Positions 1-64,000 of a stretch of 64,000 nucleotides of DNA are shown piece by piece. The position numbers were made by a program, and so were the translations under genes. How positions within the stretch are numbered: position 1 is the first letter of the stretch; each line of letters begins with the position of its first letter. A model generated the notes under the pieces. It worked only from the letters and a program-made list of their open reading frames with translations. It ran no database searches and was not told where the DNA came from. The stretch comes from Trichosphaerium sp. ATCC 40318 (lineage: Eukaryota > Protista > Tubulinea): the NCBI GenBank assembly GCA_038496445.1, contig JALMLS010000015.1, forward strand, positions 1 to 64,000, given 5' to 3'.

Positions 1-137
1 CGCCGATTAATACGGCTGTCTGCATTTATTTTTGGTCACTTTGTGGTTATCCTCAACGATCAGGCCAGTAAAACTATACTTCTTTTAAAATACACGCAAA
101 TTAGCGCTTTTCAACACTCAAACTAAATCATACACAG

Positions 138-1475
138 GCAAGAGAAGAAAGCTCTAAAAACCTTGATGCTATGAAACAAGTGCTATACGGTACAGCGGAG
201 CACGCAGCGAACCCCGACCTCGTGTCTCCTCTTGCCAATGAAGTTTATGTTACAAATCTCATCCCTCTCTTAATCACCAACCTCCACAGGATCGAATTTG
301 AGGTCAGGACGCTCTTTTTTTTTCAATTTGTGATTTTTTTTCGTATTGACACTCTCAGGCCAAAAAAGACGCTGCGTTAGTTTTCAATAGCTTACTACGC
401 AGACAAGTGGGTGTACGATCGCCTACCGTGGAATACATTACACGTCACCCCGAAGTGCTAGACCATCTTGTAGCGGGGTACATTAGCCGCATTAGTGCTC
501 TTAGTTTTTATTAATTGGATTCAGTTGTGAGAACCTTGAAATTGCCTTAAACTGTGGTAATATGTTGCGTGAGTGTGTTAGGCACGAACCTCTCGCTAAT
601 ATCATCTTGTCTGGCGAAAATTTTTACAAGTTTTTCAAATTTGTTGAAATGCCAAATTTTGATGTTGCTTCTGATGGTTTCGCTACGTTCAAGGTATATA
701 GTGCTAGTAATATAATGTAAAAATTAATGATTATTTTTTTAGGACCTTCTCACAAAGCATAAACAATTGTGCGCCGAGTTTTTGGAGAAGAATTACACAC
801 GTGTACGCTTTTTTTTTTTTTTTTTTCCGTTCAACTCCTGTTTTGGGTTATTTTTTGACACTCCTTAAAGGTATTCACGGAGTATACTACACTTCTGCAC
901 TCTGATAATTACGTTACTAAACGACAATCGTTGAAGGTATTTTTATCATCATTTGTTAAAAAAACGTGTTTGTAACCGGGATTATAGCTACTTGGTGAAT
1001 TGCTTCTGGATCGTGCTAATTTCAACGTGATGACAAAGTACATTAGTCAACAAGCTAATCTCAAGTTAATGATGAATTTACTCCGAGATAAGAGTCGTAG
1101 CATTCAATTCGAGGTGAGGAAACATTATCTCTTAAAGGTGTCAATCTTCTAAATTTTTGTAAAGGCGTTCCATGTTTTCAAAGTATTCGTAGCGAATCCT
1201 AACAAACCACAACCTATCCTCGAGATCCTAGTAAGAAACAAGGCCAAGTTGATAAAATTCTTGACAAATTTCCACAAGGATAGAGGTAAGTCATTTTTAT
1301 TATTATTTTGTGTTAAAAAATCAACTTTCCGAAAAAATAATCAGAAAGAAAATTCTATTAAAAGCCATTTGCATTTGGTTCCCTACCTCGTTATTTAATA
1401 CTTTTTGTAGTGCTAGATGATGAACAATTTGCAGATGAGAAGGCGTTCCTATTGAAGCAAATTGAGCAACTTTAG
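138..1475 (+). CDS. CAB39: MO25/CAB39 calcium-binding protein 39 homolog, multi-exon, 5' end outside the window
   Basis: Spliced exons read [23 protein letters not shown]|[42 protein letters not shown]|[17 protein letters not shown]|[16 protein letters not shown]|[27 protein letters not shown]; stop TAG 1473-1475. Confidence 0.95.
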
Positions 1476-1747
1476 CTTGATGTAAATTATTTTCATGCGC
1501 CGGATCATCGTACTTGTAATACTGCCATTTGTACAAAAAAATCACCAAAAAACTTGTTTTCAACGAATAAATTCAGAACAAACAACTTATATGGGTTCTC
1601 TGTCTTGTATTTGCTTTGATTTGGGTTGAGATGTGCATTATTACACGTGCTGCTTATGTAGTTAAGGCTCGTGATTTTTATTAGACGATTTCGTAGTCCC
1701 CTAGGAACAACCCTACAAACTCCCTCCCTATTTAATATTTGGCTTGC

Positions 1748-3328
1748 ATGATGCCCCGGCGTAGATCCCAGAGCCTAGCACCTGATATTGACGTGATCAG
1801 CTTCAAACACTTCAATGACCTTACTCAAAGCGACACAGACGTCACCGAAGTTAACGGAAAGCGTCAGTTTGCTACTACGGATAAATTACCGATCCTAACA
1901 AATTCACGGTTCGCGTAAGTTTTTAAATTTACCGGAAATCAGCACTGAGCGTATAGCATGCGCGCATGCTTTAATTTCCCGCCCTTACTCGTTTCCACAG
2001 AAAAGATTATCCAGCGCGAATGGCGCGCAGCCACGAGCCTCCCAAAGGGACGTGGATGCCAAACTCGCCTGACAAACCTTCTGCAATGAAGCAACTACAA
2101 AGCCTTTCAATATTCGATCAATTCCCTTCGTGGGAAGTACAGACAAAGTAAGGACATATTTTGTGAACTTACAAAGTAATATTCTAAAAGGGCACCAAAA
2201 AAAGCCTCTCTTGTATGCAAGGACCTTGTTCAGTTCAATTTTGAATGGGGCACATCACCACTACGCTTAATAGAGCAATTTACAATGAAGCCTAAATGTA
2301 CAGATTTACAACAAAGAAATGTATCCACCAACATTGGTTTTACCAATAGAAAAACCCCTAAACATCACGCTTTGTGTGTTCAGATGGGTTTTCAAATTAT
2401 TTTTATTTTTTATCAAGAAACGTTTAAAAAATCCCTTGACGATCAAGTTTACACATGCTCTATTAAATGGCGCTGAGATAACCCAGCTGTTTGATAATAT
2501 AACTTCTGTAGAAGAGTTTATATCTGCAATGGAGGTAAGTAAACTAGGTTTTTTTTGTAAAAAGCCCGTATTATTCGAAAATTTAATTTAATTTGTAAAA
2601 TCTCGCCTCTATGTATTCATCGTTATTAATTGTTGTACTGTGAAGGATGCTACAAAGCTTGTGAATAGTGTACTAGACCTTATAGATGAAGTGGCGCTTC
2701 TAGAAACAGAATATGACGTTTTTGCTAAAGGCAGAGGTGGTCCTTCAAAGGCTATGCTAAAGGTACGCTAACTCGGCTTTCTCCAACCAAATTACCTTCA
2801 CGTGTTAAAATTTCAAATGAGTTCCATGAGGTTTACCTTATGATTTTTTTTTCTTCGTCTACTCGAGTACATAACACTTACTGTTTTAAGAAGTGTGTGC
2901 TTTCGCTTCTCTTTTTTGTGAAATATTTTTTCGCTTTAATTTTTCTTGTTGAAAAAACGTTGCTGTTTTGCTTACAAATTTTGTTCAATACAGGTCTGCT
3001 TCAAGTCTAAAACAAAGCTAAATAATACCTTTGTAATCGTTTTCAACATTGTCCATAATTACCCGGAAACACCTATGGAGGTTCTTGTTATGACTCGTTG
3101 GGATTGTGAGGTATGCTTAATTATTACGTCAACAAACGTGTTTTTTCACAAATTGCGGACTTCTACCACCTCCTTTGCTGTTTAATACTACTTTCTATCG
3201 TACCCTTACACTCTTTGTAGATCCCACAAGACACAATAAGCGCTACAATACGTGATGTGAATAGAGAGCGTGGTAGATTAAGCCGGATATGCCAATCTCT
3301 CAATGACTTGTGCCAAAACGCTGTTTAG
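1748..3328 (+). CDS. Short protein resembling the KNL1/Spc105 C-terminal tandem RWD domain, multi-exon
   Basis: Segments FDQFPSWEVQ..KDLVQFNFEW, LDLIDEVALLETEY and FVIVFNIVHNYPETPMEV..IPQDTISATIRDV..LSRICQ recall the KNL1 C-terminus; GT-AG introns; stop TAG 3326-3328; internal exons partly uncertain. Confidence 0.55.
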
Positions 3329-3971
3329 AGGGGTGTTGTTCTTGGTTTAAACTTATATATCTCCGCGTAACTTTGTACATGTAAAAACTGCCATTATGAG
3401 GGCGGTTGCGTTTTTTTTCCTCTACGCCTATGCCAGATCTATAATAAATAAACTTTTGTAAATCGTTTTGACTTACACGTTTTTGTCACATGGAACTGAT
3501 AATGGTGTTGAACTCCTAAAAAGCGACGTTTGGTTGTAACCAGTAAACGTCGTTTAGAGTATCTAGAAGCATATGAAAGAGGTGTCAACACTTTGCTGAA
3601 ATTGTTTAAAAAACACACAGTAGCTAAGGATACACGTTCTTCATTCGATTTTTTTGTCGGTACCAATATTGGACGACTGCGTTTCCTTATACTCACACGC
3701 AAATGCGCATAATATAAATAAAAAAAAACCATGGTTGTTGTGAAATAAACGAGGTAGGTTTATTTTTTTTTCAGGAAATTCCACCAATTTTCAGTCAAAC
3801 TTGAATCGAACTTACTACACTACTTCACAATACAGAACCACACTCGAAATTCGCATGTATAATCCCCAATTGCACCAAACTATTCTAAAAATGTCGTGGC
3901 TATTGCATGAGAGGGTTGTAGAAGAATTGCGCAAAAACCACAATTAAATTTCGATGCAAATGATGATCAAT

Positions 3972-4240
3972 AAAAGGATCTTTTTTCCGTTTAGCTAGTA
4001 GAATACGTCTACTCAGGTTCCGAGCGGCTCCACAGGTCCTCTCAAGAGTACCCTGTTTCACCAAGGGGTAGCAGGGCATACGGAACGGAACGCCCGCAAG
4101 TATAGTAACAATCTGCTTGCAATGCGAGGCTGACGATATTCCCAGCAAGGCTATGGTTGTCTTGTCAGAGTTGTTGGTGGTGATGAGAAAGGCTCTGGTC
4201 GAAAGACAATTTTTGCTATTGTTAGGAATAAACGGGCTTT
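3972..4240 (+). ncRNA. Candidate structured small RNA (snRNA-like, Sm-type site), family unassigned
   Basis: GC-enriched intergenic island with several stems (3985-3991/4084-4090, 3997-4002/4008-4013, 4051-4055/4072-4076, 4096-4100/4116-4120, 4157-4172/4191-4209) followed by AATTTTTG at 4208-4215. Confidence 0.45.
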
Positions 4241-4481
4241 TTGTATTTTTCCTTCATTTTGCCATGTTAAAACTCCGTTATGGCACTTGAATGCAATAAT
4301 ATTGTACGGTGAAATATTTGGAAACGGCTATTTGTGGTTCAGTGAACTGTAGAATTTTCTTCATATTTTTTGGTCAATGACCATGTTTTGCAACGAAAAA
4401 ATTATCGAAACGTACTTCCACTTTGTTGAGGAAGTTATCCAACATCATATCATATTCTAGAACAACAACAAACAATACATC

Positions 4482-5050
4482 ATGAGCGTACTACAAGTCC
4501 AAACACAACTAGATGACGACTGCATCCCAGCATTTGATAAGTGCGTCAAATTTTTTTCTTTTTTCTTCACCACTCATTCCTTGTCTTCTTTTCTTCCTCA
4601 CCGTCTCTTCAATAGATTCAAGATGGGAAAAGGAAGTCCTTACATTGTATACAAGCTTACTGATAATCATTCACGTGTTGTCATTGAAACAAAGGGAAGA
4701 CAAGGAGATGATTGGCAAACACTTGTTGAAGAGCTACCAGAAAATGAACCAAGATATGTCTTATTCTCATACAATTACGATCTTGGATCAGATGGAAAAA
4801 GAACAAAGACTGTATTTCTTTATTGGTGTCCTATGAAGTCCGGTGTAAAAAACAGAATGTTGTACACATGCACCAGGATGTACTTGAAGTCTCTCTTTCA
4901 TGTGCGTTCTTACAAACTTTCCTTTATTTAAACGAAAACGTTTTACCAACTCTTTGTTTGTAGGGTATCTCAGTAAGTATGCAAGCTGGTAGGAAATGTG
5001 ATGTCACAAACGAGTCTGTATTGAATGTTTGTACAAGCAAATTCAGATAA
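4482..5050 (+). CDS. ADF/cofilin (actophorin-like), 3 exons
   Basis: YIVYKL, LPENEPRYVLFSYNY, VFLYWCP..VKNRMLY motifs; stop TAA 5048-5050. Confidence 0.9.
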
Positions 5051-5106
5051 AGACCACAAATGTAGTAACTTCTTCACTTGTAAATGTAAATAAATCTTGT
5101 TCCTTT

Positions 5107-7960
5107 TCAAATCCACAAAATCTTTTTGTGCACAGTCATCTTGTCGACTGTTTCTGTTCTTTTCAAAGGTGGCATCTGGTATACAAACTCAAGATCACTG
5201 AAACCTACAGGAAAAATTCTTTCATATATCTCTAATAACGATCTGAAGTCCAAACCATGAACATCTTCAAGCGGACTTGTTAATTTTTATTTCTGTTTTT
5301 TTTTAAATGGCTCTGATTTTACATGAACTTTGCGCTCTTTAAAATGTACATGATGCGTTCCCGACGAATCTTTAGTCCTTGTTGAGATAACAAACCTTTT
5401 AAACATCTCAAAGAATCCAATTCTCGCATAAGCACAGTGATTAATGCAGGGCTACTTCTATGATCTAAATAATAAATTAACAAAAAAAGCAAGAAAGAAA
5501 AAACAAAACAACAGTCTACTGCGCACTTAGTTTTTCAAACTTTTAAAAAATATGTTGTCTGTAGGTTCGCTAAAAAGTTTTTTGAAAGAAAAATGATAAA
5601 ACAGTTTTTGCTGAACTGTTCTCGAAGAGAATTTTTACAAAACTTTCTTTTTTGTAAGTGACCTGCAATTTGATATCATTAACAATTACGTACGTAAAAA
5701 TAGGACAAGTGCCCACAATGCTGTCTCTACAAAGCTACTACCATTCTCACTCTCTTCAGATGACTTTTCCTTCTTTTTAGCGGCTTCAGAACGCTTATAT
5801 TCCTCAAACCGAGTAATACTTTTTAAACCTCTCAAAAATACTTTTTTGATAAGATCCTCAGTCACTAAAAAAAAAAATCGTATTAACTTCTTTGAACCCT
5901 TACAAAGAGACAATAAAAAGAACATACTGAAATGTGTAATATTGCCAAAGAATGCCATTAAATCTGTCAATATTGTAAACTCCAAAGGGTAACGATCAAA
6001 CCCACTAAGGAGGAGTTCTGGAACATCATTTTCTTTTAAAACATCCCAGGATGATTCTATAATTAAGTTCGTTAGTTTTTTTTTTTTGAAGAATTTTCAA
6101 ATGAAGGTCTCAAAAAATCACGTGCCATAGCTTGCAATATTTCTTAAAAGAGCTACATCTTGTTGCCAGTATATCTTATTACCTTCGTCAACCTTCAAAT
6201 AGCCAACAAGAATAGAAACAATATTTGTCTTCATCATTTCGTTAAAACAATGAACTAAAGCAAAAAACTATTAACACAAAATAATATTCGATCTATACTT
6301 ACCATCAAGTGCAATATTTATCAGAGCACCGTGCATATCAGAATGATAAGGTTCTATTTATGATTAGGTTAGCTTCATATTAACCATCGATAAAAAACTG
6401 GTTCACATCCAACAAAAGCGTTGGAAATATCCGCAAAAATCATGGTACCAGCTAGAGGAATAAAATTTTTTGTTCGTAAGTACCTCTGAATTTGTCAATA
6501 GAGTTTACAACCAAAGAAATGGCATCAAGTTCAAGAAGTCTTCCCCAAATCTCGGCATGATATGTGAAATCTCTTAACAACATACCAATCTCACGATGCA
6601 CGTCTGGCTTATCTGGAAAACTTCTAAGACCAGCTACAACGTGTTCTATTAACCCACGTTCAACAAAAACCTGAGAAAGTTGTTCTAAGCAGAAATAAGT
6701 AAACCAAAAGCGTGTAAACAAAAAAAAACACTTTGCTATGAATACACAAGAAAAAGATGACTAAATCACTAGTGAGATCCACGTTGCGATTCAGAATAAC
6801 TTGGGGAAGGGTACAGTGCACTTGGTGCATAGGTACGAAGGGAGAAAGTAATTAATCGTACCATCTCTGTAACACAAATTCATCAATGCAAAACAAGCAT
6901 TTAGGAAAAAGTCACTATGTTTTTGAGCTTTGAGTTGCTCAAATACCAAATCTGCAAAATCTGTAGTTTTGACATACTCCTTGTTTTCCTCTAGAACATA
7001 ATTAATACGTTTAAAACAACAAGGAAACAGATTCTTGAAGAAATTACGTGAATTAAAGCCTTACCACGTAATTCAAGATTACCAAGAGCTCCAAGGCCAT
7101 CTTTATAAAGTGCTACATCCCCTGGAAAGTTTTTCAAACCATTTATGATAGCATCCATAGCACCGTCTATAAAAATACTTAATGAGTATTTATGCCATTG
7201 TTTTGTGCGTGTCAAGGCTTTAAAAATGATAATAGAGTATCTTCAACAATGGAAATTTTAACGTACATTCACCCAGTAATAATGACTGCTCTTCATAGTT
7301 CCTACCTTTCGGTTGAAAAACAAGACGTTTTATGATGTAACAAGACATTGCAAAGTAGTCTGCCCTCATTGGGAACATTTCCATTAATCCCACAACCTAT
7401 ATACAGTAAGGATAACGTCTGACGGTTGATATGACCCGTATAAAAATCGAGTTCTTTTGGGTTTTAGTTTTACAAAATATTTGTACCTCTTGTAATTCGA
7501 TATCTGGTATTTTGACGATAGTTGGCTGTCGTGACGCGATTCTGGAGAGTATTGCCATTTTCTCTCGTATAATACGCTGTCGCACGCTATTATCCGTTAT
7601 AATAGGTATATAGTCTTATGCGTACGTTGCCATGTGAACAAAGTACAGTTGATGCGTTTTGGATTGTTCCCATTTCCAGCGTGAATGCCACCATGGTGGC
7701 TTTTCATTTATCGTTGGGAGGTCTCTGAGACTATAGAATTTCAATAATGATGACAAACAAAATATTTTCGTGTTAAACCCACCAATGGTAAATATTAGGA
7801 TAATACATCGCGGTTTGACGCCTCCAGAGCTTATGGTATTGATGTAACCACAGTAATTTACGTGTAGCGAGCGATAACGCCATTATCTCGTATGGCGAAC
7901 AATAGCAGCATATAGACTCTATCAGCTCCGCTGGAAGGTAAATTACATGGCAGGCTTGTT
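5107..7960 (-). CDS. Armadillo-repeat protein, multi-exon; start uncertain
   Basis: Repeated helical units such as GAMDAIINGLKNFPGDVALYKDGLGALGNL and GLIEHVVAGLRSFPDKPDVHREIGMLLRDF; stop TGA 5107-5109. Confidence 0.7.
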
Positions 7961-8181
7961 CCTATTTTTGTTATAATTGTGATATTGTTAATTATAACGC
8001 GATTTAATACCATTATGAGTTGGTAACGGCCAGCGACAAAATTATATCAACTTACAAAGTAACTTGGTTGACTTTTGTTTAAAAATATCAAACAAGGAGA
8101 AAATAACTGTTATTTCCAGCGTTGCAAAATAAAAAACTTTTATTCTGAGTTACAAACAAAGTAAACTGAGAACTCAGTTTT

Positions 8182-11100
8182 CTACTTTTTAGCCTTTAAT
8201 TCTGTTACTTGCTTCTCTAAAGCGCTTACTTTCTTCGAAAGCTGTTCGACTTCTAAAAATACTTTTAGATTTTAATGAAGTTTTACAAACGCACGTTTCT
8301 TCAACTCGTTGTTACCAGATGATCCATTAAGTGCCTTGAGCTTCCTGTCAAGCCAAGGGGAATCTTGGTTAGACAAACTGGAACGCAAACCGGCTATTGC
8401 AGAAGCAGATCCCTTAACATTTAGTAAGCACATCAAAGTTTTGTATTGGGGTTTTTACCGTGGATTTCAATGTTACAAGTGCACCAACAGCAGCTTTTAT
8501 GACACCAGCATTATCTTCTGCTAAAAGAGTCTCCAGGTAGGCAATTGTACGTTTCTTGGTAAGTTCATCTTGCCATGTGGCCACGCTAGCGAGGGAAGAG
8601 ATAGCAGATGTGCGCACAAGATTATGGACTTCACCATAAGGACATTTCGATCTGTAAATCATTATTAATAAAACTCTCAAGCTAACATTTCCTACCTGAG
8701 GTATTCGCAAGCATCCTTCGATTGCAGTGATCCCATGGCACTCAATGCACCACGTGTGACAATCTTGTAGTACCCACCTACGTACTCTCCCTCAACAAAG
8801 GACTTCAACACTTCGAAGTCAGCATCATTGGCCTTTAAGAAAGCAAGTCAGAGATATGAATTAGCTTTCATACAACTTACCTGTTTGCCAAGGGCGCCAA
8901 GTGCTCTGCTCAAGGCACTGTAAGTCAACTTTGGTGTCTTTACGAATTCCAATAATGCTGAGCGCATTTTTGGATGCTTAATACTCTGACAAGCAAGTGT
9001 GACTGCTCTCTAGAGATATATAGTAAGGCATCAAAGAAGAAGAGGAAAAAGAATCGTACCAAAGACAAAGGCATTGTAAATGTCTTTAAAAAGTGGGTCA
9101 ACGTATTGATACCGTGTGCAGTCTTTGCTGTTTTCAATGCAAGCGCTGCTTGAGCTTGAACACCATAGAACTTTTCATTGTCCATTGCAGCGCTTAGTTT
9201 AGCTAAGGCATCACGACTGCCTACCTAGAAACAAGATTATTATAATAAGACCTATGATTATTGCAAGTACCTTAGCAAGTGTCTTGGCTGCCCATATTCT
9301 TTGTGCTACTGATTTATGCTTTGTCACTACATTATTGAGGATATCAAGTCCAGGATTGAAGTCCAATCCATACACAAGTGTCAAATCAGGGTCAACACAA
9401 ACCATTGATGGTTTAGCATCAACGTTAAGGGTAACAGCTGCGTATTTGGTCTGTGAATATATGAGTACCAACAAGTATTCCTTTAAACGCACGTTCTCAA
9501 ATACGAGTTTAGCTGTAACTTCCTTACCATCCACATCGGTAACACGGACTGGTAAATCCATATCAAAAAGATTTACACCTTTCTTTGCATCCACTTGGGT
9601 TTGCTCCGCGGTGATTGTCACACACTTATCTGTTGTGTTGTACTTGTAACTCACTTTAAATTTAGGGTACCCTTTGCTATAAAGCCTAAATCACGCATTA
9701 GAAGACTTTTGGTAGCAGTTTATACAGGAACGTACCATTGATCAAAGAACTTGGTAAGGTTAAGTCCACTTGCTTTTTCTAAGCATTTACGGAAGTCATC
9801 AGTCTCGGCTACCTTCTTTGCATATGTTTCAAGGTAATCTTTTACACCTGCCCAAAAGTATTTATCACCAAGAAGGCACCTACGAAAGTTAACAAAAGAA
9901 CAAGAAAAAAAGAAAAAAAGAAGAAAAAGTTGTACCTTAGCATATGAATCCTAACACAACCTCCTGGGTATGTGTGCCTAGAATGATATGAATAACCATT
10001 CACCAATAACTTTATGCAACGCACATATCAAACATTGACCAAGAAGTGTCGTAACTAGCCACGTAATTAGTGCACAATAAGGTAAAGATAACGCAATAAT
10101 TAACACGTACCAGCGCTCCACAATTGGACGAACATACGAATTGCACTCACCAAAGTATTGATAACACTTGGTGTATATATCATATTCAAGCTCGTCTCGT
10201 CCCTTTTGAGTCATTAATTAACAGTGTACATTGAAACAACATACCCTATTATCTTCAAGCCAACATGCTTCCATGTACTCAGCCCAAGATTCCTACAAAG
10301 AAAGGTCAGGAAAAAAAGTTGCTGTTTACAAAAACCAATATACTTTAAGCCACGTATGCTCGTAGTGTCGAATAACAACAGAGTCACCAAAGTATGAATG
10401 AGCCTAAAGATAATAATTATGAACCATAAAACGTGTCACAAAAATTTTAACTGAACACCTACCATCTCATGAGTGTTAACAATATCCATGAATAAACGAA
10501 AATCCTTATCCCATGTCTCATCAAGCATAAACACAAATCCCCAGGTAGTCAAGGTGACGTTCCTTATCAGGATGATTTAGCTTTTTTATAAGGTAATAAG
10601 TAACGTACTCCATAGCACCAGAGTTTCCAGGCATTATGATTTGAAAGTATTTATAGTCCTTGAAAGGAAAAGGAACTTGTGTACGTTTTTGCATCCAAGC
10701 CATAATTTTCCTTGTCTCTTGGAACGTAAGTCGCAAGTCTGATTCCTTCACTTCCTGTTTTATAACCATGAGTACACTGTTTAAAAGCATAAGAGGTACC
10801 TTCGGAGCAAAATACGATATTGGAATGCCGTCAAGTGCTTCGTCCTTAACTGGGCAATATTAGCATCGTTCCACAAATAGATAAAATCACATACCAGTTA
10901 CAAAGTCACCCACGGCCCAACAAGTCAAGTAAGCAGGACATGGATAATCCAAGACCCAGTGAGATGTTTTAAGTGTGCTATCCTTGTCTTCTTCCAATTT
11001 TGATTCTTTACCATTGGCGAGAATAGTGTACTCTTTTAAGAACATCATTAATTTTATATTTTGTAGATTCTAGTACCTTTCTTTGCCGTAATAAAATACT

Positions 11101-11738
11101 CAAGGGTAGTACGGACAGTAGGGATGTCTACAGTGGCGAGCCAGTAGCGGGCACGCTCAGATTCGTTGTCTAAAGCACGTGAGATACAAGGTTTCTAGGT
11201 TTACATACCGATGAGCAAATATGGGCTTACGTCCGGGAACTTTTCATCTGGATAGCGGAATATTACAGCTGTAATAGGATTTACAACCTGAAAAAGCGTT
11301 AACGCCTATTTAAGACAAAGGGCATGCACTATAGCTGAGGGTGACGTCTTTAGTCTCATCCTGCTTCCAGGGTTTGTCCCACGTAAGAGTCACAATTTCA
11401 CCATTGTATGACCTTGTTGGCGTTAATTTTGTTAATACACAATTATTTGTACCAATCAACCGAGTCACAGGTAACAGCCATGTTTTGAAAGCCTAATACG
11501 AGTCAATAACGTCAATGTATGGCCACTTACCCATAGCGTTCAACTCAATGCTGCGACAGCTTACATTATTACATTTGATGGTATGCGTAACTACAAAATC
11601 AACCTTTTTATTGGCAAGATCAACGTTTGCTTTTATAACGATATGTTTTGGTTCCAAGCCAAGATGAGGCGCGTAGTTCTTTGATGGATTACTAACAGTG
11701 AAACCTGAACTCCGTTTACAACAAGCTCCTCTCGGCAT
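8182..11738 (-). CDS. M1 family aminopeptidase N with C-terminal HEAT repeats and coiled coil, multi-exon
   Basis: SGAME|N exopeptidase motif, HEM|AHSYFGD..WLK|E (HEXXH-x18-E), YPGG tyrosine region, HEAT-like repeats; stop TAG 8182-8184. Confidence 0.9.
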
Positions 11739-11944
11739 GTTTGTACGACAGAATGAATATAACTACTTTGACCAGACATTCAAAAATTTTTCACATAGAA
11801 TGTACGGCCGTACACTTATGTTATCCTAAAGATAGTGGCTTCCTTTGCGAATAGAAAAATATCTAACAATTACACATGCAATTTATTCACACTGTAAATT
11901 TTACAAAAAGAGGTCAGTCCAAAGATACAGGTATGGTCTTTTAG

Positions 11945-13509
11945 TTACTTTTTAGTTTCGACTTTAGCTTTTTTTTCGGGTGTTTCAGGACCTGTTGTTT
12001 GTCTCTTACGCTTATCTCCTGGTGCTGCACCACTGATAGACATGTGAATGATAGTTTAAAATAAATATTCGTACCTCCAGCTCTGAACATTGTGATCACC
12101 CATGGCACCTTCATTTTCAGGGTTCATCGATGGATATAAGGCTTTTGGTCCTAAGAAAATTAAGTATTTATGCTTTAAAAGTTGTCTACTCACCTTTAGA
12201 CCCCATAGTTGGTGCTGTTCCAAGAGGCATAGGTGTAGTTCCAGTCTCTATGTCAGTGAGCTGCCGTGGTCGTGCCCATGCAACCTTCAAAAAGCAACCA
12301 TTTACAATAAGTGAATTGTAGAGTCTCTTTACAGCTGCCTCTGCAGCCTCTCTAAATTTATACGAAACAAACGCGCAGCGTTGCTTTGGGAAAAGTTTTA
12401 TCTCATTTATCTCACCAAATACATAAAAGTGATCACTAATTGCTTGTTAAAACAGTCAAGATTCCTTTATAATGACACGTACGTTAAGTCCTTCTCAGTA
12501 ATACGATCATCTACATTTCCAACGTATACAGATTTTATTGTTGAGTCTTGAGGTGTTTTTAAAGCAGAATTGCCAGAGAATGTTTTTAGCATTTTATTGG
12601 CGACAGGATCGTTAGAGCCATGGAATCTGTCTTTTATACTTTTCTCGACATTACCAGATCTTGGTTCTTTCTCTTCTGGTTGTTCATGTCTGCATAGATA
12701 TAAGAAAAGGAGCAACATAGATACGACAAACATACCTGTATGGACATTCAGCTCCACGAGTACACGTGCCTTTCAAGAAGAAAGAACAAATCTTCGCTTG
12801 ATTACGATCATAATATGGCGCTGTACGTGCTAGTTGTTGAAGCATTGGATGGTAATTAACGCGCGAATAATCTGTTGCTCCCGTTGTGGTCATCTACAAC
12901 GCCGTTAATACACTGTACACGTTAATTAATTTGAGAAATGTTTGTGGCATTTTACCCTATTTTCTTGCTCCTTTGCCCACCATTCCGTGTTTACTTTCGA
13001 TACAGGTAAGTGAGAGTTGGCGCCTTGTGGCATAGCGCTGTCACGTACTTGGACAGGCAAACCTAAATGTGGTTAGCCGTTATTAAAGTGTAACAGTAGC
13101 TAACGCACCAAATTCGAGGTCAAGGATGCAGCATTGGCACACGTTCTTTGCCTTTGCGCACATTTGGCATATTTCTGTTTTTTTATACCTTCCCTTTGTT
13201 CCAGCCTTCCAACGGAACACAGAAAACGGTCTGCTGCATACCTGCATTCAGGTTTAATTTCAGCATTTAAAAAAAAAGTAGCTAGGGTTACCTTGCACTC
13301 AGCACCGTACTTGGCTCGTGTCTACGTAGTAAATTATTATTTTACACTCAACTAACTCTGTAACAAATTCAAACGCCCTCAAAACACGGCGTACGAACAA
13401 AAACAAAACTTACCATCCGTATGTAAGGGTTATCGCCCAAGCAGGTCTCACAAACTATAGGAAAGTCGGAGCGCTCCCACCCATCGCGTTCTGGGTCACC
13501 TGTAGCCAT
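11945..13509 (-). CDS. RBM22: Pre-mRNA splicing factor RBM22/Slt11 (zinc finger + CCCH + RRM)
   Basis: [85 protein letters not shown]. Confidence 0.93.
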
Positions 13510-13942
13510 TTTGTTTGTTTGGCTTGAGCAATGTCTTTTCAAAACCTTTCGTCAAGTTTGTTTGTAAGGGCAAAAAGTCCCAGCTCAAGAAAACTAATCT
13601 TTAGCGATTATAAGCTCATGTGATATCAATACACGTACAAACGTCAAAAAACACAACATTTCAAAATTGTAACTCAAGTAGAGTACTGTAGACGAATATA
13701 TGAATGGAATACTAATATAACACGGTCCGTGAAACTTTTGTTAACCAATACAAGCGTCTTAACATAGATTGTCACGTTTTGACACCGCGTTAAGCTAACG
13801 GTTGATTCGCAGGCGCGAATTTAGCAGAATTGATTGCAAAAGAGCCTCGTTTAATGCTAAAATTTTCATTGAATTGAATTTCGTTGATGACTAAACATTT
13901 GCTCAATAAAACCTCAAGTTCAACTTCAGCACAACACTAAAC

Positions 13943-16960
<3,018 letters not shown>

Positions 16961-17109
16961 GCTTACTTTTGTACAAAAAAAAAACCACAAAAAGTGCAAA
17001 TTGCATCTTGTAAAAAGACTGTTTAATGTGATATCGCGTTGTTTATTTTTTTTTCGCCACGAAGTGAGACTACAATTACAAGTGGTTCTAGTGTACAAAG
17101 GTGTTTTCC

Positions 17110-17750
17110 TTAGTTTTTAGCTATCAAAATGACTTCATCCTCTTCGCTTGCAGTAGCAGCTGCGCCACGTTCAACTAGCTTAGTTGCGGTGGTGATTATA
17201 CCTTTTATGTCACCTGTCATTGCATCTATCGTTTTTCTAAGTTTTGCGACCTCTTTGTGTAACTCTGTATTCTCTCGTATTGCATCGTCGTACTTTCGTT
17301 TGACACCCCGCGTTTTTACTTGTTCCTCTTGTAAGTGGACTATTTGTGTTACTAGTTGTACTATGGTTTGCTTTATTGACTCGTCGCAGCGTTGCTAGGC
17401 ACGTGTAAGCGTTGGGGTATAACGCTCCAAAAAATAAAAGATGGCGACCAAAACACTGAAAAGAGCGATGCTCCATACGCAGTGAAATCCAACCGCAGAG
17501 AATCGCTCTTTACTGTGTATTTGATCAACAGAACGGTCTTTTCGTCTCCACCCTGCTCTAAAACGCAGCGGGAACCAGCCGCAGAGAAGTTTGAAGGCTT
17601 CCGTATCGTTCTTGCTTTATTTCGTGCCTGTTGCTCTTGTAGAGGTTTGGTATGAACTCTGACGAGTTGTCTAATACGATTCGACTGTGTAGGTTGTTTA
17701 GTCTGTGGCTGTGCGCTCATTTTTGCGTTCAAATAATTTTTTGGCGCCAT
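17110..17750 (-). CDS. Hypothetical protein with C-terminal coiled coil, 2 exons
   Basis: ORF 17750-~17475 plus a second exon (IVHLQEEQVKTRGVKRKYDDAIRENTELQKEVAKLRKT) ending TAA 17110-17112. Confidence 0.55.
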
Positions 17751-18366
17751 TTTTGTTAAGTCGGCTTCTAAGGTTTATTTATTCCTCAAATGTATTGGAT
17801 CACGCTATTTAGAGCCGTTTATTGCTTGTTTATTGAAAGCGGTAACGTCACGCACGTGAGAATTATAAGTGACTATTGAGCACGCGCCATACAAAGGTAA
17901 ATGTCGAGAACCAGGATAACCACTGTCTATCTTTCATTCTGATGAGCTAGCTATAATTGAGGGAGTGACGTGTATTAGGGAAACCCAAATATGTAGAACT
18001 TTGTCAAATAAAAGTCGAAAATTCAGCACACTAATTATCCTAAATTATGCCATAGGAACTATTTAGAAAGCCCCCCCCCTTTCAGGGCAGAGCCTAGAGG
18101 CGACTGACGCCATAACCCAGTTGTCTCCCTTTGTGGCGAACAGTTCAATATCACTTTGACATTTTTTCGACTTTTTTTTCGACATTTTAGTACACCATAG
18201 AATGGACGCCAGCAAGTGCCTTTAAATCATAATCATTTATAGCAGTACTTTTATCCCATAGTGCAAATGATCTTTTTTTAAATGATGTATCTAAATTGCG
18301 ACACCCAGATAGTAATGAATACAGAGTATTGTTTTCAAAAACAGTCATAACTATTCTAGTTGGTCA

Positions 18367-18447
18367 TTATACCGTTGTATTGTCTAACCTGAGAATGTCT
18401 GGGATGTCATAAATGTATATTGTCTTGTATCCAACAACATCATGGAT
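18367..18447 (-). pseudogene. Fragment of the F-box/LRR gene (HDVVGYK..IYDIPDIL..QYNG), left side of the inversion
   Basis: Close DNA match to 54140-54223. Confidence 0.85.
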
Positions 18448-19130
18448 CATAGAACGGCAGCGTTTCTACTCAAACGGCTGCCTTGAGGGAGACGACATGA
18501 GTTGGTATCCGAATGGAATAATGAAGACGCATGATCGATACGTAAACTACCTCAAAGAGGGCAACAGTTTCACGTGGCACCCTAAAGCTAGAGATAGCAT
18601 GCCAGTACAGCCACGGTGCACTCGAGGCACACTATAACCGGTGGCACGATAATGGCCGTATTGCTGATTACCTCTTCTGCGTCAATGGTAACATCGAAGG
18701 ATACAGCACCTCTTGGTTCGAAAACGGCCAAATACTGTAACGTTTTCATCATGTCAATGGTAAAAACATGGTACTATAAGATTTGGTACTTCAACTGGCA
18801 ATTGACGCAACAGGGTGCATTGTTCAATGACATCTGCGAAGGCTGGAACCTAAAATGGCATGCAAATGGTATTCCTGAAGAGCGCAGCTACTACGTCAAT
18901 GGCAAGCTCAATGGAGAGTAAAACCGTTGGTATCGCCACGGCCAATCACTCGTTCATTCTCATTACGTGGACATTCTACATGGCCAACACACGGAATGGT
19001 ATGAAGATGGACAGATGGAACAGAAGTTTCATCTACAAGACTGGGGAACTACACGGAATGTGCACTTGGTGGCACTAAAATGGTAGCCAGAAGAAAGGTC
19101 ATTTTGGGAATGATAAACCTAACGGCGGGA
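18448..19130 (+). pseudogene. MORN-variant repeat gene, 3' part (inverted; stops and frameshifts)
   Basis: WYPNG/WHANG/YVNGKLNGE repeats across ORFs 18413, 18616 and 18860, broken by frameshifts and stops. Confidence 0.85.
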
Positions 19131-19231
19131 GTGGGTAAAATCTGCAAGTATGATGGAAGTGCTTTTTCTCGCACACCGTCAACAAATTGAGTCCTCAGTC
19201 GCCGGACGTGGGCTATAGCACCCGGTCCTCA

Positions 19232-19317
19232 TAGGTTATCTCAACGATTCTAAATCATACAGATGCATAAACAGGATTTGCTGTTGTTCGGTCATGTCGT
19301 TTGATGGCTGATATCAT
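19232..19317 (+). pseudogene. F-box fragment of the LRR gene (VISTILNHTDA*TGFAVVRSCRLMADI), inside the inversion
   Basis: Reverse-complement match to 54222-54305. Confidence 0.85.
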
Positions 19318-19565
19318 GCCGTTTTGGTACAATTCGGTAATTCTCCATCAAGATCCCCATTTGTAAAGTGCCGTAGCTCCTTAATATGGCCGTTTGAATG
19401 CCACTTTTTCCCATGGGCAGTTGGTTCCAGGTTATTATTGTACCTGAAACTTGCCGTGAATTTGTTCAAAATTGGCCATTTTTGATAGATCTCTCCAGTC
19501 GAATCCAGATCGACTATGTTTAACAGTATTTCTACTGGAAGTTGAAGTAAGCGTGAGTTGTCCAT
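19316..19565 (-). pseudogene. F-box-like N-terminus and first repeats of the MORN-variant gene
   Basis: MDNSRLLQLPVEILLNIV..WPILNK..KKWHSNGHIKELRHFTNG, parallel to the N-terminus of the 51733 ORF. Confidence 0.8.
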
Positions 19566-19638
19566 TACTGCGTAGGTATGTGAATCTATTGTGTGTTTGG
19601 TACATTAGAAAACGATTTGGCACTCTTTAGCTGTACGC

Positions 19639-19710
19639 TACCTTTTGGTATTGGGAAGGGTTTACAGTTTTCGATACCTTTTGGTATTGGGAAGGGTTTA
19701 CAGTTTTCGA
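19639..19710. repeat. Perfect tandem duplication of a 36-bp unit
   Basis: TACCTTTTGGTATTGGGAAGGGTTTACAGTTTTCGA at 19639-19674 and 19675-19710. Confidence 0.95.
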
Positions 19711-20224
19711 GGAGAAGGTGCGATTTGCGTTGTGTTTCTCGTAGTTAAGGTCGAATTAAGTTGAATTCTATTTTTGCTTGATTTCAACTTTTCAATTATC
19801 AATCAAACATGTTTGTTAGTTTGGATGTTATTGTTCTTTGTTAGAAGTGTCTCAGGCCTCGGCGGTTTAGTTTGTATCTATGGGTTTCACTCTCGTTTCT
19901 ATTGTATCAAAAGCTGCTAGACACTAAACAATTTTTTTCTGAAAAGTTTACTTTGCTTGTTCCTTTTGGATCACTGGCGAAGTCACGTGGTTAAAAGAGC
20001 CAATGATCCAATTCAACGAGGCCATCAAGATATAAGGAAGCTAGAGTTATTACAATCATGTCATTGGTGATAAGAACGTGAGTTTATTTTACACAAAGGC
20101 AAGCTATTGTAATTACAATACTCCTACTAGGTGGTGTTTCCGTGTAGAACTGGTTCAGAATTTGCAAGATTGGGTGATAAAGCACCGAGTGGACTCTAGA
20201 ACGGAAAAACATTAATCAAACTAC

Positions 20225-21190
20225 TTGTCCGTTTGAAGATATTGTGGTTTCCGTTCTACTACCAGCATTTGGGTAATCCAAATACACTTTGATTACGTCA
20301 GCAACCAGAGGGTCAGTGTCAGGAGCTTGCAAAAAAGACGGTGTTGGATACAAGAAGATCTACATTTATGACATTCCAGACATTTTCAAGATTAGACAGT
20401 ACAATGGTGTAATGAACAATACCATTGTTGTCATGAAAGTAGAGAACAATTTATTGTTTTCTATTATCTGGGTGTCGTAATGTTGATACAGATTTTAGAA
20501 GAAGTACCTCTGAAGCATACAAAGAAAGTAGTGTCATCAATGACTTTGATCTCAAAGAGCTTGCAGGTGTCCACACTATTTGTCTTAACCGTTGTAAACA
20601 TGTGACAGATGAGGTATCAAGGCATTGTCTGGAGTTCATACAATTGACCGTTGGTCGACTTCGGTATTAGATGATGGCGTCATAGCACTAAAGGGAGCTC
20701 ATGATATTAGAGTGGCTTTTTGTAAAAATGTGACAGATGAAGGTATCAAAGCACTTGCTGGTATTCATACCATTGATCTTGCAGCCTGACCCAACGTGAC
20801 AGATAAAGCCATCACAGCAAAGTGTCGTTCATACAATCAATCTAGCGGACACATCAGTAACAGATGACTGTCTCAAAGAACTCAAAGTAGTTCATGCTAT
20901 TTACCTCGGTACTTCAGTGACATATGAAGGTATTAAAGCACTCAAAGGTATTCATACTATTTACCTTGATGATACCTCAGTGACAGATGAAGGTATCAAA
21001 GCACTTGCTGGAGTTCATACTATTCACCTTGGGCGTACATCAGTAACTGATGAAGGCATTGAAGCGCTGGCCGGAGTTCATGTTATTGACCTTTCCCACA
21101 CTTTTGTGACAGACAAAGGTATAAAAGCACTAGTGGGTGCTTACGCCATTTATCTCGAAGGCACTGTGGTATCAGATAAAGGTATACATA
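20225..21190 (+). pseudogene. Degenerate F-box/LRR paralog of the 53240-54693 gene
   Basis: From 20342 it follows the intact gene closely (VGYKKIYIYDIPD..VTDEGIKALAGVHTI) with frameshifts and an in-frame TGA near 20787. Confidence 0.9.
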
Positions 21191-21908
21191 CAACTTTGAT
21201 AGCATTTGTGGGTTGTTATGAAACCAGAATTAGTAGCTCTAAGGTAGACAATCTGGCAATACTGCGCACACAAAATGCAGGCGGTAGGTTTCTATGTTGT
21301 TTTACGAGCACGTGACAAATATCGCTTTTATTGCCACCAAAGTAAACCGTCAAGATTTGTGAGTGACGGATGAAACGTTAAAGGCACACGAAAGATGAGA
21401 ATACTAGGTTTTGAGATATCTGTTTATTTAGGCTGCAAGAACGGTTACAATCTCATGAATGATCTCATGAACTCTCTCATGAAGGTTGAGAATGTTGTCA
21501 GGAATATGCGAGTAATCTGTTTTATGAATTATCTTTAATGTGAATGAGGTCTTGTCAGTCTCCTAATCGTGACAGAGAATACGTGTAAGAGAGACGTGAC
21601 CTTAGTTGTAGGATAACAGCGTGTTTATTAAAGGTTGTTACATAATTCAGAGAATATTACTGTTAATTCAATCGATCAATTGAAATTGAACTGTGTTTAG
21701 AAGCTTCGCCACAGTTTAGTGCGTTCTTTCGTAGAATCATATTGATGCCTAGGCGCTTGTTACTAATAGCTTGTTAGTGACTTGACAGGTGACTGTCTTA
21801 GGAATAAAATAGCGAAAAGATATCAGTTTTCAAAAAACCAGTACAACACGAAATTCGTCCACAATGTTGAATTCTCGAATACGGTATCAAAATCCCAACA
21901 ACACAACA

Positions 21909-23018
21909 ATGCAACGCATAGACTACGACGCATTTTATGAGATTATTGGCTATCTGTCCGGAACAGACGTTTACCGTACTCTCGTCTACGTTTCATCCAA
22001 ATTTCACGCAGACGTGCTCAATGCAAACTCTGGGTTGTGGAAAAAACTGTGTTTTCAAGATTTTGGCTTTGTGGGTTCATCTGAACTCGCATACAAGGAT
22101 AAATGGGTCGGTTTTTACAAATATAAGCACTCAACCTTCGAATACTGCGAAGAAAACATTCACGTACCTCAGACAGCGCCTGGGACAACAAAATTACGCA
22201 TAGTGGATGATTTTTTAACTGGTTTGCTACATGGGACCTCTAAACTCCTTTGCGTGGTTCCTAAGGCGTTTTCGTGGTCTCTCATACGTCTGGTGAGGCT
22301 CTATGGCAACAAGAAACCTGATTTATCAATGATATCAAGTATTTCTTCCCAACTCAACGAAGGTTTGATAGACATCGATATCAAGCTTGCAGACCAGTTC
22401 TCACCACTTCTCGAATGCTTTGAAGGAGGAGAATACGGTCTAAGACTAGTTCAAAGCAGAGAAAAGGAGAAAAAGCCAGTTTATGTAGGAAGCGAACCTG
22501 TTCCTTTTCCAACTTTTGTTCCTTACCGCCAAGGAGGAGACCACACGTACTACCAGCCAGGCGACATCGATAACAATGTGTACGGATGTGCGAACTTGAC
22601 ATACTTCACTCAGAGGATGCATGATAGTGAAGGCAATCCCACAAATCTTTGTTCAGATGAGCGTATACAATATTACAAAAAAAAAATAAGTGAAGGATCA
22701 CGACCTATTATCTTCGCCATACGGCTCAGAGATGATATTATTATTTTGGATGGTCACCATAAGTTCCTAGCTTATAACAGATACTTTAGTGAGCTTGAGC
22801 CACCAATACTATACGTTTTTAAAAGAGGACACAGCGAGAATTCGTGGCAATGGAAACGTTCAAATAATGGTAATTTATTCACGTGGGTTTGGGCAAACAA
22901 AAATCTTAAAAGTAGTCTAACAGATGTCGAAAAGGATATTCTTGATCCAAAAATAGATAGTCTTGATACTATCGTTACTGATCTTAATCTTACCCTGGAG
23001 CATCCACCAAAAAGTTAA
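21909..23018 (+). CDS. Intronless F-box protein with C-terminal ParB/Sulfiredoxin-like domain
   Basis: N-terminal IDYDAFYEIIGYL..LVYVSSKF..LWKKLCFQDF (F-box); C-terminal DERIQYYKKKISEGSRPIIF..IILDGHHKFLAY; the ORF track starts at 21864. Confidence 0.7.
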   Translation: MQRIDYDAFYEIIGYLSGTDVYRTLVYVSSKFHADVLNANSGLWKKLCFQDFGFVGSSELAYKDKWVGFYKYKHSTFEYCEENIHVPQTAPGTTKLRIVDDFLTGLLHGTSKLLCVVPKAFSWSLIRLVRLYGNKKPDLSMISSISSQLNEGLIDIDIKLADQFSPLLECFEGGEYGLRLVQSREKEKKPVYVGSEPVPFPTFVPYRQGGDHTYYQPGDIDNNVYGCANLTYFTQRMHDSEGNPTNLCSDERIQYYKKKISEGSRPIIFAIRLRDDIIILDGHHKFLAYNRYFSELEPPILYVFKRGHSENSWQWKRSNNGNLFTWVWANKNLKSSLTDVEKDILDPKIDSLDTIVTDLNLTLEHPPKS

Positions 23019-23363
23019 CTTAAAAAACCCTTACAAATAAAACACTATTTTGTAGTTACACAGCATTAAGTACTGAATACTCGCAACAAACAACGAGCAA
23101 GAGTGATCCAACTGTTAGTATCACGGTTTACTACTTGAGCAAGAGTACAAAGATGCTCTAGCCTGTCAACAGTGAGCATTGCGAACAAAGACATAAAATA
23201 GTTCTACTGTATTACAAGAGTTTAACAAGCAAGTGACAGAAGGCATAAAGTACATAATTCTGTTCATTTAATACATATTTAACAATGTCAAGCTTGTACA
23301 CATAGTTGAACAGAAGAAAAGCTAGATGGCAGCGGAAGTTTGCTTAAGTAAAGAAATATTAAA

Positions 23364-26004
23364 TTACTTAGCACACGGCTGAGGGACCATGACAGGTTGT
23401 GTGTTACCACTACAGGAATAATGAGATTAGTACTGTTTTGGTATTTTGTGAAAAAATAGTAAGGCGTACGTTAGGTTACTTTTCAAGCCGGCCATTGAAA
23501 TTGCAGATACACTGAGTGCTTTAGCGATATCCGAGTTTTCAACGCATCTTTCAGTTGCTTGATCCATAGACATACAATTCAATACACCATAGAGCATAGG
23601 CACACCTGTTTGTAATTGTGCTTGCATGATACCCTAAAAGAGGGTGACAACTTATTCATAGCAAGAAAAACGTTTCAGATTTTTTGTCAAAAAACCGTTT
23701 GTTAAGCACGTGACCAGGATCAACGTGTGGCATGGTTTCTAGTTTGAGTATTACGTACATTAGAGACTGCTTTAGATATGTATTCAAAGTGTTTTGTCTC
23801 GCCCTTGATGAGGACACCCAAGCAAATGATAGCATCCACGTTTCCACGTTCAGCTACGTATTTGGCTGCAAGAGGAAGTTCAAAAGATCCAGGGACTGTT
23901 ACTTCATCAATATTTGCAAGGTCTACTTTGGATTCTAGCAAACTAGATTTTACTCTGTCTGCTAGCGGGCCTTGAAAACACATGTTAGAATAATTTTTTT
24001 CGCTTGTTTCTTGAGTGTTTGTTTTAAAGCGCACCAACGACAGATTCATTCCAAGCAGTACGCAAGATTGTGAAGCGCATCTTACTAACGTGTTCTGTAT
24101 GTGGTGTAAATAATGGCGCTTCTTTGGCGTGTACATGACGAAGAATACTTTCTGGAACACCTACGATTTTAAATTAGTACCTTTAAAATTAAGCTTTAGC
24201 TTCATCTTGAACTCATTGTGAACTCATTTGTTCAAGTGTACCTTGTTCTTTGAATTTAGATTCCAGGTACTTTGTGTTATGTTCGTGCTTATCTGTTAAG
24301 ATATGTGTTTGCTTTGAATAAAGAGAACCTAATGCTTTTACTTTCTTAGGATTATTTGTCAGTATATCAACACTTTTGATCCCCAAGTCCTTCAAAATTG
24401 CAACAGGTATTGTATAATCTCTCAAATCCTTAGGAAATCCCAAAGCCTCATTTGCCTACACGAAATTTTAAAATGAGTGCCGGTACTGAACCAGAAATGT
24501 TTGAAATTGGAAAGGGTTTATCAAAATCTTGCTTGTTGTTTTGTTCATTTTATTTACCTTGTACGTATCAAGTCCTTCTGATTGTAATTTGTATGCTTTC
24601 ACCTTTTGCAAAAGACCAATACCACGACCTTCATGACCTCCAACATATATAACTACACCGCTACCTAAAAACCTGAGTTTAGCAACATTTATTATTTTCC
24701 TTTTTTATTCTTACCTCTCTTATTGATTATTTCCACAGCACGAACAAATTGTGGCATACAATCACAACGAATAGAACCCAGGATGTGGCCTGTAAAGCAT
24801 TCAGAGTGCATGCGTGTCAGAACGTCTTCCTGGCCAGAAACTTGTAAAAAATAAGATGCCTTGCGAAACTCTTCAATAGTTTGTTAATAGTATCTCACCT
24901 GATCCCTTCATGAGTACACTGTGATATTCACTCCCGTTTTTAGCCTCATATAGCTTTAAAGTCCAGTTTCCGTAGAAGATATCATTGAATTTAACTGGAA
25001 TTTCACACTCTGCGACTTTTGAGACTAATGATTCTGGACTCTGCGACAAAGCTGATACAAATGGTCCTAGGTTATTCTAGAAAAATAATATTAGTAACGT
25101 ATGAACGTTACAGACACTTTAATTTACAAAACGCAGTAATTAACCGCTTCTACCGAAAATAAAAAACTAATCAAGTTAAAATTGATAAAAAACCCACGCA
25201 CTATTGTTCTATAACGCGCCAATTGCTCTATATTTATGATAGGTAATTTCAATTTTTTTGCCAAGTCTTCACAAGCTGGGAGTCTCATCATAGTTCCATC
25301 ATCATGTTGTAACTCACATACAAGTCCTTTAAAAATTAATTTAAGAGGTTGATATGGTAAATTCGAACATACCAACTGGACGACATTTGGAGAGGCGACA
25401 CAAGTCTAATGCTGCTTCTGTGTGCCCTCTACGCTCTAAAACACCTCCCTCACGAGCCTATAAATAAATTAAACGGGCTGTTTTAAAGTTGGAAAGTAAA
25501 CAAAGCACGTGCCACTAGAGGGAAGATGTGACCTGGTTTTTGCATGTCACCTGCTAATGTATTTGGGTCTGCAAGTGCGTTTATTGTTAAACAGCGGTTC
25601 TTTGCTGATACGCCGGTGCCTATTTGGTGAAATTGTAAGTTCAGACATAAATATAATTACCCCGACATTACTATGTAACGAGACGAGCGTAAAAAGCTTT
25701 TTAATACAATAAAAAACGCACCTGCGTCTTTATGATCTGTTGTAATCGTAAACGCCGTTTGGTGAGCGTCTGTGTTATGCACAACCATTGGAGTGAGTCC
25801 TAGGCTGAGTGCCCGTTGTTTAAGCATGGGAGTGCATAGAATACCAGTCGTATAGCGTAAAATTGTAACTATGTCACTCTCTTTCGCGTGCTCTGCCGCC
25901 ATAATGAAGTCTCCTTCGTTTTCGCGGTCTTCATCATCCATAACAACAACAATACCACCATCGCGAAAGTGTTCTAGTGCGTCTTGAATAGAAGAGAAAG
26001 ACAT
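23364..26004 (-). CDS. Trifunctional riboflavin biosynthesis protein: DHBP synthase (RibB) + GTP cyclohydrolase II (RibA) + lumazine synthase (RibH)
   Basis: [10 protein letters not shown] and PGHIFPL|[15 protein letters not shown] (RibB); [28 protein letters not shown] (RibA); [34 protein letters not shown] (RibH); continuous frame after splicing. Confidence 0.9.
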
Positions 26005-26170
26005 GTTTCTTCAAAGCGTTTGTAAAGTGTAAGAATCGGCGGAATTAGGTCGTCAAATTGTTCGAGTTTGTGCGAGCGCTGGTCAAGTTTTGTCGTATTA
26101 ATTGTCATTCAAAAACCCTACATAAAGAAGCTATCTGTTGTTGTAACTCTAACATGCGATATAGTCAGAA

Positions 26171-28148
26171 ATGACGAAAAAGAACATAGATTTTGGTAAT
26201 TTAACGGGCAACACTCCTTATTTTGCTTATTCTTTCCAAATAGATACCAATCAGTTCTTACATGGCGCTGCCAAGTCGATTGATGCAGATTTCTTTCTAC
26301 ATTATAGGAGAACTGAAGAGGTCGTAGAGCAGCTGCCAGGTATTTACTAGGCGTAACAGCGTATATTGATAGTGTTTTGTTAGATTTAAGCTTCGAAGTT
26401 ACCAAAACGTTCAATAATCTACTACTCAAGCATAGAGCCCAACGAATATTGAAGTTAACACGGTACGCGTTTATTTTGTACTGTAAATTCCTCACTCTTG
26501 GTACATACAGTCTGGGCGTTGAAAATTGCCGTGATACAGGCCCTTCGTCGTTCTACCCATACGAAAAAATACTCACAGTCTCCATGCGCGATTTGGAGAC
26601 CTTTGTTATCACCTACTATGGAGCAAAGTACGCGTCAAATTAAAAGTCACCAGTGCAAGACAGTGATAAACTAACATGTCACCTAGGCACATGTATGTCT
26701 ATTCTAGCCCTATAGGCATGCAAATCGTGCAAGAGATCAACACAAGACGCGCATTACAAGCAGCTACAGCAAAACATAAGAATGTAGTTGATGCAGAAAA
26801 TGAAGTAAGCCAAAAAACTTGAGATGAGTCAGTTTGTTTACTCTTTTAAGAAGCCTAAGCCAGCAAGAATGTCTAGATTAGTTATAGGCACTAGAACTAG
26901 AGTGAGAAGCTCATCCTTGCCTGAGCTTATAACGCCTACAACAACAGAACAAGAAACTGAAGCATCTAAAGATGTAATACAAGATCAAGACTGCGAAACA
27001 GCATCTACTAAGCGTAGATCAAAGTCTAAGAGGAAACTATTTGGTCTATTGGGTAATTCTCAGGTGCAAAGGATGGAAGCAGCTGTACTAAAGTACGCAG
27101 AGCGAAGACTCAACTAATTCTTGTGTTCCAAGTTTTTTTGTTTATTTTTTGGTTCATGTTTGTTTAACTCGTAGAATAGGATTGTTATTGACAAGTCTAC
27201 CAAGGGTGGTAGGGCTTTACATCATTTTTGGGAGCATCAAGAATTACTTGAAAAAAATGAAGCAACTGCACTAATCAATACAAGAGCTTTTATTGATAAT
27301 TTAAGAAGTCATATTTTAGAAGCCAACTCTAAGGAGCTTAAAAAAATTATGGTTGGTGAATCTAATCACCTGTTATCTGTTGTGACAGGACAGGTGCGTT
27401 ATTTTTCATTAGAAAACTGAGCAGAGTTGATGTTTTAAATCAATTGTTCATTATTTTGTTTAGGCACTAGAAACGTGTATTCTTGCTCCAATAAATAACA
27501 CACTCCTTGCCATTGCTGGAAGGCGTACGCGTAGCGTTGGTAGCCTTGTTAGGAAAGGCCAATATATGTTAGTCAATAAAACGCAACTAGATATTGGCGT
27601 ACCAGTACGTTAACCAAGTAATAGATTTGTTTTTGTGTCTAACATTTTTCTGAAAAAGAAGCACTTGTGTAGCAAGAATGATTTTAAACTTGCCGTGATG
27701 GATCTTAATGAGATAGAGTCAGCAGCTACACCTCATGAGAAATTACAAACTATTTTACGTGCCGTTAAAACAGCACTTAACCAGGTATGTTAAAAAAATA
27801 CAAAAGAAATTTATCTCTTTAATACTCCGTTGAGTTAAAACTTTTTTAGATTCGTGCACAGACACCTGATGTTGTTGTTAGCCAAGATGACTTTTTACCA
27901 ATTTTTATATTCATAGCAGTACGCTGTGATCCTCAGAACCTTGCACAACTTGATTTGTATCTATGGGAACTTAGTGGTTCGTATTTCTTTGAAATACTTT
28001 TGGGTTTTTTTCAAATTTTTTGTTCGTTGCTCTAATGCTTTAAACAGACCAAAAGGTGCTTAGTGGTGAAGAAGGATATTATTTAACAACATTTTCTTCT
28101 GTTGTAGAGTACCTTAAGAAGATAGGTTCAGGTGAGGTTGTATTGTAA
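26171..28148 (+). CDS. VPS9-domain Rab5 GEF, multi-exon
   Basis: TPHEKLQTI, SQDDFLPIFIFIAVR, GEEGYYLTTF motifs; stop TAA 28146-28148. Confidence 0.85.
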
Positions 28149-28219
28149 ACAAAGAGATGACTGCCACGTGTTCTTTTTTGTACAAAGAAAATAAACTAAT
28201 AATATTGTATTTTTCATTA

Positions 28220-29543
28220 TCACGCTATTATACATGTACTTTGATTGCTTGTTTTACTTGTATCATTATGTTTTGGTATCGAAATATCGTCGAGGCATAC
28301 GTTGAACTGGGTTAAGATAAATGTTTGCCAGGGTCTTGGGATCATGCCCCAATGCTCATGTTTAGGTGCATCTTTCGTAACCAATCTGAATTCTAGTGGC
28401 CCATTTACAATGACATCAATATCTTTGCTCCATGAGAATAAGCATCCACCTGTCCATGATTCGAAGGAATTCAGTTCTATGATGTAGACATTATCATTGT
28501 TATCAACATAGAAGTCTATAACATAATTCTCATGATTTGATAGCGCTTGTTTGAAATGTTTTTCAAAAGCTGATTTAACAACCTGTTGCAGGTGATCCTG
28601 TACAAAAGGCGTAAGGTTAAGAAAAGTCAACTTTCAGAGAAAAGTTAAAAATAAACCGTGCCTTCTTCGTTACAAGAGATTCATAGCAGGTTAAATAGTC
28701 GTACTGAGATAACGCGTTCAGCTTATTATTGCATACAAATCCCCTAAATTCGCGTTCAGGATGCTCCACTAGCACATCATCCCATGCGCGTAATACAATA
28801 CAAGTGGATAGTCCATACTGCAACAATTTATGGATGCCCATAAGATCTTCTCGCACCCGTCTACTCTGACCTAGAAGGCAAATCGCTTGCTTGCCTTCAA
28901 CATTATTAGGCACGTGATTAATTTAATTTTAGAATCTTACCAGTTGTGATTCTGGACGTTTTTGCAAGAGCAATGAGTAGCCCACTGAGTGCTTCTTTCG
29001 TTGCTACGGTTGGCTTGGCATCATCGTTACACTTTGATAGCCTATTTCTATCATTAACTGGGTTGAAGATGTATTTGTACCTCTTGATTTCGTCTACTAT
29101 AGATTGTTTTACATTATCATCATCAAATTCGAGAGATAGAGCGTCTTTCGGGCTTCGTGAATCAAGTTTTATGAATACACCATTGTCAAAGTTTGACAAT
29201 GCCGTGTCTATTCTTTTTGTGAGGCTACTGAGCAACTCAAGGATCTCTGCGTCAGTGATGGTATCAACGTTGCCGTTGGCATCTGTGAGAGATAGTAAAG
29301 CGTTGACATCGTTAACGTCAAGTTGTACAAACTCCGTTTTAAATGTATGGGTGCTAAGCTGATTGTACCAGCTTGTTATGCCAAAAGCGAGCCTATACTT
29401 TTGTTGGCAGTACACCCCTATGTCATTTTCTGGTACGCCTACGAGATTTAGTACGTGTAGCACTTGCTATTGTACATACCCGCTTTGATCGCGTCCTCAG
29501 GCTTAGGTACTATCGTAGAGGTATTTTTAAACGATCTAGCCAT
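28220..29543 (-). CDS. Cdc123/D123-like ATP-grasp protein ending in a CaaX motif
   Basis: FIKLDSRSPKD, EFRGFVCNNKLNALSQY, YVIDF..IIELNSF..GGCLFSW..EFR; C-terminus TCIIA*. Confidence 0.85.
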
Positions 29544-29659
29544 TTATTACTTGAAAAAAAATACTGCGCTACAAAAAACTTAACGGCATTAAGTGCCAGT
29601 CACCGTATTCCGTGTCATTTTGATATTATTTGGTATGGTACCGTCAAGAGGCTAGTGCC

Positions 29660-32600
29660 ATGTCAAAGAACAAGCATCGCTTTGTGTTTGTTGGTCCAAA
29701 TGCGTTATTATTGAAATTATTGGCCGGATATGAAGCATGCTACAAACAGACCGAAAACAAGAAAGGCAAAAGCAAGAAAGATAAAGCGCCTGAAAAACCG
29801 ACAGCACCAGATGAGGTGATGCAAACTGCCCTGAATATTACATACAAAGTAACGAAACGACCAAATAAGAAGGCAAAAATAAAAAGAGTGAAAGCGGACG
29901 TTTTTCTTATTGGAGGTACCAAATGTAAGGTAAGTGCTTTAAAACTGACCCTTACGCAGACCAAATACCAAAGACACAACGGGAAGAGACTTACAGGCGG
30001 CTAAAAAAGAACAAGACATCGCTTTTATTTTTTAGCTTTTCATACGATGACCGTAGCTCATACGATAAGATACTCAATATGGTACAAACTACCTGTTTTT
30101 TTTACACTTTACAAGTGTACTAACCAAAAAAAATACAGTGGGACGAAGAACTTACGGGAAAGGTGGAGGCAGCTAGGTTCGTATAACACCGTTAACGCGT
30201 TTTTTTTAACTGACACGCAAATAGATTACTTGTTGGGTACAAATCTTCAAAACCGTCTGTTATCACCCCTGCGGAGGTTCGTTATATAGCTAATAATGTA
30301 TTTTCGCAGTTATAAGCTTTCCTCGGGTTGTTTTGTGTACACAAAAAGTCGTACATTGAAAAAAGCCAAGGCTAGAAGGTTTTTTTTTTTGGTTTGACTT
30401 GTTTCAAAAAAAAAAAAGAAATAATGTGGTGTAAAACACAAGACACACAAAAATCTTTCTCCTAAACCGCTTTATTTTAGGCAAAGACGTTGGCTCAAAC
30501 TATATGTGCTGCAGATAGCATCATTATTAAGGAAAGCGATACAATGTCATTTGTGGGTCTTTTTGAGTATAGTTATCTAACGTTTCGACCTTCTGCTATA
30601 ATGAAATGTTTTTCTGTTGATAGTACGCGCTATAATGTCAAAGTGTACGCACAATTTCGCTAATGTTTTTCTCCTAAGATATCACAATTCCACTATTATT
30701 TAGACGCTTGTCAAAGCAACAAACCGACGACGTACGTTTTTTTTGTGTACAAAAAACCCAAATTTCTTTAATTTGTTTGTGGCTGTTGTCACAATCCATT
30801 GGTCTTCACTTGTGTTGTTTTTTTTTTCTGAACAAAAAACGTGCACGTTTTGCTTTCATGAAGATTTGGTCTCTTGTATCTATTTTTAATTTTTAAACCG
30901 CTTTACAAAAAATTATTTAGCGGTTAAACAATTATGTTTACTAATGTTAAACTGGTTTTTTGTGGATAAACCGTTAACTTTTTTTTTGTAGTGTTTATCA
31001 GCTGTTGATCTTTCCTTCAGTGGTTGGAAGCGTGAAGGTATTTTAGGGTTTGCTCGCGGTGAAGATGAGCGTATTACATCAAAACAAACATTTGAACAGC
31101 TCGTTGTATCAACACCAAAAGAAAAATTGACAAAGAAAAATATGGAACAACTCTTACTTGTTAAGGCTGGCCTTGTCAATTTTGATCCACTCTATCTAAA
31201 CGAAGACTTTTTAAAAACACTTCATACATTAGTTTTGAGTGTAAACAACATTAAGGAAGTATTTTTTAGCGGATTCAAGTAAGTGATAGACAATTACTAA
31301 ATGTAGACTTTTTTCGATATTACCTTTTTAAGTACTGATAAATCCAAAAAAAGGGGAAACAAGAATGGGATCGCTTTACATAATCTTTATGAGCTATATT
31401 TGTCTCATAATGTGCTATCAAAACTTCCACGTGATATATCATCGCTAAGGAGTTTACGTATTCTTGATTTAAATTCAAACCATATCGTCAAACTACCAAG
31501 CACACTTTTTAGTTTATGCACCCTTGAACGGCTTGACGTTTCAATGAATCAGCTGGAGCAAATACCTCCTGCTGTTGGACAGCTGTCAAATCTTGTTTAC
31601 CTTTCACTTGGTAATAATAGAATCGAGAAAGTACCTGTAGAGCTCTCTCGGTGTGTTAAGTTGCGAGAATTACATCTTCAAAACAACAAAATCAGAAAAC
31701 TTCCATTGACTCTTGGATACTTGAAGACGTCTCTTAAAAGGTTTGATATTAGCAATAATCCACTCAACCCCAAACACTTACCAAAGGAGCTTCATAAGCG
31801 TACGTGATCTGTAATTGTAAATAACGAAGTAACTTGAATCCAGGACCACATGATGTGCTAGAATTCTTGCACCAAATGTTGAAGGGCGGAGAAAAATGTT
31901 ATAGAACAAAGTTGATGTTTGTTGGACAACGTATGTTAAGACAGCATTGATTTGACGTTTGTACTCAACCTAAAATTATAGAAAACGTTGGTAAAACGAC
32001 TTGCTTGAATTCTTTCTTGAGACACGTTAACAAGAGAGGTGCTCGGTTAAGAGAATCTCAGTCAGCTCGTGGTCTACAACCAAATATGGACCCACTTTCT
32101 ACGGATGGTGTAGATATAAGTGAGATCACTCTACAAGCACAGCACTGCCTTGCAAATGGCATTGCGGAGAAGGAGAATGCTGATATTACTTTCTCAGCAT
32201 GGGATTTTGCTGGTACGACAGAGTTTCCTTGTAAGGAGGTCAAGTTTTTAATGCTTTTGTGTTAGGTCAAGAGGTTTATTACTCAACCCATAGCTTTTTC
32301 TTATCAGAGAGATCAATTTTTTTGGTGATTTATGATCTACGATACTCTCCTAGAGAATCTAGGGTTGACTACTGGCTCCATTCTGTTCGTTCTCAAGCTC
32401 CTAAATCACCAATTATTTTGGTATGTTTTTTTGTTTGTACACGTGTGGTTAATACAAAAATAAGGTTGGTACGCATTTGGATAGCCCAAAGGTTAACAAA
32501 AAGGAAGCCAAGGCTAGCATGGAGAGATTGATGCAAGTAAAGAGGTACGTGTTGATTACTAATGCCCATCAAGAGATTTTTTCTAAAAACCAATACTAGG

Positions 32601-35600
32601 AGATTTAACATTAAAGGAGCACACTGTGTTAGCTGTCTTACTGGCGCTGGGATTCCAGAACTACTGAGTGATTTGTATTTAATAGCATCCAAAGAACCTT
32701 ATATGGGTGGACAATTACCTATAAGCTATTTAATGTTAGAGGAACGTGTTGGTACGTAAATCACTGATATTTAAAGCACCCTCACTCATTTTTTTTTAGT
32801 TGTTGAGCGGAATAGGTTAAAGGAAGAAGGTCTTGAGCCTTTCATGACTTGGGACAAATTTAAGAAGATGGCTCTTTGGTGTAATATTATAAAACCACCG
32901 AGTATTGGTGAAGAACCAGAAGAGCAAGAAAGAGTGAGTGTCTTTTTTTTCTTGCTTTTCAAAAAATTGCTATTTGAAATGAAGCCTTTTGTGACGTTTC
33001 TTTTTCATCAAGGTGTTACTCCGAGCAGCTAATATGCTACATCTTCTTGGAAGTGTCATTCACTTTAAAGAATTTGGTGGTAGCCTTAGTGATATTGTAA
33101 TATTAAATCCTCAATGGTAAGACCATAAAAATCTGCTGTTACTGCTTACACTCACGTCAGGATAACCAACATACTTGCTTCTATTATAACTACAAAGAAA
33201 AACTTTGTTACTGATGGACTACTTGATGCTAAAGTACTCAAAAAGCATGTATGGGGTGTAACATATCCAGAAGAACTACATGATGCATTAGTACGTCAAT
33301 TGACATAAAAATTATAAGAACAAAAACTTACGAAGTTTCAGATTGACTTGCTGGCCTCTTTGGAGGTTATTCATCGTTTTGAAGAGCAAAAACCAGGATT
33401 CTTGTTGATCCCTTCATTACTTCCAGAGCAACGGTATGTACCTAAATAGCAGCGTTTAAGGTCTAATGAACTTTTGCTTTGTAGACCACCTCTTGATAAG
33501 ATTTGGCCGAAAACTCTCAAGCCACATCAAGCTCAGTTCTCACGACAATATGTATTTATCTTTATTCCCAACGGTTTATTTGCTCGATTTTTGGTGCGGT
33601 TACTTAAGTTTGGACGCTCCCAGTACGTAACTATTGAGAGAACCAAATACTTACTTTATTTTGAAGTGTTTACTGGAAGAATGGTATTGCCGTCTCAAGC
33701 AAGCAAGATGGCTTGGTAGCTCAAGTACTCATTGAACTCATTCCGAAGCAGGTAACGCATTAAAGTAAATTTACAAAACTTTAACAACTTGTATAGTCAG
33801 CTATGACTGTAACAGTGCGAGGAGAGTCCCATAGAGATGCTGCTGAATTTTTGAGAAACGTGATAGAGCTTCTCGATTCTTTACTCTTCCGGTGGTTCAA
33901 AATTAAATGGAGAGTATCTATGGTTTGCCCTACATGTGAACTAGAAAACAGTGATAATCCATGCTTCATCACAGCCGTACGTCTTTAGCTCTTGTTTTGA
34001 AACGCATTTGATTTGTATTCTCAGAATTTTCTTGTTCTCTAACATCTATACAGAATGAATGTGAGGAGGCTGCAGCGTTGTCTATATGGCTACTAAAGTG
34101 CAAAAACAACCATGTTGTTAGGCTTGATCAGATAGCTCCTGATATAGCCATGACTGATTTTGCTGGGCGTCAAGTAGACATGGAGGTAAGTAACAACATG
34201 AGCGTCCAGTAGGTTTCATTTATCAGCGTTACTTATTTGTTTACTATAGAAAGAAGTCACTATTATTAAAAGAATTGGTGATGGCGCACATGGTACCGTG
34301 TATAGTGGTACTTTTAACCATCAGACTGTAAGTGAACTTGTTTTGTTGTTATTTTTTTGGATTTTATTTCCACCTCATTGCACGCTTCTAAGTATGGATC
34401 AAGGTTGCTATCAAACAAATTAATACCAAAGGACGTAATAAAAAGGAAGCAAAATCCATATACAACGAATTTAGACGAGAAGTATGGATCATGAGGTGAG
34501 CAGAGAGAAAATTTACTTATTCTTTTTCATTCGAATGATGGACGCTAATCACTGCATCTTTATAGTGGTTTGCGGCACCCAAATATTGTAAATTTGATTG
34601 GGTTTTCGCTTTTCCATCCATTTTCTATGATTATGGAGCTTGTTAGCTTAGGTGATCTACATCAATTTTTAAAAACTAACGAGTTTGATTGGGCTATGAA
34701 AATGAGGTACACCTCTTTTTATTTGCTTTGTGGTGATGATGGTGGTGTCTATCAACGCTTATACTTTTTTCAGAGTTGCTTGGGACATAGGTAAAGGTAT
34801 ACAGTTTTTACATAACGTAAAACCTCCACTGTTGCACAGAGATCTAAAAAGTCCAAATGTATTGGTAAGTACACTTTCATTTAAAAACAGTTTTCTTATC
34901 CGTTCGTTTGCACGTCATGTCGTGACACCTCCCGAAGAAAAATATGTTATTGTGCGCCAAAATACTTACGTTAAGTTTAGTTAGCAGCTACGACGCCAGA
35001 CCAGCCTGCAGTGGCAAAGAGTGAGTATTTTTTTTTTGAAGTTTTCATTGAAACAAAGAAACTTAAGGTATGTTTTAGTTGCGGATTTTGGTATCTCCGG
35101 TCGTATGTTCCTTGAAAGTTTCAGATCAGAAAAAGCTCATGCTAGAGATGTTGAAAATCCAACATGGTTGGCACCTGAGATAATAAGAGAAGAGACATAT
35201 ACAACTGCTTCTGACATTTACCCTTACGGCAGTACGCATTTTTATTCAAGTATTACAGTCTCCTTTGCTCTAAGCCCCTTCTCCCTTTTGTATTTTTAAG
35301 CTGCTTTAAAAGTCTTATTTGTATTAGTAATGCTTTGGGAACTCTTGACGGCATTACATCCTTATGATGAATACAATTTTAATTTCAATGTTGATCTTGA
35401 AGATTGTATTAAAAAAGGAGGTCGCCCTACTATACCTAAGGATACACCAGAAGATTATAGTAAACTTATACAAGAGTGTTGGCATAGTAACCCAAATAAG
35501 AGACCTAATATTGAAACAATTATGAATGATAGATTACCACAACTTATAGCGCACGTGATTTTATTTTTTGTACTACTTCCGGTAATCCATAGGATTTTAC

Positions 35601-37817
35601 CTGAGATTTGCCACGAAATTTACATCTTTCAAACGTTTGTTGACTTGACCTCACTCATCTGTGTTTTAGTGTACATGCTACAGAAATACGAGCATATATA
35701 AGTAGAGTTGGCCAACACAGACAATCCACACAAGTTGTAGTTGAAGCGGGTATTACAGCGACGAGTAATGGAGCTCTTCTTGGTACGCCCTTGTACTTTT
35801 TATTAGTTGAAATATTCCCAAAACCAAGAACAAATTAACATGACCTAACTGGGTTTTTAGCGCTCAAAGAAGAAGATTTTTATGAGGAGTACGATCAAGG
35901 CACCCAAAAAGCATCCTCCATTGCTCCTTTCTCTATTTTTAAGCATAATGTTGACGTCAAGCGAAACTATCGATTTATCGCCACAAACGGTAAAGATGAG
36001 CTCTATTGTGGCGCCAGAGATGCGTCGTTAGCTGTAGTAAACGGAAAGGTACTAACATGTCAAACGAAAGAAACCTTGTTGCTTTTGAAACAAAGTCGTT
36101 GCCTTTCACTTTTTCCAGAATTATCGCTACAAGCACTGTGCTTATCTCTCTTCAGGTAAAAACTACTGTTTACTCAAATAACTTTGGTATTGGTGAGTCT
36201 AGAGTATTGTCTGTATTCTATCACCTCAATAAACCATGGATGGTTACAAACAAGAAGATTGTATGTTATCGAAATGTTTCCAAAGTACCTACTGGCGCAA
36301 GAGAACAAAGTTGGTTTATTCTTCACTCTGGCAAAAAACTGCGACGAAAATACTTTAAGATGTTTACTGAAACAATATCAATGTATGATAATGATTCAAC
36401 TGGTGTTGAAGATGCCAAGATTAAGATATCTGATTGTTACGCATATGTCGTACGTTTTTTTATAGAATAAGAAAAAAATGAGAAATATCTTCCTAAAACT
36501 TTTGTTATAGAGGGATGCATTACTTACTATTGAAGTTGGTCCAACTACCTACACATTATCATCTGATGATATGAAACTTATACACAAATGGCACCGACTT
36601 ATATGTGGAGACTATACACTTGAGGTCAGTTTTCCTTTCTTTTTCTTGTTTTTTGTTGTTAAAAACTGATTGTTTTTTGTAGTGTGGCAAGGCTTTCTAC
36701 AAGAGTCAATACAACATTATAAATACTGTACCTATGGGAAATGATCTATGGTGTTTAAATGATGATCTCAACATTGCAGTCCTGGATGCTACAAAAGAGT
36801 ATAGTCTACCAAAGTACTTGGTACGTGACGAATAATAAGAGAAAATTCAAAAAAATCAAAAAAACTCCTTTCACGTAGCCTTTGGATTTTGAACCTATTA
36901 TGTAAATTACCTGTTAATATTTATATTGTTTTGTCTCTATGAGTGCTTAACAAGTCTTTTTGTGAGCCATAATACCTCGAAAAACAACTTCAACGCTACT
37001 TTACTAACAAAACATTAGGTGGATCTGTCAAGCTATAGGCGCGAATTAAAGGGTCCTGCGAGTATGTCTGGTACTCATTCTGTGGCAAAGTGTTATAAAA
37101 ATTCTATTTGGCTCACCATAAACGAAATAATTCTATGGCTTAGAGTAGAGGACGGCAAACCGAAGGTTCAATTTTTTTTCATTTTTTCTTTTTTCTATTC
37201 TCACAAAGTTTATGCGATTACTCATTTACTTAACCTCTATTCAAGGTTGCTGATATACTACATGGTCATAATGGTCGTATATATTGCTTAGAAGTGGTTG
37301 ATGATACATTATGGTCAACTGGAGCAGATAAAACAATTCGAGTCTGGAAACAAGCAGTAAGCTCTTCTTTTTTTCAAATACGCTTACGATTACTTTGTAG
37401 AACGGAGAATTGGCTCAAATCATTCGCATTCATGACTTCATTTATACTATGCTATCATGTGATACTTGTGTATACACTGGTGGAGAAAGGTACGACACAT
37501 TACTCCTTTCAATAAATCAACATTTTTCAAAAAAAGCAAAAAAAAAGCAGACCTTTTACACTGTCCAATCAAATTTTTTGAAACAAAGATTTTTATGAGC
37601 GTTCCTGCTTACTTTGTTTATTTTAAAAAACATACCAGAAACTTATTTTTTGTTTAGTGGTATCGAAGTATGGTCAAAAGAAAAAATTGGAAATAAATAC
37701 AAAAACAAAGTTGTAATGGATTTTCCAGAACATCATGAGACACCTGTAAGAGGATTAGTAGTATCTAAAGAATCTTTATGGTCTACATCTGATGATACTA
37801 TATGCGTTTGGACTTGA
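29660..37817 (+). CDS. Roco-family kinase (LRR-ROC-COR-TKL kinase-WD40 with inserted PH-like domain), many exons
   Basis: LRRs 31380-31800; ROC KLMFVGQ|QNVGKT, WDFA|GQEVYYSTH, GTHLD; COR ILNPQW; kinase IGDGAHG, HRDLKSPN, DFG, NPTWLAPE; WD40 LWSTGADKTIRVW and LWSTSDDTICVW. Confidence 0.92.
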
Positions 37818-38087
37818 ATAATCGGCAGTTAAAGACGACAATGTACAATACAAAATGAAAAAAAATAAAAGAGAAAAAACAACCAAAAAGAAAACGCCTC
37901 AGAACTCTGTCTCTTTATAACAAATCTCCATTATATTACTGTTTTAACAATCCAGCATTATAGTAATGAATTTATATGGCTATCTAACGCTAATGTTAAG
38001 ACACAAGAGAAAAAAAGGATAAACATTCCAAAACCGAGCAAAACATTCTTGTTTTATTTGATTTTTCTTTCCGATTTCCTTGTTTGT

Positions 38088-38510
38088 TTAAAGGTAATCG
38101 TAGTAAATATCACAGTGCTTCAATTTCACTTTATCATCTTCTAAAGCTATTTTAGCTACTACATAATTAGATGATATAACAGCGCCATCTTTCACGTGAT
38201 AATCAAGCCATTTAGCGGTCATTGTTTCCTCAGTGAAATAAAAGTCTCCCATAATACTTACACCTTCAAGAAATGCCGCCTTCATCTTATCGTCGCAAGA
38301 AGAAACCCAATCTTTTATGGACTTGAACTCCAATTTTTTTGTCTCATTAATGTAAAAAGTAAAGCTGTGCTCTTTCGTGTAGATAGCGTATAGCGCAGCT
38401 GTGAGCTCTTCAAAGGTTTTAGAACGTGTTTCTGCAATCATATAAGCACGAACTGCTAGAAGAACGCGTTCACGAAGAGAGAAATGGTTAGGAGTGTATT
38501 TAGTTGCCAT
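38088..38510 (-). CDS. Intronless hypothetical protein, possible NTF2/SnoaL-like fold
   Basis: 140-aa ORF from ATG 38510; alpha then beta pattern (LYAIYTKEHSF..VVAKIALEDDKVKLKHCDIYYD). Confidence 0.55.
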   Translation of the reverse strand: MATKYTPNHFSLRERVLLAVRAYMIAETRSKTFEELTAALYAIYTKEHSFTFYINETKKLEFKSIKDWVSSCDDKMKAAFLEGVSIMGDFYFTEETMTAKWLDYHVKDGAVISSNYVVAKIALEDDKVKLKHCDIYYDYL

Positions 38511-39158
38511 GAGAGTGCGATTGCTGTTAAAAAGAAAGTTTCTTATTTTGTTAAGTTGTGAATGTGTATCACGTGAGCAATGATTACTATAAAGCACGTG
38601 GCATAATCATTTCCCTTTTTAACAAAGTCCTGACACCTCATACCGCGTGATGCAGTTCTGTCGTTTAGCGATAAACACCTCAATCGTATTATACACTCCA
38701 ACCAAAATAGTTCATAAAAGTAAGTAACCTTGTGGTACTCTACTATGTATAGCCTGTTGTGCGTAGGCCAACCAAGTGTTGCTACTATATCCGTTCTAGA
38801 GGCGTAGTGATAGACAAATACGCCAAAAAATGACACAGACAGGCGACTGAACAACATCCCATTTAGACAAATATGTATCATTTGGCAGCGAGAAACGTCA
38901 ATAAGATCACTGCAGAGTTACCCTGTTGCAACGAAATAAAGGAATACCGTTTCAAGGATAACATTAAGAACAAATACCCAAATGAATACGTTGTTCCTAA
39001 AATTACTAAATAGGCAAAATCCGTGTTGTGCTTGATTGCGCCTATCTAGGAAATGTTACGCGAGGTTTTAATTTTGTTGTACAAATGCAGGCATTGGTAT
39101 GAATTCGTGAAAGAAATCTCACCTTTTTTTAGATAAGGCATGCCACCTTTAACCCAAA

Positions 39159-40349
39159 ATGAACTTGAGCTATCACGTAGCTGCGTGTGTAGCTATTCTG
39201 GTGATACTCTTACCACTAGCAAATGCCGTTGGGCACACTAGTGATTCAGAAACACATTTCATTCCTAGCTACAGTGCAACGCTCTCCTCTGTGGGTACAG
39301 GATACGAATTACCTAGCCGGCTATACTTTAACGCCGAAACAAGCATTAAAACTCTGTACAGCAAGGATGCGTTTCACTACACTTATTACATCATCCACAA
39401 GCCATTGTATGGCTGCTTTTCGTATGGGCTACTTGACGGCAACCCGCCTTCTTGTCTCTACACTAACGCCAATATTCCACGTTGCCTTAGACTTGCGACG
39501 TACGACTTCTCGTCCACTGGGTGGCTTGCCAACGCTCACCAAAGTCGAGAAGACAGAGCCAGTGTTAAATTTACTACCAAGTGCGGAAACTCTACTGCTG
39601 GTGTTCCGCTTTGCACTGTACCTAGTTGCAGCATTGGAGAAATGGAATTGGTGATGAAGAACGGAAAACCGAAAAGCTTCGAGACAACGTGTTTAGACGG
39701 CGGTGTATACTCCGAAATGCTTACATTCGATTCATTTACGACCGACGTTAACAGAAAAGAAGACCACGACATGAGCGATGTACCTAATTTTTGTACTGTA
39801 GACAGTGGTTACCGGTGCCCTCGTTCTGGTAGCCGCAGCGTTGAAACTTTAGATATGTATAGGCTTCACTCAGGGAACTATGACATAGTGAATACAAATC
39901 TGGCTAATGCTGGCATTGTATATTATTTATGTGACTTTTTAGAGGGCACTATGACAGAGTATAGTGTGACAGTTGCAACAAACTGGACCTATTGGGCTAA
40001 GTGCAACGAAGGGAAGTGCAACTATGTCAATTGGCAGCAGGCACATGGCGTTGGAAGGCAGAATCATAGAACAAGGCATGATCCTGATTGTATTATGACT
40101 ACCACTGACGCTTTCTGGTACTCGCTTACTGAACAGGGTATGTGTCCTTCAGGTGAGTCATTTGGCTACATGGATTGCAGCTGGTTGTCTAATTATAAGA
40201 AGGGGAAATCGATAAGCACTGATTGCCTTTACAAAACTGGTGATGTTATGAAGCTTTGTCTACACATGCAAAACACAGACGATTTGAAAAAGTTTATAAA
40301 ACATGGATTTAAAGTGTGCCCCGACGTTGGTCAGCAATTTCAACATTGA
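39159..40349 (+). CDS. Intronless secreted cysteine-rich protein
   Basis: 396-aa ORF, N-terminal signal peptide (VAACVAILVILLPLANA), more than 20 Cys, WYS..G.C..CSW motif. Confidence 0.8.
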   Translation: MNLSYHVAACVAILVILLPLANAVGHTSDSETHFIPSYSATLSSVGTGYELPSRLYFNAETSIKTLYSKDAFHYTYYIIHKPLYGCFSYGLLDGNPPSCLYTNANIPRCLRLATYDFSSTGWLANAHQSREDRASVKFTTKCGNSTAGVPLCTVPSCSIGEMELVMKNGKPKSFETTCLDGGVYSEMLTFDSFTTDVNRKEDHDMSDVPNFCTVDSGYRCPRSGSRSVETLDMYRLHSGNYDIVNTNLANAGIVYYLCDFLEGTMTEYSVTVATNWTYWAKCNEGKCNYVNWQQAHGVGRQNHRTRHDPDCIMTTTDAFWYSLTEQGMCPSGESFGYMDCSWLSNYKKGKSISTDCLYKTGDVMKLCLHMQNTDDLKKFIKHGFKVCPDVGQQFQH

Positions 40350-40819
40350 AACCAATTTCCTGAGGATTTTGTTTGTAAGAAATAAATGCCTCTTCGGTTT
40401 GTTTGGCAGGTTTTTTGTAATAGCTTCTCAACACTGTTTATTTCAGTGAATTGAAGTGTACAGTTGCCACGTTCTTACGATGTCAGTCAATGGAAAATAT
40501 TTTGCAACAAAGATTTTGTTGAGGCTACAAAAATATGTATCCTTTGTTTGGTATGCCTCTCGCTTTACCATTTAATTAAGAATATGAGATTTATACGCCT
40601 TTTTGCGTACAGCACATTGAACTTGCGAAAATTGGGATGATGGTAGCTTTATTTTTTATATCTACATCACCTCGTATTGTACAGTTAAATAAAGGTCCCT
40701 TTAAAAAAAACTTTCTTGAGGGGAGAGTTGAAGTAGCCTTAAAAAAAAAATCACAACAAAAAAAAACAGAGTAAAATGTCTTTCTTAGTTGTTTGTGTCA
40801 TAAATAAATAAGCTTGTTT

Positions 40820-43800
40820 TCAAGCGTTCTGCATCTTACTCCATCCCTTTTGGAGATCAGCAAGTTGATCTTCAGATGCGGCAGTCAATTGTTCAGCAGC
40901 TTCTTCTAAAGCCTAAAAAAGAAAACTTAACACAAACTTGCGAATCTTTAAAAAAAAAAGAAACTTACTCTCAAGTCATTAAATGCATCCTCTAGAGTAT
41001 CACGTTGCTCAGTTTCAAGAGCTTCACGATCCCAAGGCTTCTCTAGTTGTCCCAAAAGACTATTAAAGTCAATATCACTAGTAGTATCAACAGAGTAGTC
41101 AGGTTGCATTTGTTGACCGTTTACTTCCAACTGCAAACCAGCGCCATAAACGCTAATTTGAAGGTTAATTTAGTCAAGTGTGCTTTTGACATACTGTGCT
41201 GGTGCAGGCGTAGGCTCTGGTTTATCCGTATCAGCAAGTGTGTTGAGGTTGGTTGCAATGTTATCAAGCTCACTCTTCGATAGAGAGTATAAATCTAGTG
41301 CGCCAGAGTTATTAAATAAATTGATGATGATTTTTGTAGGTTACAACACTTACCAGATGGTACATCTTGAGTGATTTTAGAATTTATTTCCTTTGCTACT
41401 CTAGGTGTACCTGTGGCGGTGGTTTGCCTTAAGTCAAGTTGAAATCCACCACTGACCTAAAATGAAGTTACAAAGAAGAGGAAAAGCTTGAAAAAATACA
41501 AAAAAATAGCTACCTGTTCAGAACTGCTAGATGAGCTGGACCTATCTGAGCTCTCTTCTAACCAGTCACCAACATTTGAACTACGTTGAGAGTAATTCAT
41601 ATCTCCAGTAGCCCGTCCCGAAGTCTAAAAACGTAATCAGAAAAACTAAAAAAACAAACGAAAAAAATAAGAATAAAGCCGTATTGCCACATACCAAGTT
41701 AGGTACGCCACTCGATGATTTAGATACTTGCATTCCAGGCGAACTTAAAATCTTCATAAGTGGTGGGTATACAGGTGGTGTCTATAATAAACGTCAGCAT
41801 AACCAGAGAAAAAAGAAAAACTAAAAACAAGAACGCACAGGTCTTTCTTGAACTTGTACATTTGTCTGCATTTGAGGGTGCAAAGATTTCCTTTGATGAG
41901 CTCTCTTATTATGTGGTTTTGGTGGATCACGGAAACCAACATCAGAGCTTGCTTTAACAGCAAGATTTGGAGGTCTCACTTTCGGTTTAACACTGTGATT
42001 TCCCCATATTTTTTTAGGCATAGGTATTGCTCTATGCTTTACAGGTGCCTGTACAATTGTTGGTCAGTAACAAAAATAAAAAAAACAAAAGTCCAGTGGA
42101 GACAGCACTAAACAATGAGTAGAATAATATTTCGTTCTTTGAAAGAGTAAAAAGGTTTCACAGAAACTTACTTTCTTAACCTGAGGTGGTCTTTTCTTAA
42201 CAGCAACAGGTCTTTTTCTAGGCCCTTTCTTTACACCAGGTGCGTAAGGATACTTCTTAACACCACTAGTTGCTTTCTTCATAGCAGGCCTAAAGTCACC
42301 AGACTTCTTGTATGCAGCAGGTGGTGGCCTTTTTTTAGCTGCGCCAAACTTAGGACGTGCTACTAATCCTTGACGTGTGTGAGACATGTTCCCAGAATTA
42401 CCAAGCGCTAAACACATGAGTTATTTCCATGTCAATTAAAGTAAAGAAAGCTTCACCATCAATGATGACGTACCAACAGTTGGTGTGTTGAATCTAGAAA
42501 ATCTCGATGGTTGTTTTTTACCTGGGCGCATTGAATTACGTATTTTTTCTCTTTTATTCCTTTTTCTAGCTTCTTCCATAGCAGTCCTAACTTTTTTGAG
42601 CTACTAGTCCAACAAAAAACAAAGAAAAACAACGTACTTGACTTCCCGTTCTTTTGGTGATAACACCAATTCATCACGAGACCTAGAACTAAGTACATGA
42701 TTAGATATCTACCTCTCACTACCTACAGAAGGAGAAAAAAAAAAAGAACGTACAATTTGGCTGTTTGGTATGATTTCTTGGTGTTTACTCCAATTTTTGT
42801 AGATTGGCGCACTCCACCAAGTCTAACGAAGCCTGCAGGAGCGTCACCAGTTTCGTTATTATTATTACTGTCGACTAAGTCGCCAGTGATATGAAAACTC
42901 TGTGAATTCTCACCATGTACTACTTAAGTAGATTAATACAACCTGGTTAAAAGGACATATTAAGCTTAAAGAAAACATACCAGTAACACCAACAGTTGAA
43001 CGCCGTTCTTTTAAATCTGCACGTGATCCAGTAAGAGGACGTCTTCTATTTCTTTCCTCATTACTATTTGTTCTCTTTCTTCTTTTAAGCTTAATATAAA
43101 GCTCTGGAACCCAACCAACATTGCCTTCATATTCACACTCAGCCCATCCATTGCATCTTACAGTATTATTAGAATACATAGAAGCAAAGCAAATATGCAT
43201 TTTTATAAGCATACCCATCTCCATAGAGAAGTACATTAACCATTTTACCCTTCTCTAAACGTAATTTTCTATCATCTGAAGGATTTGGATCATAATTGTA
43301 AAGTGCAACGGCTTTGATCTTACTGGCTCTAACTCTCTTCTTACCTCGCTTATCCTTGGGCGAGTTTATAATAGGAGCCTTTGGAGAACCAATACCCACA
43401 CTAATAGCTGCAGAAGCATCTACACTTACAGCCTCGACTCTTGGGCTAACATTTGCTGAGGATACTTTCTTTGGTCCTACAAGTACTGGAGCAGATACAC
43501 CAGCTCTGACAGGAGCAGGTTTAACCTAAAATGACACGATTAGTGTCATACAACGCCAAATAGCTTAATTTAAAACTTACCTCAATATCTTCTTTAACTT
43601 CGATATTAGCATCAACTTCATCATCAACATCAAATTGAAAGCCCTTAGGAGCCTCTCCTATAGTCATACGCCTCCTACTCTTCTTTTTTGCAGCTTTTTT
43701 CCTTGAACCCATGCTACCATCTGTAGTCTGTCGTCTGTAGTGCTTGCCTCGTTTCCTAATCACACATGTTAATTAAAACAAACATGTGGAATTCATGCCA

Positions 43801-44875
43801 AAATGCTTTGCGAAAAAACCGGTACTCTTTCTTATCCTTCTTTTTCTTTTCTTTTTTTTCTTTTTTTATCTTCTCTTTCTTTTCCTTCTTATCTTTCTTC
43901 TTTTCCTTCTTATCCTTCTTTTTCTTGCCCTTCTTTCCTTTACCATCCACTTGAACCTCAGCATTGAACGACACATCACGTGTATGTTTATCCTTTGATT
44001 TTTTTGACTTTTTGTCTAGTGCAACGAACATTAACATCTAAAGACAAAAACAAGAAAAACCTGTCACAGGGTTTGTGTCAAGAAATTATTTTACCTTTTT
44101 TCTTGGACTTTTTTGAACTTTTGGATCCACCACTTGTATTTGATTCGCCAACGCTCAAATCAGCTTTTAAACCAAACATAGGGGTTTCTCCTTGTCCACT
44201 ACCAGATACAGCCAAAGAAGGAGTTGATACATTAAGTTTAGGTGAAGATACAGCGACGTCTACTTCAGCACTCGCTTAAAAAAACAATTACAAAAAAAGA
44301 AACGACAGAAAAAGTTTTCTCCTCATTTTTCGTTACCTTCCACTTGTGGCGTATCATCTGGTGTAGCTTCTTCATCCAGACCTGACGAAATTGGGTTTCC
44401 ACTCCAAGTTATCTCAAGTTCTGCGCTGGGTCCAGCGCCACTGCCGCCTGTAGCGTCAATTTCAGCAGTGAGTGCTGCAACTGCAATATCGGCGTTAAAT
44501 TCTGGTTCTGGTTCTGGTTCGTTGTGTAGCGGTTGTGTTACGTTTCCTTGCTCAATGGCAACGTATGATGACGGAAACCACCCAATTTCCCCATTTAAAT
44601 CTCCCTGTTGCGCCAAATTCAGTATAAAACGCACACTACATGAAGAGTCGTAAAGAAATGATGTGTACCTCACTCCAACCATTGAATTCCGTGCCATGTC
44701 GTAGTAAAACGACACGGTCTCCTTCGTTAATTTTTAGCTTCCCTGTGGCCCCATCAGGGTCATAATCCTAGGAAATGACGGGTAAAACATTGAAGCAGAC
44801 CAGAGTTTTCGGTTTTTATTTTTGAGAGAAACTGCGTACATGCAACACTACCGCTGACGCGTACTCGGTGGCCAT
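40820..44875 (-). CDS. Double-SH3 adaptor protein with Lys-rich and Pro-rich regions and a C-terminal helix, multi-exon
   Basis: SH3-1 LH|DYDPDG..GDLNGEIGWFPSSYV; SH3-2 AVALYNYDP..NGWAECEYEGNVGWVPELYI; KKDKKEKK tract; stop TGA 40820-40822. Confidence 0.8.
43825..43945 (-). repeat. Low-complexity Lys/Glu/Asp coding tract
   Basis: KGKKGKKKKDKKEKKKDKKEKKEKIKKEKKEKKKKDKKE. Confidence 0.85.
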
Positions 44876-45285
44876 TCCTGAAAGGTAATTTAGTTTATTG
44901 TGCACAACAGCTATCACGCCGAAAACTTTGAGTAAAGCCAAGATAAAAGATATCTACAAGGCACTCGAAAGCAATAACTCGAATCTTGGCAGTATTCCAA
45001 AAAAATACAATTTGAAAGTGTAAAAGCGATCACAACTTGTAAATAAGTGTACCAGCAGTGCAGTTTGAGGTGGCGACAACAATTGTATTGTTTTAGAAAG
45101 TAATTGACTCTGCCTTTCTCGGTTTGCGTTTACGGTTTAATAAAAAATCATCTCTTGGTTTGTTTTGTTTTATTATTCACTTTATACAACACTAACATAC
45201 AAAACAATTAACCCAAGCAAAAAACTTATGGTCTCAATAGCGTCAACTCGTTTTTCGAGATATCTTACGCCAATCCTAACCAGTC

Positions 45286-45603
45286 TCATGAGTTTACAAA
45301 TGACATTTTATGTTTTTCCGCACCGAGGGCTTTTTCCGCTTTGGCTACTTCCAAAACATTCATATCCTTTGCGTATATCTGATTAACCATCGCTTGTCGC
45401 CTTACAACTTCGAGTTGTTGTTTTGCGTTGAATAACAGCTGCTTTATCGTCGCAGGGTCTGATTGGCCCTTATTGGCTCTAAAATCTTCCATAGCCCTTC
45501 GTTGTACGTAACTTTTAAAATTGTATGTACGAAACTGACTTGCACTACGCAAGAAGCCTCTGTAGTAATTCAATGCTAATGATCGCGTAACTGGAGTGGC
45601 CAT
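45286..45603 (-). CDS. LYRM4: LYR-motif protein LYRM4/Isd11 (Fe-S cluster assembly)
   Basis: YYRGFLRSASQFRTYNFKSYVQRRAMEDFRANK..LEVVRRQAMVNQIY; intronless. Confidence 0.9.
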   Translation of the reverse strand: MATPVTRSLALNYYRGFLRSASQFRTYNFKSYVQRRAMEDFRANKGQSDPATIKQLLFNAKQQLEVVRRQAMVNQIYAKDMNVLEVAKAEKALGAEKHKMSFVNS

Positions 45604-45846
45604 TCTTTTGTTATACTTTCGCGTGGAATATTTTGAGTGCCAAATCTGTTAAGTCATTTGGAAACTACTTTGTCAGAGCACATTGTGATACTGTAACTAT
45701 GAGAATTGTTTGCAATCAGTGATGCAAGCTCTAATACTGCACCTTGTCAAGTGACATTTTGGCGAAATTTTTGTAAAAATTGAAAACCACAAAAAAAGCA
45801 ATAGTACAACGTTTAGTTTTATTTACAAAACGCCCAGAAGCCTTTT

Positions 45847-47046
45847 TTAAGCGTCTTCATAGTTCTCTGGACCACGGTAGAGATCGTAAATGGCAAACAC
45901 AAAAAATAGGAGAGCTCCTGCTATTGTCACTTGTTTGACAGAAATTCTTGAAGCCAAGAGTTTACCACCAATGACAGCCAGAGCAGTACAAAAACAATGA
46001 CCAATTACAGCACCTTAAAAAAAACTAACATTAAAATCAAGCACGTGAAATATTTTGCTAACCTGCTGTTACACCGTATGGGTCTTTTGCTGCAGCTAGC
46101 GCTATTGTAGTTATTTGTGACCGGTCACCAACTTCAGCAAAGAATGTGAGAATAAATGCCTGGTAATAGTACGTTAGTCAGAATAACACAATTCACGTGC
46201 GACGGAAAATGTCAAAAAAATTTCGTACTTGAATAAAAATTGGCGATAGGCAAGTCATTGATTTAATGGCATTGTTGCTGAAACGATCTACCCAAGACTC
46301 TTCAGGTTTTACTGCGCTCTTAGCCTCAATATCATCGTCCCCTTTGTGCTCAAGTTGAGCTGTCACCTCTTCAAACTCTTCATTTGCTTCCTGACAGGCA
46401 GATATTGTAAATTTTGTAGCTCCAAGCATCATTGTACCTCTTTTGTCATGCGTAGGCCTTCCCAAAGTAATTTAATGCCGAAACCAAAAAATAATGCTAC
46501 AGCAAGGTAGTGCGTATAAGTGTGTGGTATAAATTGAGGCAGAGCGTAGCCAAGTGTAGACGACAAAACTAAACATACACGTAAGTAAAAAGTGTTGATT
46601 TAGTGCGATAATACCTGTCATCAAAGCTAGAGCGCCGGCAGCGCCCATGAATATTGTAACGCGAGGGTGACGCATTGCCATAATTGCAGCAATGAAAAAC
46701 GTTTTGTCTCCAAGTTCTGACACTATGATCATTGCTAATCCTGCTATGAATCCCTGCAAATTGTAAATGACTTGGTGCGTTTTGAACGCTTTTACAAAAT
46801 AATTGCAACGTCGTCAATTAGAATTGCTGTAATACCTGTACGAGAGCGTCTGCTTCTTCTCCAATAATATCTTGATATTTATTAGTACATTTCACACCAA
46901 ACGCATAATAATGTACCGTGCAATTCTAAGCCTGGCACATCGTCGCTTGCGGCACTGTTTTGTACTTTAACAGGCTTGGTGTCAACTGCGAATGCATAAG
47001 CGCAAACCAGTGCCGTTATGGCAACAATACACAGCACTCTACTCAT
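45847..47046 (-). CDS. TMEM165: GDT1/TMEM165 (UPF0016) Ca/Mn transporter with signal peptide
   Basis: SELGDKTFFIAAIMAMRH and AEVGDRSQITTIALAA motifs. Confidence 0.92.
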
Positions 47047-47297
47047 TTGTAAATTAAAAGCCAAATAAAAAATTTCTGAATAGAAATCCACAGCGCTCAA
47101 AAAATGCAGTCAATGGAGGTCTTAATGTTACGAGTTACGAGACTTATTCGTAGATAGCCTCCGTAGTACCTCCATTACCCCTAAAAACACCCACGCAGAA
47201 ACGGACAAATTGTTTAACAACAATTTCGTTTACAATTGCATTTAATTCCTCAGCGTGTATGCACCGTAGATGTCATCGCTTCAAAACACGAAACCAA

Positions 47298-50200
47298 ATG
47301 TCTGAAATAGAAACCTTACCAGCATCCAAACGTCCAAAGACAACCGTTCAGGTCTTTGACCAAGCCCCACGCGCCAATGTTATGGAACCTCAAGGTTGGG
47401 GCAGTACGCACAAGCGAACAATGGTAGTAAATGATGCTTCATCAAGTCAACCACAGAAAAAACGTCCAAAGGTACCATAGCGCATGCAACGTGCAAGAAC
47501 AGAGTGTAAAGGCTCCAGATGAAGTTCTTTGCCGCATTTTTTGTAAATGTTTTTTGTAAAATTTTTTTTTTGTTGCAAGTACCCTCTAACGTCATAAAAA
47601 GGTGGAGTATGTATGTGAGGGCTGCGGAAAAATTATGGACAGCTCGCAAAGAAAAGCAGCTCATTGCAAAGGATGTCAAGTAAGTCATCCCACCATTCTC
47701 TAGAACAAATCACCACTTCGTTAGTTCACGGAGAATCCTGACATTTCCTTAGCCGTATCAAAAGTGGAAATACGGTGATGCATATCACCGTAAGCGCAAT
47801 AACAGGACGAAACGCAAGCCTAGACGTAGTGATTACGACACTACTTATAATTTTTCTGGACGAGAGACAGCTAAGAGGGTAGGAAACCGCCAACGAACAA
47901 CAAGAATAATTTATCAAAAAAAAATTAACTTATTTCTAGCGACGTAGCGCAAAATTAATTCCAATATATGGCTACAATGATATCTCTTGGATAGGTCCTC
48001 CGATTGAGTCGAGTAATGGTGCGTTTACTCGCTACACAGAAGAGTTTTTTTTAATTACAAGCTTTAGATGAAATAGGCGAAGATATGCATTACCCTGGTG
48101 TTGTATATGGCAATACGCGATACTATCTTGGTAAACTATGACGCTGAAGAAATTAAATTTTCTCACAAAAAAATTTGTAGGCGACTCCGTTTATCTTACC
48201 AGCGATAATGATGTCCCTTTTTTTGGAGAGATAACTGCTTTTACTGAAAGCGATGGCAGACCTCTTGTACAAACTGTGTACGTATTTGTTTTATCTTTTT
48301 TGATTTTTTTGTTTTTTTTCAACTATTTTTTTTTCGGTTTCTTTTTTAGGTTCGGCGAAGAATTATTTTTTTCTGATAACCTTGTAGATGGTATAATCGA
48401 TGGAGGGACCTTTCTGATGAAGCTATCGCAAAACACCCCGATGGTGGAAACCCAAACCCAAAAGAAGTTTTTGCTGGTTTCGAAAATGATACAAACCCAG
48501 TTGAGACCATAAGTTCGTATTGTTTATGCTTAAATAACATGCTTACGTATTTTTTAGTCAGTAAATGCAATGTTAAACCCTTAATTAAGATAAAAGATTT
48601 GTCAAGTTGGAAAACTCAAAAAGACCATTTTTTTTATCGGTATGACGGCCACAGGCTATTTCAATTTTTCTCTGGTTCTTCTCAACGTATACGTATTTAT
48701 AATGTGTTTAGTTTTTACTATTTGAATGGTGAGTTCTATGGCAAGGACGGCGTTTTATCTGAAGAAGAGAGAAATCTTATTGAAGGAAACAATACCGAGA
48801 ACCCCTATGGCGGTGATGCCTATAAAAACATTAGGCATCGTAGCTCTAAGCGCGGTAAGTAAAATACGTAAACCGTCAAAAAAGACTCATAAAAAACCTT
48901 CAGAAAGTGGTGCTCAGCCAACTGGAGATACTTGTAGTTGTATGCATGATGATAATTCTGCCGAGAAATTGCAGTACTTTCACTCAGCGGGAGACAACGG
49001 CGCTACATATACCATGTATCGCTGTATGCCATATAGAGATAGCTCTCAACCATTCGAGATGCAGGTACGTACTAACCTACAAAACTAGAAACACAAAAAA
49101 AAAAAAAGAATGTTTCTCCGTTAAAAAATTTCTCCGACTTGTGATATTTTCCTATGCCGTTGTAACTTTGTAACATTATTAGATATGGAGCAATGTCGGT
49201 TTTTTGATGGACTTTCATTCTCATCTTTCTCAAAACGAAGTTATTGGTATGCTTGCTGGTCGTTGGAATAAGGAAACAAAAAGTACGTTAGCGTCATCAC
49301 AATTTTTTTTTAATCTCGTTTTGCCTTGTTCCACAAAATTGCTACTCCGAACTTTTTTTTTCCACTTTAAACCGGCGAGTGTTTAGTGTACTACGCCTAC
49401 TTTTATGTGGCCAAAATACCTCTTCACATCGCTTCTCATAAGATTAGAACTGGATATCATACGCGCATACCCTGGACAGATTGCTAGTGGGACAGGAGAT
49501 GATATGAACGTTGAGTTTGATGTTATTTCGCAAGTAGCAACAAATGAGGAGATTCTAAACGCAGGAATGCAAGTAGTTGGTTGGTATCACTCCCATACAA
49601 ATTTTCACGTGAGTTCTATCGTATTAAAATTATGACGGGGTTGAAGTTGCAACTTCAAATCTTTTTTTGTTTCAAACATTCACTTACTTGTACCCAAGCC
49701 TGATCCATCCTATCGGGATATTGAAGTGCACACGAATCATCAAGTAATGTTTAATAATGATAACCAACCTTTTATTGGTGGTATCAATGGTAAGATATCT
49801 TGGTTTTTTTTCGTTTCCACGTGAAATTGCACGTGGTTTTTTTTTGAAACTTGTAAATTTTTTTTTTCCTTACCTTCTTTTCAAGGTACTTACGATGAGC
49901 GTCTTTTGACGCCAGAGTCTGTATGTAATTGGTTTTGTGTGAGGAGTTCAACCAAACCTGGTGCACAAGGTATACCTATGAAGCTTTTCTTTGAAGAAGT
50001 TAAGCAGGATGCACTTACAGACCACGAATTAAAGACAATTGTACGTTCGCAAATTTCCTAGTTTTGGACTTCTTACCAGAAAACCAATCCTTGGCGGATA
50101 CTTCTGTCATTGGATTACGATCCATTACAATGCGTACCCTAAGAGAGTCTTGTTGAGTACCTCAACTCAGCGTTAATCCTTTGAGGATCCCTTGAATAAG

Positions 50201-50963
50201 CTTTTTTTGGGTTTGATTTTAGCTTGTTGATTGTTTTATCATTTAGGAAGAATTGATCAATCGTTATAAGAATGATCCATCAAAGACTGACTTTAAGGAA
50301 GTGTGGCGGTATGAGAAAAACCAAGATGCAGGCGAAGAGTCATCTACAAAGTCAAGTAACTCTGGTGGTGATTCAGGAAGTTCCAAGACTAGTACAAGTT
50401 CTAGTGAGGAGAATAAGGAAGTTTCACGTACGTGCTTTACCTTCTATTTCTGGACTGTTTTGGAAAACGAAAAGTTTTTTGAAATTACTTTTTTACGAGC
50501 TCGTAAATTGATGGTTTAAGTCATTTCTACTGGTTGTACATTATCTATTACACACTTAAAAATGGTGCAAGGGATTCACCCTTTAAACCAATTGAATACT
50601 GTTTTGAAGCCTTCTTTTCTATTTTTTTTCTTGTTTTTATTTTTGCATGAGTTGTACTAACTTTTTGATTTTAAAGAAAGCGAAGCTCCAACAAAGAGTC
50701 TTCAAGAATTATTTATTCAAGTTAGAAAAGCTGAGAAAAAGATTAGACGTATAAAGGCTAAGATAAGCGAGATTGAAGATCAAGAACAGCGTGATGCTGA
50801 ACGTGCTGAGTTAGCTAAAGGGACACCTGTAACTTTTGCTGATAAGCTTCGATTTTCTTTATCAAAGAAGCTTCCTGAAGCTTATGGTTGTGATGAAACA
50901 GCTCTAATCGTGGAGAATATTCTTAAACGTGTTGAGCTCGCTTGGAAGAACCCTGGACATTGA
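47298..50963 (+). CDS. BAH + MPN/JAMM domain protein (MPND/MYSM1-like deubiquitinase), multi-exon
   Basis: BAH: GDSVYLTS..FFGEITAF..WYNR..EVF..NPVETI|SKCNV; MPN: MDFHSHLSQNEVIGMLAG..GWYHSH..PSYRDI. Confidence 0.8.
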
Positions 50964-51633
50964 CATTGATATTGATATTTTTGGCCTTTGTCTTGATTTT
51001 TTTGGTTCCATCAAAAAAAATAGAAAAAAAAAATATGTAAATGATTTTCACGTTGTGTACGGTGTGGATGATTTTATAATTATCTAATATCTTTGCACAA
51101 CTAATCCCTATATGTGGAGAATAATGTATATTAATAACTTGGATCGGTGGTGTAAATAAAAAAAAATTGTGTTATCCTTTGTATACTACAAATCTCTTAA
51201 TTAACAGCCCGATTACGGACCTCACAGTCACAGCGTATCAATAGCAAGCGCCTAATTTGTCAATATCATAGCACAGTGGGCACATTAAACTGTGGCGAAG
51301 CTTTCATATCGTGTTTGCAAACGCAGGAAGCCATTGACTTTTATATGTCGAAAAAGTACTTATTTTCGTTTGGACATAACTCATAACTACATGTTCCACT
51401 GTTCTCCTGAGGCGCACTAATGAACGAACACATATCATAAATTAACAGGAATTATTAGAATTTACTGTAGAGTGTGTTATAGTCTTTAAACATAAGCAAT
51501 ATTAAATATCTACCAAAAACTTGCTATATTTAGAAACAACTTGCTAGAAATGGAAAGATTGAAATGTCAAAAAACGTTATTCAAAAACTTACGCAACCAA
51601 CAACACCACACCTCTTAAAAACAACTATAAACT

Positions 51634-53178
51634 ATGGAACCTGAACCACAGAGAAGAGTACGCTACTTTTGCGAACAAACTAGCAACCACAGAGCTAAAC
51701 TAACAAGAGTGTAGTTTAACGGCGTACCTGCAATGACTTCATTAACATCAATCCCTGGAGAATTGCAAAGGCATATGATGGCTCTAGATCATAGACTGGA
51801 CATCATATGGCCATTGATATCCAAACAAGCGGCTATATCAACACGCTATGACTGTGAATTGAAGCGGCACAGGACGTGGAAAAGATGGAGTGGAGATGCA
51901 CAACTTATCGCTCAGTATCTTTTCAAGAACGGTAAACCAGTAGGCAAGGGTAATGAATGGGTAGATGGTGTCGTAGTATCAGAGTCGAACTATGTCGAAG
52001 GCCATTCACATGGGAACTGCAACACGTATTTTAAAAGTGGGCAATTGAAGTGCCATCTGCCTTACGTCAACGGAAAAAGAGAAGGAGAGTTTCAGCGCTA
52101 TTACGAGAATGGACAATTGTTAGAATCCGGTATGTATGGCAACGACAAGCGACAAGGATTGTATAAGCGGTATTACGAGGATGGAAAATTGGCTGAGAGC
52201 TGTATGTACAGAGACTATAACCTAGAAGGAGAGCGGACTATCTTCCTGAAAAAAGGGGAGTGCTACTACTGTTCTGAGTGCTGTACTTACGCCAACGATA
52301 AGCGTAACGGGCCCTGCAAGACTTACCGAATCGATGGGGTATTATATGAGGATTTTGTATATGCCAACGGTGTGCTACACGGGCCACATCGGAGATGGCA
52401 CAGCAATGGTAATGTTATGATTCTCACCAATTTTGTATACGGAATCAAACACGGGGAGTGCAAGTTTTGGCATTCCAATGGTAACTTGGAAAGGCAACTC
52501 AACCTTGTGAACAACGTACAGCAAGGAGAGAACAAGGGGTATTTTGAGGATGGTACTTTATGGCAACACTCGGACTATGAGAACGACAAACAAGATGGAT
52601 TATGTAGTCAATGGTATTCCAATGGTGAATTGGAGTACGAGTGCCACTATGCCAATGGCTTACTTCATGGCGAATTCAAGCAATATAGCGACAACGGCCA
52701 GCTTGTAGAGCACTTTCACTATGCTCAAGGTAAAAAGCACGGCGAAGGAAAAGTTTGGTATGATAATGGGACGTTAAAGGCTCATTATTATCACGTCAAC
52801 GGTAAATATAACAGAGAGAGGAAGGACTACTATGATAACGGACTTATAAAGGCTCATTGTCATTACCTCAATGGTGACTATCATGGACGGTCAAAGAAAT
52901 GGTTTGACAATGGTATAGTTTTAATGGATACTACATACTCAAACGGTTTAAAAGATGGAGCATACAGAGAATGGTACAAAACCGGTGTTTTGAGTGAGGA
53001 ATGTACATATAGAAACGGTAAAAAAGAAGGAGTTTTCAGGCAATGGAGTCCGGATAATTATTTGACAAAGGAATGCACCTTTGTCAATAATCATCTTGAT
53101 GGAGTACACACGTCGTATTCAGGAAGGCGCGGACCAATTATTACTTTGTACAAAGATGGTGAAAAAGTTGAGAAATAA
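51634..53178 (+). CDS. F-box-like + MORN-variant (YwqK-like) repeat protein; probable 24-nt first exon
   Basis: 481-aa ORF from 51733 with many YYENGQL/WHSNG..Y.NG..HG repeats; LTSIPGELQRHMM F-box-like start; ATG 51634 with intron 51658-51714 (GTACGC..CTAAC..TAG) stays in frame. Confidence 0.85.
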
Positions 53179-53239
53179 TTGACGTGGAGCTTGCAGAGAT
53201 CCTGTAAATTTAACTAAGAAAAAAATATCTTTTTATTCA

Positions 53240-54693
53240 CTAGCACAACGCTCTTTCAATGAACATATGTCTGTAAGTTGCAGGTTCAGCAGACTCCAAG
53301 TCGAACGATATGAGAGCATCAGTAGACAATTCAACGAAGCGAAGACCTGGCACTGCGTTGACACCTTCATTTGTCACATGCTCACAATATCTAATACCGA
53401 GCGCATGTACATTTTTTAGTGCTTTGATTCCTTTGTCTGTCACTGATGTGTCAGCTAGATTAATGGCATAAACGCCCGCTAGTGCTTTGATTCCTTTGTC
53501 TGTCACTGAAGTGTGGGAAAGGTCAATAGCATAAACACCTGCAAGCGCCTCAATACCCTCATCTGTAACTGAAGTATGCCCAAGGTGAATAGTATGAACT
53601 CCAGCAAGTGCTTTGATACCCTCATCTGTCACTAGTGTATCATCAAGGTAAATTGTATGAATACCTTTGAGTGTTTTAATACCTTCATCTGTCACTGAAG
53701 TACTACCGAGGTAAATAGCATGAACTACATTAAGTACTTTGAGACAGTCATCTGTTACTGATGTGTCAGCTAGATTGATTGTATGAACGCCACTTAGTGC
53801 TTTGATGCCTTCGTCTGTCACATTTGGACAGGCTACAAGGTGAATGGTATGAATGCCAGCAAGTGCTTTGACGCCATCATCTGATACTGAAGTCGAGCAA
53901 AGGTGTATTGTGTGAACCCCAGACAATGCCTTGATACCCTCATCTGTCACATGTTTACAACGGTCAAGACAAATAGTGTGGACACCTGCAAGCTCTTTAA
54001 GATCAAAGTCATTGATGACACTACTTTCTTTGTATGCTTCAGAGGTACTTCTTCTAAAATCTGTATCAATAGTACGACACCCAGATAACAAAGAAAATAA
54101 TGTATTGTTCTCTACTTTCATGACAACAGTAGTATTGTTCATTACACCGTTGTATTGTCTAACCTTGAGAATGTCTGGAATGTCATAAATGTAGATCTTC
54201 TTGTATCCAACAACATCGTGGATGATATCAGCCATCAAACGACAAGATTGAACAACAGCAAATCTTGTTTTTGCATCTGTATGATTTAGAATTGTTGAAA
54301 TAACTTCTGGTGGGAAATTGAGAATGTTCGGGGATGAAACTGTTGTATGTGATCTTAATTTAGTGCGTTAGTACACTTTAACCACACTATTTTTGTAACT
54401 TACATCTGTTTGCGCTTTGTTGCCTCTATATCATTGGATTGTGGACGCTTTGGCGTATGAGCGTTATTAGAATGCTCTTGACGCTGTTTGGTTATTTTAG
54501 AAACTGTTTCCGCGTTATTAAAGAGATACTCATCTAGTTGCACGATAAGGCTTGTGTTTGCATTGTTTAAGATGGTTTCAAGCTGGTTTATAAACGTTTT
54601 ATGTTGTTCTGTACTTATTTTACTCAACGTTTCACCATGGTTCTTTTTGTAGTATGAGATTACTTGCTCAACGGAAACACCCAGACAACTCAT
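53240..54693 (-). CDS. F-box + 21-22-aa LRR protein, 2 exons (intron 54354-54403)
   Basis: ORF 54400-54693 splices (GTAAGT..TACTAAC..AAG) in frame into ILNFPPEVISTILNHTD..SCRL (F-box), then about 11 VTDEGIKALAGVHTIxL repeats. Confidence 0.88.
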
Positions 54694-55079
54694 TGATCGC
54701 TTGTTTACAAATTGAGAATTGCGAGCTTAATAATGTTGACTTAATCTTACCTTAACCACCCGATTTGTCATGCCAAATATGTCAATGGTGCCAGCTTTGA
54801 AAGTATAGTGGTTCGTTAAGATCAGTGTTTGCTAGCTGCGTAATATGTGGATCATGCTGAAAATAGTATTGTATACAATTCGACAAAAACTGATTTGATA
54901 TTGAATTCTATTGGACTCTGTACACGTTTCTCTATTCTCATGAGCATCTTGTCATTTTGTGGTGTTTTATGAATTATCAAGAGTTTTCCTAGGTTAGATA
55001 AATAGAGTCAATAACATAGGTAATGAGTGTACATGAGAAGTTTTATTGTTACTTGTTTTTTTGCCATGTTTTGATCCAC

Positions 55080-58000
55080 TTAATGGTTTGTAGATTCTAT
55101 AGAACCTAGTGGTAGTCTTTGCCTCTTACTTTGTTCCCTTGTAACATAGAAGTATATACCGAGGGCTGCAGCCACAACGATTACTACCATCAATGCAGAA
55201 ATACCCACAGCAATTGGCATTGCATTGGAAGATTTGGACGCCTTGCAAAAGTCCAATACAACTAAGGCATGTATACTGTTACCTTTAAAAGAAAAGCGTT
55301 AATGAAAACAGTACAAGCATAATTATAAACTGAGAATTAACTTAAAGAAAAACTCATCATTTTTAACAGGTCACGTGACAGCAAAAAAAACCTCCATCAA
55401 CTAATTTGAAGGTGTTGCTGGAAACAGATTGAATAGAAGATGGAATGAAAAGTGCACATTGGCTTCGTTCTTACCTTTCTTTGATAATTGTGGTTCTGCA
55501 CATGTTTCCTCTTGAAACCTGACTTCAATATCATTGATATCGATGTCTTTGCAAGCAAATTGGTTGAATCTGAAAATCTCAATGCTCTCTTGGGTTGAAA
55601 TGATGCTATTGTTCAAAACAACCACACCTTGAACTTCAAGACAACCGTTCACATCAATAAATGTGTTTTCGTCAATATATAAGACAATTCCATCAGATAT
55701 TGTTAGGTCACCTGAACAAGAAGAACATCAGTTAAAGTGCTGTTAATATAAAAACATAAAACGGAAAAAGTACTTGCCTGTCACTAATACTTTTGCTCCA
55801 ACTAACTTTGTCTCGTTTACTAATCTATAGTTACCTACTACAACACTTGTGCCGTTAACACAAGTAGAAGCTATAGCATCTATACTGATACAACTAGGTT
55901 CTGAAGGCGATTCAGTAGGAGACGCTGTTGGTGTGGTTATAGGAGACTCCACTGGTGCACTTGTAGTTGGAGGGACTACTGGAGCATTTGTTGTAGGTGC
56001 ACTAGTTGTTGGAGACACCACTGGAGCATTTGTTGTTGGTGCGCTAGTTGTTGGAGCACTAGTTGTTGGAGCATTTGTTGTTGGCGCACTTGTTGTTGGT
56101 GCATTTGTTGTTGGTGCGCTAGTTGTTGGAGCATTTGTTGTTGGAGCACTAGTTGTTGGAGCACTAGTTGTTGGCGCACTTGTTGTTGGTGCATTTGTTG
56201 TTGGTGCACTTGTTGTTGGCGCACTTGTTGTTGGTGCACTTGTTGTTGGCGGCGGTGCCACATATTCGTGGAGTCCTAAACGTTTAAATTAGCTACACAG
56301 CAACTGTTGTACTAAATATCATGATTTGTAAAACGTAAAATGATTTGTTTTCTACAGTGTTGTTGGAAATTAAGCAAGGTTTTAGTACCAATTGTTGGAG
56401 TTGCACTTCTTGGTTCTCCCCAATAGTCAGTAGCCTCACTTGTTACTACACCACTACCAACTAAACTTGAAGTTGAAGATACACGAACACCAAGAGGACT
56501 TGTTGGAGCGCCAACAAAATTTGAAGCGTAGTTGTAATTTGCTCCAGAGTTAAAGTTAGTAACTGTTAGTACTGGTCCATCAAAATTGTTATCAGTAATA
56601 TCCCATCCTATAAAACCTTATCAGCGAGATTTTTGTATGTTTCGATTGTCAGTCTAACCTGATTCTATTATTCCTGAACTTGCTGTGTACGCTCTACAAC
56701 CATTTATAAGTTAAATTTCACTTCACAAAAACAAGCAAGAAAAATCCAGGAAATGTGTAACGTTGGAAAATAAATGAGCAAACGCCAAAGAAATCCACAA
56801 ATTACGGCTTTTGTAAATCCATTTTCCGAAAAGGGGTAAAGTACATACCCGGCGAAATTATTGTTTTTGACTTCATTAGTTGCAGTTGCAGGATGTAGCT
56901 GGAATGCAGTGTTAACGTTATAGAATGTGTTATGGTAAAACTTAGAGTTTGTAAACAAGGCATAGTTAATAGCGTCTAAAGAAAAAACAGCTGGTAAGTT
57001 TGTGCACAAATCAAATAAAGTTTAGTGATTTTCGTACATGGTACATCATAACCAAAGCAATTCGTAACTGTTACGTTATCTCTCTCTACTATATATGATC
57101 TTGTATAAAACACTCCATAATCAAGAGCACTAGCAAGACCAATTGCAGGAAGTCCAGCTTCTCCGTTTGTCCATCCGACAATACAACTAATGTGAATGAA
57201 GAGTTAGTAACTGTCGTTTTTCATTCTTACAAAAAAGAAACAGAATAAAATAACAGCTATGTACCGAGTTACATAAACACCTGCGCAATGGAGAAATTCA
57301 AAACCCCTCCAAACATCTAGAATCTCAGTATTCCAAACATTCTACATGCAATTTGTTAGACTCTCGTTTCAGAAGAGCTGAAATCGTACAATATTTGTTC
57401 CACTAATTGAAATACCAGGTCCAGATACGAACGAAATCTTACAATCTACGATATCAATATTGGAGGAATCAGGGCTACCCCGATACGTCTGAATGCCTTT
57501 TACAAAAAGTTAACAAACAAGTTCCTGTTTAATCTTATTGAAACGTACCAAAGCCTTCATTGTCCTCATCAAAATCATTTATCCATGTTGCTATCATAGC
57601 TGCTCCCTCTATTGTTACATTCGAGATAAGCATATCAGAACCATGTACTAAGATTCCAGTGTGTCCAATGTTGTATATTGTAACGTCTTCAACGCGAATA
57701 TTTGCACTCTGTTCAAGTGTAAGCCCTCTTCCTACTCGAAATTAAACGCCATAAGAATACCCACAAGTATTCCGAAATCATAAGCACGTGAATGCCTCGA
57801 CGAAAAAAAAAAACAAAACGCAAATATCAAGTTTTTCAATCACCAAAAGCGGAATCGACTACACACGCCATCGTATAACACATATATGTTTTTCGGATAT
57901 AGCGTACCTATACTGGTTCCAATAACAATGCCTGATATATAAAAGTAGTTACAGTTATTACACTGTACAACTGAGTTGTACAGATAATTTCGATTAACAT

Positions 58001-58713
58001 ATCGAGTGTAAGTGTTTGGTTCATCACCAGCTCCCCAAACAATATTAAAAACAGGTACCTCACCTACCAAAGACAGTTAGTAACATACTTAAATAGCAGA
58101 AACCCAGACAGTAGAGAGAAGTCAAGAATTCAATTTAAATAGAATTGAAAAAAAAGAACTTCTCTCAGGGACTTGTTCTTAGTTGGTTCGTTGTTGAACC
58201 TTTTGTGGTCTATCTATCGTTCAAATCGAACTATAACGAACTCTTGTTTTGTTTCGGGGTTTTACATACCAGGGTAGTTTCGTAATATTATAGGGTTAGC
58301 CAAAGTACCGCTAAAGCTTATTTGAGAGGCTTGATTTTGACCTGTGATTGTTTCTGTGTAGTTTCCACCTCTACACAGTATTTCATCTCCTGGATTGACT
58401 ACAGACGCGCTGTAAGCTGATTTGATCGAATCCCAAGGCCTGAGTGGTAATTATTAAATCGGCAATGAAAGTTCGTTAAAGCTCGTTTTTAGTGCTTTAG
58501 AGGTCCTGTTGATTGGTTCATTAAACGTATTCCAAAATAGGTGGTTCCAGTCTACAACAAGGCAAAGCGCAGCTACCAATAAAAAACACTACTAAATACC
58601 ACGTACGACGATATAGAACCAGAATTTAAAGGTAATCCTGTTGGCGAAATATAGTACAGCGTAGCGCTCACGTATACAGCAAAGCACAGTAATGATACAA
58701 GATGCAGTCGCAT
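55080..58713 (-). CDS. Cell-surface protein: signal peptide, DUF1565/pectin-lyase-like beta-helix, mucin-like stalk, Cys-rich segment, TM helix
   Basis: TLYYISPTG, PWDSIKSA..NPGDEILCRGGNY..SGTLANPIILRNYP; beta-helix rungs; PTTSA repeats; TM IAVGISALMVVIVVAAALGIYFY; stop 55080-55082. Confidence 0.8.
55960..56258 (-). repeat. 15-bp coding tandem repeat (PTTSA/PTTNA), mucin-like
   Basis: About 18 copies of a unit like GCACCAACAACAAGT. Confidence 0.95.
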
Positions 58714-58999
58714 AAGGTGCAAGCAAAAGGGATAATTAGCTAAAAAAGACGATATAAAGCAAAAACACCCAAGTCAAATTAGCACTTGGTCCAATAATAT
58801 CAAGCTACTTTTCTAACGCTGTTTGAACGATAAAACATTGGACAACAGTATAAAAGATACCGCTTTGTAACGGACTATCGCTACCCCTTTTTTTTCTGAC
58901 AATGTTGTTGAACATCCCTTTATTTTGCGTTATTGCAAACCCACCCCATTATAAATTACTAAGTGGTTGTACAACATGTTTTTTTTTTTTTATTACTGA

Positions 59000-61759
59000 C
59001 TACTGACCTTCAGCGAGACAGTCCCGTATTGATTTATCCATACTGTCCTTGTCTAACTTGTAACCAATGAAAACAAGGCGATTGAGGCGTTTCTACGCGG
59101 ATAAAAGTCACTAAGAGAACAAACGAAAGAAGAAAAAAACCCAGAAAAAACAAAAAAAAAACCCCAAAAATATCAGATCAAGGAGCAACTCTTACCTCAT
59201 CGTCCTTCCAGTGTGGTCCATTCTCTGCATTAAATATTCTATGGACTCCTTGGAATATAACCTTTGCAGGGTTATCTGCAACTGCAAATACACCTTTCAT
59301 GCGGTAAATATCATTTCCTTTAACATCAAGGAGTGAACCAATCCATTGAGTTAGCTTGCCATAATCGAATATACCCTAACAAAGAAACAATTACAAAAGG
59401 AGCACGCGACTGTGATAGTACAGTACCTCAATAGTAAGGGCTATAGAACCAACTCCAGAACCATGTTGATGATGTTGCTTATGTTCATGTTTGTGTTCAT
59501 GCTTGTATTCATGCTTGTGTTCCTCTTTTTTATGTTCGTGTTTGTGCTCCTCCTTGTGTCCTTCATGGTGATCGTGTTTGTGGTCTTTCTTGTGGTCATG
59601 ATCGTGGTCGTGGTCGTGTTCTTTCTTGTGGTCGTGATCGTGTTTGTGATCGTGATCGTGGTCTTTCTTGTGGTCATGATCGTGACTGTGGTCATGGTCA
59701 TCTGTGTCACGTTAAGTATTGGCTCGTGAGTTAATATTCGTACGGTCTGCGTCACTATGAGGCTTCTTTAATCCAGAACGGATCAGGTCATCAGAAAAGT
59801 TTGGGTTTAAGCTCATCAACTACAAAACAAGCGCATTAACTTTCGATTGCTATACCTTATTTATGTAAAAAAGTAGACGAACCTTGGCTGTAGGATCAAA
59901 TCCCTTTATATTTAAAATCTTTGAGAGGTCGATCTTTGAGTGTTTCGTCAAGAATATCTATATAACCAAATAAGGTAAAAAATTACTCACACGCGAAAAA
60001 AAAAAGCAAAAAAAATTGTTTTAGTCGTGGACAGTGGTCATGGTCTTTCTTGTGGTGTGACCGCGATAATGGTCATTTAAATCACAATTTGCTGTTTTCA
60101 CAAAAGGTTTACCTCAGCAACGGAATTAATTGATTTGATCTCGTTACCAATATTTTCAAGCTCTTCCTCCGTTACTACAGAAAAAAAAAAGATTTAGCTG
60201 AAAGAAGAAGTACAAAAACACGTTTTAAGTGTGCGTTCTCTCACCCAAGTCAATCTTGTTTAAAATAATTTTATCAGCGAAAGCTATTTGTTCAACGGCT
60301 TCTTCTCCACCCTCTTCATTTTCATCACCTTCCTCGCCTACTTCCTGATGTCCTTCACGGCGAGGACCTTTAGAAGCACGAGCAAGTTGTTTCAGTACAT
60401 GCTTAGCGCTACCCCAAAAATTTAGTTTTTTTGTCGAAAACAATAATACCAAGTTTTTTCAAAAAGGGTATTATAATTTCCCCCAACTCACTCTACTACC
60501 GTTAATACACCATCAATACTGAGGGAAGAAGATATCTCCGGGTAATTATAAAAGCTTTGAACAATAGGAGAAGGGTCTGCAAGTCCTACAACAAAAAAGA
60601 AGTTAAAAGGTGTCCGTAGAAAGAGTACGCGATGTAGTGAATTCACAACGCTTTCAAGCAACATTCAAAGTATTGCGTAAACGGTTTTTAAAACGAATCT
60701 GTAAAATTGATAAAAAGCAGCTTAATTTAACAAGATAGGCCGCAGTGTATTTACCCTATGGGTAGAATTCTTATTTTTTTACGCGTACCCGTTGTTTCGA
60801 CCAAAATGTAATCGTATTTATCTGAAACTTCTAAGAGTTGTCCAAGAGTCTCTACCAAGTTATCGCGTACAGTACAACACAAACAACCATTATTCATCTC
60901 AAATAGACCAATTTGAGCCTATAATTTTGTAAACGACTAACGCTGTAAGATCAGTATAGTTACCTCGTCCTCAACTTTAAACTGGATTAAATCCTCGTCG
61001 ATCCCAATCTCACCAAACTCGTTCTCAATCACAGCAACACGGTAGCCATGATCTTGAGTTAAGATGTAGTTGAGCAAGGTAGTTTTGCCGGCGCCCAAAA
61101 AACCTGTAATTATGGTGACAGGCTTTACTCTTCCTTTTACGAAAGTGTTTGTACGCAAACAGGTTGCTAACTTTTTCAAGTTGAGATCAGATAAGCGAGC
61201 ATTTTTTTGAAGCATCACTTGTACACGACCTTTTGTTCGTGGGTCCATATTCTCAGTTCGCAAAATAGCTTCAGTTTGCTGTACTGTTTGAACAAGCAGG
61301 TTCTACAAGCGCGTTGGTGGTTGTAAAAGCGGAGAATTATATTACCTTTAATGTTTGAACCAAATAATGCAACGCCTCACGCTGCTTTTGTTCTACTATC
61401 GCCGTTTTTCCAAGTTGCATCAAGTGTGAGAGCGCTGTGATTGCCTACAGGCGTTCTGTTATTTAACTTTCTTAAAAAATATTAAAACCTGGTTGAAATA
61501 TTCTCCCAGCTTTGGTAAGCTCTCTTTATCTTCCTTGAACGCGGCCATAGCTATTTCGTCACGAAACTCTTGGAACTGTTCTTTTAACCCACCGATGACT
61601 AAAATACAGTCACTAGACCTAAACGAGCGACTACATACCATTTGGTGGGGCTTTTGCGGTAGGTTCAACGTGTAACTGTTCTTGCGTATTCTCTTCCATT
61701 TCTGTATCGATTGGTGCTTCAGATTCGTCAAGTTTTTGTCTTTTGGTTGGAGGCTCCAT
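59000..61759 (-). CDS. COG0523/CobW (Zng1-like) G3E GTPase metallochaperone with long N-terminal extension and His-rich insert
   Basis: [27 protein letters not shown]|GLADP, NKID, YRMKGV, FQGVH, LVFIG; stop TAG 59000-59002. Confidence 0.92.
59462..59701 (-). repeat. His/Asp/Lys/Glu-rich coding repeat in CobW
   Basis: [30 protein letters not shown]. Confidence 0.9.
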
Positions 61760-61983
61760 TGATACTAAGATAAAATCACAAAGATTTGCTTAAGCAAACA
61801 CCTGTTAAGCGGCTGTCATAGACAATAGCTCACGTGCAAGTACATTTGTACTTCGCCAACACGTTTGTATTCACACTAGGCACTTACAAAAAAAAATTGA
61901 GATTTCTGCACCTGTTCATTTATTTGATATTTGCTGACTGTTGCTCAAAAACTGCTACAAAGTACATCAGTGCATAGTATAAT

Positions 61984-64000
61984 ATGATGAGCCAGTTTCA
62001 GGGACGCCCTGAATTATGTACTTCAAGAGAAAGGTAAAAAAGTACTTAGATTGCGTTAACGGTTTTTTGAAGAATATTAGCTCGTAGTGCGTCTCCAACG
62101 CGCGTGAGACTACAAAATCCAACCAAAAGAAATCTCGGCCCTTTTTATGAACTGCCAGTGGATTTACTTGGGGAAATATTTCGTAGGCTGCGCGGTGCGT
62201 GGTGCATACGCGTTTCCGCGCTGAATAAGTTATTTAGAGCCTCGGTTTTTAGCAATAGCAGCTATTGTATGTAGGTCATGGTACAGTACCGTACGAATGC
62301 CTACAGAGGTACTAAAACCAATAAACGTATTTTACATAGGCATGGAATTCAGTATTTGAGTTAGATGTCACGCCTTATGTAAACGGACGGCGATCTTTCA
62401 TTCCACTAGATGATAGAAGGCTGCTTCTATTGATCACACATTGTACCAGACTGAACACTCTTAAATTAGATAAGGTAAATACAGTGTACTAATATACACT
62501 AATATTAGAACTGCTCACATGCCGCTCACAAATGCTTGTTGGGCGTCAAACTTTTTTTGAAGCAAAACAATCTAATTCGTTTTTTTTTAGTGTGATAAGA
62601 TTACGGCTTCTGGGTTGCAGTACCTTAGTCTGCTTAAATCTTTGCGTACCGTATCACTTGGGTAATAAACATTGAATTGATACTAAAACCTACTAACACG
62701 TGTTGAGGTATTGTCGGTCCATACAAGACGATGCAATGGTTCACGTTGGTGAACTGCATAATTTGACAAGTCTCACTCTTGACACAAACAGAAAACTATC
62801 TGATGATGGCCTTATACATATAAGTGGTTTGACAAAACTCAAGGTATGTAAATGGAACTATGGATGCATTTTAAAAGAAAATTTAAAGGTATTGTCGTTG
62901 TCTCGAGTTGAAAAAGTTACTGATGACACATTGGCTCATTTGACAAGTTTGGTTCAGTTAACGGACTTAGACATATCCTATTGTAGATACATTACAGATG
63001 AAGGCATTATATTATACTCAATGAACGAATAAGTAACAATGACATTTAGGTATTCAACAGCTTTCATGTCTTACAAATATGGAGGTTCTAAATTTGAATG
63101 GAAACAACTCGATATTTGAAGGTTATCTAGCGCTTAGGTACAACACAAGTATATGTACAAGTATGTGCTTAACATTCATAGTAATTTTAAAAAACTACAT
63201 ACAATCAAAGTTCTATCAGCTATCCTTCATGAAGAGTCATTTGCAAACCTTAAAACATTACTATATTCGGTGAGTATCACTTTACATTTCGTAGTCTCAT
63301 AGTACTGTACTAGCTTCCACAACTAAGGACACTCGACATCAGCAACTGTCCTTTCATAGACGATTCATTTTGCAATTATTTCTCATCTTATCTTTCTATT
63401 ATACGTAAACTAAAGCTTCGTGATGCGACACATTTAACCCGACAAGGGACAAATGTACTATTATTTTCTTTTTCCTTCTTTCGGCGCGTCAGCTAATAGT
63501 GTTTTAGCATTTTTCCAACTTGACATCATTGAATCTAACAAATTCTATTTTAATGCCAAACATTTTTGATCAAATGACCAGTTTGACAAAGTTAAATTTG
63601 CGAGGGGTACGGTGATGTCTTTCAAGTAATGAACATTCCCTAATAACCTCATAGAGTAATTATGAAGGCTCCACAGCTAGTTTTTGCCTGACTTTAAGAG
63701 GTTTGAATGCAGCAATACATCTACGACATCTCAACCTTTCAGTGCCTAACTTGACAGATGAACACCTTGCTGTAATATCACACTGCAATTCGATTGAAAA
63801 ACTTGATCTCCTCTGGGCTAAAGTAACAGAAAAGGCACGTGTTTCGAAGAGTTACAAAACGTGACCCTACAGAACTAACTTGGAATACAAAGGGTCTCCA
63901 AAAGCTGGCGTACTTGGAGAACTTATCAGAACTAAACTTGACGAACTGCAAAGGAGTGACAGATACAGTATTAGCCTCCTTTACAAGCCTCAAAAAACTT
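61984..64000 (+). CDS. F-box/LRR-repeat (FBXL-type) protein, intron-rich, 3' end outside the window
   Basis: FYELPVDLLGEIFRRL..AIVCRSW F-box; LTDLDISYCRYITDEG and LEKLDLLWAKVTEKG cysteine-containing LRRs. Confidence 0.85.

Follow-up and report, generated by a model that had tools for sequence, protein, structure and literature searches.

A single gene on the minus strand of the window, i.e., of the whole 64,000-nt stretch of Trichosphaerium DNA analyzed here, joins RibB, RibA, and RibH of the riboflavin pathway in one spliced mRNA and one open reading frame, as was confirmed with transcript data. With a probability of about 0.87, we consider it to be one nuclear, intron-bearing gene that gives rise to one mRNA and would yield one trifunctional riboflavin-pathway enzyme of 590 residues. 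Judged by alignment and domain order, it is a further member of an old and widespread family of RibB-RibA-RibH fusions. From a biological perspective this gene alone adds little, since fusions of this kind are frequent among amoebae, euglenids, and giant viruses and already on record in the literature; its annotation is settled as one gene and one protein, with exactly delimited exons and the 5' end mapped.

Gene structure and transcripts

The coding region is complete and extends from the ATG at 26004 to the TAA at 23364, the outer coordinates that the initial annotation had given correctly. All features described below are located on the minus strand. Based on RNA joints and Pfam matches it comprises 12 exons. 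The RNA joints give a CDS of 1773 nt, and its translation is identical to the 590-aa MMETSP/JGI transcript product (P0001). One fully spliced contig of run X3 (record 8, 1738 nt) covers 23503-26028, passes through all three domains, and has a template-switch adaptor attached to its 5' end; the reverse complement of the 20 letters past 26028 is what we take to be the end of the SMART template-switch oligo. This contig places the mRNA 5' end at 26028, with a 5' UTR of 24 nt (26005..26028).

The N-terminal half of DHBP synthase is encoded by exon 1 (25722..26004; residues 1-94; Pfam PF00926, 1.5e-29), which is bounded by an RNA joint at 25618/25721. Exon 2 (25513..25619), with the stretch TGVS...PGHIFPLV, and exon 3 (25373..25457) were delimited by RNA joints and translation, and exon 4 (25202..25326) contributes the C-terminal end of the domain (PF00926 positions 155-191). 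The second intron (25458..25512) is of the GC-AG type and thus lacks a GT donor. Its 55 nt are skipped in all four runs, and the GC..AG register alone fits the allowed shift and reproduces the 590-aa protein. A 58-nt GT-AG version of this intron and a donor of the last intron at 23479 were both ruled out by RNA joints. Exon 5 (24899..25076) spans the inter-domain stretch and the start of GTP cyclohydrolase II, while the zinc site HSEC...CDC is located in exon 6 (24715..24840; PF00925, 4.5e-10), the motif HEGRGIG in exon 7 (24558..24664; RNA joints, alignment, and translation), and the C-terminal part in exon 8 (24242..24455; PF00925, 5.7e-13).

Exon 8 ends with KFKEQ G|gtacac, its last base being 24242, and is followed by the RibA/RibH intron (24161..24241), a phase-1 GT-AG intron of 81 nt that contains tactaat and ends in cgtag; in these features, as in the frame that runs on through the linker into lumazine synthase without a stop, the initial annotation agrees with the RNA contigs and the translated CDS. 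The linker and the N-terminal strand of lumazine synthase are encoded by exon 9 (24035..24160; residues 409-450, including M436), the core by exon 10 (23759..23970; PF00885, 3.1e-21), and the C-terminal helices by exon 11 (23470..23633; PF00885, 4.4e-08; RNA joint 23409/23470). The last intron (23410..23469) was identified from RNA contigs, and exon 12 (23364..23409), known from RNA joints and translation, adds the C-terminal tail ...VMVPQPCAK in front of the TAA.

The RNA data comprise four runs from three samples at most, and consist not of single long reads but of assembled contigs, from which rare forms can drop out. The check across 24161-24241 that the initial annotation had proposed returned the spliced, fusion-joining form in all four runs: the intron is removed in frame in spliced cDNA contigs of each, and no contig of runs X1-X4 covers it. 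Of the proposed RibBA-only isoform one part stands, as retention of the intron gives an in-frame TGA (ORF 24213-24443), while the isoform itself is represented by no intron-covering contig in the four runs.

Domains and conserved residues

All three domains are complete and match their Pfam profiles over the full length: DHBP_synthase matches residues 7-197 (E 4.5e-74; profile positions 1-191 of 191; 248.5 bits, curated cut-off 26.4), GTP_cyclohydro2 residues 234-380 (E 1.6e-52; 177.8 bits), and DMRL_synthase residues 436-572 (E 8.6e-40; profile positions 2-138 of 139; 136.3 bits). RibB would convert ribulose-5-phosphate to DHBP, RibA would catalyze the entry reaction of the pyrimidine branch, and RibH, as 6,7-dimethyl-8-ribityllumazine synthase, would condense DHBP with 5-amino-6-ribitylaminouracil. 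The presence of the catalytic motifs of all three domains, as noted in the initial annotation, is borne out by Pfam and by an alignment of 24 fusions in which 51 columns are invariant, including RENEGD, GHTE, C274/C285/C287, EGRGIG, W445-N446, VPG..E.P, H511, and R550. For RibB, the motifs RENEGD, TGVS, PGH.FPL, and GHTE are present and invariant or nearly so. The zinc-binding residues C274, C285, and C287 of RibA together with its EGRGIG loop (E313-G318) are invariant in all 24 fusions. The substrate-binding set of lumazine synthases consists of an aromatic residue in front of N, the motif VPG..E.P, the catalytic His of G.T.HF, and a phosphate-binding Arg; here, little or no variation is seen at W445, N446, V476, G478, P483, T509, H511, and R550.

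An AF2 monomer model was obtained with a mean pLDDT of 89.9 and a low-confidence loop at residues 207-214, within the stretch encoded by exon 5, while a pTM of 0.45 leaves the relative placement of the domains undefined. The modeled domains superpose on solved RibB, RibA, and RibBA structures (target TM 0.9), with a target TM of ~0.9 and an rmsd of 1.1-1.4 Å for RibB against solved RibB structures and a target TM of 0.93 for RibA against E. coli RibA 2bz0. Strands were modeled with confidence for both the C-terminal tail and the stretch that precedes the RibH core. The product is presumably cytosolic, because it lacks an N-terminal targeting extension.

Distribution and relatives

The domain-architecture search that the initial annotation had suggested found the fusion to be widespread, which refutes its novelty. 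In a protein cluster search, about 65 clusters share the same RibB-RibA-RibH architecture; their hosts are Amoebozoa, euglenids, a cercozoan, bdelloid rotifers, and giant viruses, with Arcella, Physarum, Balamuthia, Rhizamoeba, Stenamoeba, Dracoamoeba, Euglena, Eutreptiella, Rotaria, and giant-virus contigs among the carriers. The architecture is also present in UniProt and the AlphaFold DB; for the entry L8H1N9 (660 aa) of the latter, the alignment covers residues 1-576. It was noted in print as early as 2018, when ORPV_666 of Orpheovirus IHUMI-LCC2 was described as 'RibA+RibB+RibH' with a homologue in Acanthamoeba castellanii Neff (Andreani et al., 2018; PMC5786535). Within the literature searched, this genome paper is the only one to note the architecture, a 2026 review of the riboflavin pathway mentions no fusions beyond RibBA and RibD, and neither a structure nor biochemistry of any RibBA-RibH fusion was found.

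The nearest relatives, which are 45-50% identical, are transcripts of several amoebozoan lineages. Of the 78 fused homologues, 34 have kept a C-terminal tail motif; its PC is common to the amoebozoan relatives and absent from the viral and bacterial copies. With ~27 residues, the linker is the shortest among the amoebozoan members aligned. On a giant-virus contig from IMG/VR (1,473,573 bp), an intronless ORF of 572 aa is 41% identical over residues 5-568. Apart from the fusion, no riboflavin gene was found near the locus, and the window contains no riboflavin gene cluster; the neighboring ORFs encode LRR proteins, belong to a D123-like gene, or lack a Pfam match.

A widespread bacterial fusion was not confirmed. 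Employing an actinobacterial-looking fused protein (P0212) as query, 80 loci of Solirubrobacterales/Actinomycetota were obtained with a match over residues 1-592, but the inspected loci turned out to be two adjacent genes in different frames, with a 4-nt ATGA overlap in one (L037) and overlapping frames in another (L038). In 59 of 67 actinobacterial loci the RibBA frame stops short of the RibH part. An open frame spans both in the other 8, although GC-rich DNA has probably given rise to spurious frames in some of them. Two further hits, a 5070-aa Vallitalea DUF4073 protein (P0015) and P0103, are weak repetitive matches and not lumazine synthases.

The gene may or may not descend from a fused bacterial ribBA-ribH operon, an origin that the initial annotation had considered possible. 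Its RibBA part shows 46-48% identity to Firmicutes RibBA and is as close to these as to other eukaryotic fusions. The RibH part has its closest matches among eukaryote-type lumazine synthases and does not group with bacterial RibH in a RibH tree. The smallest starred set containing the 590-aa protein comprises 64 fused rows and one Balamuthia gene model labeled 'unfused' (support 95), in a quick, unrooted tree of a short domain with moderate support, many long branches, and 63 of 135 forks open. Thus, with moderate confidence, the tree suggests that the RibH domain is related to the RibH of other fusions and not to free-standing RibH.

Alternative explanations

It could be argued that the locus makes two proteins, with RibBA ending at the TGA of the retained intron and RibH starting at the Met of MRFTIL, so that the fused frame would be incidental or minor. 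The stop after retention would give a natural-looking RibA C-terminus, an ATG coincides with the beginning of the RibH core, and in run X1 the 3' contig is about fourfold deeper than the 5' contig (29.5 vs. 7.3), which may reflect 3' bias or extra 3' transcripts. However, the intron is spliced out in every run and covered in none, only 120 nt separate the stop from the ATG, leaving no room for a promoter, and homologues without introns, such as those in giant-virus contigs, are single ORFs. Furthermore, none of the 23 aligned homologues has a Met in the column of M436, which is occupied by L, V, I, K, or D, and a conserved N-terminal stretch of RibH lies upstream of it: the alignment to the fungal lumazine synthase of M. 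grisea (1c41) begins 9 residues before M436. Because it is replaced by other residues in homologues and lies inside the N-terminal region common to fungal enzymes, M436 is, on comparative grounds, not a conserved start, and RibH appears not to be translated separately. The same points speak against a separate RibH mRNA from this ATG, which the initial annotation had named as a case that would overturn its reading, although a minor transcript that retains the intron or encodes RibH alone may exist. Taken together, we regard two separate products as very unlikely.

Nor do we give much weight to a real fusion in which one domain has become a catalytically dead scaffold. There is precedent for such a loss among plant RIBA paralogues, as Arabidopsis RIBA2 and RIBA3 are each deficient in one activity (PMC3509567). 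The DHBP synthase part has N in place of D102, which is the sole deviation close to its active-site motifs. Moreover, the C-terminal helix region of RibH is devoid of a G(T/G)K(A/H)GN-type motif, a feature of bacterial capsid-forming lumazine synthases. Yet the signature residues of all three domains, invariant across the 24 fusions, are kept here. The protein deviates from near-invariant columns at only eight positions, all of them conservative, with N102 being shared with the Rhizamoeba homologue, and the neighborhood of the locus revealed no further riboflavin gene that could take over a lost activity; a dead domain is thus very improbable. If the gene were not an ancestral protist gene but had recently been acquired by horizontal transfer, from a giant virus or a bacterium, this would fit the intronless copies in giant-virus contigs, the identity of the RibBA part to Firmicutes RibBA, and the rotifer copies, which look like transfers. 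Against it stand 11 spliceosomal introns, a GC content of 0.37-0.39 like that of the surroundings, amoebozoan transcripts as nearest relatives, and the PC tail shared with amoebozoans but not with viral or bacterial copies. While the direction of virus-host transfer is not settled by an unrooted tree with many open forks, these points make a recent acquisition by Trichosphaerium very improbable.

Possible assembly

If one trifunctional enzyme is made, the fusion would fix a 1:1:1 stoichiometry and place the producer of DHBP beside its consumer. DHBP might be channeled between them, as the initial annotation had suggested. In lumazine synthases, the active sites are formed between subunits of a pentamer, while RibB and RibA act as dimers. 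Consequently, the active protein would have to be an oligomer that meets 5-fold and 2-fold contacts. Considering its component enzymes, the smallest such oligomer would be a decamer, and a 60-mer that displays RibBA dimers outside is possible. The mismatch between dimer and pentamer symmetry makes a higher-order assembly likely, and a role of RibH as scaffold, metabolon, or nanocompartment is plausible. Since the N-terminus of lumazine synthase points outward in the known capsids, the N-terminal fusion would place RibBA outside and not inside such a particle. One might speculate that a closed particle is formed, either a D5 decamer or an icosahedral 60-mer with RibBA dimers outside, and that in amoebozoans the conserved strand in front of RibH and the conserved ...P(M/L)(L/V)(Q/P)PC tail act as a lineage-specific clasp; we consider this conceivable but rather doubtful. 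If true, it would represent a natural lumazine synthase cage decorated with enzymes, of a kind not described so far. Lumazine synthase finds wide use as a scaffold for nanoparticles, so a natural version with two enzymes per subunit would be of interest to structural and synthetic biologists, and the shortest amoebozoan linker aligned together with a confident model makes this protein a reasonable candidate for assembly work.

Comparison with known systems

The closest known counterparts are ORPV_666 of Orpheovirus and its Acanthamoeba homologue, which comprise the same three-domain fusion, annotated as a trifunctional 'RibA+RibB+RibH' protein (PMC5786535). The gene described here differs in having 11 introns, a short linker of ~27 residues, and the amoebozoan ...QPC tail, which is missing from the viral copies. 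RibBA proteins such as M. tuberculosis RibA2 (4I14), B. subtilis RibA, and plant RIBA1 share the same B-then-A order and the same motifs, and residues 4-380 align to 4i14 with an E-value of 3.2e-89. However, such proteins end after the cyclohydrolase, whereas this chain goes on into a full lumazine synthase.

Among solved structures, the RibH part is best matched by the pentameric eukaryote-type enzymes of M. grisea (1C41, 98.5 bits) and S. pombe (1KYV, ~90 bits), with which it shares the Trp of (A/S)WN and an N-terminal lead-in before the first strand. The fungal alignments end at residue 552, before the last helices, while those to the capsid-forming enzymes of B. subtilis, spinach, and Aquifex reach residues 572-575. 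Compared to the fungal lumazine synthases, the 590-aa protein is N-terminally fused and possesses an extra C-terminal tail. A precedent for lumazine synthase as an assembly core is the heavy riboflavin synthase of B. subtilis, in which a RibH 60-mer capsid encloses a RibE trimer; this complex is mentioned in PMC8414670. There, the partner is a downstream enzyme, not covalently linked, and located inside the capsid, whereas the partners in the Trichosphaerium fusion are upstream enzymes that are covalently joined to the N-terminus of RibH.

Gene structure and transcription

The rib gene of Trichosphaerium sp. ATCC 40318 (window 26004-23364) is located on the minus strand and has a coding sequence of 1773 nt, assembled from twelve exons along the joints seen in RNA contigs, without an internal stop. 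The encoded protein matches P0001 (590 aa), known from MMETSP and JGI, at every residue. Exon-by-exon translation and Pfam place DHBP_synthase (RibB) in exons 1 and 4, GTP_cyclohydro2 (RibA) in exons 6 and 8, and DMRL_synthase (RibH) in exons 10 and 11, all on the minus strand. The junction between RibA and RibH is as the initial annotation described it: exon 8 ends with ...KFKEQ plus a single G (last base 24242), the following 81-nt intron (24241-24161) starts with gtacac, contains tactaat and ends with cgtag, and the frame is kept into exon 9 through [26 protein letters not shown], then [11 protein letters not shown]. Among the other introns on this strand, the last one spans 23469-23410 according to the RNA contig joints, while the second, a 55-nt spliceosomal intron (25512-25458), is of the GC-AG type; exactly these 55 nt are skipped in all four runs discussed below, and GC..AG is the only register that reproduces P0001.

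The locus is present as intron-free, and therefore cDNA-derived, contigs in four public sequencing runs (X1 to X4), of which X3 and X4 originate from one sample, giving at most three samples. In every one of these runs, exactly the 81 nt separating the RibA part from the RibH part are spliced out. The fusion is thus real and expressed, with spliced contigs whose coding sequence equals P0001. The longest view is offered by record 8 of X3 (1738 nt), which covers 23503-26028 with every intron removed and continues past 26028 into 20 extra letters, the reverse complement of which we take to be the end of the SMART template-switch oligo. The 5' end of the mRNA therefore lies at 26028, 24 nt ahead of the ATG. 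At the other end, contigs of X1 and X4 reach about 23331, beyond the stop codon. Run X2 (2024), filed under a different organism label, contains this gene in spliced form, but three bases differ (23922, 23936, and 25948) and one exon joint, 23972/24037, is shifted by three bases and has non-canonical ends; a related strain together with an alignment shift is the probable cause.

Several further open reading frames were observed in the window. An intronless ORF of 384 aa without Pfam match (21864-23018, plus strand) ends about 350 nt from the rib stop codon in tail-to-tail orientation. Two ORF fragments on the minus strand (28220-29463) match the D123 (CDC123) family and are probably pieces of a spliced gene located downstream of the analyzed region, and LRR-repeat ORFs are found at 20917-21315 and 31400-31807.

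One polypeptide or two products

Two routes to separate products have to be weighed against the fusion. The first is a RibBA-only isoform, as an unspliced 81-nt intron indeed leads to an in-frame TGA after ...GTLEQMSSQ. No contig of the four runs covers this intron, and the depth in its bin is exactly the value predicted from the exon fraction. The RNA evidence consists of assembled contigs, from which rare variants get dropped, and thus a minor intron-retaining form may exist. The second route is translation of RibH as a separate protein from M436, the methionine of MRFTIL at the start of the RibH core. Depth of the X1 contigs is about four-fold higher over the 3' part of the gene. Among 24 aligned triple fusions, only the Trichosphaerium protein has Met at this position; Leu occupies it in 18, and the remaining sequences have Val, Ile, Lys or Asp. 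The alignment to Magnaporthe grisea lumazine synthase (1c41) begins at TPHTEHVSK, upstream of M436, which therefore lies inside the N-terminal region of the RibH domain. Since, in addition, a K-E-x-P-x-x-L-P stretch ahead of the RibH core is conserved among the fusions and homologues without introns are single ORFs, sequence comparison makes a separate RibH unlikely.

The fused polypeptide thus remains the preferred reading: one mRNA with one open reading frame encodes three intact domains. On the whole protein, full-length Pfam matches extend over residues 7-197, 234-380, and 436-572. Across the 24 fusions, 51 columns are invariant, including the signature motifs of all three enzymes, and the Trichosphaerium protein departs from near-invariant columns at only 8 positions, each time conservatively. 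An AlphaFold2 model, computed with the same alignment as input, has a mean pLDDT of 89.9, falling below 50 only at residues 207-214, while its pTM of 0.45 indicates predicted domains that are well folded with an undefined mutual arrangement. Foldseek matched structures of RibB, RibA and RibBA at a target TM of about 0.9; none of the solved chains among the structure matches covers all three domains, the longest being M. tuberculosis RibA2 (4i14; residues 4-380).

Distribution and relationships

The initial annotation regarded the architecture as unusual. This view has to be abandoned, as the triple fusion is very common outside model organisms. Queried against 1.84 billion representatives, the 70-residue RibH exon returned several proteins of 590-650 aa with RibH at the C-terminus, and the full-length query gave about 65 clusters with PF00926, PF00925, and PF00885 (38-50% identity). 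Members include Arcella intermedia (UniRef A0A6B2KZ31), Physarum polycephalum, Balamuthia mandrillaris (annotated as "RibBA, variant 2"), Rhizamoeba saxonica, Stenamoeba stenopodia, Dracoamoeba jomungandri, Euglena gracilis, and Eutreptiella braarudii; others occur in AlphaFold DB, among them L8H1N9. In animal assemblies, one cluster (P0195) comprises Rotaria sordida and Rotaria sp. Silwood1 and Silwood2, and horizontal transfer would fit these bdelloid copies from several assemblies. The Schistocerca gregaria RefSeq model XP_049848135.1 (P0206), on a 218-kb contig, could reflect transfer or contamination. Full intronless fusions are further found on four IMG/VR contigs (L003-L005, L008) of giant viruses or giant virus-like elements. 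Two gene-dense metagenomic contigs with intronless fusions look like those of giant viruses; on one of them, genes for an mRNA-capping methyltransferase, RecQ, and a kinase are found next to a divergent RibE-RibD fusion. Giant virus-like contigs with the triple fusion include L001/L002, and in L001 a Lum_binding gene lies 3 kb from it. On the JGI contig of P0201, the triple fusion is arranged head-to-head with a 572-aa RibE-RibD fusion; thus two genes cover five pathway activities. The Orpheovirus protein ORPV_666 has already been named trifunctional "RibA+RibB+RibH" and is homologous to proteins of Indivirus, B. subtilis, and Acanthamoeba castellanii Neff (Andreani et al., 2018; PMC5786535). 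The architecture is therefore widespread and noted, but not characterized; no biochemical or structural study of a RibBA-RibH fusion was found in the literature.

Longer chains were observed as well. RibBA is followed by five DMRL_synthase domains in a Papus ankaliazontas transcript (P0008, 1291 aa) and by four in P0002 (1147 aa, from a 522-kb ENA contig), while P0003 (327 aa) consists of a tandem pair on its own. A chain with five repeats could assemble into a single-chain pentamer; scores are weak for some repeats, which may be degenerate. Among predicted proteins, some of which may be merged gene models, P0196 (880 aa) and P0217 (746 aa) add RibD_C to the fusion, and P0038 (ENA, 1262 aa) combines Lum_binding (RibE), deaminase, RibD_C, DHBP synthase, GTP cyclohydrolase II, and lumazine synthase.

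A quick maximum-likelihood analysis covered 139 RibH domains. In the resulting tree, a starred branch (95) has 64 fused domains on one side, together with an "unfused" Balamuthia gene model that possibly represents a split version of the fused gene; on the other side are 73 free-standing RibH and a single fused protein of bacterial-like type. By sequence, the RibH part is closest to eukaryote-type enzymes, with 47-51% identity to diatom and other MMETSP sequences, fungal proteins as best solved matches, and about 40% identity to bacterial RibH. The RibBA part shares 46-48% identity with Firmicutes RibBA, about equal to other eukaryotic fusions. In Solirubrobacterales, ribBA adjoins ribH, mostly as two genes that often overlap by a few bases, and a single-base frame change would fuse such overlapping genes. 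Fusion of neighboring operon genes is thus plausible as a general route, and as the origin of the eukaryotic family it would be hypothetical. The overlap is ATGA at 4326-4329 of locus L037, and in L038 (3786-4811) the two genes overlap as well; an apparent single open frame spans both genes in 8 of 67 loci.

The tail P(M/L)(L/V)(Q/P)PC plus 1-3 residues terminates 34 of 78 fused proteins, in Trichosphaerium as residues 577-590 (23364-23409, minus strand). Carriers include Physarum, Balamuthia, Rhizamoeba, Stenamoeba, and Dracoamoeba, with ...QPC plus 1-3 residues common to the Trichosphaerium and amoebozoan members; euglenid, virus-like, and bacterial-like members lack the motif. This distribution would agree with an amoebozoan source. 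In the AlphaFold2 model, tail residues 577-585 are predicted as a strand, with a second confident strand in the linker (residues 420-428).

Proposed assembly

The protein would catalyze both reactions by which riboflavin synthesis begins, and also the condensation step that consumes the product of one of these. RibD and the phosphatase, the enzymes at intermediate steps of the other branch, are absent from it. The likely benefits are a source of DHBP near RibH and a fixed 1:1:1 stoichiometry, while channeling of DHBP to RibH is putative. A more interesting, hypothetical point is how the members of the fusion family as a whole assemble. In solved structures, lumazine synthase active sites form between adjacent subunits of a pentamer, and both DHBP synthase and GTP cyclohydrolase II occur as homodimers. 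With all of them in one chain, satisfying every interface would require an assembly that combines 5-fold with 2-fold axes; its smallest form would be a decamer built from two pentamers, and the 60-mer would be the largest regular form. The initial annotation considered a possible metabolon or nanocompartment. However, known lumazine synthase particles expose the N-terminus on their outside, and RibBA would therefore decorate the exterior rather than be enclosed, which makes a nanocompartment in the sense of encapsulation unlikely.
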